This document shows, one piece after another, positions 1-64,000 of a DNA stretch of 64,000 bases. The first letter of the stretch is position 1. Each line of letters begins with the position of its first letter. Below the pieces are notes generated by a model that did no database searches, was not told the DNA's origin, and worked only from the letters and a program-made list of their open reading frames with translations. The stretch is from a virus (taxonomy: Duplodnaviria > Heunggongvirae > Uroviricota > Caudoviricetes). The DNA lies in the IMG/VR virus record IMGVR_UViG_3300028048_000051, positions 47,843 to 111,842 of that record; one strand, 5' to 3'. Made by a program: the position numbers and the translations under genes.

Positions 1-1
1 C

Positions 2-1363
2 AATAAGCTTGTCAACGCGGATGGCGACGTGATAGAACGCCTGGTGCTGCGCAAAGACGACTCATTCGGCAATGAGTGCTGCGGCTATATGTGTGACGAG
101 GCTGAGTATGGCCTAGAACGCTTGTTCCCGCACGCCCAACCTGGCGGCAAAGACTCTGCCAGTTACATGCACCAGGGCAACTCCGGACCGTGGGTGGTCA
201 TCGAAAAGGGCAACGAAGAAGCAGCATGCAACTTCCGCATGAACGGACGTTCGTACATCATTTGCGGTTCCGCTGAGCCCTTCAAACCGGAAATGCTCGA
301 ATCAGTAGGCAAGGAGCTTGACCCGAAGCAACACAAGAGCATTCCCTATGAAGCGTTGCTGCTTTTCCCAAATGGTACCTGCACTCGGTCAGACAACCGG
401 ATGTACGCCGATGAGGAAAACAACTGCTTTATCAACGGCGAGGCCATATGGCGTATCAACGCCAATGAGAAGCAGGTAGTTCCGATTATCAGTGGTGACC
501 ATAGAGTCCTGCTCCCCAAGGGCACGCGGATCATCATGCCGATTGACTGCAAGGCTGATGGCACCTACAAGGAAGAAAAGGCGATGGCCGTGGAACGACG
601 CGAAGGCCCCAAGGCCACCGGTGGTTACATCACGCAGGATCAGCTGGATTCCTTCCTCACCGTGTTCGCCGACAAGCACTACCACAAGGTCAAGGTCTAC
701 AGCGACGGCCACGAATACACCGTGAGCGGTGACAAGAGTTCCGACGAGTCCCCGAAGCAGGACAAGAACGCTGCTTTCCAACTGGTCAGTGATTACGGCA
801 TCGATCCGGCGGTTGCCAAGCTGATGCTTAAGGAGGCGGCCAACGGTGCTTCCTTCAACACACCGCGGGCGATGAATTTCTGGATAGAGAAAATCGCCTA
901 CTCCGATGACCCCAATCCGGAACCGAGTGTCGGGTACAGCAAGGTCGTCAACACCGATCCTGTGACGCAGCAGCTTGTCATGCCGGAGATAGGCGATTCT
1001 CCGGAAGCTCTGGCCACCGCGGTGCAGAACGCAGCGCAGCAGGGTATCAAGGAAGTCTTTGATGTAACACTGCTGAAGTTGCTGTGCCGGCAATCGCATT
1101 TCTTCGATGAGATCGCCGAGGACGTGCCGCTGTTCATGCGTACGCTGGACAGCCTCTGCCGCAAACTTTTCCAGTTCTATTGGCACACCGAGGAAATGGA
1201 GGAGAAATACGGAGCGGTAAAGTTGAAGGCACTCGAAGACTCGCTCAAGACATCTATCGACAGTCTGTCCGAACTGACGATCTTCTTCAAGATACGGTCA
1301 GTGGATGTCGATGGCACACTTGGTGACACCAGCGGAAAACTGCTCAGTGGCACAATGCTCTGA
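2..1363 (+). CDS. 5'-truncated hypothetical protein of the head module
   Basis: Frame is open from position 2 (NKLVNADGDVIERL...) to TGA at 1363. It sits upstream of the protease/capsid genes and carries an IEKIA motif. No family recognised. Confidence 0.75.
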   Translation, partial: NKLVNADGDVIERLVLRKDDSFGNECCGYMCDEAEYGLERLFPHAQPGGKDSASYMHQGNSGPWVVIEKGNEEAACNFRMNGRSYIICGSAEPFKPEMLESVGKELDPKQHKSIPYEALLLFPNGTCTRSDNRMYADEENNCFINGEAIWRINANEKQVVPIISGDHRVLLPKGTRIIMPIDCKADGTYKEEKAMAVERREGPKATGGYITQDQLDSFLTVFADKHYHKVKVYSDGHEYTVSGDKSSDESPKQDKNAAFQLVSDYGIDPAVAKLMLKEAANGASFNTPRAMNFWIEKIAYSDDPNPEPSVGYSKVVNTDPVTQQLVMPEIGDSPEALATAVQNAAQQGIKEVFDVTLLKLLCRQSHFFDEIAEDVPLFMRTLDSLCRKLFQFYWHTEEMEEKYGAVKLKALEDSLKTSIDSLSELTIFFKIRSVDVDGTLGDTSGKLLSGTML

Positions 1364-1373
1364 GGTCCAGTCT

Positions 1374-2297
1374 ATGCCTGACAGTGTGGCGGCGGCCGAT
1401 ACGCAGGTTCTGAAACCGCCGCAGGTACTTCGTACTCCTAATTACGGTCGGGATTCATTCCTGCGTCCTCCTGATTGGCGTTATATAGAGGCCCAGGATT
1501 ATCTGCGAGAGGAAAAAGCCGGACGGGTATCCCCTCCCCCTACCGACCCGACGGTGCAGTATCTGATCCGTCTGTTACGCGGACTTTCCAATCCGGACAG
1601 CAGACTGGCAGTATTATTGAAATGGCGGGACGCCGCAGACGTCATCCACATCGGAACTGCAGCGCGCGAAAGCGCTTTTTCCCAGGAACTCGAAGATCAC
1701 ATCATCGACGGTACCGATATCGAAGACATCAAACAAATGGTAGGCGGCACATGGTTCACTGCCGTGCATTACCATATGTTCCGCTCCTTCTTCTTCGACC
1801 TCTCGGATGTCTGCGCGGTTACGGCATGGATCAATTACCATCTGTTGGACAATGCTCGCAACAGCAAGCAGGGAGCACTCCTCCGAAATCGACTTACGGC
1901 ATACTGCGAAGGCGGTAAAGCGGCAATAGAGTCCAACATCCCTGGAAACGACGACAACGGAGGACTTTTGAAGCGTTATGCCCAAAACGTCCGACAGCAG
2001 AAAATTTTTGACTACCTTACACAGAAGACTAACCTCCCCAAGGAATTGTATGCCTCGCTGATGGAGACCGCGGTCAAGGATATGACCACCCGCGAGTTCC
2101 AGGAGCATTTGAAGGACAAGGAAGCTGCCGGAGACTCGTCGTTGCAGGAGTTGGCCGGGGATCTGTCCGAGGGAGTGAGACGCTTCACCTTAGATGAGCA
2201 ACAAACCTACGACGCCTTCGGTCTGTCGTATTCAAACCAGTACACTTCCATCATCTTGAACAAGGATCCCGAGAATGGAGCAGAAAATAATTCCTGA
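1374..2297 (+). CDS. hypothetical protein (head module)
   Basis: ORF in track (1305..2297). ATG at 1374 is preferred because it follows GAGGT. Co-oriented and tightly packed with neighbours. Confidence 0.75.
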   Translation: MPDSVAAADTQVLKPPQVLRTPNYGRDSFLRPPDWRYIEAQDYLREEKAGRVSPPPTDPTVQYLIRLLRGLSNPDSRLAVLLKWRDAADVIHIGTAARESAFSQELEDHIIDGTDIEDIKQMVGGTWFTAVHYHMFRSFFFDLSDVCAVTAWINYHLLDNARNSKQGALLRNRLTAYCEGGKAAIESNIPGNDDNGGLLKRYAQNVRQQKIFDYLTQKTNLPKELYASLMETAVKDMTTREFQEHLKDKEAAGDSSLQELAGDLSEGVRRFTLDEQQTYDAFGLSYSNQYTSIILNKDPENGAENNS

Positions 2298-4284
2298 GTG
2301 CGAAAGCCGCATGGTGAATGCCATCGAAAAAGCAGCTTCCCGTACCGTTGTAAACGAGCAGTTGGATCGCAGCGACGCACTCGCTGCGGAACTCAAGTCG
2401 GCAAATATTCCAGCGCGCTTTGCGAAAGTGGCCACCGCTGCATACAACAAACGTCTGACCGTGATGACCTTCAAGCAGCGGAGCGATGATGACAAGGTCA
2501 AATCTTTCCCACTGGCAGACGACGTGAAGGTGGCATCACTCCTGGGTGGAAAAACCTCGGAAGTACAAACTCCGGAGATGTCGCCATTTTGTATTACCAT
2601 TCATAAAGCGGCTTCCGGACACATGGATAAGGTGGCATCTCTTGAGACGTGCACCAATACGAGGCTGCCATTCGAGTATCGAGTAGATAGAGGCGTTTTC
2701 ACTTCCCGTTTGGAGGACATGGTTGAACGTCATACCGCCATTTTTGACGAGCGTATGCAGAAGCAATCCTCCCTGGAGTGCCAACTGCGCCAGGAATGTT
2801 CCGAGGTAGCATCTCTGTTGACGAAAAACGCCACGGCGTTTGACACCCTCTGCAATCTGCACGGAGAAAAATTTGCCGCCCTGATGCAGGACTACATGCC
2901 GAAAGACACCGATTTTAGGAAAACCGCCAACGGCGCGGTCCGTCCGTTCGGTTACATCTACGATCGTGTGGACAGTTTGCTGTCGAAAAAGTCCGAATAT
3001 GAAGCAAACCAGGAATTCCTCGGCGAGTACGCCGAAGGCCTGATGGAATTCAGCAAGAGCGCATCCGCATTCATGGAACGTCTTTATGACAAAGACTGCG
3101 GAAAACTGGAGAAAAAAGCAGTTGATATTCCAGATGTCCTTCTCGGCGGTGCCCTCGGCGGAGTTTCCGGATTGGCTGACGGTGTTCTCGGCGGAAGCGT
3201 CGGAATTCTGGGCGGTATGGAGCAGGGAATAAACAACGCCAGAGAAATGTACCACAAAGGCGTGGACAATTCCAAGCATCCTGCTTCGATCACTGATGCG
3301 GAGTTTCTTATCCAGGATCGTTACCGCGACCGGATGCTCGGATGGGCCGACATGGCCGCCGACCCGCAGTTCGCAATGTATCCATCGGAGCAGATCTTCA
3401 ATGCAACGCAAAAAGCGATGAATATGGACACCTCGCTGGAACGCCCTGATCGTCGAGAATTGCTGCGTACAACGGTAGGTCAACTGCTGGCGCAGAACAA
3501 CAGGTTCAGCGGAGCCGACATCGCGGCCCTGGCCACCACGATCAAGGGGCTCGAAGGCAGCAGAGGCAACACTCAAGCAGTCGGCCGCGCGGCGGTCAAG
3601 GCTCTCGACAGCGTTCGCGGCACAGATCCGGCGGTACTGGAAATCAGCCTCTCCAGTCAACTCGATAACGCAATGGCACGCGCCAGACACACCGGTGATC
3701 TTGTCCGTGCGGTCGTCAAGGATGTCGAAACCAAACGTAAGGATCAAGACGCCGAGATCAAAGAGCAAGAAAGAGAGGCACAGCGTGTCCTTGAGCGAGA
3801 AGAAGATAAAGCTCAGAAGGCCAAGGAGCGTGCCGAGGATCGGGCGGACAAGGCCAGAATCGCAGACATTGATCGCAAGACCAAGATCGACATTGCGGAT
3901 AAGGACCGGCAAAGCCGTGACAGCCTGGGACGAATGCTTGCGTACAATGATGCCGAAAGACTGCGGATGTACGGTGGTTATCTTGGAGCCTTACGCGCTG
4001 CACAGCAGAAAGGAGTCAGAGGTCAGGCCCCAATTCCGCCTCCGGAGGGTAGTGCAGGAAATGGCAGTGTCGCTGGAAATACCGTGAGCAATCCTGGCGG
4101 CAGTGGTAATACCTCCAAGAGAGAGCGCAAAATTACCGATGCTGAATTGCCGGACTGGGTATCTCGTTTCAACTGGGCATACGATCACGCTACCCCGGAA
4201 GAACAGATCGAGATGGAAAACGCCGAAGCCAACAGACATTTGGCTGAACGGGCAGAAGCATTGGGACTTCACCCACACATCTAA
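2275..4284 (+). CDS. putative internal head/ejection protein precursor
   Basis: 669-aa ORF with many K-x-A motifs (KAAS, KVAT, KVAS, KTAN, KSAS, KKAV), a Gly-rich hydrophobic segment after LEKKA and a charged C-terminal coil. Function is inferred from position and composition. Confidence 0.5.
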   Translation: MEQKIIPECESRMVNAIEKAASRTVVNEQLDRSDALAAELKSANIPARFAKVATAAYNKRLTVMTFKQRSDDDKVKSFPLADDVKVASLLGGKTSEVQTPEMSPFCITIHKAASGHMDKVASLETCTNTRLPFEYRVDRGVFTSRLEDMVERHTAIFDERMQKQSSLECQLRQECSEVASLLTKNATAFDTLCNLHGEKFAALMQDYMPKDTDFRKTANGAVRPFGYIYDRVDSLLSKKSEYEANQEFLGEYAEGLMEFSKSASAFMERLYDKDCGKLEKKAVDIPDVLLGGALGGVSGLADGVLGGSVGILGGMEQGINNAREMYHKGVDNSKHPASITDAEFLIQDRYRDRMLGWADMAADPQFAMYPSEQIFNATQKAMNMDTSLERPDRRELLRTTVGQLLAQNNRFSGADIAALATTIKGLEGSRGNTQAVGRAAVKALDSVRGTDPAVLEISLSSQLDNAMARARHTGDLVRAVVKDVETKRKDQDAEIKEQEREAQRVLEREEDKAQKAKERAEDRADKARIADIDRKTKIDIADKDRQSRDSLGRMLAYNDAERLRMYGGYLGALRAAQQKGVRGQAPIPPPEGSAGNGSVAGNTVSNPGGSGNTSKRERKITDAELPDWVSRFNWAYDHATPEEQIEMENAEANRHLAERAEALGLHPHI

Positions 4285-4295
4285 GGACATCGTCA

Positions 4296-5717
4296 ATGAA
4301 AAAGACTGTTCTTCCTGAGAGTTTCGACTTCGGGGTGCCTTCGGTAGAGATCATCGGAGCGTATTCCGGAGGATTGCATAAGGAGGCCATGCTGAAGCGG
4401 GCCTCCGCGTTCGACGACATCATCGCAGATCTCAAGCCGCGCAAGGATCGAGAATATCTGCATGTCATCACTACCGGCGCTCATGAGGTGTACGGTCCCA
4501 ACCAAAATGGAGACTCCTTCAACGGAGCCTCCTTCACGCATACCTTCCCATTTCCGGAAAAGGGTGCAAAGAAGACAGCAACATTCAAGGGCGGACTCTC
4601 CGAATATCATGACACCACCTACATGAAAGACGGTGCGGTATATCAGGAACATCAGACCAAGAGTGCCGGAGTGGATCCCAGTGGTGAAGTGATTGCCGCT
4701 CGATACAACGAACCCATGTCTCGCGGAGAACTTATCATCGGAGTGGACAAGAATAAGTGGGCTCGACGTCTCCAAAAGAAAGCAAACGGCGAGAACATTT
4801 ATCTGAGTATTGGATGTTCGGTTCCCTACGACACCTGCACGATCTGCGGACACCAGGCCAAGACCGCTTCACAGCACTGCGATCACATCAAGAAGCACCG
4901 GCTGCAGCTTTACGACTGCGGCATTCGCGCCAGTATGATGAACGATCAGCCGATGTTTTACGACATCTCCGGTGTGGACGTTCCGGCGGACAAAATAGCG
5001 TTCGTTCTGCGCAAGGTCGCCAGTGGAGAACAGTCCATCAAGGAAGCGTCTTTGGAAGCCCTCATAAACCACGGGACTCGCCGAGCCATTCCGATGAACA
5101 AGGCGGCACTTCTTCTGGATAAACTCTCCAGGCTGGAAAAGGAACTGCTCTGTAAGGTAGACGACGACTTCGATACCCAGGACGACGACAAGGAGAAAAA
5201 AGATTTTATCCTTGAAGTACAAAATTATCCTGCGGATGAAGTGATCGATGGCTGCAACCGTCATGGATTGCTCCTGACTCCGGATATGTTGTTCGATCTG
5301 ATGGGAAAAGAAGATCCCAGCGGAACACTGTCGGAATATGCACATAAATGTCATCTCGACTGCAAGGATCTGATGACGCGGATGAAGGAAGACGAGGACT
5401 TCGACGACGAACTGCTCGATGGTGCGTTCGATCAACACTTCCCTGCGGATCTCAATCTTGAATCGATCATTGATTCCGCGATGCCGGACTTCGGTATGAC
5501 TGCTCCGGCGGTAAATGCGAGAACCATCATCGTAGTGCTGCGCGGTAAGCTCAACAAGCAGAAAGAGCCAAAAGAAGACAACGACAAAAAAGCCTTCGTA
5601 GTCAAGCAGGCGGAGGATGTGTTGTCCCGCGTATATGCACGATACCTTATCAGTTTCGCGGCGCAGAATAATGACGACACCTGTCGTTCGGCCCTAAGAA
5701 AACTCGCAAATTACTGA
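4296..5717 (+). CDS. prohead maturation protease (assemblin/HK97-protease-like, with Cys/His insert)
   Basis: Motifs GPNQNGDSF, VYQEH, YLSIGCSVPYDTCTICGH...HCDH and FYDISGVDVPADKIA resemble the S-x-G-C...C-x-I-C-G...S-x-V-x-x-PAD pattern of large-phage prohead proteases. It lies upstream of the scaffold and capsid genes. Confidence 0.7.
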   Translation: MKKTVLPESFDFGVPSVEIIGAYSGGLHKEAMLKRASAFDDIIADLKPRKDREYLHVITTGAHEVYGPNQNGDSFNGASFTHTFPFPEKGAKKTATFKGGLSEYHDTTYMKDGAVYQEHQTKSAGVDPSGEVIAARYNEPMSRGELIIGVDKNKWARRLQKKANGENIYLSIGCSVPYDTCTICGHQAKTASQHCDHIKKHRLQLYDCGIRASMMNDQPMFYDISGVDVPADKIAFVLRKVASGEQSIKEASLEALINHGTRRAIPMNKAALLLDKLSRLEKELLCKVDDDFDTQDDDKEKKDFILEVQNYPADEVIDGCNRHGLLLTPDMLFDLMGKEDPSGTLSEYAHKCHLDCKDLMTRMKEDEDFDDELLDGAFDQHFPADLNLESIIDSAMPDFGMTAPAVNARTIIVVLRGKLNKQKEPKEDNDKKAFVVKQAEDVLSRVYARYLISFAAQNNDDTCRSALRKLANY

Positions 5718-5815
5718 AAAAGTGCGGTTTTCTTTGACGGAAACACTTTTTTAGTTTCAACAAGGAAACGCGCGCGTAGCTCCATGCGCGATAACCCAAA
5801 GGATGTGAAAACAAA

Positions 5816-7081
5816 ATGGCAAAAAGCACTCTCGCAGAAAAGACTTCTGCTCTCGCGCAGATGATCAAGAAATCCGGACTGCTCGGCAAGAAGGCCGAAC
5901 AGGAAATCAAACACACCGAACCCACCGAGCAGAACAACCTCGGCGCCGAAATGCAGCAGGTCGTCAACGAGCAGCCGGGCAATCAGGCGAGCAATCCCGC
6001 CGAAGTTCCGCCACCGGTGAACGACAAGGTCCGTCAGGAACCCGGCGTGCAGGATCTCAACAAATCCCCTGAAGAGGCTCTGGCCGCTACCGGCACCCAG
6101 GTGAACAACATCGCGGTTGACGGCACTCCCTCCGGAACCCCGGCACAGCAGGCAAAGACCGCGTCCGATTATCAGAATGAGCTCGCCTCGATCCTGAAAC
6201 AAATCAAGCAGCGCAAGACCGCCGCCGCGCAACCGGCAGTTCCCGCTGAGGTCCCGGAGATCGTCTCCGCGAATGAGGTCCTCGAAAAGCTTGCCGCAGC
6301 AAAGACTCAGCAAGATCAGCGTGAGGCGAGCGCACTGTTCGCGAAGTTTGCTTCAACAAACCCGGTTTTCGAGACGGCTCGGGCATCGGCCATGCAGGAG
6401 CGTATGCTCTCGGACATCAACAACCTGTCGTTGGCAAAGGACATTTCTCACAAGCAGGCAGCAGAGGAATTGGATGCGGCGCTCGCGGCCGATCCTGAAG
6501 CGGCTGCCGAACTGAGTGATGACGTCAATGGCGCAGCGCTTGCGGACCTCGCCCAGGGCGAACAGGCGACAGCAAGTCTGTTGAACGACATCGGCGCAAT
6601 GGCCGACGGCGCAAGTCAGATTCTCGGTGTAGAGGTGACTCCGGAAGCGCTGGTTGACGCGGCGGACAAGGTCGCGGAAATGGCCGACGAGATGGGCGTT
6701 CCTCCGGAAGCGCTTCTGGCTTCGGCTATACAGCAGATGACCGGCGGTGCCGCCCCGGAAATCGAGGGCAACACCCCGGAGGAACTGCAGGCGGCGCAGC
6801 AGATCATGGATGAGGCCGCGCAACAAGGTATCTCTCCCGACGAGGTGATCGAGATGGCAGCGGCTCAACTCGCTGGTGGTGAAGGGGCTCCGGCCGAGCC
6901 TCCGGCTGCCGAGCCTCCGGCTGCAGAACCGGCAGCTCAACCCGCCGAATCGGAACCTCCGGCGGAAAACAAGGAAAACAAACCGGCGGAACAGCCGAAA
7001 GATGAAGAGGGAGCAGAGAAGGCAGCCGCGCTGCAGAAACTGTCGTCCACACGTCTCGGCCGCATCGCCCTCGGCATTTGA
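5816..7081 (+). CDS. scaffold-like head assembly protein
   Basis: 421 aa, rich in Ala/Glu/Pro/Gln with a PAEPPAAEPPAAEP repeat, between protease and capsid genes, with many K-x-A motifs. Confidence 0.55.
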   Translation: MAKSTLAEKTSALAQMIKKSGLLGKKAEQEIKHTEPTEQNNLGAEMQQVVNEQPGNQASNPAEVPPPVNDKVRQEPGVQDLNKSPEEALAATGTQVNNIAVDGTPSGTPAQQAKTASDYQNELASILKQIKQRKTAAAQPAVPAEVPEIVSANEVLEKLAAAKTQQDQREASALFAKFASTNPVFETARASAMQERMLSDINNLSLAKDISHKQAAEELDAALAADPEAAAELSDDVNGAALADLAQGEQATASLLNDIGAMADGASQILGVEVTPEALVDAADKVAEMADEMGVPPEALLASAIQQMTGGAAPEIEGNTPEELQAAQQIMDEAAQQGISPDEVIEMAAAQLAGGEGAPAEPPAAEPPAAEPAAQPAESEPPAENKENKPAEQPKDEEGAEKAAALQKLSSTRLGRIALGI

Positions 7082-7099
7082 AGCAGGAGTACACGGGCA

Positions 7100-7507
7100 A
7101 TGACCGAACAAGTCTGCGACGAACTCACCAAACTGGCCAGCGAAACGATCGATCGCCTCGGACAGCTTGAGGTTGAGAATGCCGCTTTGAAGGAGGAGAA
7201 CCGCAAGCTGGCCGCCGCGGTTCTCACTCCCAGTGACAGCGCCATCGATAAGGCGCTCGACGGGCTGCTCAAATCCGGAAGTCTGAAACCGGATCAGATC
7301 GAAGTGACCCGCCAGGCCTTCAAGTCCGACCCTGATGCCGCATATCGCGCCATCGCGGGTTTGACGCTTGACGCTTCGTCTCAAGTAAAGACGGCCACCA
7401 ATAACGATGACGGCATCAACGGAGGCAGCGTAGTCAGTGTCACCGGATCCGCCGGGGATTACAAAGACGCGATGTTCGAACGGATGACTGCCATCCTGAA
7501 CAGGTAA
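7100..7507 (+). CDS. small coiled-coil head assembly protein
   Basis: 135 aa with heptad segment LGQLEVENAALKEENRKL and KLAS/KLAA/KTAT motifs; in the head operon. Confidence 0.55.
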   Translation: MTEQVCDELTKLASETIDRLGQLEVENAALKEENRKLAAAVLTPSDSAIDKALDGLLKSGSLKPDQIEVTRQAFKSDPDAAYRAIAGLTLDASSQVKTATNNDDGINGGSVVSVTGSAGDYKDAMFERMTAILNR

Positions 7508-7542
7508 CAACCAACCATCCCTCAGAGAGGAAGGATAACAAC

Positions 7543-8118
7543 ATGAGCAAAATCACACGCGCGGATTTCGAGCGTCAGATCGATCACGTCGCAGTGATCG
7601 CGCACGGTGCTCATCCCGAGTACCGGCTTGAGATCGATGCTCCTATCTCCGTCGAGTCGGGTGCCAGCGGCGCTGCCATTCGCCAGGGGTCTCTCGTGTC
7701 GCTGAATACCAGCGGCGCATACATCCTCGGCGTCGGCGAAGCCTCCAGCGGCACTACGATCAACTATCCGGTCCCGGCGATCTCCCTGAAGAACGCCAAT
7801 GATCCGGACGTCACTGCGGGCACAACCGGCAGCAGCTACAAGACCACGACTTACGCCGCGGTCGGCGGTAAGATCACCGCCATTCCCTGCACCGGTGGTT
7901 ACGAGATCGAGACGACAGAGTTCGTTCCGTCCAGCAACTACAAGCCCGGTGATGCTCTTACCGGCAGCGGCGGGTATATCTGCCTCGCAAGCACACCTGC
8001 GTTCGCCACCAGCGCTGGTCCGATCGTCGGTTTCGTCTCTCACGTTCCGGTGTTGAACAAAACAGTGGGCGCTCAGGTGCTCGGGTTCCTCACCTCGTAC
8101 ATCCCGCCGGTTCTCTAA
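7543..8118 (+). CDS. putative capsid decoration/cement protein
   Basis: 191-aa beta-rich, Gly/Thr/Ser-rich protein immediately upstream of the major capsid gene, with strong RBS (GAGGAAGGA). Confidence 0.55.
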   Translation: MSKITRADFERQIDHVAVIAHGAHPEYRLEIDAPISVESGASGAAIRQGSLVSLNTSGAYILGVGEASSGTTINYPVPAISLKNANDPDVTAGTTGSSYKTTTYAAVGGKITAIPCTGGYEIETTEFVPSSNYKPGDALTGSGGYICLASTPAFATSAGPIVGFVSHVPVLNKTVGAQVLGFLTSYIPPVL

Positions 8119-8136
8119 CAGGAAAGGACAAACAGA

Positions 8137-9090
8137 ATGTACGACAACGTGAAAATCGCCGCCGTTTCGGAACAGATCAAAGCGAACATGCTTTCGGGTG
8201 ATTCCGAACTGCTCAAGACCGCCGGTCTCGCTGCAACCGAGTTCTTCCGCACGGAAATCCGTGAAAACGGTATTCGTCGGCAGATCACTCCGCCCCAGAC
8301 AGTCACCAAAGAGAACTTTGACCCCTCCGAGGAGACTGACCTTCCGTCCATGATCGTCGAGATCGAGCCCAACTCGATGGGTGCCTACATGGTGCCGTTC
8401 GAGACCGGGCCGAAGGGCGGAGTCATCCATGGGCGCAAGGCGCGGGTTGAGTTCAACCGCATCATGACCTACAAGTACTCGATCGACAAGATCCGGCTCG
8501 ACACCTGGAAGATGCCGATCCTGGACATCTTCTACGATCTGCTCCTGAAGGACATCATGGATCAGGAAGACGATGCCAGCTTCGCGGTTGACAATGAGAT
8601 CGTCGGCACCAAGAACGCGACGCACGCGGACATGGGCTGCAAGCGCTGGGTCGAGGCCGGCCCGATGAGCCGTCAGTCCCTGGTGCACCTGAAGAAGGGC
8701 ATCCTCGTGGCTCCCGGCAATCTGAAGCCAGCGAAGTTCGTCATGAACGACCTCACTCACTGCGACTTCGGCGAGTTCACTCGCGACGCGGTCGGCGGTG
8801 ACATGGCTCAGGAGATGTTCATCAACGGCGTCACCCTGACCAAGGTCCAGGGCATCGACACCATCGTCACCAGCAAGAAGGATCTGGTGGAAACGAACGA
8901 TGTCTACATCTACGCCGATCCCAAGTACTATGGCGGGTTCTACACCTACAAGGACGTCGCCATGGTCACGGATGAGAAGGATGACATCTGGCTCACCTTC
9001 TTCGCGCACGAATGCATCGCCATGTCGGTGGTCAACGCGGCCGGCGTCGCCAAGGCCTCGTTCACCGGCACCAAGGTTGACTGGAAGTAA
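8137..9090 (+). CDS. major capsid protein (HK97-fold expected)
   Basis: 317 aa at the end of the protease-scaffold-decoration operon, strongly C/G-ending codons, followed by a strong terminator. N-terminal KIAA and KTAG motifs suggest propeptide removal. Confidence 0.75.
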   Translation: MYDNVKIAAVSEQIKANMLSGDSELLKTAGLAATEFFRTEIRENGIRRQITPPQTVTKENFDPSEETDLPSMIVEIEPNSMGAYMVPFETGPKGGVIHGRKARVEFNRIMTYKYSIDKIRLDTWKMPILDIFYDLLLKDIMDQEDDASFAVDNEIVGTKNATHADMGCKRWVEAGPMSRQSLVHLKKGILVAPGNLKPAKFVMNDLTHCDFGEFTRDAVGGDMAQEMFINGVTLTKVQGIDTIVTSKKDLVETNDVYIYADPKYYGGFYTYKDVAMVTDEKDDIWLTFFAHECIAMSVVNAAGVAKASFTGTKVDWK

Positions 9091-9182
9091 GTCGACCTGG
9101 AGGAATGGAGCGGTACCTTTGACTTCCATCTTGGGCACCGCTCCGGACTCAAAACGAGTTTGAGTTAAGTGAGCTCAGGGAG

Positions 9183-9214
9183 ATCCCCGACCAAGTGGTC
9201 GGGGATTTTCTTTT
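9183..9214 (+). terminator. Rho-independent terminator after capsid gene
   Basis: ATCCCCGACC-aagt-GGTCGGGGAT 10-bp stem followed by TTTCTTTT. Confidence 0.85.
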
Positions 9215-9260
9215 GTATAGTATTGTAATACAGTCACCTTCAACCACGCGAGGAGTTAAC

Positions 9261-9959
9261 ATGAACGAAAAGACCCCCATCTACACAAAAATCACCAACC
9301 TCACCGACAGTGCCTTTACCTTCTATTACACCGGTAAGGGTGCGGTATGGATAGGTGCTCATGCCACGGTGACCGTTCCCTATGAGTTGTGGTCTGCGGC
9401 GGACTGGAAACAACGCGAAGGATTGGCTGCCGCGGTGCTTTCCAAACAGGTCTCACTGACTCTCGGTGTCATCCAGACGGACGGCTCTTTCAAGGAGTTC
9501 GACTATCAGCCCAACCTGGCGCTCGGACTCAAGATTCCTGCTGAGGAGGTCCCCGTCGTCAGGAAAGCGGACATCAAACCTGCCAAGTATGACGAGAAGG
9601 ACGTCACGAAGCCCGTGGGCGCCGGGGATAAGATCATCCTTGCCTCCGACAAGAGCTCGCAGAAACTAGCCAAGGATTACGGCGTCGATACCAATGAGCC
9701 GGGAGTGCCGGTACAAAAAGAGATCATCAACGGTGAGGCCGTAGATGTCTCCAGTCAACCGCCTGCTGAGAAAACACAGAATCTGTCGGATAAATGGGCT
9801 GAATACAGCAAGGCCATCGAGGAAAAACGCTGGGCAGAAGCCGCCGACATGCTGAATGCGATGGGAGCCAATCCCAAAGCCACCGCCCGCGGTTTGATGG
9901 CGCTGAAGGACCGCTCCGTACCGGCGGTGAGTCTCAAATTCAACCTTGCACAGGATTGA
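9261..9959 (+). CDS. hypothetical protein
   Basis: ORF with GAGGAG RBS before ATG 9261, bounded by terminators on both sides. Confidence 0.75.
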   Translation: MNEKTPIYTKITNLTDSAFTFYYTGKGAVWIGAHATVTVPYELWSAADWKQREGLAAAVLSKQVSLTLGVIQTDGSFKEFDYQPNLALGLKIPAEEVPVVRKADIKPAKYDEKDVTKPVGAGDKIILASDKSSQKLAKDYGVDTNEPGVPVQKEIINGEAVDVSSQPPAEKTQNLSDKWAEYSKAIEEKRWAEAADMLNAMGANPKATARGLMALKDRSVPAVSLKFNLAQD

Positions 9960-9981
9960 TGCGGAAAGCAAATAAATCCAG

Positions 9982-10020
9982 AAAAAGCCGGGGCATTTTT
10001 TACCCCGGCTTCTTTTGTTT
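9982..10020 (+). terminator. Rho-independent terminator (possibly bidirectional)
   Basis: AAGCCGGGG (9985-9993) / CCCCGGCTT (10003-10011) stem with an A-run before and a T-rich tail after. Confidence 0.8.
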
Positions 10021-10067
10021 TACGCCTCCGCTTGTATGAACACCGACAACGTGAAAATAGCGAGAGT

Positions 10068-10964
10068 ATGGGCATGATTTGTATTGCCGAACATAGTCCC
10101 GGCGCCGGCGGCATTGCAGGAGGCGCCGGAGAATCCGGGCAAGGCTCCCAAGTGGCCTCGGGTGCGGCGGCACGCGGTTATGGTTATCCGGTTATCGAAA
10201 CAGTAACCGGAATGGATGCGTCCTTCGAAGTACAACTCACCAAGGACTATGAAGGGACCAATCCCGCGGATCTGTCGCAGATCAACAAAGTCGATTTGTG
10301 CATGAAGCCGTCCATGCATTCGGTTAACTCCAGCAGTACTATCACTGTGGACTGCTCATTCACTCCGGATGGCGTAGTTTCATTTGATCTCTCCCGTGAT
10401 GATCTGAACAACTCCCAGGGAGTGTGGTTCGGTGAATTCCGTTGTTTCGACAACGCCGGATCCATGCGACAGTGCTACCGCGCATATGTTGTCATCCGTA
10501 AGGGAACCCGTGACAGCAGCGACGGGCCCTACCCTCTCACGGTGATGGATGTTCGCCTGGCGCTGATGGATACCAGTGCGTCGGCCAACCAGCTGATCGA
10601 TGACCTTGAGTTTTCTGACGTGATGATCCTTCACTGCATCATGCGGGCGGTGGATGAATGGAACGAGACACCTCCGCAATTGGCTAACCGTTATGATGCT
10701 ACCAATTTCCCCTGGCGTGAACACCTGCTGCAAGGGACTGTAGGCTATCTGCTGCAAATGGTGGCATATCGGTATACACGCAACCGGATGCAGTATAATG
10801 CCGCCGGTTTCCAGATGGACACCAGCGACAAGGGTCCTCAGTACATTCAACTGGCACAGGTCGCGCGACAGGAATGGCGCGCATTCATAGCGGCCAAGAA
10901 AACCGAATTGAACATGCAGGAATGCTGCGGCACCTTCAGCATGCCGGAGTTTGGGAGTTTCTGA
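10068..10964 (+). CDS. putative head-tail adaptor (neck) protein
   Basis: N-terminal beta/Ig-like region and helical C-terminal region (DEWNETPP...LLQ..AYRYTRN.MQY); lies between capsid and sheath genes. Start codon uncertain (10032/10068/10074). Confidence 0.5.
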   Translation: MGMICIAEHSPGAGGIAGGAGESGQGSQVASGAAARGYGYPVIETVTGMDASFEVQLTKDYEGTNPADLSQINKVDLCMKPSMHSVNSSSTITVDCSFTPDGVVSFDLSRDDLNNSQGVWFGEFRCFDNAGSMRQCYRAYVVIRKGTRDSSDGPYPLTVMDVRLALMDTSASANQLIDDLEFSDVMILHCIMRAVDEWNETPPQLANRYDATNFPWREHLLQGTVGYLLQMVAYRYTRNRMQYNAAGFQMDTSDKGPQYIQLAQVARQEWRAFIAAKKTELNMQECCGTFSMPEFGSF

Positions 10965-10965
10965 G

Positions 10966-11895
10966 ATGGCCAACGTATTCACGTCCATCAAGTGCGCAGT
11001 GCGTTACGACAACGCCAGGGTCATATCGTGGACGATGGATCCGAATTATACGTATCCGGTAGATTTTACCATCACGGTGGAACGTTCGCGGGCCGGCGGA
11101 AAATGGATACCCATTGTGGAAGACCTTACCAACGTTTGTGCGTTTGTAGATACGGATATACGTAACTTCAACAAGTACCTCAACGATTTCTATCGGGTAG
11201 TGCTGAAATCCGCTTCCGCCAAAGAAGCATATGCCTCCGACTCCTGTGCAGCCGGAGTGGGTAAGGCATATCCGTTCTCCAGCGAAGCGCGCAATGCCAT
11301 TGCTTCCGTGGAGAAACAGATAGAACTTACCGGCAGATTCGGTGTGTTGCTGAAGAAAAAGGAATGGGGTCGCCCCTGCCCCAAGTGCACCGACTTCAAA
11401 GGACAAAATACCGTCAACGAGCACTGCCCGGTATGTCTTGGAACTGGTATTGACGGCGGATATTATGACGGCATTCCGTTGAATATAGAAGCGGGGGTGC
11501 CGGAAGTACTGCAACAGCTTAATCAGCTTGGAATGATGCAGTCTGCCAAACTTACGGCAAAGTGTGTGGCATATCCGTGGATAACCCGCGGAGACGTGTG
11601 GTGCGACAGTGATACCAACGAACGTTTCTACATTGCCAATGTCACTCCGATCTCCATGTATAAGAGCACTCCGCTGATATTTCAACTCACCTTGACCAAG
11701 TTGGAAATCACGGACGCGCTGCACTCGACTTCTGCCGACAACAAGGTGGCTGCAGATAATCCGTGGAATGACGCGCTGGTAAAATACGAACCGACGAACT
11801 CACAACCGGAATCACACGAAAATTCAGGGGAACAGCAAACTTCAGACGACGAAACGGACAACATCAACTGGAAAGATGAATTATCCAAATTATGA
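10966..11895 (+). CDS. putative head-closure/neck protein with Zn-finger insert
   Basis: CPKC...CPVCLGTG motif; position in the neck region; ATG one base after the previous stop. Confidence 0.5.
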   Translation: MANVFTSIKCAVRYDNARVISWTMDPNYTYPVDFTITVERSRAGGKWIPIVEDLTNVCAFVDTDIRNFNKYLNDFYRVVLKSASAKEAYASDSCAAGVGKAYPFSSEARNAIASVEKQIELTGRFGVLLKKKEWGRPCPKCTDFKGQNTVNEHCPVCLGTGIDGGYYDGIPLNIEAGVPEVLQQLNQLGMMQSAKLTAKCVAYPWITRGDVWCDSDTNERFYIANVTPISMYKSTPLIFQLTLTKLEITDALHSTSADNKVAADNPWNDALVKYEPTNSQPESHENSGEQQTSDDETDNINWKDELSKL

Positions 11896-12557
11896 GTGTA
11901 ACCACTGACTATCGCAAGGAGCATAACCCGGATACTCTCCGCGCCGGCGCGATGAACGAGTACCGGCTGCTGATGTACTTTGTGGATTTGGTTCGTAATT
12001 TTTTCAGCGACAGCATCAATATCAAGGATGAGCGTTTGCTTGCATTGCTCGATGCGGTTGATTTGCGCGACGGTATTGGGAAGTACGTCATTGCCGGAAC
12101 ACCGTTCAAAGAAGATATGAGGGAAAGCTGCACAACTCCGAGCATCCGCGTGGGCCTGGGGGAAGTCAACTGCAATGCAGTAAATGTCCTGGATACACAA
12201 CTACCGGCGATATCTCCTGCAGGTTGGATGTCGAGTAAGCGCGCCCATTTCGAGGCATGCGGGATCACCATAGCCGTAATCACGGAGAGTTATGATGGGG
12301 TAGTCCTGTTGAGCACCATGTTGAAGGACTATCTGATGTGTAATCGGCAAAATATCATAGCGGACTGCAAGATGTTGAATTTCATAAATGTGGACGGAGC
12401 AACCGCACCCGAACATATCGCACTCGGACAGGCGGGAAACGCCAAGGATATTTTCCAGAGAACGCTCAAGGTTTCGACCAGTGGAGCCTATACGCATCTC
12501 GTGGATGTCCAAGGACCTGTATTCCGCGGAGTCAACATCACCAATATCATAAAGTAA
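11892..12557 (+). CDS. putative tail terminator/completion protein
   Basis: 221 aa directly before the sheath gene, ATGA-type coupling to the upstream gene. Positional inference. Confidence 0.45.
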   Translation: MSVTTDYRKEHNPDTLRAGAMNEYRLLMYFVDLVRNFFSDSINIKDERLLALLDAVDLRDGIGKYVIAGTPFKEDMRESCTTPSIRVGLGEVNCNAVNVLDTQLPAISPAGWMSSKRAHFEACGITIAVITESYDGVVLLSTMLKDYLMCNRQNIIADCKMLNFINVDGATAPEHIALGQAGNAKDIFQRTLKVSTSGAYTHLVDVQGPVFRGVNITNIIK

Positions 12558-12662
12558 GCGCTCTCGCTTGACGCGCCGATTATTACGATGATTTGATACA
12601 CCATACGACATCGGGGGCTGACGACGCTGTCGTGTGTGAACAACGTCAGAAGGAAGAACAAC

Positions 12663-14312
12663 ATGAGCATAAAAAACTTCGATTTTCCGGGCACCACGCT
12701 CCGGCAGGAGTTCGTGGAGGCCTCGACCGGCAATACTCCGACGCTTGCGGCGGTCATCGTCGGCAGTCACTACAAGACTCACCGCGCCGATGTTACCGGT
12801 GAGGCTGCCGGTTGGGGTGGCGTTTTTTTGGATGACACCAATGGAAAGGTTTTCTCCGACTTTCCGGAAAACATCGCGGATGTGCAGAAGATCGACACCA
12901 GCCATGCCAAGGTGATCGTACGCAATGCACTGGCACGGTACGCCGAGGTTACCAGCGGGGTTTCCATCAGTGGTGCTACACTTACTTTCACTTCGGCACT
13001 TCCGGAAAAGGTGAAGACGGGAGACAGTCTGATCGTCACCATCGGCTCCACATCCACGGTGGCGCTTATTACGGCATTCAACTCCACTTCCAAGACCGTA
13101 ACCATCGATATCAGCACACTTACCGGTACTGTCGCATCCGCGGAATTCTGCCGGCTGTACGATGAAGAAATCGAAGCGTCTCCCACCTTTGGGCGCAGTG
13201 ACGAAGCCATCGTCAGTGTGACCATCGCCGCGGTCACGGTCGATATCGATGAACTGTCGAGCAGCTCGTTGCCGGTACGTTACGGCGAGGTGTTTCTGAA
13301 CTGTCGCGAGCGGGACAATACGTATGTGAATCAACTCGGATCCGTTGAGCGGAGTACGGAAGTCGCTTCCATTCTCGGTGCTCCCTGCAAGGACAACCCG
13401 CTCGCCGCTGGCGTTTACGCCGCAGCGGACGCCGCAAACGGTTCCACGGTGTACTTCACCGCCGTGTCCGATGACACGGTGAGTGCCTATGAGGATGCGA
13501 TGGGACTGCTCGACCGCTACCGTGTGTACAGCGTGGTTCCCTGCACCGATGACTCCTCCATTGCACAGGCGGTCCATACCGCAAACTACAATCTTTCGCT
13601 GGACGAGGAGATCAAGGAATATCGCACCACCTGGCTGTCGATCAACCTTTCCGGCAGCGAGACCACGAACGCCGAGCGGATCGCAGCACTGATCTCCAAG
13701 CGTCCGGTCTCCAGTTACCGCGCACAGGTGGTCTTCGCCGACGACATTCTCTACAACGGCGAGGTCATGCCCAACTATTTCGCGGCGGCAGCGGCAGCAG
13801 GGATGCGTTCCTACGAGCCCTGTCATCGCCCGCTGTCGAATCTCACGTACAGCTTCTTCAGCGTGAAGGACACCCACCGCTTCACCCGGGCACAACTCAA
13901 GGAATTGGGTTCCAATGGCATTTGGATCGTGGGCAACAACGCCGACGGCGTGCCGGTCAACATGCGGCAGATCACCAGCGCGATGGCCAACGATCTCAAC
14001 CAGGATGAGGAATCGATCATTTCCAACGCCGACGATATCGCATACACGCTCAGCACCATCGGCGAAAAGCAGGCGGGCAACAGCAACATCTCGCCTCTCC
14101 TGCTCGACATCCTCGACAGTACGATCAAGGCCCGCATGGACGCCAAACTCAGTAATGAGAGCGAAAATCCGTACGTCGGACCACAACTGCTGGATTGGCG
14201 TCTGATTGCGCTGTTCCAAGATACTGTCAATCTCGACTGGGTGTACGCCACCATCGAGTGTACGCCGCCCAAGCCGTTCAACAAGTTCAAGATGACGCTG
14301 CGCATCGTCTGA
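12663..14312 (+). CDS. tail sheath protein
   Basis: About 550 aa. C-terminal region (VPVNMRQIT...EESIISNADDIAY...VYATIECTPPKPFNKFKMTLRIV) has the layout typical of contractile sheath C-termini; followed by a tube-sized gene. Confidence 0.8.
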   Translation: MSIKNFDFPGTTLRQEFVEASTGNTPTLAAVIVGSHYKTHRADVTGEAAGWGGVFLDDTNGKVFSDFPENIADVQKIDTSHAKVIVRNALARYAEVTSGVSISGATLTFTSALPEKVKTGDSLIVTIGSTSTVALITAFNSTSKTVTIDISTLTGTVASAEFCRLYDEEIEASPTFGRSDEAIVSVTIAAVTVDIDELSSSSLPVRYGEVFLNCRERDNTYVNQLGSVERSTEVASILGAPCKDNPLAAGVYAAADAANGSTVYFTAVSDDTVSAYEDAMGLLDRYRVYSVVPCTDDSSIAQAVHTANYNLSLDEEIKEYRTTWLSINLSGSETTNAERIAALISKRPVSSYRAQVVFADDILYNGEVMPNYFAAAAAAGMRSYEPCHRPLSNLTYSFFSVKDTHRFTRAQLKELGSNGIWIVGNNADGVPVNMRQITSAMANDLNQDEESIISNADDIAYTLSTIGEKQAGNSNISPLLLDILDSTIKARMDAKLSNESENPYVGPQLLDWRLIALFQDTVNLDWVYATIECTPPKPFNKFKMTLRIV

Positions 14313-14330
14313 GGATAGGAGAATACATCG

Positions 14331-14894
14331 ATGAGCATGAAGATTTTCACCAACCAGTACGATGCCACCGAGACCTGGTCCACACAAGGTGCCACAGTGC
14401 TCTGGGGAAAGGGCACGGAAGTGGGAAACGGGGGCAGTGACGATCTCGTTTTCCCGCTCCTGATGGGAGGCATCTCTCTCACGTACGGCCGGAGAGCACA
14501 GGAAGTTGCGGCGATCAATACCAACAAAGACGGCAAACGTCGTCGTTACCGCATTTATGATGCTCCGAACGGCGTTCTGAACATCACCTCGATCTTCAGT
14601 CCATATGCGAAGGACCTGAAAAATTTCCTTGAGGCGGTCACCAAAGACTGCAAAAAAGGAGACGATCAGGTATGGATGACACTGTCTCCTTTCGGGTCAT
14701 TGACCTGCGTTCAGGGAGACAACGAATCAGAGTTCGGCAAGGTGGTCAACAACCCGACTTTCGGAAAATTCGGCCTGAAAGATGTGGATCTCGAACAACT
14801 CGGTCTGCAGATCCAGGCCGGTCAAGGCGGAGGTGCCACGATCACCATGCCGCTGAGCTTCAGTTTCAGCAATCTGCTTTGGGATGTCGAGTAA
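14331..14894 (+). CDS. tail tube protein
   Basis: 187-aa beta-rich protein directly after the sheath gene and followed by a terminator. Confidence 0.65.
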   Translation: MSMKIFTNQYDATETWSTQGATVLWGKGTEVGNGGSDDLVFPLLMGGISLTYGRRAQEVAAINTNKDGKRRRYRIYDAPNGVLNITSIFSPYAKDLKNFLEAVTKDCKKGDDQVWMTLSPFGSLTCVQGDNESEFGKVVNNPTFGKFGLKDVDLEQLGLQIQAGQGGGATITMPLSFSFSNLLWDVE

Positions 14895-14917
14895 TAAGTC
14901 ATCGCACATGCAGTCTC

Positions 14918-14949
14918 AAAACCCGCCGTTGTACCGCGGCGGGTTTTTT
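14918..14949 (+). terminator. Rho-independent terminator after sheath-tube operon
   Basis: AAAACCCGCCG-loop-CGGCGGGTTTTTT. Confidence 0.85.
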
Positions 14950-14990
14950 ATGGTAAACTAACCACTTATGCCACATAGGATGTCTTCAAT

Positions 14991-17408
14991 ATGAGCAGTG
15001 ATACCAACGTATTTATCGCCACCGTGCTGTCCTGTGTGCCTGAACTGGGACTGGCGGTGGTGACCAAAAACAGGCATAATCCGCAGATCAGCAATCTGAT
15101 TATCGCTTATTTGCCCTACAACGATGGGCCGTATGGCGTATCACAGGCACAACAGATTCCGGTAGGAAGCAGCGTGATGTGCGCGTCGTATGACACCCGT
15201 CCCGTAGCATACATACTCGGCCCGGCGAACGATACTCCCGGAGATACGGCGGCGTACGGCGGAGAACTGTTCTATCATGTCGGCAAGGTGGCAGATACGT
15301 TATGTTCGACGGATCTCGATGCGGAGCATAAATTCCTTGATACGGTTCTCGTCGATCTTACTGAATTCGTGCGCACATCACGCGGTACTGCCGACGGAGA
15401 CTCCCTGCCCGGCGATTACAACGCCGCGGACGTTGCCGGCCTGGTGGGGTTTCACATCGGCAGATTGCTGTCAGTGCTGCGCGGATCACCGCTCGCATAT
15501 GTGGATGTTTCGGCCATCACGCACAAAGTTCGTATGGTGGGAAAGATGCTGGAATTCCACACCCTCGCTGGAGAAACCGCTATATCCGAGACGCTGCACG
15601 TCGTCAACACCGCATTGTCCGCGCGAGAGGCGCTTGGACTGTTGAACGATGAAACGGCAGAATCGGCAGACGATCTCCCGGAAGCCTTTCCTTTTTATCG
15701 AATGCAGCAACTGCGCGGAAAATCCCCGGCAGGCAGTGAGGAGGCACTGCTCACCCCACCCGAGGGCACCGCTCTGCATATCGAGGAGCCGGCAACTCTG
15801 CACAAACACAGGGTAGGAATATCCGGAGAAGAGCAAACATTCAGTGCCCATTCCCTAGGTACGATCAAAACTCCGGACATCAGGAGTATCCTGCAGACCA
15901 ACTATATTATCGGGGATGGCGGACCGGAGTTGCGTATTCCTTACGAGGAGGAGGATACAGAAGACACTGTTTCTGAATCCCCGGATGCGGAAATCGCCGT
16001 CGATGACGCCGCGCTTCATCAGAAGGAAAGATACGAAGCGGACTACACCGGGATGATGAAACTTGGATTGGCTGCAGACGGGCTGATGATAGGCGAAAAA
16101 TCGATGACAGGGCGATTCAAGGACAAGTCGACGTCTCTCGGTCCCACGAAAGAAACTTCCTACCCGTTGCCGCCGGAACTGAAAATCGTCGATCCTGCCA
16201 CCGGCAGAGAACACGTCTACTACCTCTCCACGTCATTTATTCGTCAATTGGAAGACGGTTCCATCATCATCGGAGACGGGTACGGCAGTGAAATCAGAAT
16301 GAGCCGAGGCAACATCTACATCGCGTCGGCCCTGGACACCTTCATTCGCCCCGGACGCGATGCGGTGCAGATGGTGCCACGCAACCTGGTACTCAATGCG
16401 CAGACCCGCGGCATCTTCAACACCAAAGGCTCTCTTTATCTGCGGGCCGTCAATGATCTGCAGATCGGTGCCACCGGAGACCGCGGCCATCTCACCATCG
16501 AGTGCAGGTCAGATGACGGTCTCAGCATACGCTCCAATGCAGGGCTGTCCATCACCTGCAGTACCGACATGTACATCGGAAGAAATGATCATGCTGCCAA
16601 CACTCGTGGAGCGGTAACGGAGGCTCGTCTCCCCGGCAGTATAATCATCGATGCCGGAGATCTGGGAATGATATCACAGCAGTGCGGAGAATGTTCTGTA
16701 GATGCAACTAATATCTATCTCAAGGCCCATGACAGTGACAGCACAGGATCGTTGTTCCTGCTGACTCCTACTCAGGGTATTGCCGGCATGTCGGCATTGC
16801 AGTTGACCGGGCACCTGAAGATGCAGCGATACTCTGAGCCTTTATCGATACCGTGCAGGAATGGACAGAACACTGTTTATATGTCCGTGTCTCAGCAGGA
16901 CACATGCAACCTGCTCGTTTCCGGAAACGGGCGATTCGGCAAAAGCATCAAGGCTGATGGTTCACTGGCAGTGGTGAACAGCCTGGTCGCCAACAGCATC
17001 GGCACCGTAGGAGGGATCGGAAAAATAGAGAAGGAAGATAGGCCCAAAGCAGACTTCCCGTCTCCTTCCAAAGTCGCAGGAGGGTTGGACAACCTGGGAG
17101 AAGACGTGGAAAACCGCCTCAATAATGCATCCACTTCTACATATCAGGATGCCTTCATCATGGACAACGCCTTCTGTTTTCCCAACAGCGACGAATATGG
17201 CGTACCGTCCGATCTGCGGATGCCGGCGATGCTTTGGCAGATCAACACCGACAGCAACGCTACATGGAAAGAACTGCCTGTGGAAGACGAGGTGGAGAAA
17301 GGCGAAGTATCATACTGCTATCCGGGAGAGTTGTGGGAAACGGCAAACATCGGCGATGCCGAGTATGGTAGTGTACCGCTGAAAGACAACTACCGTACCA
17401 ACGTGTAA
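14991..17408 (+). CDS. putative baseplate central spike/hub protein (gp5/VgrG-like)
   Basis: 805 aa. N-terminal OB-fold-like segment (QIPVGSSVMC) and later short beta-strand repeats (DGSIIIGDGYGSEIRMSRGNIYIAS; GLSIRSNAGLSIT). Confidence 0.55.
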   Translation: MSSDTNVFIATVLSCVPELGLAVVTKNRHNPQISNLIIAYLPYNDGPYGVSQAQQIPVGSSVMCASYDTRPVAYILGPANDTPGDTAAYGGELFYHVGKVADTLCSTDLDAEHKFLDTVLVDLTEFVRTSRGTADGDSLPGDYNAADVAGLVGFHIGRLLSVLRGSPLAYVDVSAITHKVRMVGKMLEFHTLAGETAISETLHVVNTALSAREALGLLNDETAESADDLPEAFPFYRMQQLRGKSPAGSEEALLTPPEGTALHIEEPATLHKHRVGISGEEQTFSAHSLGTIKTPDIRSILQTNYIIGDGGPELRIPYEEEDTEDTVSESPDAEIAVDDAALHQKERYEADYTGMMKLGLAADGLMIGEKSMTGRFKDKSTSLGPTKETSYPLPPELKIVDPATGREHVYYLSTSFIRQLEDGSIIIGDGYGSEIRMSRGNIYIASALDTFIRPGRDAVQMVPRNLVLNAQTRGIFNTKGSLYLRAVNDLQIGATGDRGHLTIECRSDDGLSIRSNAGLSITCSTDMYIGRNDHAANTRGAVTEARLPGSIIIDAGDLGMISQQCGECSVDATNIYLKAHDSDSTGSLFLLTPTQGIAGMSALQLTGHLKMQRYSEPLSIPCRNGQNTVYMSVSQQDTCNLLVSGNGRFGKSIKADGSLAVVNSLVANSIGTVGGIGKIEKEDRPKADFPSPSKVAGGLDNLGEDVENRLNNASTSTYQDAFIMDNAFCFPNSDEYGVPSDLRMPAMLWQINTDSNATWKELPVEDEVEKGEVSYCYPGELWETANIGDAEYGSVPLKDNYRTNV

Positions 17409-17425
17409 ACGAAAGGAAATGCTCC

Positions 17426-18082
17426 ATGTCCGAAGATATCGCCAAGGAACCCGCTCCGGTATCGGGAACTGCCGGGAATACTGTTGAAGGAGCGCCCGAA
17501 GACGACGCATTGATGCGCTGTCCCTGCTGCGGCAAGAATACGTTGAAAACTCCACTCAAGGTAAACGCGGAGTTGATGGATCACTACATGAGCTGCGTGA
17601 TGACCGGGGTCCCCTTCTGGCATGAATATCCGCTGTACAACGGCAGAATCGTACTGCGTATTAAAATGCTCGATGCGGAACACCAGCAACTGCTCGACCG
17701 CGTCTCCACAGCATTAGAGATATTGCAGGACGCCACCAACATACAAACCGAGAAACTGCAAGTAAATCAATTGCGGGTACTGATACGCAATCAACTGCAT
17801 CTCGAACAGGTGAAGGTGTCTAACGGTCCGGGCATGAAAACATGGAATGTTGCCGAGACGGTTGCCGACAAGATCAAGGCGTTCTTCACCAAGGATACTG
17901 GTACCACTATCGACATCGCGCAGTACAAAGCATTGTACGAACTCTGCCATGATGCCACTCTGGTGTCCGGACTGTCGGAACAGCTGCTGGCAGTGACTAT
18001 CGATACCCATTATCGGCTATCCTCCATACTCATTGCCACCGGGATCGACGAAAATTTTTGGCGGGGTATCGAACTGGTCTGA
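17426..18082 (+). CDS. putative tail assembly chaperone (G-like)
   Basis: 218 aa with a CPCC motif, in the tail module upstream of the tape-measure-like gene; ends just after a slippery heptamer. Confidence 0.5.
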   Translation: MSEDIAKEPAPVSGTAGNTVEGAPEDDALMRCPCCGKNTLKTPLKVNAELMDHYMSCVMTGVPFWHEYPLYNGRIVLRIKMLDAEHQQLLDRVSTALEILQDATNIQTEKLQVNQLRVLIRNQLHLEQVKVSNGPGMKTWNVAETVADKIKAFFTKDTGTTIDIAQYKALYELCHDATLVSGLSEQLLAVTIDTHYRLSSILIATGIDENFWRGIELV

Positions 18083-18417
18083 CGCTGACGCTTCCTGAGT
18101 TCGATACCCACGATACGCTGAAGCGTTTTGCCGCAGAGCATTCTCCGGAGAGCCAATTGGCATATCTCTGGCTGCGCAGGCGTGCCAGAAACGCTCTCAC
18201 CTGGCAGGCGATGCGCAATTTCCCATTGGACATGTTGGACATGGCTCTGAATATTCGCGTTGGAGCCAGACCAAATAACGACTCCTCGCTCTCCAGGGAG
18301 AATCAGGAGTTATCACTGAAAGAACTTGCCGACATGCCCAGAGAACAGCAAATGAATATTTATCTTAATGCCTGCAAACAAGCCGGGATCGACGTCAGCA
18401 AGTTGAAGATCACATAG
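18052..18417 (+). CDS. probable -1 frameshift extension of the chaperone (GT-like)
   Basis: A-AAT-TTT heptamer at 18052-18058 is correctly phased in the upstream frame. The -1 frame stays open to TAG at 18417 and has no good RBS/ATG of its own. Confidence 0.55.
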   Translation, partial: KFLAGYRTGLTLTLPEFDTHDTLKRFAAEHSPESQLAYLWLRRRARNALTWQAMRNFPLDMLDMALNIRVGARPNNDSSLSRENQELSLKELADMPREQQMNIYLNACKQAGIDVSKLKIT

Positions 18418-18476
18418 TCGTGCGTGTTTCCGTTTGACGCTGTTCCTATAATAAAAGAAACACTGCGGTTGATTCG

Positions 18477-19382
18477 ATGGCAAATATACCTACTCCCAAA
18501 AGCGCCGAACAGAAACGGTTGGAGACTTTATATGGCTTGGTCGGCGACCGGGCCGTAAACGCCGATCGGAACATGAATCTGCTCCGACATGTGAATACCG
18601 GACTGCTGACCGCCGTCGGGCTTCTGGTCGGAGGAATCGTCGGCAAACGCATGTCCGACGGCAGCAACGACAATACAATGCTCGGTACTGCGATCGGCGG
18701 AGCACTCGGACTGGGAACGGCCCTGATCGGTCATAGCGCCGGCAAAGACGTGGCGAAACTTTCGATGGGCAAATATGATCGCAAGGAACTTCGCGATGCC
18801 TATCTGGACCCGTCGGCACTGGGATACGTAATACCCGGATACGCCGGGTATCAACAGCAGCGGATCGACGACCTTGCCAACGCCCAGGAACTTCAACACG
18901 CTCAGTTCAATCAGCCGCTGCGCAAAAAGGGAGCTGTCTTCACGGAAAAAGATGTGAAGCAAATGATCGAGACCGCTGAGAAGAACAAGCTTAGGGGACG
19001 TGACATCTTTCAGCGTTACTCGCCCAAGCAGATTGCGAGGCTTGCCAACGGCATCGGGCCCAGTTGGGAACCGGAATGGTTCGCCAAAACCTTGAACTGG
19101 CTCATGCCCTGGGGGAAGGTCCCGGCGGTGATACATGATCTCGAATGGGCGGAGGGAACCGGAAATGCCCGGGAGTTCCATCGCTCCAATGAGCGCTTTC
19201 TCGCCAACAACAAAAAACTTCAGGGTCCGACTTCAGTCCTCAACCCAACAAGGCTGCTCCCGCTGGCATTGTTCTACGCCGTGGAAAGCAACCGTCCGCA
19301 CTACGTCACTGGCAAGACTGAAAATCCTTATTATCCGGCCGCAAACAAGTCAGTTGAAACAGTGATGCCGGTTAAGATTTAA
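18477..19382 (+). CDS. putative virion protein: Gly-rich hydrophobic helices plus C-terminal NGxGP...HD domain
   Basis: Segments GLLTAVGLLVGGIVG and LGTAIGGALGLGTALIG; C-terminal ANGIGP...AVIHDLEW...F..SNERF. Confidence 0.55.
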   Translation: MANIPTPKSAEQKRLETLYGLVGDRAVNADRNMNLLRHVNTGLLTAVGLLVGGIVGKRMSDGSNDNTMLGTAIGGALGLGTALIGHSAGKDVAKLSMGKYDRKELRDAYLDPSALGYVIPGYAGYQQQRIDDLANAQELQHAQFNQPLRKKGAVFTEKDVKQMIETAEKNKLRGRDIFQRYSPKQIARLANGIGPSWEPEWFAKTLNWLMPWGKVPAVIHDLEWAEGTGNAREFHRSNERFLANNKKLQGPTSVLNPTRLLPLALFYAVESNRPHYVTGKTENPYYPAANKSVETVMPVKI

Positions 19383-19402
19383 CTTTGTTTACTCCGCTCT
19401 GC

Positions 19403-21154
19403 TTATATTTTAGTCGCAGTGTCCTCTTCCGCTGTTTTGAGTATAATGTCTTTCAAATCGGTGAATGACATTACATCTATATGTGGGGAGCGCACACTTA
19501 CCGGATTTTTATGTAAATAATCGATCGTTTCTCTTGCTTTAGCACGAAGACTGTTATCATCACTTAACAGTATATATAATCCCTCTTCTCTAAATATATT
19601 TTTTATAAAAGGTCCGCATAATACCTCATCGGCATAAGGCTTTTTCCGTTGTAGATGGCTTCGGTATACCCAGATTTTGAGTCCATCGTTATAGCTTTTT
19701 TTCCACTTATCTATAAGCCTTCTTGCCTCTCTTGCTGCATATGCAGTTTTTTTATCAGAATCTTTGCTTTTTATATCCAACTCATCTTGCACCGTGGAGA
19801 CGACAATAATAGTTATACCTTCTATGATGCCTTGAGTTAGTATATCCAAGAGAGAATACCCGGAAATATTATACGGGGTGTTTGGTAAACAGAGATTTAT
19901 CCATGAACAAGTGTCCATGACGAGTTTAGCGTCTCCGGTGGCCTTGCGCCATGACTTTACCAGCTGTTGTAAAGTGAATCCATTTGTATCTGCTTTACTA
20001 TCACGCACTTTTTTGCTGCATTGTTTTGAAGCTGTATTAACTTTCTTTGACTTATCCTTATATTCTTTGTCTGCTTTAGACAACTCTTCGGATTTTACAT
20101 CATGATGAGTTTTACTGAGTACTCGTAATGCATTACCAATTTTATCAACAACAGCATTAACACGCTCTTGACTAAAGGATTGTTGGTTGTCATCTTGATC
20201 TTGTCTTATCACATCTTCCTGTTTTCTTGTTTTATGATTGTTGAACTCTTCTATACGCCTTTTCTTAAAGAAACTATCATAACTATTGAATTGTGTATCT
20301 TGTGAGTTGACTGTTGTTGAGGATGCATAAATGGCATTAATAAATTCTGCCTGAGTTTTAATACAGTAGACAAAAGATGATCTTCCACACTCCTGATAAT
20401 TGCGAATTGTATTTTCCAGACGAAGCGTCAACCGATCATCTTCGGTTAAGATAATATATTTAGCGAATTTGTTATCTTTAACCGCTTTAACCACAATATC
20501 GTAGGTGGTGTAACCCCCATATACTATTGACAAACAGTCACTGCGCATCCATTCCTTTAGCATTTTCATGTCCGTTTCGCAGTAACTCCCATCTCTCATA
20601 ATAATTTGCAGTTTCTCTCCTTGCTTCGCTTTACCTTTTATGATATCAGACAATAGCGACCCTAGCGATGGTTTACTTGGAGTACTCTTCCAAACACTAT
20701 CATCTATTATAATCATACAATCCTTCAAAAGTCCAACAGCTGTCTGAACAAGTCGTTCATGTACAAGCATGCGACGTCTCTCATCGTCTATCTTTTGCAA
20801 AGTCTTCAACTTGTTTCTCTTATGTTGCACAACGAGATAAACAATAACACCTATAACCGTCAGCACCCCAATGACCGTTGCGAGTACAGGATACGTAGAA
20901 ATGAACGAATATAACAGCCAGATAACAAAACCTGCCACTAATAATACGCCGAATATTTTCCGCCCTTCCCTGTTCTCGCATATAGCATATAAGATAAAAA
21001 GCACAATAGGACCAAAAATAGCATATGCAACAACCGTTGAAAAAAATCTACATAACTCATCAATACAACCAAAACAACCACACTGTGAAAAAGACAACAC
21101 ACCACAAATGACTGTATTGACAATCTCTCTATAGTTTTTCCGAGACCATGGCAT
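19403..21154 (-). CDS. membrane-anchored protein with two PIN-like ribonuclease domains (moron)
   Basis: N-terminal hydrophobic helices. PIN-like motif pairs IIIDDSVW...IILTEDDRL and LVMDTCSW...VQDEL...ADEVL...LLSDDNSL. Visibly AT-rich, opposite strand to flanks, GGAGG RBS before ATG 21154. Confidence 0.65.
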   Translation of the reverse strand: MPWSRKNYREIVNTVICGVLSFSQCGCFGCIDELCRFFSTVVAYAIFGPIVLFILYAICENREGRKIFGVLLVAGFVIWLLYSFISTYPVLATVIGVLTVIGVIVYLVVQHKRNKLKTLQKIDDERRRMLVHERLVQTAVGLLKDCMIIIDDSVWKSTPSKPSLGSLLSDIIKGKAKQGEKLQIIMRDGSYCETDMKMLKEWMRSDCLSIVYGGYTTYDIVVKAVKDNKFAKYIILTEDDRLTLRLENTIRNYQECGRSSFVYCIKTQAEFINAIYASSTTVNSQDTQFNSYDSFFKKRRIEEFNNHKTRKQEDVIRQDQDDNQQSFSQERVNAVVDKIGNALRVLSKTHHDVKSEELSKADKEYKDKSKKVNTASKQCSKKVRDSKADTNGFTLQQLVKSWRKATGDAKLVMDTCSWINLCLPNTPYNISGYSLLDILTQGIIEGITIIVVSTVQDELDIKSKDSDKKTAYAAREARRLIDKWKKSYNDGLKIWVYRSHLQRKKPYADEVLCGPFIKNIFREEGLYILLSDDNSLRAKARETIDYLHKNPVSVRSPHIDVMSFTDLKDIILKTAEEDTATKI

Positions 21155-21219
21155 CAATGACCTCCCGGCATATTGACATTAAATATTCTCTGTAGATTGA
21201 CATCAGTGCTAAAAAAATT

Positions 21220-21247
21220 AATATATCATTCTTTTTTTGTTTGTCAA
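21220..21247 (-). promoter_or_regulatory. sigma70-like promoter for the PIN gene
   Basis: Minus strand TTGACA (21247-21242) - 16 nt - TATATT (21225-21220), with TG upstream of the -10. Confidence 0.6.
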
Positions 21248-21368
21248 ATATAGTCCCTGTATATAGCCAAATACACCCCTTTCTGCGTCACATGTTTAGT
21301 ATTTGCCATTCCCAGAGTATAAAAGGCTTTGACCTTTTGGCTATTATAAGTACCAAGAAGGATTACTC

Positions 21369-23942
21369 ATGGCGCAGACCACATACAATTTCTCTGCCTT
21401 TCCCAATGCCGGAGGCCCTGTCGATCCGCTGACGATACGAAGCATGATCCAAAACATGCTGCAGCAGGTTCTCGGTAGCACTCTGCCTCCGGGCCTCGAT
21501 CGCATGGCTTCCGGTATGATCGGTGATTTCGCACTGAAGACTTTCGGCATTAAGAATGACTATGCGCTGGATATACCACTGACTACCGGTGGCATGTCTC
21601 CTCGCGGTGTTGCCAACAATTATTTGCTGACCCAGGCAAGACAACTCGCACCCCAAGGGTTCCGGCAGGCACAACAGGATGCCGAGTTCCAATTCTGGAA
21701 AAACCTTGCCGGTATTACCAAAAGTGAAGCTCAGTGGTTGAAGGAGCATAACCTGGAAGTCACTGCTGCCAACCGCAAGCAGTACGAAGACTATCTCGCC
21801 AACGAAGCCCTCGGATACCAGCATGGACCGATGTCGATGCTCTACAAGATGCTTGATCCATATGAAATGGGACAAGCATCGCAATACATGTCACTGGCCG
21901 CTGGAAATCTGTACAATCGTCAATTGCTCCAGGGCAACCGCAGACGTCCGGCAGCAGCGCTCCAGTTCATGAACGGAATGTTCCGGGACGAGGATGGAAG
22001 GTTTTCCTTCAACCGTAATGATTACGGCGGAATGGGAATAACTGAAGTGAGCGCTCTTACCGCCGCGCTCACCAAAGAGCTGGATCCGCTTGCGAGCATC
22101 AATCCCGGTGATGTCGGTGCTTTGAAGACGGCCGCAAAAAATTTCTCCGACAAAGTCAAGGAATATGCTCAAGCGCTCTCGCCGCTGAAGGATGTATTCG
22201 GACAGGACATCCCTTCGATGCTGCGTACCGTAGAAGAACTTTCCGGACAATCCATAGCCACTACAGGAGTGGATCGGGCTCGGGAGATCGCGCAACAGGT
22301 GTCAACCGGGGTACTTTACGGCAATTACACTATCGGTGATGTTCGCGGCGTGAATCAACGTGTCCTTCAACAGTTCGACAAGATGCAGATGAGTGACATG
22401 TCCATGCAGCAGACTGCGCTACTCAGCGTGGATATCCTCGATGCCGGAACCGCCAATATTCCGAAATATATGCGCAAGGACCGCATGCTTCAAAAAGCCT
22501 ACGATCGGGTAGCTGCGTCGGCGGCATCTACTGGGGCCGAATATCTCGATCGGGCATACGCGATGTGGGCGCATAACGGCGGAATAAATGGAGATACCTC
22601 GATAGAGACCTTCCGCAAACAGTTTATCGGCGTGTCCCCGGATCAGATGCTGAACCGGGCGCTTAAACTCGCCGGAGCCCAAAGCGTGGTGGATCTCGAT
22701 AACGGGATGAGGTACAATGAGTATGCTGCCGCCAAAGAACAACGTCTGGGGGCCTCACTCGCGGTGGAAACGGCATCCAGAGAACGAGTAACTCGCGGGT
22801 TGAGGGCTCTGCAAAACCGTTACCGCAACGAGCAGGGCGGTGCAGGCGTGGCCAATGCGCTGGGACAACTGATGGAATGGGCGGCAGACCCCAACGCCGG
22901 AGTAAATATACTGGACAAAGACGCCGTGGCACGCAAGCTGGGTGTCAGTACGTTATCTTCTGACTATGAACAGGCGATCAACGTGATTTACGCGTCCAGT
23001 AACGATAAGAATGCCGGCAACGCCCAATTCGTGGCTGGTGAATATGCCGTAACATATAATCTTGCTCGTGCCCGCCAGCGCGATCGGCGAGAAAAAGAAA
23101 GGACGCGTTTCCTCAATGAATTGAACAGCGGAGCGGCATCTGACACCAAGGGGCTTTTGATGGATCTTGTCAAAGAACGACTGAGTACAGACCAGATAAA
23201 GCAACTTTTGGCCGGCAGAGGTTTCACCGACGTGGAAACTGCCGAAGATATCGGTGCAATAGTCCATGCAATTGATGATGTTGGCGGTGACGGCAAGGAA
23301 AAGAGCGATCTGATAAGATATGCTCTCACTGCAGAAGGCATGGGTAATCATGCTTTCAATGCGGCGCTGACCGCATACCGTAACGCATCCACCGATCAGG
23401 AGCGTAAGTCTGCTGCCAGTGATATGCGTATTGCACGCAGCATAGGCAACGAAACACTACAGGCCTACTACAATCTTGGTGGACGGGATGACGATGAAAA
23501 GCAACGGAAGGCCATTCGCGATGTTTTCAATAAAGGCGGAGAGCAGGCAGTAAAAGCCAAAATGGAAAATGACCTGCTCCGTGAGCGCCTCAAAGAAAGT
23601 GGAATAAACTGGAAAACCGTGGCCGGGGACGACGATGTAGCCACTATCGATGAATTGCGAAACGATCTGAAAGATCGGCGCAAGAAAGCCGTCGAAGCCA
23701 AAGATACCGGTCTTGTCGCGGAAATAGATTCCATCACCAGCAAGGTCAATCAAGTATCGTCAGAACTATATGGCGGACACGCCGGAACCACGGACACCAT
23801 GCAGATATGGACAAGGTTGGAACCGCTGTTGGCCAGACTCAATACAGTTCTCGAAGGTGTGGGCAAGGTGGTGGCCGATGCCAACAGCAACAAAGCCAAC
23901 GGAGCGACTCCAGTGGAGACAAATTCGAAAGACAAACAGTAA
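21369..23942 (+). CDS. tape-measure-like protein
   Basis: 857-aa Ala/Gln/Arg-rich helical protein between the tail chaperones and baseplate genes. Confidence 0.55.
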   Translation: MAQTTYNFSAFPNAGGPVDPLTIRSMIQNMLQQVLGSTLPPGLDRMASGMIGDFALKTFGIKNDYALDIPLTTGGMSPRGVANNYLLTQARQLAPQGFRQAQQDAEFQFWKNLAGITKSEAQWLKEHNLEVTAANRKQYEDYLANEALGYQHGPMSMLYKMLDPYEMGQASQYMSLAAGNLYNRQLLQGNRRRPAAALQFMNGMFRDEDGRFSFNRNDYGGMGITEVSALTAALTKELDPLASINPGDVGALKTAAKNFSDKVKEYAQALSPLKDVFGQDIPSMLRTVEELSGQSIATTGVDRAREIAQQVSTGVLYGNYTIGDVRGVNQRVLQQFDKMQMSDMSMQQTALLSVDILDAGTANIPKYMRKDRMLQKAYDRVAASAASTGAEYLDRAYAMWAHNGGINGDTSIETFRKQFIGVSPDQMLNRALKLAGAQSVVDLDNGMRYNEYAAAKEQRLGASLAVETASRERVTRGLRALQNRYRNEQGGAGVANALGQLMEWAADPNAGVNILDKDAVARKLGVSTLSSDYEQAINVIYASSNDKNAGNAQFVAGEYAVTYNLARARQRDRREKERTRFLNELNSGAASDTKGLLMDLVKERLSTDQIKQLLAGRGFTDVETAEDIGAIVHAIDDVGGDGKEKSDLIRYALTAEGMGNHAFNAALTAYRNASTDQERKSAASDMRIARSIGNETLQAYYNLGGRDDDEKQRKAIRDVFNKGGEQAVKAKMENDLLRERLKESGINWKTVAGDDDVATIDELRNDLKDRRKKAVEAKDTGLVAEIDSITSKVNQVSSELYGGHAGTTDTMQIWTRLEPLLARLNTVLEGVGKVVADANSNKANGATPVETNSKDKQ

Positions 23943-23945
23943 ATC

Positions 23946-24440
23946 ATGGACAGCATCCCGATATTTGCCACCAATCCTTCCGTAAGCGCACACGACACCG
24001 AAGACAAAACATCGGTGGTGATCACGGATGACGAACTCACGCAGGTACTGCAGGGACGAGCACCGGCAACCGGCATTACCGTGGAACAGAAAGTGGATTA
24101 CTCCATAAGTAAAAGCCTCAAGCGTGACTTCATTGTGGATACCTTTGGGGATTCACCGGTGCATATAGGACTCGACGGCCTGACCATTCTTAATTCCACG
24201 TGTCTGGATACCGAAGAAAAAGCGCTCACCATGGAACAGTTTTATGCCAAGCATAAACTCAGCGCAGACAGTAAAAATCGGGTCAACATAGGATTATCCG
24301 GAGGCGGAAAGGAGCCGCAGTCATTCGTCTGTGTATTGGTAGGTATGCGTTCCACATCGGCACAGGACGATTCCAAGCGTTCTCTTATTCGCTATCACCT
24401 TGATCTGGTTGGAGTGACCAGAACTGGGGGGACTCTGTAA
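23946..24440 (+). CDS. putative baseplate tube-initiator-like protein
   Basis: 164-aa beta-rich protein (FIVDTFGDSPVHIGLDG) right after the tape-measure-like gene. Positional inference. Confidence 0.4.
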   Translation: MDSIPIFATNPSVSAHDTEDKTSVVITDDELTQVLQGRAPATGITVEQKVDYSISKSLKRDFIVDTFGDSPVHIGLDGLTILNSTCLDTEEKALTMEQFYAKHKLSADSKNRVNIGLSGGGKEPQSFVCVLVGMRSTSAQDDSKRSLIRYHLDLVGVTRTGGTL

Positions 24441-24475
24441 ACCGAAGTTGACAACCAAGAGAGTGATCGCAGTAA

Positions 24476-24886
24476 ATGAACAAACTTTACGCATTTCTGA
24501 TGACAGGACGTTCCGCTGATCCGACCAATTACTACTACAAGCGACACACCAGGGGAGTCTATCCCCTGCCCTGTCGGGAACTGGTTGGACAACTGTTCGG
24601 TTCTCTGGACGATGACAGGATGCACTTCGTCGCTGCCGCGGTATGCGACATGGTACTGCACACTTCCTTCCGAGAACAGATACTGAAACTCGATCCGGTA
24701 AACACATACACTCCCGTCAAGCGTCATTCGAGTGAGTTGTTGTACGATATAGTTACACCTGTGGAAAGCAGGGAAACGATAGTGAAATCACTTGACGCGG
24801 ACATCCGTGACAGGCTGCAGACAGCACCCTGGCCGGAATTTCTCGGCGGAGTATCGTTACACTTATTGCGACGGATCACAGTATGA
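24476..24886 (+). CDS. hypothetical protein (baseplate region)
   Basis: 136-aa ORF filling the gap, overlapping the next start. Confidence 0.55.
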   Translation: MNKLYAFLMTGRSADPTNYYYKRHTRGVYPLPCRELVGQLFGSLDDDRMHFVAAAVCDMVLHTSFREQILKLDPVNTYTPVKRHSSELLYDIVTPVESRETIVKSLDADIRDRLQTAPWPEFLGGVSLHLLRRITV

Positions 24887-26559
24887 GTACAGCACCGAAA
24901 CAGGAACTGCAAACCGAGGACTATGGAATTTTCGTACTCAAGGTGGCAGACGATGAGTACGTATGCTCCTCCATACTGCTCAATTATACCATCAATGCCA
25001 TTCCGAGCGCGCGAGTAACCATCGGCTTCGGAGCCGGCATCCGCGAACCCAGCAGAAAGCAGCGTCCCGATAAATTGTTGACTAAGGTTCTGGCCCAGCG
25101 CAAGCAGGCATATCAGAACATGCTGGAGTGCGAAATACTGGAAAGGTTCGATGATGGAAGAGAGAAATCGGTATTCTCCGGTGTGATTGTCACCGGCACT
25201 CCGGTGTATAACGCCAACGACAAATTCTCTTCCAAGATGGTCAGCCTGCTGTGCCTCAACAAAATTTGCAGGTTGTACGTAAGTCCATTGTCCGCCTTCG
25301 TGATTTCCCACGGCAGTCAAGTTATCAATCATATGGCTGCGAAGGGTAAAATTCTTTCCGCACAAAATGCGCAGGGAGATCAGGCCTTCGAGTTATTGGT
25401 CAATGTGGATACCTTGGTGGAGAATGTAAAACAGCAGAACGCCGACGGCGATGTACTGAGCATTGTCGACGGTATATTTCGTGAGTATCTCGCCAAAAGC
25501 AGTTATCGAGCCAACTCCACAGATACTGAGCTTGGAACGGCGGGAATCAAACTTTCCGACTATCTGTTCAGCCGTATAAAAGTCAACCCGGAACTGGATA
25601 AGTTGGAAAAATCCTATTATCAGCAGATCGGAAGGCTGATGGCTTCGGTGTTGAATAACAGCACTGTATACGACACTCTGCAGCAGGTATTGATAACCGA
25701 CAACTTCATGCTCAACCTGGTGCCGCGTTTCGACAACAAGAATTTTCTGGTGGAACTGGTGCCGTCATATATGTGGGCGCCCAGAACGACGATAGAACTC
25801 GACCGGTCAAAAATAATCACGGTAAGTTCCACCTTCAATCCCATTGCCTGTCTGAACACGCCGCAAGTGCTGATGGTACTGTTCGACCCGCTGGTGAATG
25901 TCGGTAACCAGAATACCAAACAATCGGCCGCCTACTATGGGATACACAGTTCAGATGCCGACCTTGTGGCTAAACTGAGTACGGCTCGCGGACAAGGCGA
26001 CAGTTTGAATACCGCGGTAGCCAAAGGGGGTGACTTTTTCCGATGCAGCACACTTCGCGCTCCGGAATGGCTATATCCACGATACCAGCAGCGCGACACT
26101 AATCAGTCCAATGGAGACGATGGCTCCGTAAGTGAAAAAATTCCAACTATAACCAGATCCGAGGACAAGAACGCAGATAACGCTAAGAACAACAAACCTG
26201 ATCCTCAGGAACAGATGCAGCAATTGGCGTTGGCTGACAAGGTGGCACAGGCGTTGTATGCCCACAAATACGGCAGACAGGATACCGCCAGTCTCAAGGT
26301 TCCGTCGCGATTACGCTTCGGGTATAATGGAAGTCCCTGTTTCGAGGATAATCTCGGAAACGCGGTGGATGTGAAGATGGAGGCTGACGGCGAGTTGTCG
26401 GATGCTTTCAACTTCCGCGGCATTCTCAAAGCCGTCAGCTTCAGTTACGTCACCGGCACGCAATCCAACGTGGAATATACACTGGATCTTATTTGCGTGC
26501 GCCCGCTGGACAATGACGAAGAAAAAATAGACTGCGTGCTGTACAAGGATCTGAAATGA
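24883..26559 (+). CDS. putative baseplate hub protein (gp27/Mu gp44-like)
   Basis: 558 aa. N-terminal NYTINAIPSARVTIG...VFSGVI and C-terminal FRGILKAVSFSY...YTLDL strand patterns typical of hub proteins. Confidence 0.55.
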   Translation: MSTAPKQELQTEDYGIFVLKVADDEYVCSSILLNYTINAIPSARVTIGFGAGIREPSRKQRPDKLLTKVLAQRKQAYQNMLECEILERFDDGREKSVFSGVIVTGTPVYNANDKFSSKMVSLLCLNKICRLYVSPLSAFVISHGSQVINHMAAKGKILSAQNAQGDQAFELLVNVDTLVENVKQQNADGDVLSIVDGIFREYLAKSSYRANSTDTELGTAGIKLSDYLFSRIKVNPELDKLEKSYYQQIGRLMASVLNNSTVYDTLQQVLITDNFMLNLVPRFDNKNFLVELVPSYMWAPRTTIELDRSKIITVSSTFNPIACLNTPQVLMVLFDPLVNVGNQNTKQSAAYYGIHSSDADLVAKLSTARGQGDSLNTAVAKGGDFFRCSTLRAPEWLYPRYQQRDTNQSNGDDGSVSEKIPTITRSEDKNADNAKNNKPDPQEQMQQLALADKVAQALYAHKYGRQDTASLKVPSRLRFGYNGSPCFEDNLGNAVDVKMEADGELSDAFNFRGILKAVSFSYVTGTQSNVEYTLDLICVRPLDNDEEKIDCVLYKDLK

Positions 26560-27332
26560 AGAATATATTCGATGAAATAAATGCCCGCATCCCCAAAGTG
26601 CAGCAACCGGAAACGCCTCCGCCTGACCAACCGAAGGATTCGATAGAAACGATAATCCGCCGTTGGCAATCAGGGGAGAACAAGTCCGATACGGAAAAGA
26701 TACTGAAATACCTTACTCCCACGATCAACAGCGCAATAAACACATACGCCGCCGGAGACAAAGGGAAATTGCGGATACAGGCAGCCACGCTGGCATTGAA
26801 CGCGATGCGCACCTATGATCCGGCCCGCGGGGTATCGCCTCAGACGTTCGCGTTCCATAACCTCAAAAGACTCGGCCGCATCAGTTCCGAGCGCGGCAGT
26901 ATAATCCGCATCCCGGAAGAGCAGCGGCTGCAATACAATCTCATCACCGACGCCGCAGCACGTTTCGAAGATGACCACGGTCGCGAACCTTCCACCTCAG
27001 AGTTGGCCGACCTGACCGGCCTCACTGAAAAGCGCATCGACACCATCATGAACAATAACGCGGTGTTCAGCGAAAGCGCCACCGTGAATCCGGAAACCGG
27101 AGACAGCGGTTTCGGCGTAAAGGGGATGTCAGATATGGACTACCTGGCTTACGTGTATTCCGGAGCCTCTCCGGTGGATCAGAAAATCATCGAGTGGTCC
27201 AGCGGCATGCACGGCAAACCTATCCTCGGCACTGGTGATATCGCCAAGAAACTCAATATTTCTCCTGCGGCGGTATCTCAGCGCAAAAATAAACTCTTCG
27301 CACAACTGTCGGAAATGAGGACGCTATTATGA
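26556..27332 (+). CDS. RNA polymerase sigma-70 family factor (group 3-like)
   Basis: Region 2 (ALNAMRTYDPARGVSPQTFA), region 3 (GREPSTSELADLTGLTEKRI) and region 4 HTH (GDIAKKLNISPAAVSQRK). Confidence 0.8.
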   Translation: MKNIFDEINARIPKVQQPETPPPDQPKDSIETIIRRWQSGENKSDTEKILKYLTPTINSAINTYAAGDKGKLRIQAATLALNAMRTYDPARGVSPQTFAFHNLKRLGRISSERGSIIRIPEEQRLQYNLITDAAARFEDDHGREPSTSELADLTGLTEKRIDTIMNNNAVFSESATVNPETGDSGFGVKGMSDMDYLAYVYSGASPVDQKIIEWSSGMHGKPILGTGDIAKKLNISPAAVSQRKNKLFAQLSEMRTLL

Positions 27333-27688
27333 CCGACTCCGGAGTAATAACGAAAGCGGCAGCGGAAGAATTGAAGGCCAATCAGGAGATATTGGAAAAA
27401 TTTCGTATTTCCGTTCAATTGACCGCCGATCTGCCAGTACTGGAGGATACCGATCTCGATCGGAAAAGCGCTGACGAACAGGACGCCGCCAATTTGGCTG
27501 AGATGAGTGCATCGAATAACCTGTATCAGCAGGCGGCCCTGATTTCACGTATCAACGAGGAACATCGCATCAGGCGCGATATCCGCATCGTACGGGCCGG
27601 ACATCGGGAATTGATGCTGTCGGCACTGCGGATACTTGACATGCGCAATGATGATCTCCGGGCACTGCTGGATGCCCGTGAAAGGTGA
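27329..27688 (+). CDS. hypothetical protein
   Basis: 119-aa helical ORF, ATGA-coupled to the sigma gene. Confidence 0.65.
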   Translation: MTDSGVITKAAAEELKANQEILEKFRISVQLTADLPVLEDTDLDRKSADEQDAANLAEMSASNNLYQQAALISRINEEHRIRRDIRIVRAGHRELMLSALRILDMRNDDLRALLDARER

Positions 27689-27691
27689 CAT

Positions 27692-28057
27692 ATGAAAGAC
27701 CTTTTGATTATTCCGGACACAAACGGACGGGTGGAATTCGAAGTTCGCGGCCGCAGCGAGGATACGGGATTACTGCTGATCCAGCGCTTGTATGTCCTGC
27801 TCTTCACCGGCCCCACGGAGGCTTTTCGCGATTCCGGCGGAGGGTTGTCCGGCTTTCTCGAAGGCGCCAATATTCCGGACGTGGATTCTTTCAACGCACT
27901 ACTTGCCGTCAGCGTCTCCGGCGCACTGAATGCACTGGAGCCGGAGGACCGCGCGCGGGTGGATTCATTTACCGCCAAGTTCGATGGCGAATCTATCTCT
28001 TGCACCTTGAAACTTACCGACGGTACTACCGTCAACGGGATCTTGAACAATGACTGA
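27692..28057 (+). CDS. putative baseplate wedge protein (gp25-like)
   Basis: 121 aa immediately before the baseplate J-like gene; LLIQRLYVLLFT helix. Confidence 0.5.
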   Translation: MKDLLIIPDTNGRVEFEVRGRSEDTGLLLIQRLYVLLFTGPTEAFRDSGGGLSGFLEGANIPDVDSFNALLAVSVSGALNALEPEDRARVDSFTAKFDGESISCTLKLTDGTTVNGILNND

Positions 28058-29603
28058 ATACATCACTCCAACCACCGATGAATTCTCCAACGCGGAGCAG
28101 GTAGTCACGGATGTCATGGCCACGGCATCTCCGCAGGCGATGACCAAGGCCGGCTCAGCGATCCGGGAACTGGTAATTCGTCCGATCTCCTATCTGCTGG
28201 CGTGGATATCCGGCAACATCGACCACCAATTCGGACAGACATCAGTTTCCACGCTGCGCAATTCGCAGGAAACAGAAAATCCCCTTGCGGACGCAGTGGC
28301 ATCAAACTACTTCGTTACCCGCAGAGCCGCCACACGATCCACCGGGGTCGTAACACTGACATTGAACACCTCATCCCTTTCGCTACCGCAGGGCACGCTG
28401 TTCACCGCGGAAGGCGCCACATTGCGCACCTCCAGACAGGTAGTCGTTACCCCTGCGGCCGTGGCCGAGAAATTCGACACCATTCTATACGTGATCGCCA
28501 TCGCGGCAGGTGACGAATATTTGGCGGCCATCCCGGTGGAAGCGGTGGAAACAGGTGCCCTGGAAATTCCGGCCGGAGCCGACATCACCCTGCAGAGGCA
28601 GGTCGGTGCAGTCACCGGTGTCGAGTTGACTTCTCCGGTAACCGGAGGATTGGACATCGAAACCGACGCCCAGATGATGGAAAGAGCCGAGTATAACACG
28701 GCGGGAGCCGGTATAGGCAGTTACAACGGTTTGCGCAAACGTTTGGAAGGATCTCCAGTCACTGTGCTGGGAATGTGTGTGGTTGCAGGAGAGGATGCTC
28801 CGCTGTTCAGAGCCAGATACAACACCCTGGGAATCAACCCTGGCGGACGCGTCGACATGTATGTCAAAACTCAACTCCAAAGTTCTACGGCCACACTTGA
28901 CGTCAACCTCGCTGATGCTGCAGAAGGTGAAGACGTCACAATAGAACTGCCGGCGGACAAATATCAAGGCCTTTATCGGGTGATCAACGTACTCGTCAAG
29001 GGGGAGTATCTGGCAGATTACAGCGTATCATTCGGCAGCAGCAGTCCCCTGAATCCTTCCAGGGGTGCACGTCTATCCGAACAGCAGACGTGTACTGTCA
29101 CGTTCCAGGCTCCTGCCGACCTCGATTCCGAGGATGTGGCAAGCATCACAGTGGAATACATGCCGGGAATCAAAGATCTGCAGGATTATGTTAATTCACC
29201 AGAGAACGCTTTTCTTGGACAAGATGTACTGGTGAAATCCGCAGTACCGGTAACATTGGGACTCGACTGCGCGCTTGTGTGTCCACGACAACTCGATGAC
29301 GCTGACATCGCCGATGTCAAACGCATAATCGCGGCCACTGTGAACGGTCTGCGGGTGGGAAATGGATATCTGAACTTCAGCGATGTGCAGAAAGCAGTAC
29401 AGATCGTCTATCCGGACATCCAACTGCGGCTGCCCTGCACCATCAGAGCTCGCATGGTACTCCGGGATGGTTCGGTGGACACCTTCTATAGCGATACCGG
29501 CGTTTTGGATCTTACCACGCCGGTAAACAGTGAATACTGGGAGTATCAGATGTGCTTCTTCAGTCTGATCGAATCGCATATCAGGATTACGCAGATAGCA
29601 TGA
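28050..29603 (+). CDS. baseplate wedge protein (P2 J / T4 gp6-like)
   Basis: 517 aa. YFVTRRAATRSTGVVTL...GTLF...IPVEAVETG...VTGGLDIETD...RA layout is characteristic of the Baseplate_J family. Confidence 0.75.
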   Translation: MTEYITPTTDEFSNAEQVVTDVMATASPQAMTKAGSAIRELVIRPISYLLAWISGNIDHQFGQTSVSTLRNSQETENPLADAVASNYFVTRRAATRSTGVVTLTLNTSSLSLPQGTLFTAEGATLRTSRQVVVTPAAVAEKFDTILYVIAIAAGDEYLAAIPVEAVETGALEIPAGADITLQRQVGAVTGVELTSPVTGGLDIETDAQMMERAEYNTAGAGIGSYNGLRKRLEGSPVTVLGMCVVAGEDAPLFRARYNTLGINPGGRVDMYVKTQLQSSTATLDVNLADAAEGEDVTIELPADKYQGLYRVINVLVKGEYLADYSVSFGSSSPLNPSRGARLSEQQTCTVTFQAPADLDSEDVASITVEYMPGIKDLQDYVNSPENAFLGQDVLVKSAVPVTLGLDCALVCPRQLDDADIADVKRIIAATVNGLRVGNGYLNFSDVQKAVQIVYPDIQLRLPCTIRARMVLRDGSVDTFYSDTGVLDLTTPVNSEYWEYQMCFFSLIESHIRITQIA

Positions 29604-30922
29604 ACTGGTTAAACATCATACACAGTGTTCTGGGTAAATTCTGGACTTGGCTGTTTGCCGATCGAGATTTTATCCTTGGAGTACAAAAAGTACATGCTCT
29701 CATTGGGTCACAGGAGCAGGCCAATCTGCGCAACAATCTTGTTGTAAACGACATAGAATCAAAAAACCCGCTTTTAAACTATATCCCTACGCCGTTGTAT
29801 ATCGATAACTCCACCATAGGCAAGGCTTTTTATACCCTGGAAGAGATCCTCGATGGGGATGGTACGTTCGACGCAAGAAAAGAAACAAGCAGTGAATGGT
29901 CGGCCATGGTCACGGATAAAGTCGGCAGTCCCTACATGCTGACCGATCACGTTACGGATTATACCACAGCGCTGTTCCGCGGAATAGATTTCGAGTGCAG
30001 AGAAAACGAGTTGATTTTTCGTATCGATCCCAAGACACTGGGACTTCGAACGGTGAAAGAAACCGACTCCGAAGGTAATCTGCATGTGTATAGCGTCATT
30101 TGGGCATGGCACCGTGAGGACGTTGCGGAGAAGGACGCGGTGAGGGGGCTGATAACTCCCGGAGCCGCCGACTGTGCGAGCATGTTGTGGCGCATAAGAC
30201 ACGAGGGAGCCACCCTCTACAACGCCCAGGCCGCATTGGCAAAAGTGTCTGGATCTGTGGTCAGTGATGTCAAGGGCACCGTAGAAGATATCTGGACTGA
30301 ACAGGACTATCGTCACATGCTTATATCGGGACATGTCTACAGTGCTCCTGTAACAGTCGCGGTAAGAAAGACACTTGGCGACGACGTGGACGTCGGCGAT
30401 GTGCTATTCGGCGACATGTTGTTCTTCAGCAGAAATGATGTTGTTGCCTCGGCACAGGTTCCGGGAATAAGGGTCACCACCGATGTCGGAAGCCTGGTGG
30501 CACCTAACGAGGACGATCTTCAGGTGAGCGACAACGTACTGCCGCTTAGCGGAGATTCACGAACACTGGAAGCCTACAACGAGGAAATGAGGAAACGCAA
30601 CACAGACCTGAATTGTCCGCAATGTGTACTGCCGGTTAAAGTCAACCCGCTAAAGTATATTACACAAGAGGTCAGACGCGGGCGATCTTGTATTGCGGTG
30701 CTCTCAGCAGATAAAACCCGGGATGTAAATCCTGCCTTGAAGGCTATACGTGACAACATCAGTGCATCGGCCATTCTTGATGTTGTGATAAAAACAACTG
30801 CGGAAGCCACCTTCGATGCACTCACGCTGAAGTCCGCGACAGATGTAGGCAACGGAGCTGTTGCCGTCAGCGTCACACCACTTGAAGCAGAGGACAGCGT
30901 AAGTGTGGAGGTATGGCGATGA
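29600..30922 (+). CDS. putative baseplate wedge protein
   Basis: About 440 aa following the J-like gene with overlapping start/stop. Confidence 0.5.
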   Translation: MNWLNIIHSVLGKFWTWLFADRDFILGVQKVHALIGSQEQANLRNNLVVNDIESKNPLLNYIPTPLYIDNSTIGKAFYTLEEILDGDGTFDARKETSSEWSAMVTDKVGSPYMLTDHVTDYTTALFRGIDFECRENELIFRIDPKTLGLRTVKETDSEGNLHVYSVIWAWHREDVAEKDAVRGLITPGAADCASMLWRIRHEGATLYNAQAALAKVSGSVVSDVKGTVEDIWTEQDYRHMLISGHVYSAPVTVAVRKTLGDDVDVGDVLFGDMLFFSRNDVVASAQVPGIRVTTDVGSLVAPNEDDLQVSDNVLPLSGDSRTLEAYNEEMRKRNTDLNCPQCVLPVKVNPLKYITQEVRRGRSCIAVLSADKTRDVNPALKAIRDNISASAILDVVIKTTAEATFDALTLKSATDVGNGAVAVSVTPLEAEDSVSVEVWR

Positions 30923-31365
30923 CCGGAATGTTTCTTGCCGGGGGCAAGCGGGCAATGGCCCGTATGCTTGCCGGGGAGTGCTTGCCGATAAACGGCATGT
31001 ATGCGGAATATGGGGCGGATAAGAAGATTGTCGCGACCCCGAAAAGTTTTGACTATTTTTCCAGGCTCCTGTCCGATGAAGATCCGTCGCGCGGGTTTGC
31101 CCGCATCGCCGTGGCAGGAAAAGAAGTAGATGAGCTGACCGCATCCATTACGTTCACCGGAATGCTGGTGGACACCGATTTCGGCGTGAAGACACCGCCT
31201 CCTGGTTCAATGATAAATGCCGTGACGCTCTGCCATATGAAGAACGGTGATGCGGTGGATGATATTCTGATGTATACCCTGATCCTGCCCAACCCGGTAA
31301 AAATCACGGAGGGTGCTCTTACCACCATTCGTACAACTTTATCTTTTGGAGTGACCAATGGCTAA
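30919..31365 (+). CDS. putative tail fibre attachment/collar protein
   Basis: GGAGGT RBS fits ATG 30919; small beta-rich protein before the fibre-like genes. Confidence 0.45.
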   Translation: MTGMFLAGGKRAMARMLAGECLPINGMYAEYGADKKIVATPKSFDYFSRLLSDEDPSRGFARIAVAGKEVDELTASITFTGMLVDTDFGVKTPPPGSMINAVTLCHMKNGDAVDDILMYTLILPNPVKITEGALTTIRTTLSFGVTNG

Positions 31366-33262
31366 AAAATACAATCTGCCCGCCATCTCCGGCGGGATAT
31401 CCGGACAAGATGCCAGAAATGCGTTGAATGATGTGATCGCCATGACCGAAGAGGCGCTCAACGATCTCGCGGACAACGTTACCACCATAAACACCAAGAG
31501 CGCAGTCATACGCCAACAGGTGCCGGTATCCGGAGATGTGGGTGTGGGTATGCTCGTCTATTACGACGCCGACTCTGCCGTATTCAGGCCAGCCTTGGCC
31601 GCGCTGCTCTCCTCTCCTGGGCGTCAGGGCGAATCTGTAGAGGCCCCATGCTCGCGTGTGGAGGGCATGATCGTCAGCGTGGATAATGCCAACAATACCG
31701 GAACCCTGTTGCAGGGCGGATTCTACAACAATTCGGCATGTGCAAACGGCTGTCTTGGCGGATCGGCCACTGCGGGGACCTATTATCTGTCTCCGATCAA
31801 CGCCGGAAAAGCCACAAAGGATCCCGGAAATCATTTGCGTCAGCCAGTACTATCCTACTACGGAGACGGAAAATTCAGCCTGTCTCTGTTCTACCTGTCC
31901 CATGACAATCACTTCCATTCCAGTGAGGTGGTTGATGCGTGGTCCACGGCAGGTGAAGACGCTCCGGAAGGTTACTCCTTCCAGTACACACCGAATGCAG
32001 ATCTCGGAGAAATATCCAACGAGACAACTGCAGTTTTCTGTGCAGGATTGCTTCAACTCCCCGGTGCGCAGGACGGTGATTTCACCATCGAAGATAACGT
32101 GCTGTACAGCAAAACCGATACAACTGGAGTGATCATTTTCAACCACTTTCCATTCGCCTACGGATCCCCGGTGGTACGTAATGTGCGTTCCACTGACGAA
32201 TCACTGGGGGTAACCAACCGCAATGGAATGGTTACTCTGAACCCCACTCCATGGGTGGTGGGAGCAGCCAGGAGATCCCGATTGGCAGTAAGTAACATCG
32301 GTGGCAGAACGGTGAATTACACGCCGGTAGTGACGGATGTCACCACCGGGAACGGGATTACCGTCACACACAATACCGATGGTTCGGTTAAATTATCCGC
32401 CAGCGACCGTGTCGGAGAGCCGATAGATGCCTACAATTTGAATTTCAACGGCACCACACTGGCAAGTGACGACAACCTCAACACTTATATCACATTTCCG
32501 GCCAGCAGGACGTCAGCGTCTTTGGCAATATCATTGCCGCTTACCGGGATTTCTTCCGGGGCAAACCTTACTGCCAAGGTTTGGGGTATTGTCCAGGGAA
32601 CCGGCCAGACTTTCAACGTGGTGGAACAATTTTCCGCCCATCCGTCGAATGACAACCCGAGTGTGCTTGATGCGCCGGCCTCCAGTTCATTTTCATTGCC
32701 TCTGACAGGAACCTCCGGTGCCCTTACCTATGCGGAAACCTCCGGAGGCGTGGTGGTGACTGGAAACGGAAGCCTGTCCGCTAAAATCCTGCTCCCGGCC
32801 GCACCCAATGCGGATGTCCGTCTGGTTCGTGCGGGGTTCAGGTTGGTGGAATCGGCGTCGTCGACTTCGGATACCCCTGCCCCGCTCGATGACATAGTCG
32901 GTACCGTTATCGGTTCCGGAGCGGCATTGACCGCACTTCCGGCTTTCACCTGTGTATATGCGGTCAGTGGAGGCGGACTGCGTGCGTGTTCCAGTACTGA
33001 TATCAATACGCTGAATAAATGCGTAGGAGTTACCATCGAGACAGTATCCAGCGGTGCCATCGCCACCTACGTTACCGACGGCGTGCTGCAATCCCCTGCC
33101 CTCAGCATTTCCGGTGGCGGTGCCGTTTACGTGGGTCCGTCCGGAGGACTTACAAACAGTGCCGACTATGAGAACTGGGCTTATGTACAGCAGGCAGGAT
33201 TGGCGGTGGCCGACGGCGCGATCGTTGTGAACATCAAAAACGGCACCGCCGGTAATGAGTAA
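31358..33262 (+). CDS. putative tail fibre/baseplate peripheral protein
   Basis: 634 aa, rich in Gly/Ser/Thr/Val, with two decoration-like modules (GMLVYYD...; GGAVYVGPSGGLT...YVQQAGLA). Confidence 0.5.
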   Translation: MAKKYNLPAISGGISGQDARNALNDVIAMTEEALNDLADNVTTINTKSAVIRQQVPVSGDVGVGMLVYYDADSAVFRPALAALLSSPGRQGESVEAPCSRVEGMIVSVDNANNTGTLLQGGFYNNSACANGCLGGSATAGTYYLSPINAGKATKDPGNHLRQPVLSYYGDGKFSLSLFYLSHDNHFHSSEVVDAWSTAGEDAPEGYSFQYTPNADLGEISNETTAVFCAGLLQLPGAQDGDFTIEDNVLYSKTDTTGVIIFNHFPFAYGSPVVRNVRSTDESLGVTNRNGMVTLNPTPWVVGAARRSRLAVSNIGGRTVNYTPVVTDVTTGNGITVTHNTDGSVKLSASDRVGEPIDAYNLNFNGTTLASDDNLNTYITFPASRTSASLAISLPLTGISSGANLTAKVWGIVQGTGQTFNVVEQFSAHPSNDNPSVLDAPASSSFSLPLTGTSGALTYAETSGGVVVTGNGSLSAKILLPAAPNADVRLVRAGFRLVESASSTSDTPAPLDDIVGTVIGSGAALTALPAFTCVYAVSGGGLRACSSTDINTLNKCVGVTIETVSSGAIATYVTDGVLQSPALSISGGGAVYVGPSGGLTNSADYENWAYVQQAGLAVADGAIVVNIKNGTAGNE

Positions 33263-33279
33263 CAAGGAGTGCCGACATC

Positions 33280-34269
33280 ATGGCTGTTACCGAGCTCGAA
33301 TGGTTAAACCAGAACAGACATCGCAACTATCCGCTGGCCGATGACGCTTCCGGGGTGAGTACCAACGGCAAGGCGCTGCCGACGTCGTTCCTGTGCGATA
33401 TGGCGATTGATGTGCCTCCGCTGGATGCATTCAACTCCGGATATTTCTACATCTCCGAGATCACCAACCTCGGAGAGACTTTCCAACTCTGCGTAAGTCA
33501 TTCCGAGGTCTCGGCAGTATTACTGAGATCTATTCCGATAAGTTACAATTTCATTGCTTCTGACTCCGATGTGGAGTCTTCGAGAATGCCATTGTATGTG
33601 ACCCAGGAAGCCTTGCAACTGGATTCCTTGCTGGAGCAGGCCTCTGGTGAAATCATTATCGGCAGTTGTTCAGATATGTATGAAGTCGCCGGGGCTACCT
33701 TCGAGAATACCGCCGGAAAATTGAATCCTTTCGTGGCCCGAAAAGGATTTGCTGGGCTTTCTAGGATAATTGTCGTGGACTCGGACGGGGTGGAACATCG
33801 TGTTACCGGAGACCTTACGCTGGAATCCGAACACGGCATCGGCATAGCACTGGACGTCGATCCCAACACAGGGGAAAGAAAGATAGTGCTGTCCGAAGTG
33901 GAACTGACCGAGCAGGAACAGGCGGGAGAAAACACCGAGTACAGGACGCTGGATGACGTATTGGCAGCTTTGTATAAACTGCTCGGAGTCCCCATTACAA
34001 GCATCAATGGCATTGGTCCAGACGAGGATGGAAATTTCAACATCTCCGGACTCGACTGTACAGACGTCAACGGAATAAACAATGGCATTACAATCTCCAA
34101 CCCCTGCGCCAAACCTTGCTGCACATCGGATATTCCTGCCGATATTGCAACGGCGCTTTCCTCTCTGGAGGAAGCACGAAACCGTCTCATCAACTATCAC
34201 GAAGCCTTGTTGAACAATCTTCAGACAATGCAGTCCAGACTGGCGTCGTTGATTGCATCGAAGGGATAA
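33280..34269 (+). CDS. tail-associated protein, N...YP[LF] paralog
   Basis: EWLNQNRHRNYPL; ITSINGIGPDEDGNFNISG; CAKPCC followed by a C-terminal coiled coil. Confidence 0.55.
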   Translation: MAVTELEWLNQNRHRNYPLADDASGVSTNGKALPTSFLCDMAIDVPPLDAFNSGYFYISEITNLGETFQLCVSHSEVSAVLLRSIPISYNFIASDSDVESSRMPLYVTQEALQLDSLLEQASGEIIIGSCSDMYEVAGATFENTAGKLNPFVARKGFAGLSRIIVVDSDGVEHRVTGDLTLESEHGIGIALDVDPNTGERKIVLSEVELTEQEQAGENTEYRTLDDVLAALYKLLGVPITSINGIGPDEDGNFNISGLDCTDVNGINNGITISNPCAKPCCTSDIPADIATALSSLEEARNRLINYHEALLNNLQTMQSRLASLIASKG

Positions 34270-34272
34270 GCC

Positions 34273-35676
34273 GTGGCTGTCAGACTGAAAATCGGCAACA
34301 CTACGATTACCGGAACCGTTCGGCTTGCCGGCAGTGCTCCTATTGCGGTGGGGTATGATGGCAAAAAACATAAAATCATGCTGACACGGGGCAGCATGTC
34401 ACTGTTCGAGGAGGCCTTTAATGCCCTTTTGGACAAGTACAGTGAAGACGATCGGTACATATCTAAAATCAACAACGTTACTCCTGCGGCAGGCGGTTCA
34501 TTCCACATACTCGGCTCGGAATGCGACAGCGTGATTACCGATGACAGCAATGAACATGCGCTGAAGATAACCGACCTTTGTCCGGCATGCAGCACGTGCG
34601 ACACACAGTACCAGATTAAGAGACAGCTGGAGTTCTATAATATCTATTTGAACCTGATAAAAGACATAAATCTGTACACTATCGGGAACTACATCACCAG
34701 ATACAACGACCTGCAGAACAGCTACAGGATTCCTACACAGAGTGCCTGTTCAATAACCGGACGCACCGCTGAGCAGGAGGTAGAAGAGTTCAACAGACTG
34801 CTGAACTCGGCGGGAAAATTGCTACATAATTACATAACCACCGTGCATATGTGGAATTATGTAGTAAATATCAACAATAACGACACCCAGTTGTCCATGC
34901 CGCCGGAAGATGGGTGCGGAATATTGGTGCAAACGAAAAGGGCTCTTACCGACTGTTCCGGAACGAGAAGCCTGCGATGCACTGTCGAAATCAGCCCTGC
35001 CACCGGATCGGTGCAGGACAACTTGAGCATACTCACGCCTACTCCGAGTACTGTGTTCGAGCCCTTCGATTACACACCACAGGTATCCTGCACGATTACA
35101 AACACCTCGTACACATCGAAAAAAGCAACGATTACCTTCGGCCCGCTTCAGGTGGCAGGCACTTGTATAGTTACGGCTAAATTCCTGCCCTTCATACACA
35201 CCGTGGTAACTACCGGTATCAATGATCCGGCAACTTCGGGTGGAGTCAGTGGACTGACATCCGCGTTGGAGTATTATTCGGAACTGACGTCGAGACCTCA
35301 GGCATCCAGCGGAGGCATGTATATATTCACGAGTGGCAGCAGTATCAGTCTACCGTCTTCAGGAGGGGTGTTAGCCTCATCTGCCGGAAGCTTGAGCATC
35401 GAAGTTAATACCACCACCGATCAAAAACTCAATCCCACTCGTGAGGAATACGAACAGGGCAAGAGTTATCCGTCAATATCTGCGGATGGCCATAATTACT
35501 GGCTCGTTCAGGTCAAATGGGAAATTCTGAAAGGAACAACAGTGGAGCAGACGACGGTGGACACCTACCATTTCGTTACTCCAAAATGCCGCGTGCCGAT
35601 GTATGGGGTTACCAAAGACAGCGACTTCATAGAGGTTGAGGTGGAAGAGGACGAGGAAACGGAGCAAAATGTATAA
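34273..35676 (+). CDS. tail-associated protein
   Basis: GTG start; ISKINNVTPAAGGSFHI and LCPACSTC motifs parallel to the preceding gene. Confidence 0.55.
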   Translation: MAVRLKIGNTTITGTVRLAGSAPIAVGYDGKKHKIMLTRGSMSLFEEAFNALLDKYSEDDRYISKINNVTPAAGGSFHILGSECDSVITDDSNEHALKITDLCPACSTCDTQYQIKRQLEFYNIYLNLIKDINLYTIGNYITRYNDLQNSYRIPTQSACSITGRTAEQEVEEFNRLLNSAGKLLHNYITTVHMWNYVVNINNNDTQLSMPPEDGCGILVQTKRALTDCSGTRSLRCTVEISPATGSVQDNLSILTPTPSTVFEPFDYTPQVSCTITNTSYTSKKATITFGPLQVAGTCIVTAKFLPFIHTVVTTGINDPATSGGVSGLTSALEYYSELTSRPQASSGGMYIFTSGSSISLPSSGGVLASSAGSLSIEVNTTTDQKLNPTREEYEQGKSYPSISADGHNYWLVQVKWEILKGTTVEQTTVDTYHFVTPKCRVPMYGVTKDSDFIEVEVEEDEETEQNV

Positions 35677-36439
35677 CAGAACATACATCAACGAACATCT
35701 GAACACACGATATCCTTTCATGTCCGGTGTGTTCGTACCGTTCCCGGATCGACTGATAACCGACTTGAAGATATGCGTGCGCCCGGAATGTTCGGATGTT
35801 CGTATCACTGTGCTTCAGGTGACCGGCAATGCCGTGCGTGCCACGATATGCGCAAATGTGAATGGCAACATGAGACTCCTCGGATATATCCGCGGCGGTG
35901 ATAACGCCGGGACAACATCGCTCGATCCCGACTACCCGCTGAGTGGTTTCATGTTCGTCGGTCAAATATCCGACGCGGATGCCGGCACCTACAGCGGCGA
36001 ATTCAAATTGGATCCTTCCTGTGTCCTGCCGATGCCGAATACCGCCTACCGCCGTTACACCGGAGCAGAAATAAATAAGCAGCAGTTCGACGGCAAGCAT
36101 GTACTTGATCTGAAGGCCACAGGACTGTTCGACATCTCGTCCGGGGCCACGGTAACGCTTCGTGGTGAAGCCGAGGATGCGCATTTCGTACTGTGGGACA
36201 ATGAGTACGAATACACCAAAGTACTTACCGTAAACGGTTGCCGGGGAAAAACACTGAAAATAACCACCAGCGGCGGAGTAGTGGTTTCGGCACATACTCG
36301 ACAGCGCCAGTATTACGAGGTGGTTTCAGGCGGTTCATCACTGACAAGCGGAGGCATATGTGCGGTAAATACGATATTCAACGGCGGCAGTTCTTTTCCG
36401 CATTGTTACGACGATGCCGACGAATCGGAGAATAACTGA
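35669..36439 (+). CDS. tail-associated protein, N...YP[LF] paralog
   Basis: YINEHLNTRYPF; LTVNG motif. ATG 35669 preferred. Confidence 0.55.
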   Translation: MYNRTYINEHLNTRYPFMSGVFVPFPDRLITDLKICVRPECSDVRITVLQVTGNAVRATICANVNGNMRLLGYIRGGDNAGTTSLDPDYPLSGFMFVGQISDADAGTYSGEFKLDPSCVLPMPNTAYRRYTGAEINKQQFDGKHVLDLKATGLFDISSGATVTLRGEAEDAHFVLWDNEYEYTKVLTVNGCRGKTLKITTSGGVVVSAHTRQRQYYEVVSGGSSLTSGGICAVNTIFNGGSSFPHCYDDADESENN

Positions 36440-37185
36440 TGGCGATATTCCACAACATGGACCGCATCGACGCGGCGATCAACACCAAACATCCCTTCCG
36501 TTGGACTTGTCCATTGGAAATAGGCGGAGAGTTCCCGGTGAGGGAAATGATCTCGGTCAGATTGCATGTCACCGAAAACTCAATGCCTCCTCTGCGCATT
36601 TCCAGATTCATTGTCGATGATGATGTCATGCAATGGTACATACAAGATAACGCAGGACGAAACCGCCTGGTGGTTAATCTGCCGGTGTCCGCCTCCGCTA
36701 CAGGATTGTATGCGGTGCGCGATCTGGCAGGATGTCTTGCCGGACATATCGTATGTACTGCCGCATGCATCAAAGCCGTACACGCTCTTATACAAAAAGC
36801 GGGCGGAGATATCGGCACCAATGTCAATGACTTCATATTCGATGACGACTGTCATGTTCCGATGTTATCTGGCGTATTCAAAGCAGTTACCGTAAACGGA
36901 ATTACACATACTTCTGATGTTGTCATACACACCGGAGACAATGTGCTTATATCCTGCAACACGACTCAGGGATCGAAAACCTTCAGCATGTCAGCAGTAT
37001 CGGATTATAAGGAGCAAACCAGTGCAAATACCGACTTCACCGCGCTGCAGATCAACACAGATCCAGTGATTATCCTGGATACCGAAGGCGGGTGGCACTT
37101 GACTATGACGCATGCGCTTGCCTCCAACCTGCGGATACATACTGACTCCGACGGCATAAATTTCAGAGGGGTACAAGATGTCTGA
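36439..37185 (+). CDS. tail-associated protein, N...HPF paralog
   Basis: AAINTKHPF; VTVNG motif; TGATG coupling. Confidence 0.55.
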   Translation: MAIFHNMDRIDAAINTKHPFRWTCPLEIGGEFPVREMISVRLHVTENSMPPLRISRFIVDDDVMQWYIQDNAGRNRLVVNLPVSASATGLYAVRDLAGCLAGHIVCTAACIKAVHALIQKAGGDIGTNVNDFIFDDDCHVPMLSGVFKAVTVNGITHTSDVVIHTGDNVLISCNTTQGSKTFSMSAVSDYKEQTSANTDFTALQINTDPVIILDTEGGWHLTMTHALASNLRIHTDSDGINFRGVQDV

Positions 37186-37945
37186 CAACCCATTATATGA
37201 TATCAATACCGCATATCCGTTCATATGGAGCAGCGGTGTATTTCCTGATGCCTTGAAAGCAGTGCGAGACATGAGGATAGCGCTCCTCCTGCCTTCAACG
37301 TCGGCAGTACCGGACTCCATGGCATATGATTTCAAAATCACTGCCCTGACATCCAGTGGCGCTACCGTGGATATGCGACTGGGCGGAGGAGCGGCGTTTT
37401 CCTCTACATTGACTATTCCGTTGCGGACATCGGGAACAACAACCGTAATGTCATCTTTTGTGGCGCTGGACGATGCGCCTGCAACCGAATGGAGCGGCAG
37501 CATTGACATTCACCCGGATTGTGTGATTTTGATGCAGGAGGCGCCCAGGATTTCGGTGGAGGTGACGAGCAGTTACTACTCGGATCACAGTCGCAGTTCA
37601 GAAGTGATCGGTATCCCGCCAGAAGCGGTGGCATCTGACGGGGTTCTGAGGTTTGCTCACGGTTATAATGTCGTAGTGGATGCAAACGATAGAACAGACG
37701 CACTATCCATATCGTTTGATTGCGGTTCGGATAATGGACTGGGAACCTGGAGAACATCTCCGTGGACAGATAAGACGCTGGACGAATTCAAAGTAACCGG
37801 GCTACGTGGAATAAACGGAGTAACCGGCAATGTGATTATTCTCGGTGATGCCAGCGTTAATATAAACACCACCGCTGATTCCGGTGCTGGTACCTCAGGT
37901 GGGACAGTTACACTCGACATATCCGGACGCGAGGTGTTTTCATGA
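37178..37945 (+). CDS. tail-associated protein, N...YPF paralog
   Basis: YDINTAYPF; LRGINGVTGNVIILG. Confidence 0.55.
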   Translation: MSDNPLYDINTAYPFIWSSGVFPDALKAVRDMRIALLLPSTSAVPDSMAYDFKITALTSSGATVDMRLGGGAAFSSTLTIPLRTSGTTTVMSSFVALDDAPATEWSGSIDIHPDCVILMQEAPRISVEVTSSYYSDHSRSSEVIGIPPEAVASDGVLRFAHGYNVVVDANDRTDALSISFDCGSDNGLGTWRTSPWTDKTLDEFKVTGLRGINGVTGNVIILGDASVNINTTADSGAGTSGGTVTLDISGREVFS

Positions 37946-39030
37946 TAAGAATATCAGGTGGGCGTTGTGGCTACAGTGGATATACTTGTGAAGGGATTCC
38001 TCCGCTGATACTCAGTGGAGGTACGGTAAACTGCGAATACACCACGAGCAGTTACTACAACTACGGGTTATTGCCGGAAAACGCTGCCGGAATGACCATG
38101 CAGGTACCGCTGCTGACGGTGTTCGACAGCGGGGCAAAATACCCGGAGACATGTTCCGGAGCCGAGTTCTATGACGCCTTCAACACCATTTCAGGAGGAG
38201 AACTTCTCGCAGACAACTATCGCACTGTGTCCGGAAGCATCGTAAGTGGCGGATGGGTCAACATCCGCAATGGCCTTCCGTGCTTTACCTCAGGAGGTGT
38301 GCTTCAGCCAGGACTTCTCGAACCGATGATCTCTGTCGACATGCCGCCGGTGGTCGTAGAATATCCTACCGGTTTGGATAACATAATCGACGGGGTGATG
38401 ATTACCATCAAAGGATTGAATACTTGGAGGACGTATATAGATGCCAGTCTTGCTGCACTAACGTCTATGTTCAATCCGAAGTTCAAACTCAAAGATACGA
38501 GACCCCTTGTCAGTGGCTTGGAGAGCAATCCTTGTTCGCAATTCCGTATATACAAAGGCGGTGGAGAATTCATCGCCTGCAAAAACAGTGAGAAGCCGGC
38601 ATTCGGTGTCATGGGTGGTGCTGTGGTGGTAGACGGTAATACAATTAACGTCAGTTCATATCAGCCGGTAAGTAACCAGCAATTCCCACTGAACTTTTAT
38701 CTTGATATCAACATTGCAAGCAGTACAGCTGTAATAACTGACTCGCGCGCAGATTCAACCGGGCATAGGATTTATCACATCGGCGGAGTTACTGCCACCA
38801 GCAATAGCAAAACCGAGGGCTGCACCATTTATAACATTTGGCAAGACAGATGCGAGTTTGATGATTACGGTGGTGGTGATGTGGCACTGGCGAGCGTGGT
38901 AACCATGCCTACAGGAGGCGTAGGCGAAGGTTCGGTACGATTAGTAACTGTAACTGCATCCGGCGGCTTGATTCCATCGAGCGGAGCAAGCATCAGTGTA
39001 ATCATGCCCTATCTTGACGGTATTAACTAA
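37942..39030 (+). CDS. putative tail fibre-associated protein
   Basis: 362-aa Gly/Ser/Thr-rich ORF coupled to its neighbours. Confidence 0.5.
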   Translation: MIRISGGRCGYSGYTCEGIPPLILSGGTVNCEYTTSSYYNYGLLPENAAGMTMQVPLLTVFDSGAKYPETCSGAEFYDAFNTISGGELLADNYRTVSGSIVSGGWVNIRNGLPCFTSGGVLQPGLLEPMISVDMPPVVVEYPTGLDNIIDGVMITIKGLNTWRTYIDASLAALTSMFNPKFKLKDTRPLVSGLESNPCSQFRIYKGGGEFIACKNSEKPAFGVMGGAVVVDGNTINVSSYQPVSNQQFPLNFYLDINIASSTAVITDSRADSTGHRIYHIGGVTATSNSKTEGCTIYNIWQDRCEFDDYGGGDVALASVVTMPTGGVGEGSVRLVTVTASGGLIPSSGASISVIMPYLDGIN

Positions 39031-42000
39031 TGGTAGACATTCCGAAAATATCACAACGCAGCATAATAGCGTTTTGTGATTGTCATGATGTACATGATGC
39101 AACGCCTGTGTGGGTAGAGGTAGCTGTTAGAGAGGCTCTGAACGTCACAGCACTTACACCGGTGACATTGCGCGTCAATGGACAGACGACATCTGTCATC
39201 AGAGAAGGCCAGAGCGATGCCGATGGTACTTCTATCCAAGGCATAAGAATCAGAGTTGTGGATTCAGCGGTCAAAGTTGACGCCTATTACTCCAGTACAC
39301 AAGGCACAGGAGTATCTTTCGGATATTACGATTCAGGAAGTTTTATACTGTCGGTTTCCACTGCTGGAGATGCCGAGAGCGGAATTGAAGGTTCTTCCGT
39401 GGAGTATACTATAAATGTATTATTACTTGGAAAGGACTGGCCATACGCAAATCAGGGTTTTATTCTGCTGAGAGCAGGAAGCAAGGTGTCGAAGCATTAT
39501 ATTGTACCCGAACGGCATGCTGCCGAATGGTCAGATATCGGCGCCAATACAGGGTATAGCGTCAGTGCACCTGGGGGAGGAGAGTGTGTAGTTTCCCAGG
39601 TCAAAGTGGATAGTGATTTTGCACAAAGCGGCCTGACACTTCGAGTAGAAACAGAAGGAGAAGGAGACACTATACCAAATGTATGGATATACGGAACGGC
39701 ACAACGCCCAGGTATATATCGTGTGGTCCTAAACGCCACCAGTACTGTCCCACAAGCCTATGAACAGTATCATCCTTTTTGGGGCGGAGACGGCACCGCC
39801 ATTATATGCATCTGCATCTACGAACCGTACCAGCCGGGAAATGTGGTAGTAACATTACCACAGAAAGCAGCCACACCGAGTAAAGACACCGTTAAGGTTA
39901 AGGTTGCGCCGAATTTGGGCGTTGATGGATGGGAAGAACAGCTGGTAAAGGCTGATTTCAAGAGGTTCACCACTACCACTTATGACCACTGGAGTGCAAT
40001 TGTAAAAGAATCGAACATCAGGGATTGGTACTTCAGGTTTTGTCTGGATAATGGTACATGGCATCTTTATGGTTTTATGTTCAGAAACACCGCGGTTTCT
40101 CAACTGGAGACAATGACCGTAGAGGAGATAGAGGAGTTAGCCGAGGTTGAAAAATACGCAGAACTTGCCACGGCAAACGGGAGAGGTTTTCATGATGAAC
40201 AACCGCCAAAACAAGGATGGGACATTAACGGAAATATCCCATTAGCCGTGTGTGGAGATTCGTCCTACTATATCCCGCCAGATGTAGATGCTGCCAATGG
40301 CGGTTGGTATGACTATGCCGGAGATATTGATGGTAAACAGGTATATGAACGGCATATTCACTATGTTCAGGCACCCAGCGGATGGAATTATGGCGGAAGT
40401 ATCGGCTTGGGCATACGATATCTGGCATATATATCGGGCAAATGGCGAATTTCAACATCTCCAAACATGGTAGTGACATCAGAAACCAATGCTCCGGCAA
40501 AAACCAGACAAGGCGTTTGTGTTCCTTTCTGTCCTGGGAAAAAAGGCGATTTTGGTTCATTAATACCGGCAAACGGAGGTGATGCTTTCCATAGCCTCGC
40601 CAATCAGTTCGCCAATACTGACATACTGCGCGTAGTAATGGATGAAATAGCTGGAGCCCAGTGGGAATATTACCCCATGCGCAGACTGTTGTCTCTCTTT
40701 AAGACTGGTGCTACGCTTACCATATCTTTGGAAATTACCGATGAGGCAAAAACAGAGATGTATGGAACTGATATGATGGACTACTGGGGACCATTAAATG
40801 ATGATTTTCCCTCTGGTGAGCCGAGCGTCTCCGACCTGCAGACAGCTACAGATCGTCAAATACTGGTAGGTCAAAAGGAAAACCATGAAACACTGTCGTT
40901 CGGCACACGTTCGGTAGGCTCTGCCAGTATAGAATTGCCATTATCCTATGCGGTCTGGAACACACAACGGCTGCTAACCGAATTATGTAATATAACATCT
41001 TCTGGTACGCTGTCAGGTAATCTGGAACGCTTCTACAAACAATCTGTAGAGCACAGTACAGAACATAAGATATACAAGCTATGCAGACCAGAGGATGACC
41101 CTCCATATGATACAGACGACTATGCCTATGAATGGCACCTTACTGGCGGAGAGGGTTTTGGAACACAAACACTTCAGAGAGTCAACTCCAACACAGGAGA
41201 GTTTTTTAATCAAACGGTTGCGGATACCTTTAGTGTACCGAGTAACGATGTAATCCACGGCGAGGGTACCATTACCTGGCAAAGAAATGGCTCATCAGGT
41301 TCCTATCCTCATCCATTACCGATTACACTGCCATCGTATATCATTAATACCGGATCGGCGTCAGGCCACCCTTCAGGATATTTAGAAGTTACCGCAATAT
41401 GTCCTGGTGTTGAAGGACACGGGGAAACGTCAGCTTTCCGGCAGGTGTCCCTTATTCCTGGAGCAACTACTTGCACTACATCGCTTTCAGGTACTTCCAG
41501 TTATAATGATGGCTACGGCACCACAGATACGGTAACCTGGAACGGAGCATTCACTGCGACAGTGACACAGATAGCTAAGACTCCATGGCCGTGGATTGAC
41601 CCGGGTCCTGCGTACGATAACCTGATCGGCTGGCAAGTGTTCGCTGCGGAGGAAGCTGTAGCTAATTCATCAATGATCGGAGAGTGGTCAGTAGATGTTT
41701 CAACTATATCCGGGGGTACTATACAAGGCAAAGGCCGGATGTTCGTAGGCGAAGGACGCGACAGTGACGACCCACATCGTTGTATCACCTTGGCTGCTGC
41801 AGCGGATATTAATTTTGGTGGCACCATTGAAATTCCCAGTGGCAACACTACGCTTGAAACTACAATTGAGCAGACGTCTCAGGATGAACGTCGTAATAGA
41901 GATAATCCAGAAGCTGATTGGGTTTACACCGGACGCACACCAGACGGTGAGGCTGTCACAGAAGATACATGGGAAGAGGTATACACATCAACGCAGAGCG

Positions 42001-42422
42001 AAACAGTGCCTTATGACACAACTGCTCAAGCAATTGGTGGACAACATGGCACAGCCACTGGACTGGCCAAATATCTTCTGACAACTTTGATTGCCGCAGG
42101 AGGGAGCGTACAGGGGAGAGCATTCGACCGTTATATGGTCGGCAGTGCGAACGGAGAATATACCGTTATGGAGACCAGTGAAAGCGGCACTTCGTATAAC
42201 TACAATAAAACCGGTACCTTATCATCCGGGTACTCTTCTGCTTCATGTTTGCCGACATCAGACACCGAGGTGGTAATAGTAGGTGACGATCCCAGAGACA
42301 TGTCACTGGAAAGGACAGCTCCGGCAGATCAGCATGTCGAAAATGCCTGGGGTAGACTGACCTTGACTGAACATATTATGAGATTTAACTTCCAGGTCAA
42401 TGTAACCACACAAGCAGATTAA
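39030..42422 (+). CDS. putative tail fibre/receptor-binding protein
   Basis: 1130 aa, rich in Thr/Ser/Gly/Tyr/Trp, last gene of the tail module, with an Ig-like motif IYGTAQRPGIYRVVLNATS; somewhat lower GC than core genes. Confidence 0.55.
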   Translation: MVDIPKISQRSIIAFCDCHDVHDATPVWVEVAVREALNVTALTPVTLRVNGQTTSVIREGQSDADGTSIQGIRIRVVDSAVKVDAYYSSTQGTGVSFGYYDSGSFILSVSTAGDAESGIEGSSVEYTINVLLLGKDWPYANQGFILLRAGSKVSKHYIVPERHAAEWSDIGANTGYSVSAPGGGECVVSQVKVDSDFAQSGLTLRVETEGEGDTIPNVWIYGTAQRPGIYRVVLNATSTVPQAYEQYHPFWGGDGTAIICICIYEPYQPGNVVVTLPQKAATPSKDTVKVKVAPNLGVDGWEEQLVKADFKRFTTTTYDHWSAIVKESNIRDWYFRFCLDNGTWHLYGFMFRNTAVSQLETMTVEEIEELAEVEKYAELATANGRGFHDEQPPKQGWDINGNIPLAVCGDSSYYIPPDVDAANGGWYDYAGDIDGKQVYERHIHYVQAPSGWNYGGSIGLGIRYLAYISGKWRISTSPNMVVTSETNAPAKTRQGVCVPFCPGKKGDFGSLIPANGGDAFHSLANQFANTDILRVVMDEIAGAQWEYYPMRRLLSLFKTGATLTISLEITDEAKTEMYGTDMMDYWGPLNDDFPSGEPSVSDLQTATDRQILVGQKENHETLSFGTRSVGSASIELPLSYAVWNTQRLLTELCNITSSGTLSGNLERFYKQSVEHSTEHKIYKLCRPEDDPPYDTDDYAYEWHLTGGEGFGTQTLQRVNSNTGEFFNQTVADTFSVPSNDVIHGEGTITWQRNGSSGSYPHPLPITLPSYIINTGSASGHPSGYLEVTAICPGVEGHGETSAFRQVSLIPGATTCTTSLSGTSSYNDGYGTTDTVTWNGAFTATVTQIAKTPWPWIDPGPAYDNLIGWQVFAAEEAVANSSMIGEWSVDVSTISGGTIQGKGRMFVGEGRDSDDPHRCITLAAAADINFGGTIEIPSGNTTLETTIEQTSQDERRNRDNPEADWVYTGRTPDGEAVTEDTWEEVYTSTQSETVPYDTTAQAIGGQHGTATGLAKYLLTTLIAAGGSVQGRAFDRYMVGSANGEYTVMETSESGTSYNYNKTGTLSSGYSSASCLPTSDTEVVIVGDDPRDMSLERTAPADQHVENAWGRLTLTEHIMRFNFQVNVTTQAD

Positions 42423-42573
42423 TATTTCTATAAACACCCACTTTCCAGCAACACACATACTTATATAAGACGAGTTAAAGAACGTCTTCGAGGTTCACTA
42501 CCCTGAAAGCCTAAAAAATAATTCCGGCGCTATTGTATTGTAAATACTCGCAATACAATCAGGAGTTGTATCT

Positions 42574-43296
42574 ATGACATTCGGTTGCCACAGCTGCGGC
42601 GTAGACTTGACCAAATATGCCTCATACGAGGAAAGTCCTTGCGCCACTTGCCGACTTAACAAAGAATCCTACGTCGGCCATCCCATAAAAATGTTTGAGA
42701 GTCTAGAAACTGCCGAGGAGGCCGGACAACTCGACAACATCGTCAATCAGGAAGATCCACTGTCAGATGTTGATTACGATCTCGCAACACTTAATCTGAT
42801 GAAACAGGTTTGTGAGGAACAACTTTTGACCGTGGCCAGCAGTGTAGTACTCAAAATGCTGTCGCTGGCAAAGAAACATCCGGTGATGGTGGAGGTGGTA
42901 CTGAAAAAACTCCAGTATCCTCATATGAGTTACTCGGCCATCGGTGCCAGTCTCACAAAACCGTGCCTGAAGCAGAATATTCTACACCACCTGAAGATGG
43001 CGGTAAAAATATTCCCAGAGATCAGCAAAGCGCTCATAACCGACACCAGGAGCAACGGAGGGCATTACGCGCTGCGCACGGTGGAGGATGACGAGAAACT
43101 GAAGACAGCCAAAAACCGCCTCAAGGAAATCATATACGGCAATGATAGAGAATTGCAGGCGATGACCATGAGGGAGATCAACAACATCTTCAAGGCGCCG
43201 AAAGACGGCGAAATCGACATTCCTGACTTCGACCTGTATACCAAGCACGACAACGACGAGGAGGACACGGAAGATGGAACTGACGATCAGGATTGA
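42574..43296 (+). CDS. hypothetical protein with N-terminal Cys cluster and possible HTH
   Basis: CHSC...CATC; YPHMSYSAIGASL...KQNILHHLK; AGGAG RBS. Confidence 0.55.
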   Translation: MTFGCHSCGVDLTKYASYEESPCATCRLNKESYVGHPIKMFESLETAEEAGQLDNIVNQEDPLSDVDYDLATLNLMKQVCEEQLLTVASSVVLKMLSLAKKHPVMVEVVLKKLQYPHMSYSAIGASLTKPCLKQNILHHLKMAVKIFPEISKALITDTRSNGGHYALRTVEDDEKLKTAKNRLKEIIYGNDRELQAMTMREINNIFKAPKDGEIDIPDFDLYTKHDNDEEDTEDGTDDQD

Positions 43297-44398
43297 TCCC
43301 GAGGTCTACAAACTCACCGGCCATCTGTTGGTAAACGCCATGCTGCATGGTCAGTTGAGTATAGAACGTTTCGTCCGTATGCTCACTCCGGCAGACCCGT
43401 TGGTATTGATCGACAATACCGTATATGCTCTGACCCCCACCGAATTTTATTCCTTACAGCGCCGGGAGGTATATCGGCAGCTCTCGCAAACGGCCTTCCA
43501 ATACTTGGTGGACAACGTGGAGAAATTTGGGTTGCCGGAGGCTGAGAAAATCTATATACTGGACGTGCGAAAAAGACTTCCCGGGTGCCCGGCTTGCGAG
43601 TACAGGCGTTATCGCGATGCGGTAAGCAATATCATGCACAGGTACTCGATACATTTACCTGCAGGCCTCATGGAAAACGAACAACCTGAATTGCCTTACT
43701 CTCAGGCAGAATATCCGAAGACCAGTGGAGAGATTATATGCAAAGTAGGCGATAAACTGTTGGAGCTGTATCACCAGTCTGCGGTAGAACGGCGGCCATG
43801 TCTTGATTGTGTTGAGAAACACGTCATGCAGGCTCGTATACTGGCCAACGAGTCGTTGATGGGATATCCTGAACATCTGGCTCTTGCGTGCGGGCATTTG
43901 GAAGAGGCGCTTGCGGAATTGCCTCCCAAGGCTGATGCATTACGGCAGACTCTGCAATTCTGTCTGGCAAAAACCAACTTCGAAAAACTCCCGTTCATTC
44001 CGGTAGGACTGCTCATGCCGTTATTGGAACTGTTGCGACAGAGGGGCGATCTTGCGGACAATACAACAAAGACACCAGTCCGCGATATACCGGCTACGCT
44101 GGAGTTGGACTGCACTCAGGATGTAAAAAAAGAGTTGGCAGCACTGGATTGGCGCAGTACCGATGTTCTCAAGCGAAGGTTGACACTGGCGGACAAGATG
44201 GCGATGTCCACCGCGAAGCAGTATTATCGTGAAGAATGGGAAGGATTGGTCGCCACCGCGGCGGAAGCCATCGTCGAATTGGCTCCCAAGGCTGCCAACG
44301 TACTGAGGAACCGCCGTTTGATGTTTATAGGTGCTCCGGAACTTTCAAGGGATGCCGGATACTCGATGGCCGATTTTTTGACAGCACTCAGGAAATAA
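43274..44398 (+). CDS. hypothetical protein with CxxC motifs
   Basis: 374 aa; CPAC and PCLDCVEKH...GYPEH...GHL. Confidence 0.65.
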   Translation: MELTIRIDPEVYKLTGHLLVNAMLHGQLSIERFVRMLTPADPLVLIDNTVYALTPTEFYSLQRREVYRQLSQTAFQYLVDNVEKFGLPEAEKIYILDVRKRLPGCPACEYRRYRDAVSNIMHRYSIHLPAGLMENEQPELPYSQAEYPKTSGEIICKVGDKLLELYHQSAVERRPCLDCVEKHVMQARILANESLMGYPEHLALACGHLEEALAELPPKADALRQTLQFCLAKTNFEKLPFIPVGLLMPLLELLRQRGDLADNTTKTPVRDIPATLELDCTQDVKKELAALDWRSTDVLKRRLTLADKMAMSTAKQYYREEWEGLVATAAEAIVELAPKAANVLRNRRLMFIGAPELSRDAGYSMADFLTALRK

Positions 44399-44765
44399 CG
44401 ATAGTGCTTTCAGTGTCGTCCAGTTCCGAGAACTCGTTGTATTCTCGCATCAGATGGCGTAAATCGGCAACAATACGTGAAGTAAGACACTCTACAGGAG
44501 TCGGGGTATCGAAGATCATTTCGATCTCGTTGGTACGGAAATAACTGTAATCCAGTGTCTCTTCAGTGGGAAATTCCAGTAATTCCGATGGATGGCACAC
44601 GTGGGAGAAACGATAATGGGAACAGGTAGGATCAGCGGAACCTGGAAGTATCTCGATGGCGAACACGTCTGAAGTCATTTCCTCTCCGATTGCGGTGAAA
44701 GTCACCAGCGTGGTGCCGTTATCGGTTATTTTTATCGCGCGTTTGAGGGACAATGAGGCTGACAT
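44388..44765 (-). CDS. hypothetical protein
   Basis: 125-aa ORF with protein-like composition, paired with the next minus-strand ORF. Confidence 0.6.
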   Translation of the reverse strand: MSASLSLKRAIKITDNGTTLVTFTAIGEEMTSDVFAIEILPGSADPTCSHYRFSHVCHPSELLEFPTEETLDYSYFRTNEIEMIFDTPTPVECLTSRIVADLRHLMREYNEFSELDDTESTIVIS

Positions 44766-44777
44766 GACGAAAATCTC

Positions 44778-45017
44778 CTATTCTACCAGTATACCGCCGA
44801 TTATCACCGGCAACCGGGAAAATTTGCGTATGAAATCACTAAATTCCGGATCATTGCGGTATTTCGTGGCCGCGGTACACAACATTGCATGAATATTGAC
44901 ATTTTTATGGCCACAGGTGCCGCAACGTTTCAAAGCCGCTGACGCGGCGGCTATCATAGGAAATTGACGCGGTGCGGCATCGAGCAGATACTGCTCCGCA
45001 GGATTAAACACGAACAT
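44778..45017 (-). CDS. small hypothetical protein (CxxC)
   Basis: GAGGT RBS; RCGTCGH motif; start at 45017 (ATG) or 45026 (GTG). Confidence 0.5.
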   Translation of the reverse strand: MFVFNPAEQYLLDAAPRQFPMIAAASAALKRCGTCGHKNVNIHAMLCTAATKYRNDPEFSDFIRKFSRLPVIIGGILVE

Positions 45018-45051
45018 ATGCAACACACCTCAGTATAAGGATTCAACAGTT

Positions 45052-45993
45052 ATGGATACTCTGCACGCTTCCTGTTTTGCCTATCCAGGTGCCAGAAAAT
45101 ACCCCGTGCACACCAAGGAAGCCGCCCTCGTTTCGTACTCCTCATACCTGCGGGAGAAGAACACCATTGCACCGGAACAACTGCCGGTGATCGAGGAAAA
45201 CTTCAATAAAGCGGCGGCGTATCACGACCTCGACTTGAATGCCATCAGAGAGGCCAAACGCCTGTTGCTGGAGAAGAAAGCCGCGGAAAAGGCCGGCGAA
45301 ATGCTGAATTTCAGTGCCGACGACGTCGAAATCAGCCTCAACAAGATCGCATCAGAGGATCAGATAGATCCGGCGATAAAGATTTTGCTTGAAAAACGTG
45401 CTTCCCTGTCCAGAAAAGCGTTGAAAGAGCCTGCTTTGTATGTGTATGGTGTGGCCGTGACGGCCGGTCGCGATACGGATACCGTCGAAATGCGCAAATT
45501 GGCGGCATTGGCCGGCATCGGAGTGGGTGACCAGGACGAAATCGAGCACGAATTGCTCAAAAGAGGTTCTTTGATCGTCATTCCGAACGATGCTCGCGCG
45601 AGTTTTTACGAAATGCATCGAAATTTGAGCAAAATGGCCTCCGGAGACTTCTACAAACAGGAAAATCTGGAGAAAATCTGCTCATTTTTCGAGGAAATGG
45701 ACAAAACTTACGGTCTTGAGCGTTTCTACGGCAGTGAAATCAGTCGTCCTGAAGACGTGTGCTTCAAAAACGGGGTGGATGACCTACTGAAAGAGGCTTC
45801 AGATCTCTTCACCATCGATTCTTTGGAGACTACGTTGTCCAAAAAAGCCCTTCTGGAGCGTCGTGAAGCGGTTAAATCCTTCTTTTCCACCCACTTCAAG
45901 GACGCGAAGGACCTTACCGACGACCAATTGATCGAAAAAGTGGCGTCGTTGAACGCGGAAGAGGCAAAAATATTCCTCGATCAGGTAAAATAA
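45052..45993 (+). CDS. hypothetical protein rich in K-x-A motifs (candidate head protein)
   Basis: KEAA, KAAA, KKAA, KIAS, KRAS, KLAA, KMAS, KEAS and KVAS within 313 aa. Confidence 0.6.
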   Translation: MDTLHASCFAYPGARKYPVHTKEAALVSYSSYLREKNTIAPEQLPVIEENFNKAAAYHDLDLNAIREAKRLLLEKKAAEKAGEMLNFSADDVEISLNKIASEDQIDPAIKILLEKRASLSRKALKEPALYVYGVAVTAGRDTDTVEMRKLAALAGIGVGDQDEIEHELLKRGSLIVIPNDARASFYEMHRNLSKMASGDFYKQENLEKICSFFEEMDKTYGLERFYGSEISRPEDVCFKNGVDDLLKEASDLFTIDSLETTLSKKALLERREAVKSFFSTHFKDAKDLTDDQLIEKVASLNAEEAKIFLDQVK

Positions 45994-46617
45994 ATGGCCT
46001 TGCCGCTCAAAAACAACTGTTTCGTCAGCTCCATCACCGTTTTAGCGCTGAAAACCTTCGGATTGGAGTCCCTGGAATGGGAACCGCGGGTGTTACGCGA
46101 CGCCATGGAGGAGAAATTCGACTTGCAAAAGCTGCCGCAGCGTATTTTTGATAAATTGAACTGCGGTTATATGCTGGTGGGGACTAATGCCTACACTTCC
46201 ACCATCGAAGGTTTCCTTTCTGCCAACGCGGTGATGAACAATCAGTCCTTCGACGAAAACCAGATTCCATTCAACAGCCTGAAAACCTTGGCCTGGGGGG
46301 TTTGGGAATACAGCAACCTGATGGGTGATATCAAAGACGGTGCTCCTACCGAAGAATTTTCCAGTGATATCATCGTATATATCAGAGAGGCTGCAGAACT
46401 TAACGGAGTACGCAAATTTCCTGATTATCTAAAATTTGCGGAAAATCCACACATCGGACTTCCGGACATGGGTACTGATCCTACAGCCATGGAAATGTAC
46501 TTGAATCGACAGCAATCCAACATTAATGACCTGAATGCTTTCATCACCGGAAGACAAACCGCACTGGTCCAAGAATTGACGGAACTCCAGCGACAGGGAT
46601 GGATAGCTGACGAATAG
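45994..46617 (+). CDS. hypothetical protein
   Basis: 207-aa ORF abutting the previous stop (TAAATG). Confidence 0.7.
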   Translation: MALPLKNNCFVSSITVLALKTFGLESLEWEPRVLRDAMEEKFDLQKLPQRIFDKLNCGYMLVGTNAYTSTIEGFLSANAVMNNQSFDENQIPFNSLKTLAWGVWEYSNLMGDIKDGAPTEEFSSDIIVYIREAAELNGVRKFPDYLKFAENPHIGLPDMGTDPTAMEMYLNRQQSNINDLNAFITGRQTALVQELTELQRQGWIADE

Positions 46618-46689
46618 TATGCAGCAAGCTCAAAAACGGCGCTTTTTCAATAAAAAATGCTTAATTTTTGACACTTTTCCGGCATAATA

Positions 46690-46770
46690 TGATGTCGGAA
46701 TTTTAGCCGACCATGTCGGAGTGTTCCGACAGCCTCCCCGACGACTTTCGTCGGGGATTCATTCTTTTTA
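46690..46770 (+). ncRNA. candidate small RNA / terminator cassette with three hairpins
   Basis: Stems 46694-98/46707-11, 46714-20/46725-31 and 46735-44/46748-57, then a T-rich tail; TTGACA (46668) and CATAAT (46683) upstream. Confidence 0.4.
46735..46769 (+). terminator. Rho-independent terminator
   Basis: TCCCCGACGA-ctt-TCGTCGGGGA followed by TTCATTCTTTTT. Confidence 0.75.
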
Positions 46771-46779
46771 CTCACCGCG

Positions 46780-48965
46780 CTTACCAGGATTTTATCCTTG
46801 GGTATAAAATCTATAGTAGTATGTCTTGATCACGTCAGGAGCTGCTCCTGTCACGTAATGTCTGACAATCTCGCAGAAGATAAGACAGTACGTCATTATT
46901 TACGATCATCCCAGCCGGCCACACCAGAGAGCGCGCATGGTGTTCGTTGTTGAAGCACCTCACACCACTGCGACGCATCTCTGGAGTAGCCTCACGGGAT
47001 TGATCGTCACATAAATTCAACGAACTATTTGAGGACATACAGCTGACTGTTGAACATCACATCGTTGCGATGTGAGCTACCTAGAGCTTTATTCACACAT
47101 AGAGATCTAGGTGAAATTATCAGACCACGGTTAGCCCTTAGACTCACAGACAGGCACGGGGATCGCAGGGAACCCAGGATCCCACGTGCCTGTACTGATG
47201 AGTCACACGGGCACACCGTAGTCTGATGATATTTTCACTATAAAGAACAGTCGTAGTTGGTTTGAAATGCTCGTTGTTACGATGAGCCTCAAACACTTCA
47301 TACATAAGAAGTGAAATAAAAGATGTAACCCATGCTACGGCTCGAGGGCGGACGCAAGTCGACCGCCCTCGAGCCACCGCATGCGGGGTAATACATCAAT
47401 TAAAGAAACCACAAAATAAATAACAAATGTCTTGACAAGTCAGCAGTTGCTGTTGACACGCGAATGATGTTATAGCATCATGCAAAGGAGAATCTTACAC
47501 TGCGCCAGCCGTCTAGGAGCGACTCGTGTCGACGCTAGGAGGTCCTCCTCCATGAGCGATCGACACGAGTCGCCCTTTTCCGGCTGGGCAATGGGCGTGG
47601 TCACGCAAGATCCTATTTGAAGACATTATTGTACACTGTTGAAGCTTCAGTTGGTGCAACTGTGTTTGATTCCTATGAAAGGGTGGAGAAAGAGTTGTAG
47701 ACAATAGATACGTCTCTGATACCTTCCTGGAGAGCTCACCTCCTGCCAATCCGAGAAATGGCAGAGAGGAGACCCTCCACGACAGGTATCCCGACGTATC
47801 CAATCTGTTTACATTGAACAGTGTAAAAAAAAAAGTACGTACGTCTTGAATTGCCTGTGGGAGCTACAGGTCTTTAAACATAGAGACACAAGAAATAGAA
47901 CAAAAGAAATCATCTTAAGATCGTACGTCTTCAGGATGATAATCTGGGCGAGGATGCACCAGATTCTAATCCTGAAGAACTCCCGACTCTTAAGAAGCGG
48001 ATCTTTCTTGTATTTGAAGACGTGCACACATAACAGAATAGTCCAGCGATTCGTTGGATAAAATTTTAAGTTGCTGTAGCGTGTTAAACAAGCGTCACGG
48101 CAGAAGACCGCGTCGGATCCAGGACTCTTGCGTTGCTGCATCCTGGATCCGACGTTGATCTTCTTTGATCGTTCCTACTAAGTGTTATGTGTTTTGGTTA
48201 ATGCCTTGAAGTGCCTGTCGTTTCGATGGGCTGACGGTGGAACATAAAACGATGTAAGCTGATTTCACCAACACGCAGGCAGCATACGCTATCGGCTGTT
48301 TGGCGATCACATTCGCCAAACAGCCAGATCACGCTACTGCTGCTCTGCGTGCAATCGGTTCATCTTGAAGGCATAAGTGTGTAACAGAAGATATCATCGC
48401 TGCGGTGATTATTATGTGGGTAAATAACTCATAGAAAACAACATGAGACACTCACTGGGATGCAGCCACCAGGAAGCTCGCGATCGAGCTTCCCCTATGG
48501 TGCATCCCAGTAAACAAAACTACGTCTATGTTCGTAGTGTTACACAAAAGTAGAAACAGCTATAGTATAATATCACAACAGAAATACCTGAGCGTTGCGC
48601 TCAGGACAGTCCTGGTTACGTTGGATGTAAAATCAACGGACACTTAGGACACTTTATTTTGCGGTTTCTCCAGCAGCTGGATTAAACGACTGGTCTTCAG
48701 CTAGTCTGTGAGGACTAGCGTTCCGACTAGTCTATCCGGCTGCTTGGCGAAACACGAAAATACAAGATGTCCGAAGATGTCCGTTAGTGTTGTGATTCAT
48801 CGCATAACAGAAAACGTCGGTGTTGCGCCGGCGAATTTGTCTTGCCTTCTGAAAAGAAAAAAAAACAGACCGACATAGCTAATCCAGCCGGCGGGCATCC
48901 ACCTGGGACACTCGTTCAGAAGTATGAACGAAGTTTACCCAGGTTACTGCCCCGCCGGCTGGACC
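46780..48965. other. non-coding array of long imperfect inverted repeats (hairpin array)
   Basis: About a dozen nested inverted-repeat units with different sequences, with perfect core stems of up to 13-15 bp (47339-51/47363-75; 47519-32/47560-73; 48111-24/48141-54; 48294-306/48313-25; 48883-97/48948-62), separated by A-rich linkers. No credible ORFs. Confidence 0.85.
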
Positions 48966-48989
48966 CGCGACCTTGTACGATCTAAAGTG

Positions 48990-49340
48990 TTATGCGTTCT
49001 TTCCCTTATCCTCCATGAAGACCGAGGCTTCTGGTGGAATAGGCATGTTCAACTTCTTGCGCTGCTCGCAGGCTTCCACGATGCGCATTTTGAGGTCGTC
49101 GGCCAACTCCTGCAAAGTGTCCCACCCGTGAATGCCGTACTTGAAATATCTCTGTACCACATCCCGGGTGGCATAATAACGATCAATGGCACGTTCCACA
49201 GTAAACAAAACATCGCGTTGTCCATGTCTGCCGCGCAGCAAGACCATACCGTTGACGGCTTCCATCAGCCCGATATTGGGAAAAGTCTGGTGGGATTCGT
49301 GCAGTCCCGCGTATTGGTCGACTTTTTCTTTTTTACTCAT
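48990..49340 (-). CDS. hypothetical protein downstream of terminase
   Basis: AAGGAG RBS before ATG 49340 (MSKKEKVDQ...). Confidence 0.65.
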   Translation of the reverse strand: MSKKEKVDQYAGLHESHQTFPNIGLMEAVNGMVLLRGRHGQRDVLFTVERAIDRYYATRDVVQRYFKYGIHGWDTLQELADDLKMRIVEACEQRKKLNMPIPPEASVFMEDKGKNA

Positions 49341-49354
49341 CTTAAACTCCTTGT

Positions 49355-52300
49355 TCAATATAAGCTGGTAGGTTCCACCACGGACACCTTTTGCATAACC
49401 GCTTCGGCAAATCTATCCCAGTCAGATCGAGGACCGAAGACCTCGTCCGGCATTACCGGAGTACCATCCGGATTGACATCGAGAATGGATGAATCATATC
49501 GCTGACCCAACCTCGGATATGCCTGGAAATGATCCCATATGGCACTGCAGCCGAAATTGACGGCGTGCGCAAAGTCGTCAGGAACTCCCGGCTTCTTTAC
49601 AATAAGAATTACTGTCTCTCCTCCGAGGGCCTTGCGGGGATCTTCTCTTAATGCCAACAAGTCGCGCTGAAAAGCCTTCTCATCGTCATCCTTGAAATCA
49701 GGAAGCAGTATCTTACGCTGCTTGATGGATTGGATCACCACCGCCAATGAGCGGCTCTTGTCCAGTGTGTACCAGTACAGGTCGGCCTCACGCTTGGCCT
49801 GGTTAGGTCGCATGATATCACCACTGCGCGGGCGGGTGTAATTGACAGGAATGACTATCAGTCCCGGGATGTTGAGAAGACCTTTCTGCTTCATGATCTC
49901 CATACGCAGAAACCCTGCCCCGCCGTTATCGAACGAGAAGCAGTCGGCACCGGTAAACTGTATCCAGCGCAGGATCTCATCAGCTTCTTCCATCGGAGTG
50001 GTCTCCTTTGGGAAGCGCCTACCGTACACGCATTCGATCACATCGGTATCATTACGAAGTCCCAACACTGCCATTGCGGTATAGGAATCCGATACAGCCC
50101 CTCCTCCCGACCAGTCCACTCCGATGCATACATACCGGTAACGATGGGCTATCTGCTCGAAGTCCTCAGGTTTGTTCACAACAGGCAAAGAAGGATCAAG
50201 TTTGGCATTGCGGATATCGGAAAGGGTTAAAGGACTGGTGGCGGCATCGTAAGGCCAACCAAACACCTCGTTATATAGCGTGAGTGTGGGATAAGTATCT
50301 ACCTTGTACAGGAGATCATTCCACTTCTCTGCGCTGTACATGTGCATCGGGTGTATAGTCTGACTGACATGATAGCCGGCAAATCGGTTGATACGCGATG
50401 GCACTGCAGCAACATATCCTCCATCTCGCGGATAAATTGGTTTTCCGCATTTGGCGCAGATGGGACCGGTCTTGCCGATCATTTTTAGCAGATGCTGCTC
50501 TGGGTTGGGTACGTTAAAGAATCCGCAGTGCTGACATTTGATCACCCATTCGGATTGGGAGGACTGATCCCAGAGCAACGCCAGCGTGGTATCGGTGGTT
50601 TTGGGCGTTCCGGTGTACACGTGGAATCCCCAGTTCATCGAAGCACTGGTGGTCTCACCTACAACCTTCAGAAATTCATACTCCACGTCCTGACAGTTGT
50701 ACGAACAGATGCCGTTGGCGAGGATGTAATTATGGGTGCCTACAACCTCGATGTCGTACACAGGGTCCTCACCTACGTATTCCACCTTGGCTATTTGGTC
50801 AAAACGGAAGATTCCGCCGACCGAAGCCGTTTTTCCCGCCGCATGCGGTTGTACTCGTCGATCTGTTCCTGCGTCATGGAGGCCCTGCGCTTGCGGCTGT
50901 TTTCGCGCGAGATAGCGCGGTTTTTCTCCAAGTCTGCGGCGTACTTTGCGGCGCGTTTGAGTCTGGCTGCCTCCTTCTGCTCGGGCGTCTCGTTGGCTTT
51001 CTTCCGATAGTAGGTTTCGCGTGCCTTGCGCTTGTATTCCTCGTATGCTTCCGGATCCGCCTTGATCCGCGCCATACGTCTTTGATATTGCTTCTTCGCC
51101 TGCGCATTCAATTTCGCATGCTTCACCGGATCGGCCATATACTTCAGATAGTATCCGCGGTCGCGCTCCAGTGCTGCCGCTTTTTTCTCCGGGTTCTCGG
51201 CCAAACGTTTGCGGTACTCGCGTTGATACAGCAGCTCCGCGGTCTTCACTTCCGGACGATGCCGTCTTCTCCTGGCCAGCGCCAGTCGATTGGCATACTT
51301 CTCCGGGTCTTGCTTGACCTTGGCATAATACTTGGCACAGTCGATTTTCTTCCTGAGTATAAAATCCGGATCGTTCTTGTGCCGCTCCAGATAAGCTCTC
51401 TTGATGGCCTTGTACACTTGCGGATTCGCTGCCCGGTACCGTCTGGCCGACTCGTTCCGCTTGCGTCGCCACTCCTCCCCGAGTTGTGCATATCTCTCCC
51501 GCGCTCTCCGGTTGATGAGTTCCCGATGATTCCTGCGCCAGTCCCGACTCTGCTGGGCCGCATGATCCCAGTGTTCCATGTAGTACTCGTGCCTCGTCTG
51601 CTTTCGCCACTTGAGCATGCATGCCGGAGAACAGCACTGGGACCTGGCTGCCGGTATCTCCTTGCCGCAGTACGCGCACTTCATCAATATCAGATCGGTC
51701 TTGTACCTCATGCACTCCGGGGCGTACGGTGTTATCAGCTGCATCAGCCGAATAAACCCCGCGTGATCCAAATAGAGATTGTATCCCGTATTCCCGGTAG
51801 ACGAATGCTTTACTTCTCTGACAGTAGAAGATACGCCCCATGCCGCCAGAAGCCAATCCCGCAGCAGCTCGTTCTCTTCTCTGGAGAAGCCGTTGGTGGC
51901 GATGTTTCCGGTGTTGTAGCCCTGGCGTCGTGAGCCGTCGTCCATGTACCACCACGCCAATGCTATCGGGTGCGTGATGTTCTCCAGAAACTCCCGGGTG
52001 ACGGTCTTTCGCTCGGCGCCGTCCGGGTGCGTCATCATATACAAGGAGTGAAATACTCCAAGGCTCTTCAATGTCAATACCGCCCAAGTGTTCCCGTATC
52101 CTGCGTTCGGTTTCGAGGACGGTGGTTTCGTAGCGAACTCTGATAATATCCTGTACTTGTGCTCCACATATGGAAGTTGCTTCTCGCCGTGGTTCCAACG
52201 TACGGCTTTCGTAGTCTTGCCGGACTTCGCAAACGCCGCGTCCCCCATCAGGCTGCCCATCACGGCATTCAGCTGCAATTCCGTCATCCCGACGGCCTGC

Positions 52301-53101
52301 ATTTGCTTTTCGAGTTCCGTATTCATGCTCTATGACCTCCGATAACCTGAGTTTCCCTTGACTGGTGCTCAGCTGATGGTCCGCGGTACATGTCAGCACT
52401 CGGCCATCAACCGTGGTGATCCGAAAGCAGGCGCGATAGCCATGGAAAGAAGCGTCGCGGACCACTCTCGACATTACCATACGCCCGTCAGGAGAGAAAG
52501 AGCGTAAAACGGAACCTGCTTGGATATTCTTACAACACAGAGATTGCCATTGCCGATACTTTCTGCAGGGGTGCGCAATAGTTGTAAGTTGTTGGCAATG
52601 AATGCTCTCGTCGCACATAACAGTACCGAGATTTGCGATACCGCGGATGCGGTCCGGCGTAGTGAACATGTAATCTTGGTAGATCAACGACCCGTTGTTG
52701 AACTGCTTCAGGGCCATTTTTTCGAGTTCTCCGCGCGTTATCAGCTGATGCCATATGGGAGAACTCTGAAGTAATGGCTTGAAGGTGGCGTTGTTGAAGC
52801 GCTGCACCTGATCCGCACGGGGTTCGGTAAGCAATATGTGATAAAAACTGACCAGGCCTGATCTCAGAATGGCACTGGTAGATAGAGTTGTCGTCTTGCC
52901 CAACTGACGACCAAACATAAACACTGTCTCTTTAGGTTGAACGGTGGAATACAGCGGAGCTACCTGGTAGTGCATCCGCAGATCCATGGGCTTGCCGTTC
53001 AAACGAAAGATGCAAAGGAAAGGAATGAAAGTCTTAAGGCTTCCGTCGCGTAATGCTTTGAAGGCGTCGGAGAAAGCCGCATTCAACACTGATGATGCCA
53101 T
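49355..53101 (-). CDS. terL: terminase large subunit (GpA-like) precursor with intein; 611 aa after splicing
   Basis: Walker A GRQLGKT; DRIRG; Walker B MCDE|CQD interrupted by the intein; coupling motif YTGTPKT; CQHC...CAKC Zn motif; nuclease motif CIGVDWSGGG...DDFAHA. Confidence 0.9.
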   Translation of the reverse strand: MASSVLNAAFSDAFKALRDGSLKTFIPFLCIFRLNGKPMDLRMHYQVAPLYSTVQPKETVFMFGRQLGKTTTLSTSAILRSGLVSFYHILLTEPRADQVQRFNNATFKPLLQSSPIWHQLITRGELEKMALKQFNNGSLIYQDYMFTTPDRIRGIANLGTVMCDESIHCQQLTTIAHPCRKYRQWQSLCCKNIQAGSVLRSFSPDGRMVMSRVVRDASFHGYRACFRITTVDGRVLTCTADHQLSTSQGKLRLSEVIEHEYGTRKANAGRRDDGIAAECRDGQPDGGRGVCEVRQDYESRTLEPRREATSICGAQVQDIIRVRYETTVLETERRIREHLGGIDIEEPWSISLLVYDDAPGRRRAKDRHPGVSGEHHAPDSIGVVVHGRRLTTPGLQHRKHRHQRLLQRRERAAAGLASGGMGRIFYCQRSKAFVYREYGIQSLFGSRGVYSADAADNTVRPGVHEVQDRSDIDEVRVLRQGDTGSQVPVLFSGMHAQVAKADEARVLHGTLGSCGPAESGLAQESSGTHQPESAGEICTTRGGVATQAERVGQTVPGSESASVQGHQESLSGAAQERSGFYTQEENRLCQVLCQGQARPGEVCQSTGAGQEKTASSGSEDRGAAVSTRVPQTFGREPGEKSGSTGARPRILSEVYGRSGEACEIECAGEEAISKTYGADQGGSGSIRGIQAQGTRNLLSEESQRDARAEGGSQTQTRRKVRRRLGEKPRYLARKQPQAQGLHDAGTDRRVQPHAAGKTASVGGIFRFDQIAKVEYVGEDPVYDIEVVGTHNYILANGICSYNCQDVEYEFLKVVGETTSASMNWGFHVYTGTPKTTDTTLALLWDQSSQSEWVIKCQHCGFFNVPNPEQHLLKMIGKTGPICAKCGKPIYPRDGGYVAAVPSRINRFAGYHVSQTIHPMHMYSAEKWNDLLYKVDTYPTLTLYNEVFGWPYDAATSPLTLSDIRNAKLDPSLPVVNKPEDFEQIAHRYRYVCIGVDWSGGGAVSDSYTAMAVLGLRNDTDVIECVYGRRFPKETTPMEEADEILRWIQFTGADCFSFDNGGAGFLRMEIMKQKGLLNIPGLIVIPVNYTRPRSGDIMRPNQAKREADLYWYTLDKSRSLAVVIQSIKQRKILLPDFKDDDEKAFQRDLLALREDPRKALGGETVILIVKKPGVPDDFAHAVNFGCSAIWDHFQAYPRLGQRYDSSILDVNPDGTPVMPDEVFGPRSDWDRFAEAVMQKVSVVEPTSLY
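50696..52606 (-). mobile_element. intein (637 aa) in the terminase Walker B motif
   Basis: Starts at Ser (SIHCQQLTT), block B TCTADH, block F VYDIEVVGTHNYILANG, ends SYN with +1 Cys. Removal restores DE-CQD. Confidence 0.9.
50791..52326 (-). CDS. LAGLIDADG homing endonuclease with Zn finger and basic helical repeats, overprinted in the +1 frame of the intein
   Basis: GSLMGDA and ALAWWYMDDGS...IATNGF motifs (two-motif LAGLIDADG_2 type). Own GGAGGT RBS 8 nt before ATG 52326, own TAG at 50791. Confidence 0.85.
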   Translation of the reverse strand: MNTELEKQMQAVGMTELQLNAVMGSLMGDAAFAKSGKTTKAVRWNHGEKQLPYVEHKYRILSEFATKPPSSKPNAGYGNTWAVLTLKSLGVFHSLYMMTHPDGAERKTVTREFLENITHPIALAWWYMDDGSRRQGYNTGNIATNGFSREENELLRDWLLAAWGVSSTVREVKHSSTGNTGYNLYLDHAGFIRLMQLITPYAPECMRYKTDLILMKCAYCGKEIPAARSQCCSPACMLKWRKQTRHEYYMEHWDHAAQQSRDWRRNHRELINRRARERYAQLGEEWRRKRNESARRYRAANPQVYKAIKRAYLERHKNDPDFILRKKIDCAKYYAKVKQDPEKYANRLALARRRRHRPEVKTAELLYQREYRKRLAENPEKKAAALERDRGYYLKYMADPVKHAKLNAQAKKQYQRRMARIKADPEAYEEYKRKARETYYRKKANETPEQKEAARLKRAAKYAADLEKNRAISRENSRKRRASMTQEQIDEYNRMRREKRLRSAESSVLTK

Positions 53102-53361
53102 TATGTTTTACCACCCGGTGATGTTCAATGTCTTATACGCATACCATATTGTAGAAAACCGTCAAACCCGACGTGTTTTCCAAACAGGAGCGCGTAACCA
53201 TGCGAGTTGAACACACCCAGTATATGATTGATAAGAAGTTGATTCCGGCCGACAGATACCGAAGGAAAGATGCTTTCGGTACGTCGCGTACGCAGGAAAG
53301 ACGAAGGCCTGATCGTACTGACGTATTGCCGGCGCAGAAACGCGCCTCCAAACAACAATAA

Positions 53362-53805
53362 GTGCGCAACAATCATATTCTTGAGGTATCGCTGGTGGTA
53401 GTACCGCCGGCGATTTTGTTTGTATTGGCCAATCCGTTTCTGTTCATCGTGATGTTCGCATTGCTGGCGATGAATGCGGAATGGAAGGCCTCACATAAGA
53501 CCAAAACACAGCATGCGATATTGGGAGCCGTGGTGACTGCATTGGGATGTATTCCGTTCCTCGCGGTAGATTCCATGCCACTGGGATCCATCGGAGCACT
53601 TCTTCTTATGGGCCTCCTGTCGTACTTGTCGTACAATCTGGGTAATGACACCCGGAAAGCCTCGATCGACGCCACAGGGCCAAATCCGGCCAAATTCAGG
53701 GCATCTGCATCAATGGCCATTGCCACTATACGTAAATCCACCAGTCAATCCGGCACTGATGTGTGGATAGACGGCAAGTGGGTACCGGTGGAAGATGTAA
53801 AGTAG
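53362..53805 (+). CDS. putative membrane protein
   Basis: Three to four hydrophobic segments; GTG start, start site uncertain. Confidence 0.5.
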   Translation: MRNNHILEVSLVVVPPAILFVLANPFLFIVMFALLAMNAEWKASHKTKTQHAILGAVVTALGCIPFLAVDSMPLGSIGALLLMGLLSYLSYNLGNDTRKASIDATGPNPAKFRASASMAIATIRKSTSQSGTDVWIDGKWVPVEDVK

Positions 53806-54009
53806 ATTGACCCGGCAGAGGTTAGCCGGAAAAAGAAAGAAGCAAAGAAAAATTGTTGCAGCCATACACAGTTTTTTCTTTCGTGATTTTTACGGGAGGT
53901 CCGTCATTCCGAGTACTTCATCGGAATTGTTCGCCTATTCCCACCTATGGACATCCTGTTGCTGGCCTACATTCGTAATATACTCTGTATATTACTTGTA
54001 GGCCTGTAA

Positions 54010-54260
54010 TAAGATGCGCATACGTGCGTATACGCGAATACCTCCCCACGGAGGTACTCGTAATAACAGACTTCCCTAAAATCTCAAAATAAAAAATTGG
54101 TATGACTTCTTAAAGAGACATGAGAATGTCTCTTTAAGAACAACGCGCGCGTGGAGGCGCACGCGCCCTCAAACGGCAAATAAAATGCCGTTTTAGCGCG
54201 CTGGCCATCCCCGCTGGCGCTAATTGCATCTCGCCGGGACGGGACCCGGCGGCTGCAAAT
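54010..54260. promoter_or_regulatory. cluster of inverted repeats upstream of the replication module
   Basis: TACCTCC/GGAGGTA (54039-56); 14-bp TTCTTAAAGAGACA/TGTCTCTTTAAGAA (54107-40); AAACGGCA/TGCCGTTT (54171-93); GCCGGG/CCCGGC (about 54233-50). Confidence 0.45.
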
Positions 54261-54309
54261 ACTCGAGGTCTTTCAAGTTTTTGGTTCGGAAGGAGGATTT
54301 TATTACATC

Positions 54310-55398
54310 ATGGCCAGACGATTTCTGTTCACAGCTGATTGTCACATCAAGCGCCGGACATGGGTAAATCATGTCCAGCCGGAAGGCGACTCTTACGAAG
54401 CCCTGCGGAAGTTGGGATGTCAGCTGGACATCACACCACCGGTAACAACACTGGTACTCGGAGGAGACTTCTTCGACGGTAACCGACCTACATCCACGGA
54501 CGAGGTGGAAGCGGTGAAGTTCCTTTCCGGGTTCAAACAGGTGCTGTATGTCCGGGGTAACCACGACAACGTAACACCGTCCTATTTGGAGGCATTGTTG
54601 AGTCAACTCACCGATGTGGAGCTGGTAGAGCTTACACCTGAAGGAGCGACGCTCGACAAAGGCACACCGGATGAAATCAGTGTTCACGGCATCTCGTGGA
54701 CAGCATCCCGTGAGGAACTGCTGGAATCTCTCCGCAGTGTTCCAGAGGTCGGTTGTCCGCAGTACGTGGTCCTTCATACGTCATTCAAGCACCTGCTGGA
54801 GATAGGGTCGTGGCAACTGTCGGAAGAAGACATCTCCGGTATCTTCGGTAACCGCCAGGTCCGGATACTCGTAGGTGACGTCCATACGCGGAACACCCTG
54901 CAGTTATCACATGGTTACATCCATAGTCCTGGATCGACGTATCCCTGCTCGTGGCCGCGTCCTGGTACAACGTATGCGGCATCGCTGATAGATGCGGTAT
55001 CCGGTGAGATAACAGCGGTAGACTGCACCGTACGGGACTACGTGGATGTGGAATACACCGGAGAGGATGAGTTGAAGAAGACGATCTTCGGATTGTTCAT
55101 GCATCGTGAACTACCGCCGGTAATTCGTCTGCACGTGCCTTCTGACGTGACTTGCCGCATCAACCCATCGGATTACCCGGATGCGGTCATCCTCATTCAG
55201 AAGGCCGTTTCCGGTCAAAATATGGATGGTGTACGACCGCTGTATCAGGCGGGTGTTTCCATGGAGGATGCAGTACGGCAGGAGTCACCATCGAAAGACG
55301 TGGCAGATCTGGCGGTATCCCTCATGTCGAGTGACGATCCGGCTGGACTGCTGGATGAGTGGATGAAGTTTTGGAATGTGGAAAGGATAGTGCTATGA
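54310..55398 (+). CDS. Mre11/SbcD-like (T4 gp47-like) nuclease
   Basis: Metallophosphoesterase motifs ADCH, GGDFFD, RGNHD, LH, GDVH, SPGS. Confidence 0.9.
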   Translation: MARRFLFTADCHIKRRTWVNHVQPEGDSYEALRKLGCQLDITPPVTTLVLGGDFFDGNRPTSTDEVEAVKFLSGFKQVLYVRGNHDNVTPSYLEALLSQLTDVELVELTPEGATLDKGTPDEISVHGISWTASREELLESLRSVPEVGCPQYVVLHTSFKHLLEIGSWQLSEEDISGIFGNRQVRILVGDVHTRNTLQLSHGYIHSPGSTYPCSWPRPGTTYAASLIDAVSGEITAVDCTVRDYVDVEYTGEDELKKTIFGLFMHRELPPVIRLHVPSDVTCRINPSDYPDAVILIQKAVSGQNMDGVRPLYQAGVSMEDAVRQESPSKDVADLAVSLMSSDDPAGLLDEWMKFWNVERIVL

Positions 55399-57437
55399 AA
55401 CACTATGTTTTGACCGGTGCTGTTCTGCACAACATTTGTCAGCACGAGGACTTCAGCTTCGATGTCTCCGTCGGTCTCAACGCCATCACCGGCAGAAACG
55501 GCGACGGCAAGAGCAACCTGTTGAGAGCCCTTGCCTACGGCCTTACCGGTATGGTCGACGGTACGTGGGGCTCGCAGCAGGATCTTCAGAAAGACGGTTC
55601 GATGGACCCCGGATATGTGACTGTGAACTTCACCGACGGGGAGACGTCCTATGTGGTCCGGAGATTTTCTACTTCAGGTACAAAATTTCAGGACTCCCTC
55701 GAATGTCTCAAGGATGGCGAATGGACTACGATAGCAGTACGCCGGCAGACAGTCAACCGGAAAATGGAGGAATTCTTCGGTATTCCCATCACGCTGATGT
55801 TCCAGATCATGTGGGGACGCCAGGGTGAGCTCGACCACCTGTTGACGGCGCCGGCTGCGTACGTCAACTCGTTCCTTTCCGCGGTATTTGACACCAGAAG
55901 GCTGGAAACGCTGAGAGGGTTCCTCAAGAACGCCCTCGATACGGTAGCCGCCCTTCCATCGGACAGTCTGGAGATCGCCAAGTCCCGCCGGGAGGAATTG
56001 GAAGCGCTGGAATCGGAAGAGTCCCTGAAGATGTCTTTGAATGACACCGAAAGGTCCCTGAAAAACAAGACGAATGAGGTTGCAGCACTCGAATCTACTC
56101 TCGGCGATAGGCCGCGGGAGGACAAGTTGAGGATGGAACGCGACAGGGCGGAACTTGCCGTACGTCAGGCCGAGCAGCAGATTGTCCAGTTGGAGGAGCG
56201 CGTCAAGGAAGTACCCACTCGACCGGGACTGGATGAACAGGCACTGCTGGACTACCGGCAGACCTGCCGCCAGAGCATAGCAGATCTCAGGACCAGACTG
56301 TCCGAACTTCAGCATAAGGAATCCGAGGCTACACGCACAATCGGTACTGTCGACACGTACGTTGAGCATGCCGAATACAGCTTCAACCACGTGATGAACA
56401 AAATCAAGAATGAACTCACCGGAATGCCGGAGACGTGTGAACTCTGCGGGCAGCATCTGGACGTTCACGGCAAAGAGCTGTACGTCAGACGCAAAATAAA
56501 AATGCTCACAGAGTTGGATTCGGTTGAAGAATTTCGTCAGCAGCACGAGAAGAAGATAGAGGATCAAAAGGTGTTTCGTGAATCCGCCGAGAAAACTCTA
56601 TCCGTTATACGTGATGAGATGGAAAAGATAAAGAGTTCTATCGCCGAGCAGGAAGATGCCGAGATGAAGGTGACTACACTGCTGGAAGCCTGGAACAAAT
56701 TCAACGCTTATCAGCCGGCGGTGAATGACCTCGCAGCGCTGCGGGAGTCCCTGCCCCTACTGAGGCAGACAGCGGAAGAACTGGGCAAAGTCGTTCCGGT
56801 AACAGCCGAGGATGTTGCACGATTGATGCGTCTACGTGCAGAGGTATCGGACCTCAACAACACCAAACTGGAATTAAGTAACAAACTGGCTTCGGTCACG
56901 CAGGCTAGAGAATTGCTTGCCAGGATGGTGGAGGACGCCGAGAGAACAGCGGCTCAGTACCAGATCAATGCGGAGGTGAGAAGGCTATTCACCGAGATGC
57001 GCGACATCTTTTCCCAGCGTCGGGCGCAGACCAGATACCTGAGAGGCAAGATCGAGGAACTTAACCGGCGTATCTCCTTGTACATGGACAGTGCCAAGAT
57101 GCCGTTCCAGTTGTACTTGAACGAGACGTCGCACATTTTCGAGTATACCACTGACGGCGGCTTTGTGCATCCGGCGTCCAGATTGTCCGGAGCCCAGCGC
57201 AATATTTCCGCTGTGGTACTGCAGATGAGCATTCTCGATGTGGTGGCTCCGCGGATGAACCTGTTTCTGGTGGATGAGCCTTCCGAGGCACTCGATCCGG
57301 ACAACAAATTAATACAGGCTGAGATGTTCGCCAAGCTGTCCACGCAGATGCCGGATATCGACGGCACCATGCTGATAGTAACAAGGGACGAGCAGCTCAT
57401 CGACAGCTGCAACAACAATATCAAGGTATCAAAATGA
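55395..57437 (+). CDS. Rad50/SbcC-like (T4 gp46-like) ATPase
   Basis: Walker A GRNGDGKS, coiled coil with CELC hook, signature LSGAQ, Walker B LVDEP. Confidence 0.9.
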   Translation: MKHYVLTGAVLHNICQHEDFSFDVSVGLNAITGRNGDGKSNLLRALAYGLTGMVDGTWGSQQDLQKDGSMDPGYVTVNFTDGETSYVVRRFSTSGTKFQDSLECLKDGEWTTIAVRRQTVNRKMEEFFGIPITLMFQIMWGRQGELDHLLTAPAAYVNSFLSAVFDTRRLETLRGFLKNALDTVAALPSDSLEIAKSRREELEALESEESLKMSLNDTERSLKNKTNEVAALESTLGDRPREDKLRMERDRAELAVRQAEQQIVQLEERVKEVPTRPGLDEQALLDYRQTCRQSIADLRTRLSELQHKESEATRTIGTVDTYVEHAEYSFNHVMNKIKNELTGMPETCELCGQHLDVHGKELYVRRKIKMLTELDSVEEFRQQHEKKIEDQKVFRESAEKTLSVIRDEMEKIKSSIAEQEDAEMKVTTLLEAWNKFNAYQPAVNDLAALRESLPLLRQTAEELGKVVPVTAEDVARLMRLRAEVSDLNNTKLELSNKLASVTQARELLARMVEDAERTAAQYQINAEVRRLFTEMRDIFSQRRAQTRYLRGKIEELNRRISLYMDSAKMPFQLYLNETSHIFEYTTDGGFVHPASRLSGAQRNISAVVLQMSILDVVAPRMNLFLVDEPSEALDPDNKLIQAEMFAKLSTQMPDIDGTMLIVTRDEQLIDSCNNNIKVSK

Positions 57438-57458
57438 AAGGTTTTGTCATGGGTGGTC

Positions 57459-58964
57459 ATGATGCGCGTGGTTCTTGCTGATACGGTGATAGAGGTCGAC
57501 GGCTGGACCGATGACATGGACCAGCTCGGCGAGTACACTTTGGCAGTCCGCAAGACTCCGGAAGAACTGCGGGAGGAAAAAGAACGTCGCTCCCGTTACA
57601 CCAGAAAGTTCAAAGTCAAGCCGGTACGCTTCGAGGAACACACGGTGGTGGAACGCCGTGGCGACGTCGGTTATTTCCTTCCTGGTCTATGGCCGCGGGT
57701 GAAGGAATACCTGAAGCAGAAAGGTGTAGATTACGTGCTTGAAGATAAAAGAGATCCGAGCATAAGACCTAAGCCCGACTATTCACGTATTTCCGGCACC
57801 AGTCTGCGGTTCGGTCAGGATGTGACGCTGGCGTTGGTGGCACTTTCCGACTGTGGGATAATCAAATGCACGACAGCATATGGGAAAAGTTTTCTCATTT
57901 CGCTGATATGCAAGATATTTCCTACATTGAACATACTGGTTACCACCAGTTCCGCTCAGGTGGTGGGGACTCTGTATTCCTATCTTTGCCAAGAGAATCC
58001 CGGAGAGGTCGGATACCTCTACGGACGTGGAAACACTTCTCACGGCAAAAGGATAGTCGTTTCGACGTTGAAGAGCCTCTGCAACATCTCTCCCGAGCGG
58101 GTTCAATTGTTGCTGTGTGATGAATGCCACAGTATCGGACACAATGAATACGGAAAAGCTGTTCAGCGCTTCATGTTCTGCCGTCGTTTCGGCTTCAGCG
58201 CCAGTCCAGTGCGGAATGACGGTTCCAACCGGGTGCTGGAGTCGATCTTCGGTCCGGTGATCCAGGAGGTCGATTATCAGGAAGCTGTCAAGCACGACAT
58301 GGTTGCCAAGATCAAGTATCACATGATCCAGGTGCATGATGCACCCAACATCATCAAGAGCAATAAAGAGTTGCCGGAGTTCATGTTGAAGCGGCTGTCC
58401 TATTGGGCGAATTATTACAGAAATTTGGCAATCGCGGAATTCGTGTATCGGCTCAAGAAGGTGCACGATGGGCAGATCCTGATAATGGTCGAATCGCTGG
58501 AACACGCGATCCGGCTGCATAGGCTGCTGCCGTTTTTCAAGGTTGCTCACGGCGGTGCCAACGACATCGCCGCGCTTCAGGGCAAGCTGAAGGACGTACC
58601 GCTCGATCAGTACAAACTTACCGCCAAGCAGTTGGACATCATGCGCAGGGCCTATGAGAAAGGCACGCTGCGTTACGTGATTGCCACCATGACGTGGCGA
58701 CAGGGCGTGAACTTCAAGCAGCTGGCAGTGCTAATCCGGGCAGACGGGTCGGTGTCGGAAGTCAACGGCATCCAGATCCCCGGACGGGTGGCCAGAATCT
58801 CCGACGGAAAGGAATGTGCTTATGTTATAGACTGTGACGATCGTTTCTCGATCTGGAGCAAGCGCAGGACACATAAGCGTCGTGAGTTATACAGCAAACA
58901 GGGCTGGCCGGAAGCCGGTGAACAGGAGGTTTTAGATGATCTCAGAGGATCTGCTGACGAATGA
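57459..58964 (+). CDS. superfamily 2 helicase (UvsW-like)
   Basis: TTAYGKS, LCDECH, GFSASP, WRQGVN, QIPGRVAR motifs. Start uncertain (57444/57459/57462). Confidence 0.85.
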   Translation: MMRVVLADTVIEVDGWTDDMDQLGEYTLAVRKTPEELREEKERRSRYTRKFKVKPVRFEEHTVVERRGDVGYFLPGLWPRVKEYLKQKGVDYVLEDKRDPSIRPKPDYSRISGTSLRFGQDVTLALVALSDCGIIKCTTAYGKSFLISLICKIFPTLNILVTTSSAQVVGTLYSYLCQENPGEVGYLYGRGNTSHGKRIVVSTLKSLCNISPERVQLLLCDECHSIGHNEYGKAVQRFMFCRRFGFSASPVRNDGSNRVLESIFGPVIQEVDYQEAVKHDMVAKIKYHMIQVHDAPNIIKSNKELPEFMLKRLSYWANYYRNLAIAEFVYRLKKVHDGQILIMVESLEHAIRLHRLLPFFKVAHGGANDIAALQGKLKDVPLDQYKLTAKQLDIMRRAYEKGTLRYVIATMTWRQGVNFKQLAVLIRADGSVSEVNGIQIPGRVARISDGKECAYVIDCDDRFSIWSKRRTHKRRELYSKQGWPEAGEQEVLDDLRGSADE

Positions 58965-59451
58965 AGTAGTCAGTCTGTTGCACCGGTTGCCCAACGGCAT
59001 GCCGGTGAAAAAGATAGTGGAACTGCTGCAGAAGTACGAACGGGATAACGAGATCGAGCTCAGTTGCTACGGCTATGTCATGCACGTCATCGAACATCGT
59101 GGCGTGCAGGCATTCTGGAGCAGTGTAATCGGCTCTGAGAAGTCCGTGAAGGCCTACTGCAACGACGCCCTGGATATGCGCGACAACATTCCTGAACTCC
59201 TGGTGAATGCAGGAGAGTACCTGGAACGGGTCATGGAGCGCATCCCAGATCAGGAAATGGCATTGTCGTACGTGGAGGGCATGACCTTCCCGTACGTGCT
59301 TTATCTGCTGTTCGAGGGCGCCGGGCAACATTTGCTGTCGGCGAAGTATTTGCAGGAGGCCGAGGAGGTGGCCAAACGCTATCCGTCGGCTTTCGATAAA
59401 CTTACCGACTCCTACCGGGAGGCCGGAGAAAAGTTGGTGAAACAATGTTGA
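58936..59451 (+). CDS. hypothetical protein between the two helicases (possible loader)
   Basis: 171-aa helical ORF overlapping both neighbours; loader role is only positional speculation. Confidence 0.55.
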   Translation: MISEDLLTNEVVSLLHRLPNGMPVKKIVELLQKYERDNEIELSCYGYVMHVIEHRGVQAFWSSVIGSEKSVKAYCNDALDMRDNIPELLVNAGEYLERVMERIPDQEMALSYVEGMTFPYVLYLLFEGAGQHLLSAKYLQEAEEVAKRYPSAFDKLTDSYREAGEKLVKQC

Positions 59452-60932
59452 CATTGAACTCAGACGAGTTGGCATTGCTTCGCATAATGCAATCGCCGGA
59501 ACTCACGGAAAAAGCCCTGCGGCTGTATGCGGGAGGGTTGTCGCTGTTCGACAGCGTTAGCGCTCCTCACCTGGCACAGATGTGGTTCGCATACTTGCGC
59601 ACACTCAAGACGTATCAGAAGAAATACGGTTTGAGGTTGAGCAAGGATCTGATTGCAGCTGGCGTATCCGAGGGTCTTACCGGTGTAAAACTGACAGAGC
59701 ACCTAAAGGAGAAAGCGCAGACCATACTGCAGCGCGTGTCAGAGCCGATCGATGCAACCGGCATGGATGAGGGCCTCGAACTGTTGAAGCGACTGATCCA
59801 ACTGGAGAACAACCGCAAGTTGGTACAGCAGATCAACAGCAACGCCGACATGAAGAAGCTGCAGGCGCAGCTCAACCGTTCGCAACAGGCGTTGGGAGAA
59901 CTCAGTGTCGAAAAGCACACGGTTGCAGACAACATGCGCATACTTCCATTGCGCAGCGTGGAATCGTTGATGGTCTACCGCAAACGCATTCCCACCGGGG
60001 TCAATTTCATTGACCTGGCCAGTGGTGGAGGCGGCAGATCCAAAGAGGTCTGGGGTATACTCGGATCCTCGGGCGGCGGCAAAACCATGTTGACAGTGCA
60101 GATGTGCGTAGCGCAGGCGCTTATGGGCAATTACACGGTGTGGGCGACTTACGAACAGTCGATGGAAGGCGACCTGACGGAACGGATGGTGGCCAACATC
60201 ATCGGCGGAGGACTGTCCGACATACGCGATAAGGACTTCAAGGACATTGCGGAAGAGGATCGGCGCAAATACTGGGCTACGATCGCCGGGCTTGATGAAA
60301 AACTCATCACCTACGACATGACCAAGGCCGTACCGGATCCGTTGAATCCGCAGTCCGACCGCGGGATCGCCGCAGTGTGGGAGAACGTCAAGGCGGAGAA
60401 GGCTGCCGGCCGCGATGTGAAGATTGTCATCATCGACTGGCTGGGCGAGCTGATAATGATGCTCGCCGGAGACAAGAACATGGATCCGGAGCGTCAGTAC
60501 CGATTCATCGGCAATCAGCAGATTATGCTGGCTCGCCAGATGGCGAAGGAAGAGGATTTGCTGGTTATCTTCTTTCATCAGCTCAACACCAAGGTGCAGG
60601 ATGCTCGTCCGACCTACAAACCGACCAAGGCCGACGCCTATAACATGAAGTCCATGTGCTACAACATGGATCTGATGTTCGCAATGGGAAACCGTGACAA
60701 GAACAACGTCGCGTATTTCCTGTCGGTTAAATCGCGCAAAGGGGATGTCCGCGAGCAGATGATACAACTCATCGGCGAGCAGGCGCGTTTCAAAGACGTC
60801 TACGGTTGGGTTCCCAGTCGGGATGGCAATTTCTACAAGCCCGGGGAGGATCTGAACGATGAGGCACCGTATGATGGTGACTTGTCAGACCAGCGTCCGG
60901 ATGCCGCGGCGGCGTACAAAAGAGAGGTATAA
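59445..60932 (+). CDS. DnaB-like replicative helicase (T4 gp41-like)
   Basis: GSSGGGKT, YEQ, IIDWL, FHQLN, VKSRKG motifs. Confidence 0.85.
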   Translation: MLTLNSDELALLRIMQSPELTEKALRLYAGGLSLFDSVSAPHLAQMWFAYLRTLKTYQKKYGLRLSKDLIAAGVSEGLTGVKLTEHLKEKAQTILQRVSEPIDATGMDEGLELLKRLIQLENNRKLVQQINSNADMKKLQAQLNRSQQALGELSVEKHTVADNMRILPLRSVESLMVYRKRIPTGVNFIDLASGGGGRSKEVWGILGSSGGGKTMLTVQMCVAQALMGNYTVWATYEQSMEGDLTERMVANIIGGGLSDIRDKDFKDIAEEDRRKYWATIAGLDEKLITYDMTKAVPDPLNPQSDRGIAAVWENVKAEKAAGRDVKIVIIDWLGELIMMLAGDKNMDPERQYRFIGNQQIMLARQMAKEEDLLVIFFHQLNTKVQDARPTYKPTKADAYNMKSMCYNMDLMFAMGNRDKNNVAYFLSVKSRKGDVREQMIQLIGEQARFKDVYGWVPSRDGNFYKPGEDLNDEAPYDGDLSDQRPDAAAAYKREV

Positions 60933-60936
60933 CGCA

Positions 60937-61326
60937 ATGAGGAAGAAAGATTTTGATTCTTTTTGCAGGAGCATTAAAAAGGTATTCGACAGGATAAACG
61001 GAGCGGTGGTGAAATGCAGAAACCGCTCCGGAAGTGCATCTGTTACGCTGTGTGCCGGCACGGTATCCAATTCACATATCACCGTAGAGCGGGTGACGCT
61101 CTGGGATGATATCAGCAACCGCTGTCTTTATTGCGGCCCGCTGCAGAATAAGGAACTTTGGAAGTCACTTACCAAAGCAAGGGTTTGCGGCGGAGAACTC
61201 ACCAAGGCGTCAACCATGGACAGCGCAGGAGGCAAGTTGTGCTGTTATGGTGAATTCGAGACGTGCCAGGTCGCAGATTGCCCGTTCAAGTGCATGCCCA
61301 GACGTCGCCTTAAGGGGATGAACTGA
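60937..61326 (+). CDS. Cys-rich hypothetical protein
   Basis: GAGGT RBS before ATG 60937; several Cys including CLYC, CCYG and CQVADCPFKC. Confidence 0.55.
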   Translation: MRKKDFDSFCRSIKKVFDRINGAVVKCRNRSGSASVTLCAGTVSNSHITVERVTLWDDISNRCLYCGPLQNKELWKSLTKARVCGGELTKASTMDSAGGKLCCYGEFETCQVADCPFKCMPRRRLKGMN

Positions 61327-61327
61327 A

Positions 61328-62458
61328 ATGCTCAATCAGCCTCTCTATGACAGCCTTGTGCGCGTCTTCGGGAAGGTTAAGGTCGAGAACAAAGGCGTTC
61401 CTGCAAGGATTCTGCCAAAACCCGGAACTGTCTCCGAATGGGACCTTCCTGACGACGAACAACACGGCGAGCAGTATCGTGTGTGTTGTCCGTACTGCAA
61501 CGACCGCAACTTCCATCTGTATGTATCCTATTTGTCTTTTGCCGTACCCAAACTCGACGACCGCTTGATGATGAAGGCCGGTTTGCTGGCTTTGTGCTTC
61601 AGGCGACAGTGTTTGCACGATGCCGACAACCGCATGGACTTCATGCGCAGGATCGGTTCCGGGCTCAACGGAGATGTTGACGGACAGGAAGTCAAGGTAG
61701 GCAATGCGCTGCTGTTGGATGACGACGACAGTGACAATCTGTACAGTTGGCCGGAGCATCCAGACATCTCCGGATTCCGGGGCTGGGTGCCCGACTACAA
61801 GCCGATCAACATAGATGCTCCGGAAGACGTGCTGGATTACTTGCGGGAGAGGCGCATAACCACCACCGATGTTGAGATGTTTCATCTCGGATGGGGGCCG
61901 ATAAAGTCGCCTACCTCGGGAGAGTATCTCACAGGAGGCGCGCCATGGATCCTTATTCCCATCATCCAGCACGGAAAACTCAAGGGTATGCAGGCGCGAG
62001 CCCTTCCCGAGTTCTGCGACGGCAAGTTCAAGTACTGGCTGCATCCCGGATCGCGAAAGCGTACACTGGTAGGCAATCTCGACAATGCCCAGAAACTGGG
62101 TCTCGGAGTGGTTACCGAAGGTTGGTTCGACGTGTTTTCAGTAGGTATGCCAGGAGTGTGCATTTTCGGACATACGCCCTCGACATACCAGAAAATGCTT
62201 CTCGGGTCCTTCGACCATGGTCTTATCTGGTTGCCGGATACGGACGTCCGTCCAGACCTGGATCCCATAGCCATTGCCGAACGGCGTTGTGAAGAGTGGA
62301 ACGTGTCCGGGCATTTTCCCAAGGGTGCTCACGTGGTGAAACTGCCGGCAAAGGACGCAGGTTCTATGACACGTCAGGCAGTGTGGCGAGAGATATGCTC
62401 CCAAGTACCGGATACGATGCGCGATTTTTTATTGTCACGCATTGTTCCCAGGCTGTAA
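61328..62458 (+). CDS. DNA primase (Zn-binding plus TOPRIM)
   Basis: CPYCND...HLY...CFRRQC zinc domain; TOPRIM VVTEGWFD and WLPDTD. Confidence 0.85.
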   Translation: MLNQPLYDSLVRVFGKVKVENKGVPARILPKPGTVSEWDLPDDEQHGEQYRVCCPYCNDRNFHLYVSYLSFAVPKLDDRLMMKAGLLALCFRRQCLHDADNRMDFMRRIGSGLNGDVDGQEVKVGNALLLDDDDSDNLYSWPEHPDISGFRGWVPDYKPINIDAPEDVLDYLRERRITTTDVEMFHLGWGPIKSPTSGEYLTGGAPWILIPIIQHGKLKGMQARALPEFCDGKFKYWLHPGSRKRTLVGNLDNAQKLGLGVVTEGWFDVFSVGMPGVCIFGHTPSTYQKMLLGSFDHGLIWLPDTDVRPDLDPIAIAERRCEEWNVSGHFPKGAHVVKLPAKDAGSMTRQAVWREICSQVPDTMRDFLLSRIVPRL

Positions 62459-62485
62459 TCCAAAAGAAAGGAGTCAGTAAATGAC

Positions 62486-64000
62486 ATGAGACGAGAAGTG
62501 ACATTCAGCGCGGCGGTTCCGGGATTCAACGGCACTGCCCGTGCAGTGATCTGGAAGAGAGGAGACCCTTTTCCGAATTTCGCCGACAGTTGCGGGGCGG
62601 ATACTGAAACGCACCTGATTACTGACTGCAAACTGGAACCGGAGTTGGTGGTGCTGGGGGTTTGGAACCCCAAGGACGCCACGGTGTACATCTCGTATTG
62701 GGAAGACGCCGTGTATTTCATGCGCGAACTTTGCAAACGCGAGGTGCAGCAGCGCTACTTCAATCTCGGGTTCGATTTCTTCGTGTTGTCGAACGAGGAC
62801 CCGGAGTGGCCGCTCGTAAACGCCATCGAGCAGGGCCGCGTCAGAGACATGCAGATCAGGATTCACCTGCACGAGATCGCAACCAACGGTTTCATCCGTG
62901 GTAACCTGTGGTCTCTGGAGGGGTGTGCTTTACAGTTCTGCAACGTGCAGTTGGACAAGGGCGAGGAAGAAGGCGATTCAGCTCCCAGAAAGACCTTCCG
63001 TCGCGGTGTTGAAATCACTGATGAGCAGATGGTTTATCTGGGATGGGATTGTCTTTCCACCTGGTCACTCGGAGAAGCCGTACCGGCGGAGAAAACCGAG
63101 GTCACGCATACCAAGGGAATGGTGGCACTGTACAAGATACGGTCCAATGGTTTCCTGGTAGACCCCAAAGTGTTCGACGCCATGGAGGCCAAACTGCTGG
63201 AGGCCAGACAGGACGCGCGGCAACGGCTGTTGTCCTACGGCTTCCCGGATCCCGATAGAGATTCGGTGAAAGAGTATCTCATCGAGAGAACCAACTTCTG
63301 TACCCAGTACGAGGAGTTGCTGCGTCGGCAGGGATTACGCTCCGAGTTGCCGATGGAGGAAGTCGAGGTATCCGATGACGAGGTGGTTCAACTTCAGGTC
63401 ACGCCCAAGAAGTGCAACCTGCGGCAGATGCTGGTGTATCTGTACAACTACAAGTCGTACGGTGAGCCGGATGATTTGATCGCACAGGCGCTGAAGGCGT
63501 CGGCAGAAAAGCCGAGGACTTCACTCACCAAACCCATTGCCGCAGTGTACGCGGAGTTGGTGGCCAAATACGAACTTCAGGCCTTCGACGCCGGCAGGCG
63601 GAAAATCGTGATGCCGGCATTGGTGGGCAGAGTGCTTGAGAAGTACAACGAGGGCGCTTCTCTGGATGATGCGTTCGAGTATGCTTGCGCATATATGGAC
63701 GAACATCCGGAGTGGCTTTCCGGTGAAGAACCGATAGGCCCCCGTAAGTTCTTTCAAGAGCACGTGAAGCACGTAGTTGAACAGAATCCATCACTTGAAC
63801 TGGAGATGACGCCGAAGTCCGGCGAGTACAAATTGACCAAGAAGGATCAGTGGCGTCTGCAGGACCTCGACATCCAGGACAAGTTTTTGGAGGCGTACAT
63901 CGACTTCGGCCATACTCAGAAGTACCTGTCAACGTACCTCAACCGCGAACACATCTGTTCCGACGGCAGGATGCGCGGCAAGTTCACCAACATCCTGAGG
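62486..64000 (+). CDS. polA: family A DNA polymerase, 3'-truncated by the window end (absent from the supplied ORF track)
   Basis: My translation from ATG 62486 is open to 64000. Exo I GADTET, Exo II YFNLGFD, Exo III YLGWD, thumb GFLVD, TPKSG...KYLSTYL...DGRMRGKF. Confidence 0.85.
   Translation, partial: MRREVTFSAAVPGFNGTARAVIWKRGDPFPNFADSCGADTETHLITDCKLEPELVVLGVWNPKDATVYISYWEDAVYFMRELCKREVQQRYFNLGFDFFVLSNEDPEWPLVNAIEQGRVRDMQIRIHLHEIATNGFIRGNLWSLEGCALQFCNVQLDKGEEEGDSAPRKTFRRGVEITDEQMVYLGWDCLSTWSLGEAVPAEKTEVTHTKGMVALYKIRSNGFLVDPKVFDAMEAKLLEARQDARQRLLSYGFPDPDRDSVKEYLIERTNFCTQYEELLRRQGLRSELPMEEVEVSDDEVVQLQVTPKKCNLRQMLVYLYNYKSYGEPDDLIAQALKASAEKPRTSLTKPIAAVYAELVAKYELQAFDAGRRKIVMPALVGRVLEKYNEGASLDDAFEYACAYMDEHPEWLSGEEPIGPRKFFQEHVKHVVEQNPSLELEMTPKSGEYKLTKKDQWRLQDLDIQDKFLEAYIDFGHTQKYLSTYLNREHICSDGRMRGKFTNILR

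Follow-up and report, generated by a model that had tools for sequence, protein, structure and literature searches.

How can 1.5 kb of DNA belong to the uninterrupted reading frame of an essential phage gene and also encode a complete homing endonuclease (HE) in another frame? The question is raised by the large terminase gene (terL) of an uncultured rumen phage, which lies on the minus strand of the window, the 64,000-nucleotide stretch of DNA that was analysed and whose positions are used throughout. We consider it very probable that this gene carries a mobile, non-canonical intein with an HE gene nested in the +1 frame. In the list of open reading frames, the terL frame runs without a stop from 53101 to 49355, giving 1248 aa, and the coordinates given by an earlier, sequence-only reading of this DNA hold. 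Pfam assigns GpA_ATPase to the N-extein (E 2.5e-9), and the tblastn matches of the precursor are phage terminase large subunits. The host frame is composed of the following parts, with the supporting evidence in brackets.

49355..53101, minus strand: terL precursor open reading frame, 1248 aa, a gpA-type large terminase plus intein (open reading frame list, Pfam, tblastn)
52607..53101, minus strand: N-extein, aa 1-165, with the Walker-B end ...VMCDE (identity to the empty allele P0068, junction)
50696..52606, minus strand: intein, 637 aa, Ser166 to Asn802, class-1 type (junction conserved in relatives, empty-allele length)
52307..52606, minus strand: N-terminal splicing (Hint) lobe, intein residues 1-100, block B TCTADH (AF2, conservation)
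50804..52306, minus strand: host-frame linker, intein residues 101-601, Gly/Arg/Ser/Gln-rich (AF2, dN/dS, stop count)
50696..50803, minus strand: C-terminal splicing lobe, blocks F/G, VYDIEVVGTHNYILANGICSYN (Pfam, conservation, AF2)
49355..50695, minus strand: C-extein, aa 803-1248, first residue Cys803, CQDVEYEF... (identity to P0068, +1 Cys)

The intein is inserted directly after the Walker-B DE of terL, and the junction DE/S...SYN/CQD is kept in relatives; its boundaries, 52606 and 50696, agree with the start and end reported earlier. Intein residue 1 is C, S or T across every lineage, the TxxH of block B is present with T74 and H77 almost invariant among relatives, Asn is invariably the last residue, and Cys occupies the +1 position in all intein-bearing alleles examined. 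The penultimate residue is Tyr in most members rather than the usual His. The C-terminal lobe matches positions 120-155 of the Pfam Intein_splicing model (E 1.2e-5), and the score of the window's intein, 26.2 bits, falls below the gathering cut-off of 35.8. A mini-intein of the same family (P0194) exceeds this cut-off and resembles the solved DnaE, DnaB and DnaX inteins. In the AF2 model of the host frame, beta folding is limited to about residues 1-100 (strands with pLDDT 63-87) and 601-637 (pLDDT 64-85). The middle, which had been described from sequence as Gly/Arg/Ser/Gln-rich and domainless, is predicted to be unfolded, with a pLDDT of about 27. A disordered linker of about 500 residues is a costly element in an essential protein and could slow splicing.

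The bases that specify this linker also encode the endonuclease, whose start lies 775 nt into the terL frame (1 mod 3) and thus places it in the +1 frame. Its features are listed below.

50791..52326, minus strand: HE gene, 511 aa, +1 relative to terL (open reading frame list, Pfam, homologues, AF2, dN/dS)
52336..52340, minus strand: Shine-Dalgarno sequence GGAGG, with a 9-nt spacer to the HE ATG (sequence inspection)
51769..52266, minus strand: double-motif LAGLIDADG core, HE aa 21-186, motifs LMGDAAF and WWYMDDGS (Pfam, alignment, Foldseek)
51619..51678, minus strand: zinc-ribbon-like CxxC...CCSxxC, HE aa 217-236 (alignment, AF2)
50797..51627, minus strand: basic helical-repeat tail, HE aa 234-510, with recurring DPE(K/R)Y-type motifs (AF2, homologues)

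The gene starts at ATG 52326-52324 and stops at TAG 50793-50791; its coordinates, GGAGG and Pfam match agree with the original description of a 511-aa LAGLIDADG frame with its own ribosome-binding site, start and stop. The Shine-Dalgarno sequence overlaps the Hint codons Ser-Glu-Val, and other lineages examined likewise have a GGAG-like element within the 20 nt that precede their HE start. Residues 21-186 match LAGLIDADG_2 (PF03161; E 4.9e-24, 85.6 bits). We found 36 near-full-length homologues. In the HE alignment D129, D130 and G131 are invariant and D29 almost so, and C217, C220, C232 and C236 are unchanged across 25 sequences. AlphaFold2 folds this frame with a pLDDT of 90.4 over all 511 residues, modelling the zinc-ribbon-like region with short strands and the tail as helices (pLDDT 80-95). 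The tail is kept in homologues and is presumably an extra DNA-binding region. The best PDB matches of the model found by Foldseek are I-SceI (E 2e-13, TM 0.74) and I-WcaI.

The open terL frame over this gene is not a matter of chance. When the synonymous codons of the HE were shuffled 20,000 times, a check suggested by the sequence-only reading, a mean of 14.5 terL-frame stops was expected and none of the 20,000 shuffles reached the observed number of 0. HE codons that precede AA, AG or GA never end in T (0 of 154), whereas 63 of the 357 others do, and the third frame across the region holds 24 stops. The same arrangement is found in all 16 related loci tested, which are independent assemblies from other samples and assemblers. 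In these the HE is always host +1, its identity ranges from 31% to 89%, and each locus has 0 host-frame stops where 9-26 are expected. The nested intein/HE layout is therefore confirmed as real and common to many related phages.

Selection falls on the two frames very differently. In the overlap, dN/dS is 0.07-0.21 for the HE frame and 1.2-2.2 for the host frame, while the exteins give 0.00-0.05. Alignment of the window with the related locus L010 has no indels across 3.7 kb; in the exteins and Hint lobes it is the third position of host codons that changes most, and in the overlap the third position of HE codons (85 of 155 substitutions). Purifying selection in the overlap acts on the HE frame, and the terL frame is merely kept open. 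The proposal that both frames are selected therefore stands for the HE sequence and for the openness of terL, but not for the amino-acid sequence of the terL frame.

Alleles at the same site point to mobility. As sought when the locus was first described, homologous terL genes include an empty form (P0068) and mini-intein forms, all at one insertion site. P0068 lies in the same gene neighbourhood and has 611 aa, exactly 1248 minus 637, and the spliced extein DNA of the window (1836 nt) equals it in length; the C-extein is 97% identical (residues 166-611) and the N-extein 89% (residues 1-165). Empty alleles have A, V, C, T or S where intein-bearing alleles have the +1 Cys, and near-identical exteins are found both with and without the intein. 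Mini-inteins of 192-264 aa carry remnants of the host-frame linker, and these deletion-derived alleles retain the host frame. In several pairs the intein dS is at odds with the extein dS. For the window and L010, it is 0.30 for the HE and 0.22 for the N-Hint lobe, against 0.72 and 1.77 for the exteins, a comparison of ages that leans mainly on the short N-Hint segment because a second frame depresses dS in the overlap.

Several other explanations deserve consideration. Given that the source is a metagenome-assembled virus record, two compensating indels might have displaced an ordinary in-frame endonuclease. At the frame boundaries, where the sequence-only reading had advised looking for indels, contigs of an independent bovine-gut RNA library are identical to the window, over 52192-52454 at the HE start and over 50740-50890 at the HE stop, and the source run has a depth of about 101 with no variants. 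These identities, together with the recurrence of the same phase in 16 of 16 loci from other samples, and stop avoidance that is confined to the host frame, make an assembly or sequencing artefact hardly conceivable. It is also unlikely that the +1 frame is the unexpressed remnant of a dead or dying endonuclease within a vertically inherited, long mini-intein. HE loss does occur in the terL-intein family, in which mini-inteins are deletions of most of the HE region, but the low HE-frame dN/dS and a frame intact in all 16 loci, down to 31% identity, speak for a functioning gene. So do the conserved acidic residues of both LAGLIDADG motifs, the four Cys, a full-length pLDDT of 90, and the conservation of the Shine-Dalgarno sequence and start codon. 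Vertical inheritance fits poorly with the near-identical exteins that differ in intein content and with the discordant dS values.

Two open frames on one strand, whose switch points lie at the borders of the splicing lobes, might instead reflect two programmed frameshifts (into +1 near 52326, returning near 50791), such that the HE is made within what is functionally a canonical in-frame intein. We regard this as very unlikely. Frameshifting is left almost no room, since an HE-frame stop one codon upstream of the ATG is seen in the window and likewise in L029 (the frame opens with 'SM'), and L010 has a GTG start at the same position. Moreover, the HE terminates at its own TAG, the conserved Shine-Dalgarno sequence with ATG or GTG indicates independent initiation, and ribosomes leaving the host frame would remove the need for 1.5 kb of openness. 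An equally small probability attaches to loss or bypass of the insert at the RNA or translation level, by a group I intron or by bypassing, or to a split intein whose two halves are made separately. LAGLIDADG_2 enzymes of the I-SceI type are usually intron-encoded, and L005, a related helicase locus, has a genuinely fractured gene. Such processes would nevertheless leave the missing host-frame stops of the 16 loci unexplained. Rfam gives no match at E <= 1 and hence no intron, conserved Hint blocks border the insert exactly, every intein-bearing allele examined has the +1 Cys, and deletion derivatives retain the host frame. The RNA-library contigs, which may stem from contaminating DNA and so argue only weakly, are unspliced over both frame boundaries, with no joints.

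What the sequences show is the anatomy of the locus, its avoidance of stops, selection that differs by frame, the folds predicted for each frame, and alleles that are empty or hold a mini-intein; protein splicing, translation of both frames with internal initiation, a cleavage specificity and homing are what we infer. A single 1248-aa precursor would be translated from terL, and its Hint lobes (intein residues 1-100 and 602-637) would meet across the disordered linker of about 500 residues. Ser166, Asn802 and Cys803 would then drive the removal of the 637-aa intein, leaving a terminase of 611 aa joined at ...VMCDE-CQDVEY.... The linker DNA would act as a separate +1 gene for an endonuclease whose I-SceI-like, double-motif LAGLIDADG part is joined by a zinc ribbon and a long, basic tail of helices. 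Translation of this enzyme probably begins at its own GGAGG and ATG, embedded in the last conserved Hint motif. During co-infection this enzyme presumably cleaves intein-less terL at DE/xQD, and repair would copy the whole intein. Selection preserves the HE sequence and, in the terL frame, bars just stops and frame-breaking indels, because a stop would ruin an essential gene. Most likely, the arrangement arose when a free-standing endonuclease gene invaded a mini-intein.

The sequence-only reading took this layout to be an undescribed third arrangement, but it was proposed in 1998 and has been described in preprints of 2025-2026. Gorbalenya (1998), as cited in bioRxiv 10.1101/2025.01.02.630785 and 10.64898/2026.09.14.751524, proposed an out-of-frame endonuclease in the continuous Synechocystis DnaX intein, and for the dnaX intein Phillips, DeSimone and Gogarten report a LAGLIDADG endonuclease encoded by a +2 ORF (bioRxiv 10.64898/2026.09.14.751524). 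There too, the splicing domain and the endonuclease of a continuous intein are read in two different frames ('+2ORF') of overlapping DNA. Disorder is predicted for the intein frame and a good fold for the endonuclease frame; dN/dS is likewise low for the endonuclease and elevated for the host frame; and empty, mini and full alleles coexist, with secondary invasion of a mini-intein as the proposed origin. The host gene there is bacterial dnaX and here is phage terL, interrupted at the Walker-B DE. The HE here reaches 511 aa, including a zinc ribbon and some 280 aa of helical tail, hence the 1.5-kb overlap, and its Shine-Dalgarno sequence is embedded in a Hint motif.

Gosselin, Arsenault and Gogarten report antisense LAGLIDADG, antisense VSR-like and same-strand frame-3 EndoVII-like endonucleases inside actinobacteriophage inteins (bioRxiv 10.1101/2025.01.02.630785). 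Many of these are likewise in terL, and their endonuclease is read in a frame other than the intein's, from DNA that lies between the splicing blocks. The authors argue that such inteins splice because terL is essential, and that they derive from invasion by free-standing endonucleases, with signs of continued horizontal transfer. A same-strand +1 LAGLIDADG gene is not among their types, and the terminase here is of gpA type, in a rumen phage of 176 kb. In fractured genes, a free-standing endonuclease gene lies between split-intein halves (Dassa et al. 2009, PMC2677866), and the related HE at L005 is arranged exactly so. By contrast, the window's host frame is continuous, running on past the N-lobe without a stop and into the C-lobe without a new start, and therefore splicing would be in cis. 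The related helicase-intein family includes in-frame, out-of-frame and fractured forms, and the earlier idea of a step on the way to split inteins is plausible. ShiLan-type insertions in phage methylase genes (Arsenault et al. 2025, PMC11855218) similarly hide an out-of-frame endonuclease gene within an insertion that is stop-free in the host frame, but they encode an HNH nuclease and are without detectable splicing domains, whereas the window has both Hint lobes and a LAGLIDADG enzyme.

I-SceI and I-WcaI (PDB 1R7M, 5A0M, 6X1J) are monomeric, double-motif LAGLIDADG enzymes of the same family, PF03161, and resemble HE residues ~1-210 (E 2e-13, TM 0.73-0.75 on target, 20-23% identity). They are of about 225-235 aa and come from mitochondrial group I introns, whereas the HE has an additional zinc ribbon and long helical tail and resides inside an intein. 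With the layout itself already described, what is specific to the window is the presence of this large LAGLIDADG/zinc-ribbon/helical-tail enzyme in the terminases of uncultured rumen phages.

On the minus strand of the window, a large terminase gene (terL) appears to contain a cis-splicing intein within which a homing endonuclease gene, overlapping the intein and separately translated, is nested in another frame, and this interpretation is well supported by comparative evidence. The features are as follows, and every coordinate proposed by the sequence-only reading proved to be correct.

Features of the terL locus
53101-49355, minus strand: terL precursor open reading frame (ORF) of 1248 aa, from the ORF listing
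50696-52606, minus strand: intein of 637 aa, with junctions placed as in relatives and a span exactly as first proposed
52326-50791, minus strand: homing endonuclease (HE) ORF of 511 aa, nested in the terL ORF, from the ORF listing

The HE start lies 775 nt into the 1248-aa ORF and is thus in its +1 frame, nested within the intein (52606-50696), with an ATG at 52326-52324 and a TAG stop at 50793-50791. The N-terminus of the 1248-aa ORF is a GpA_ATPase terminase domain (Pfam), and the 436 residues at its C-terminus are similar to large terminases of phages.

The terL frame acquires a stop only where an HE codon with T in its third position precedes a codon beginning with AA, AG or GA. T is present at 0 of the 154 HE positions at risk, compared with 63 of 357 elsewhere. 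When synonymous codons were permuted within HE, terL-frame stops averaged 14.5, and the observed value of zero was reached in 0 of 20,000 permutations, which upholds the original argument that the alternate frame stays open beyond chance. The HE region is poor in T on its coding strand (16%), and we considered chance openness arising from composition. This is rejected, given that the shuffles expect 14.5 stops despite the low T content and that the third frame over the same region carries 24 stops versus approximately 27 expected; low T content alone is therefore no explanation for the open terL frame.

The same layout recurs widely. Metagenomes hold 36 near-full-length HE homologues (36-89% identity), each called as a stand-alone LAGLIDADG protein. 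Wherever a full family member occurs, a host frame of approximately 1100-1300 aa passes through the HE ORF, and HE occupies the host +1 frame; all 16 of the 16 loci tested have 0 host-frame stops, where 9-26 are expected. An assembly error is excluded both by this recurrence in other assemblies and by independent contigs from bovine-gut RNA libraries (sequencing runs X2 and X3) that are letter-identical to the window at the HE start and HE stop regions. These contigs give partial coverage at low depth and are possibly DNA-derived, and they served solely as an independent sequence check at both frame boundaries.

Several characteristics of the insert are those of an intein. In all lineages examined its first residue, immediately following the Walker-B 'DE', is Cys, Ser or Thr; in the window it is Ser166. 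The block B TxxH motif reads TCTADH in the window, and an alignment of 11 sequences has T74 and H77 nearly invariant and the terminal Asn invariant. The window intein ends in ...VYDIEVVGTHNYILANGICSYN (GICSYN) and is followed by Cys-Gln-Asp (CQD). The +1 residue is Cys at all junctions located, in 15 of 16 loci; the C-junction of locus L001 was not matched by the search motif and lies outside this count. Empty (intein-free) alleles carry A, V, C, T or S at +1, whereas intein-bearing alleles carry Cys, a pattern that fits a need for the splicing nucleophile. The penultimate His of block G is absent from most members, including the window, which have Tyr, and from locus L015, which has Lys; L025 and L002 have His. 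Inteins without a penultimate His exist, and we treat this residue as a frequent rather than strictly defining intein feature.

In profile searches, the window precursor scores 26.2 bits against PF14890, under the 35.8 cut-off, the C-terminal Hint lobe alone matches Intein_splicing with an E value of 1.2e-5, and the N-terminal lobe alone had no significant Pfam match (E 0.29). The orthologous mini-intein P0194 scores 37.8 bits against PF14890 (cut-off 35.8) and matches the solved DnaE, DnaB and DnaX inteins with E values of approximately 1e-5. The precursor score below the Pfam threshold and the penultimate Tyr in place of His are the weak points of the intein assignment.

The nested frame encodes a recognizable enzyme. 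HE matches LAGLIDADG_2 (PF03161) with 85.6 bits (E 4.9e-24; cut-off 25 bits) and has two LAGLIDADG helices, each with a conserved terminal acidic residue (LMGD29 and YMDD129-130G). Invariance across 25 sequences is complete for D129, D130 and G131 and nearly complete for G28 and D29. An AlphaFold2 model of the HE frame, built with the family alignment, has a mean pLDDT of 90.4 with 0 residues under 50. Residues 1-210, at more than 90, form a double alpha-beta-beta-alpha-beta-beta-alpha core, followed by a short Cys4 ribbon (C217, C220, C232 and C236, all invariant) and a long helical tail that reaches residue 510. Among PDB structures, I-SceI and I-WcaI match best (E approximately 1e-13, TM 0.73-0.75 on target), with Foldseek giving E 2e-13 and TM 0.74 for I-SceI. 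The host-frame reading yields beta structure (pLDDT 63-87) only in intein residues 1-100 and 601-637, and the 500-residue stretch between these lobes has a pLDDT of approximately 27.

A GGAGG element at 52340-52336, 5′ of the HE ATG, falls inside the Ser-Glu-Val codons of the conserved Hint motif (R)LSE(V/I)(I/V)E, and other lineages likewise have a GGAG-type element within the 20 nt that precede the HE start. The start codon is GTG in locus L010. Given this Shine-Dalgarno (SD) element and the start codon at the 5′ end of HE, independent internal initiation would be the simplest reading of how the enzyme is translated, and we infer this mode of expression.

The two frames of the overlap have evolved very differently. 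The window and L010, its 89% relative, are separated by 0 indels across 3.7 kb. Their differences fall at host codon position 3 in 47 of 57 cases in the N-extein, 12 of 20 in the N-Hint lobe, 12 of 13 in the C-Hint lobe and 201 of 231 in the C-extein, and in the overlap 85 of 155 fall at HE position 3. Nei-Gojobori estimates from the three informative pairs (window/L010, L017/L028 and L016/L018) gave the following values.

Ranges of dN/dS among three pairs
Overlap, HE frame: 0.07-0.21
Overlap, host frame: 1.2-2.2
Exteins: 0.00-0.05

The low ratio in the HE frame and the raised ratio in the host frame, together with the codon-position profile, identify the endonuclease as the selected protein. 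In the overlap, selection on the host frame does no more than exclude stops and indels that would break the frame. The proposal in the sequence-only reading that both frames are under selection thus holds in part: HE is under purifying selection (0.07-0.21) and the host frame is held open, but the host-frame amino acids show no selection (1.2-2.2).

These observations bear on several other explanations for the locus. A group I intron carrying a LAGLIDADG ORF is rejected, given that Rfam returned no match at E <= 1 over 49000-53500, that the host frame is open and that 0 host-frame stops occur in 16 loci. More generally, the insert might be removed at the RNA level, or the terL halves might be made as a split arrangement. 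Neither process needs an open host frame, and the lack of an Rfam match also argues against removal from RNA. No RNA joints were seen over the region in the RNA-library contigs, a weak result given their partial, low-depth coverage and possible DNA origin. It is unlikely that the HE ORF is a dying pseudogene, given the selection on its frame, its fold and its conserved catalytic residues. Production of HE by double frameshifting is also unlikely: the window and locus L029 have an HE-frame stop one codon upstream of the ATG, L010 has its GTG start where those two carry the stop, and HE has an SD element and a TAG of its own.

The window locus can also be compared with other alleles of the same site, and a search for these recovered empty and mini-intein alleles there as well as in-frame LAGLIDADG_3 endonucleases in more distant terL proteins (P0211, P0213, P0217 and P0218). 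Many intein-free terL alleles are in the database. One of these, P0068, shares the gene neighbourhood of the window; its C-extein is 97% identical and its N-extein 89%, and it is colinear with the window precursor on both sides of the site; its length of 611 aa equals 1248 minus 637. Its junction, ...VDE-AQDVEY..., is read as DE/AQD, and the spliced extein DNA of the window (1836 nt) equals the empty allele in length. The empty-allele junction of locus L033, around the point where GTGGACGAG meets GCTCAGGAC, is a candidate for the cleavage target of the endonuclease. Mini-inteins at the terL site measure 192-211 aa (P0191, P0194, P0196, P0203 and P0208) or 264 aa (P0204). Residues that correspond to the HE gene read in the host frame, such as ...VPDIVRVRY..., persist in their linkers, and the mini-inteins are therefore endonuclease deletion derivatives in which the host frame was preserved.

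Signs of mobility are also present. Exteins are near-identical with and without the intein (window versus P0068; L011 versus P0133), and L016 and L017 have clearly different N-Hint lobes between near-identical exteins. Synonymous divergence differs markedly between intein and flanking exteins, and which of the two is larger changes from pair to pair (window 52327-52606 and 50696-52326 versus L010; L017 versus L028 and L023). For the window and L010, intein dS is 0.30 in the HE frame and 0.22 in the N-Hint lobe, and extein dS is 0.72 and 1.77; for L017 and L028, the HE-frame value is 0.50 and the extein values are 0.14-0.15. This discordance fits homing or recombination and is suggestive only, with dS in the overlap depressed by the second frame. 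Compared with the empty allele, the extein DNA is most diverged next to the insertion site, where identity is 74-76% (windows 360-540 of 1836 nt). The pattern resembles tracts of recombination or homing, or divergence at the target site.

A family of phage SNF2/DEAD helicases has an intein at DE/C with related LAGLIDADG endonucleases (24-30% identity to the window HE over the LAGLIDADG core) in three layouts.

Helicase inteins and the position of the endonuclease
L020, 2909-5431: endonuclease in frame
L004, 2724-5534: out of frame, in the other phase (host = HE+1)
L007, 2676-5297: out of frame, in the other phase (host = HE+1)
L005, 2692-5380: fractured gene with a split intein and separate ORFs

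The host frame has 0 stops in L004 versus 4.6 expected (zero in 0.1% of shuffles) and 0 in L007 versus 2.8 expected (zero in 2.6% of shuffles). In L005, HE has its own SD element, and the ATG of the C-terminal part overlaps the HE stop. In the fractured genes of Dassa 2009 the host gene occupies two ORFs, the first closed by a stop behind the N-intein and the second restarting ahead of the C-intein, as with the separate ORFs of L005, whereas terL in the window is a single 1248-aa frame. The presence of three layouts in one helicase-intein family supports the view, shared by the sequence-only reading and the authors cited below, that in-frame, out-of-frame and fractured layouts (L020, L004/L007 and L005) may interconvert, in whichever order. 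The suggestion that the window element is an intermediate towards split inteins is plausible. More tentatively, and we consider it rather doubtful, an overprinted endonuclease in a continuous intein might be a common and evolutionarily central hub, in which a free-standing gene invades a mini-intein and leads either to a canonical in-frame intein through indels or to a fractured gene with a split intein through a host-frame stop and restart.

The parent virus record comprises 175,842 bp in IMG/VR and is complete by CheckV, and the sequencing runs containing the terL/intein region originate from bovine gut. GenBank phages gave no megablast match to the terL region and tblastn of terL against phages found distant terminases only, so no cultured relative is at hand. 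A scan of IMG/VR for close relatives with the C-extein found nothing, and relatives were taken from protein collections. Libraries X2 and X3 are bovine-gut metatranscriptomes produced in a different study from the probable source. Contigs in them match the window phage at 100% identity over 49000-53400, with long contigs covering flanking genes, and the phage therefore occurs in other animals or samples. Run X13 has one 171-nt piece only over the terL/intein region. Immediately 3′ of terL and overlapping its stop is a 122-aa ORF (48990-49358, minus strand) with no recorded Pfam family, and L010, L013 and L033 have a gene of 116-122 aa at the matching position.

The sequence-only reading presented the locus as an undescribed third arrangement, a claim that gives way to the existing literature on out-of-frame endonucleases inside inteins (Gorbalenya 1998; Gosselin 2025; Phillips 2026). 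Gosselin et al. describe antisense LAGLIDADG, antisense VSR-like and same-strand frame-3 endonuclease VII-like types, many of them in terL, and credit the Synechocystis DnaX out-of-frame case to Gorbalenya 1998 (bioRxiv 10.1101/2025.01.02.630785). Phillips, DeSimone and Gogarten report a dnaX intein with a LAGLIDADG enzyme in a '+2ORF', arguing from one frame being disordered while the other folds and from frame-specific dN/dS (bioRxiv 10.64898/2026.09.14.751524). The hidden HNH of ShiLan is a related idea without splicing domains (PMC11855218). The window shares with the published non-canonical inteins a nested out-of-frame endonuclease, an open host frame and frame-specific selection, and the principle is unchanged by this case. 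It differs from them in being a same-strand +1 I-SceI-type LAGLIDADG enzyme with a zinc ribbon and a helical tail, in a gpA-type terminase of uncultured rumen phages.

The overlap of terL and endonuclease is also a systematic annotation pitfall. Public gene calls for L010, L011 and L013 consist of the endonuclease plus a terL fragment of 460-484 aa from the C-terminal side, with the N-terminal third (~260 codons) left uncalled; other records have the whole precursor of 1190-1236 aa called, without a LAGLIDADG domain. Given that the calls in the three relatives checked omit this third, such terminases are mis-annotated in public data.

These findings widen the known range of inteins with out-of-frame endonucleases, described in actinobacteriophages and in cyanobacterial dnaX, by a large group of uncultured phages of rumen and gut whose terminases are of the gpA type. 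The enzyme layout is new as well: a 1.5 kb overlap with the intein frame encodes a core resembling I-SceI, together with a zinc ribbon and an extended helical tail. Furthermore, this terL family is unusually apt for study, given that the target site and the steps of homing are defined by near-identical alleles in all three states (empty, mini-intein and full), and that the ribosome-binding site of the endonuclease lies within a conserved Hint motif.
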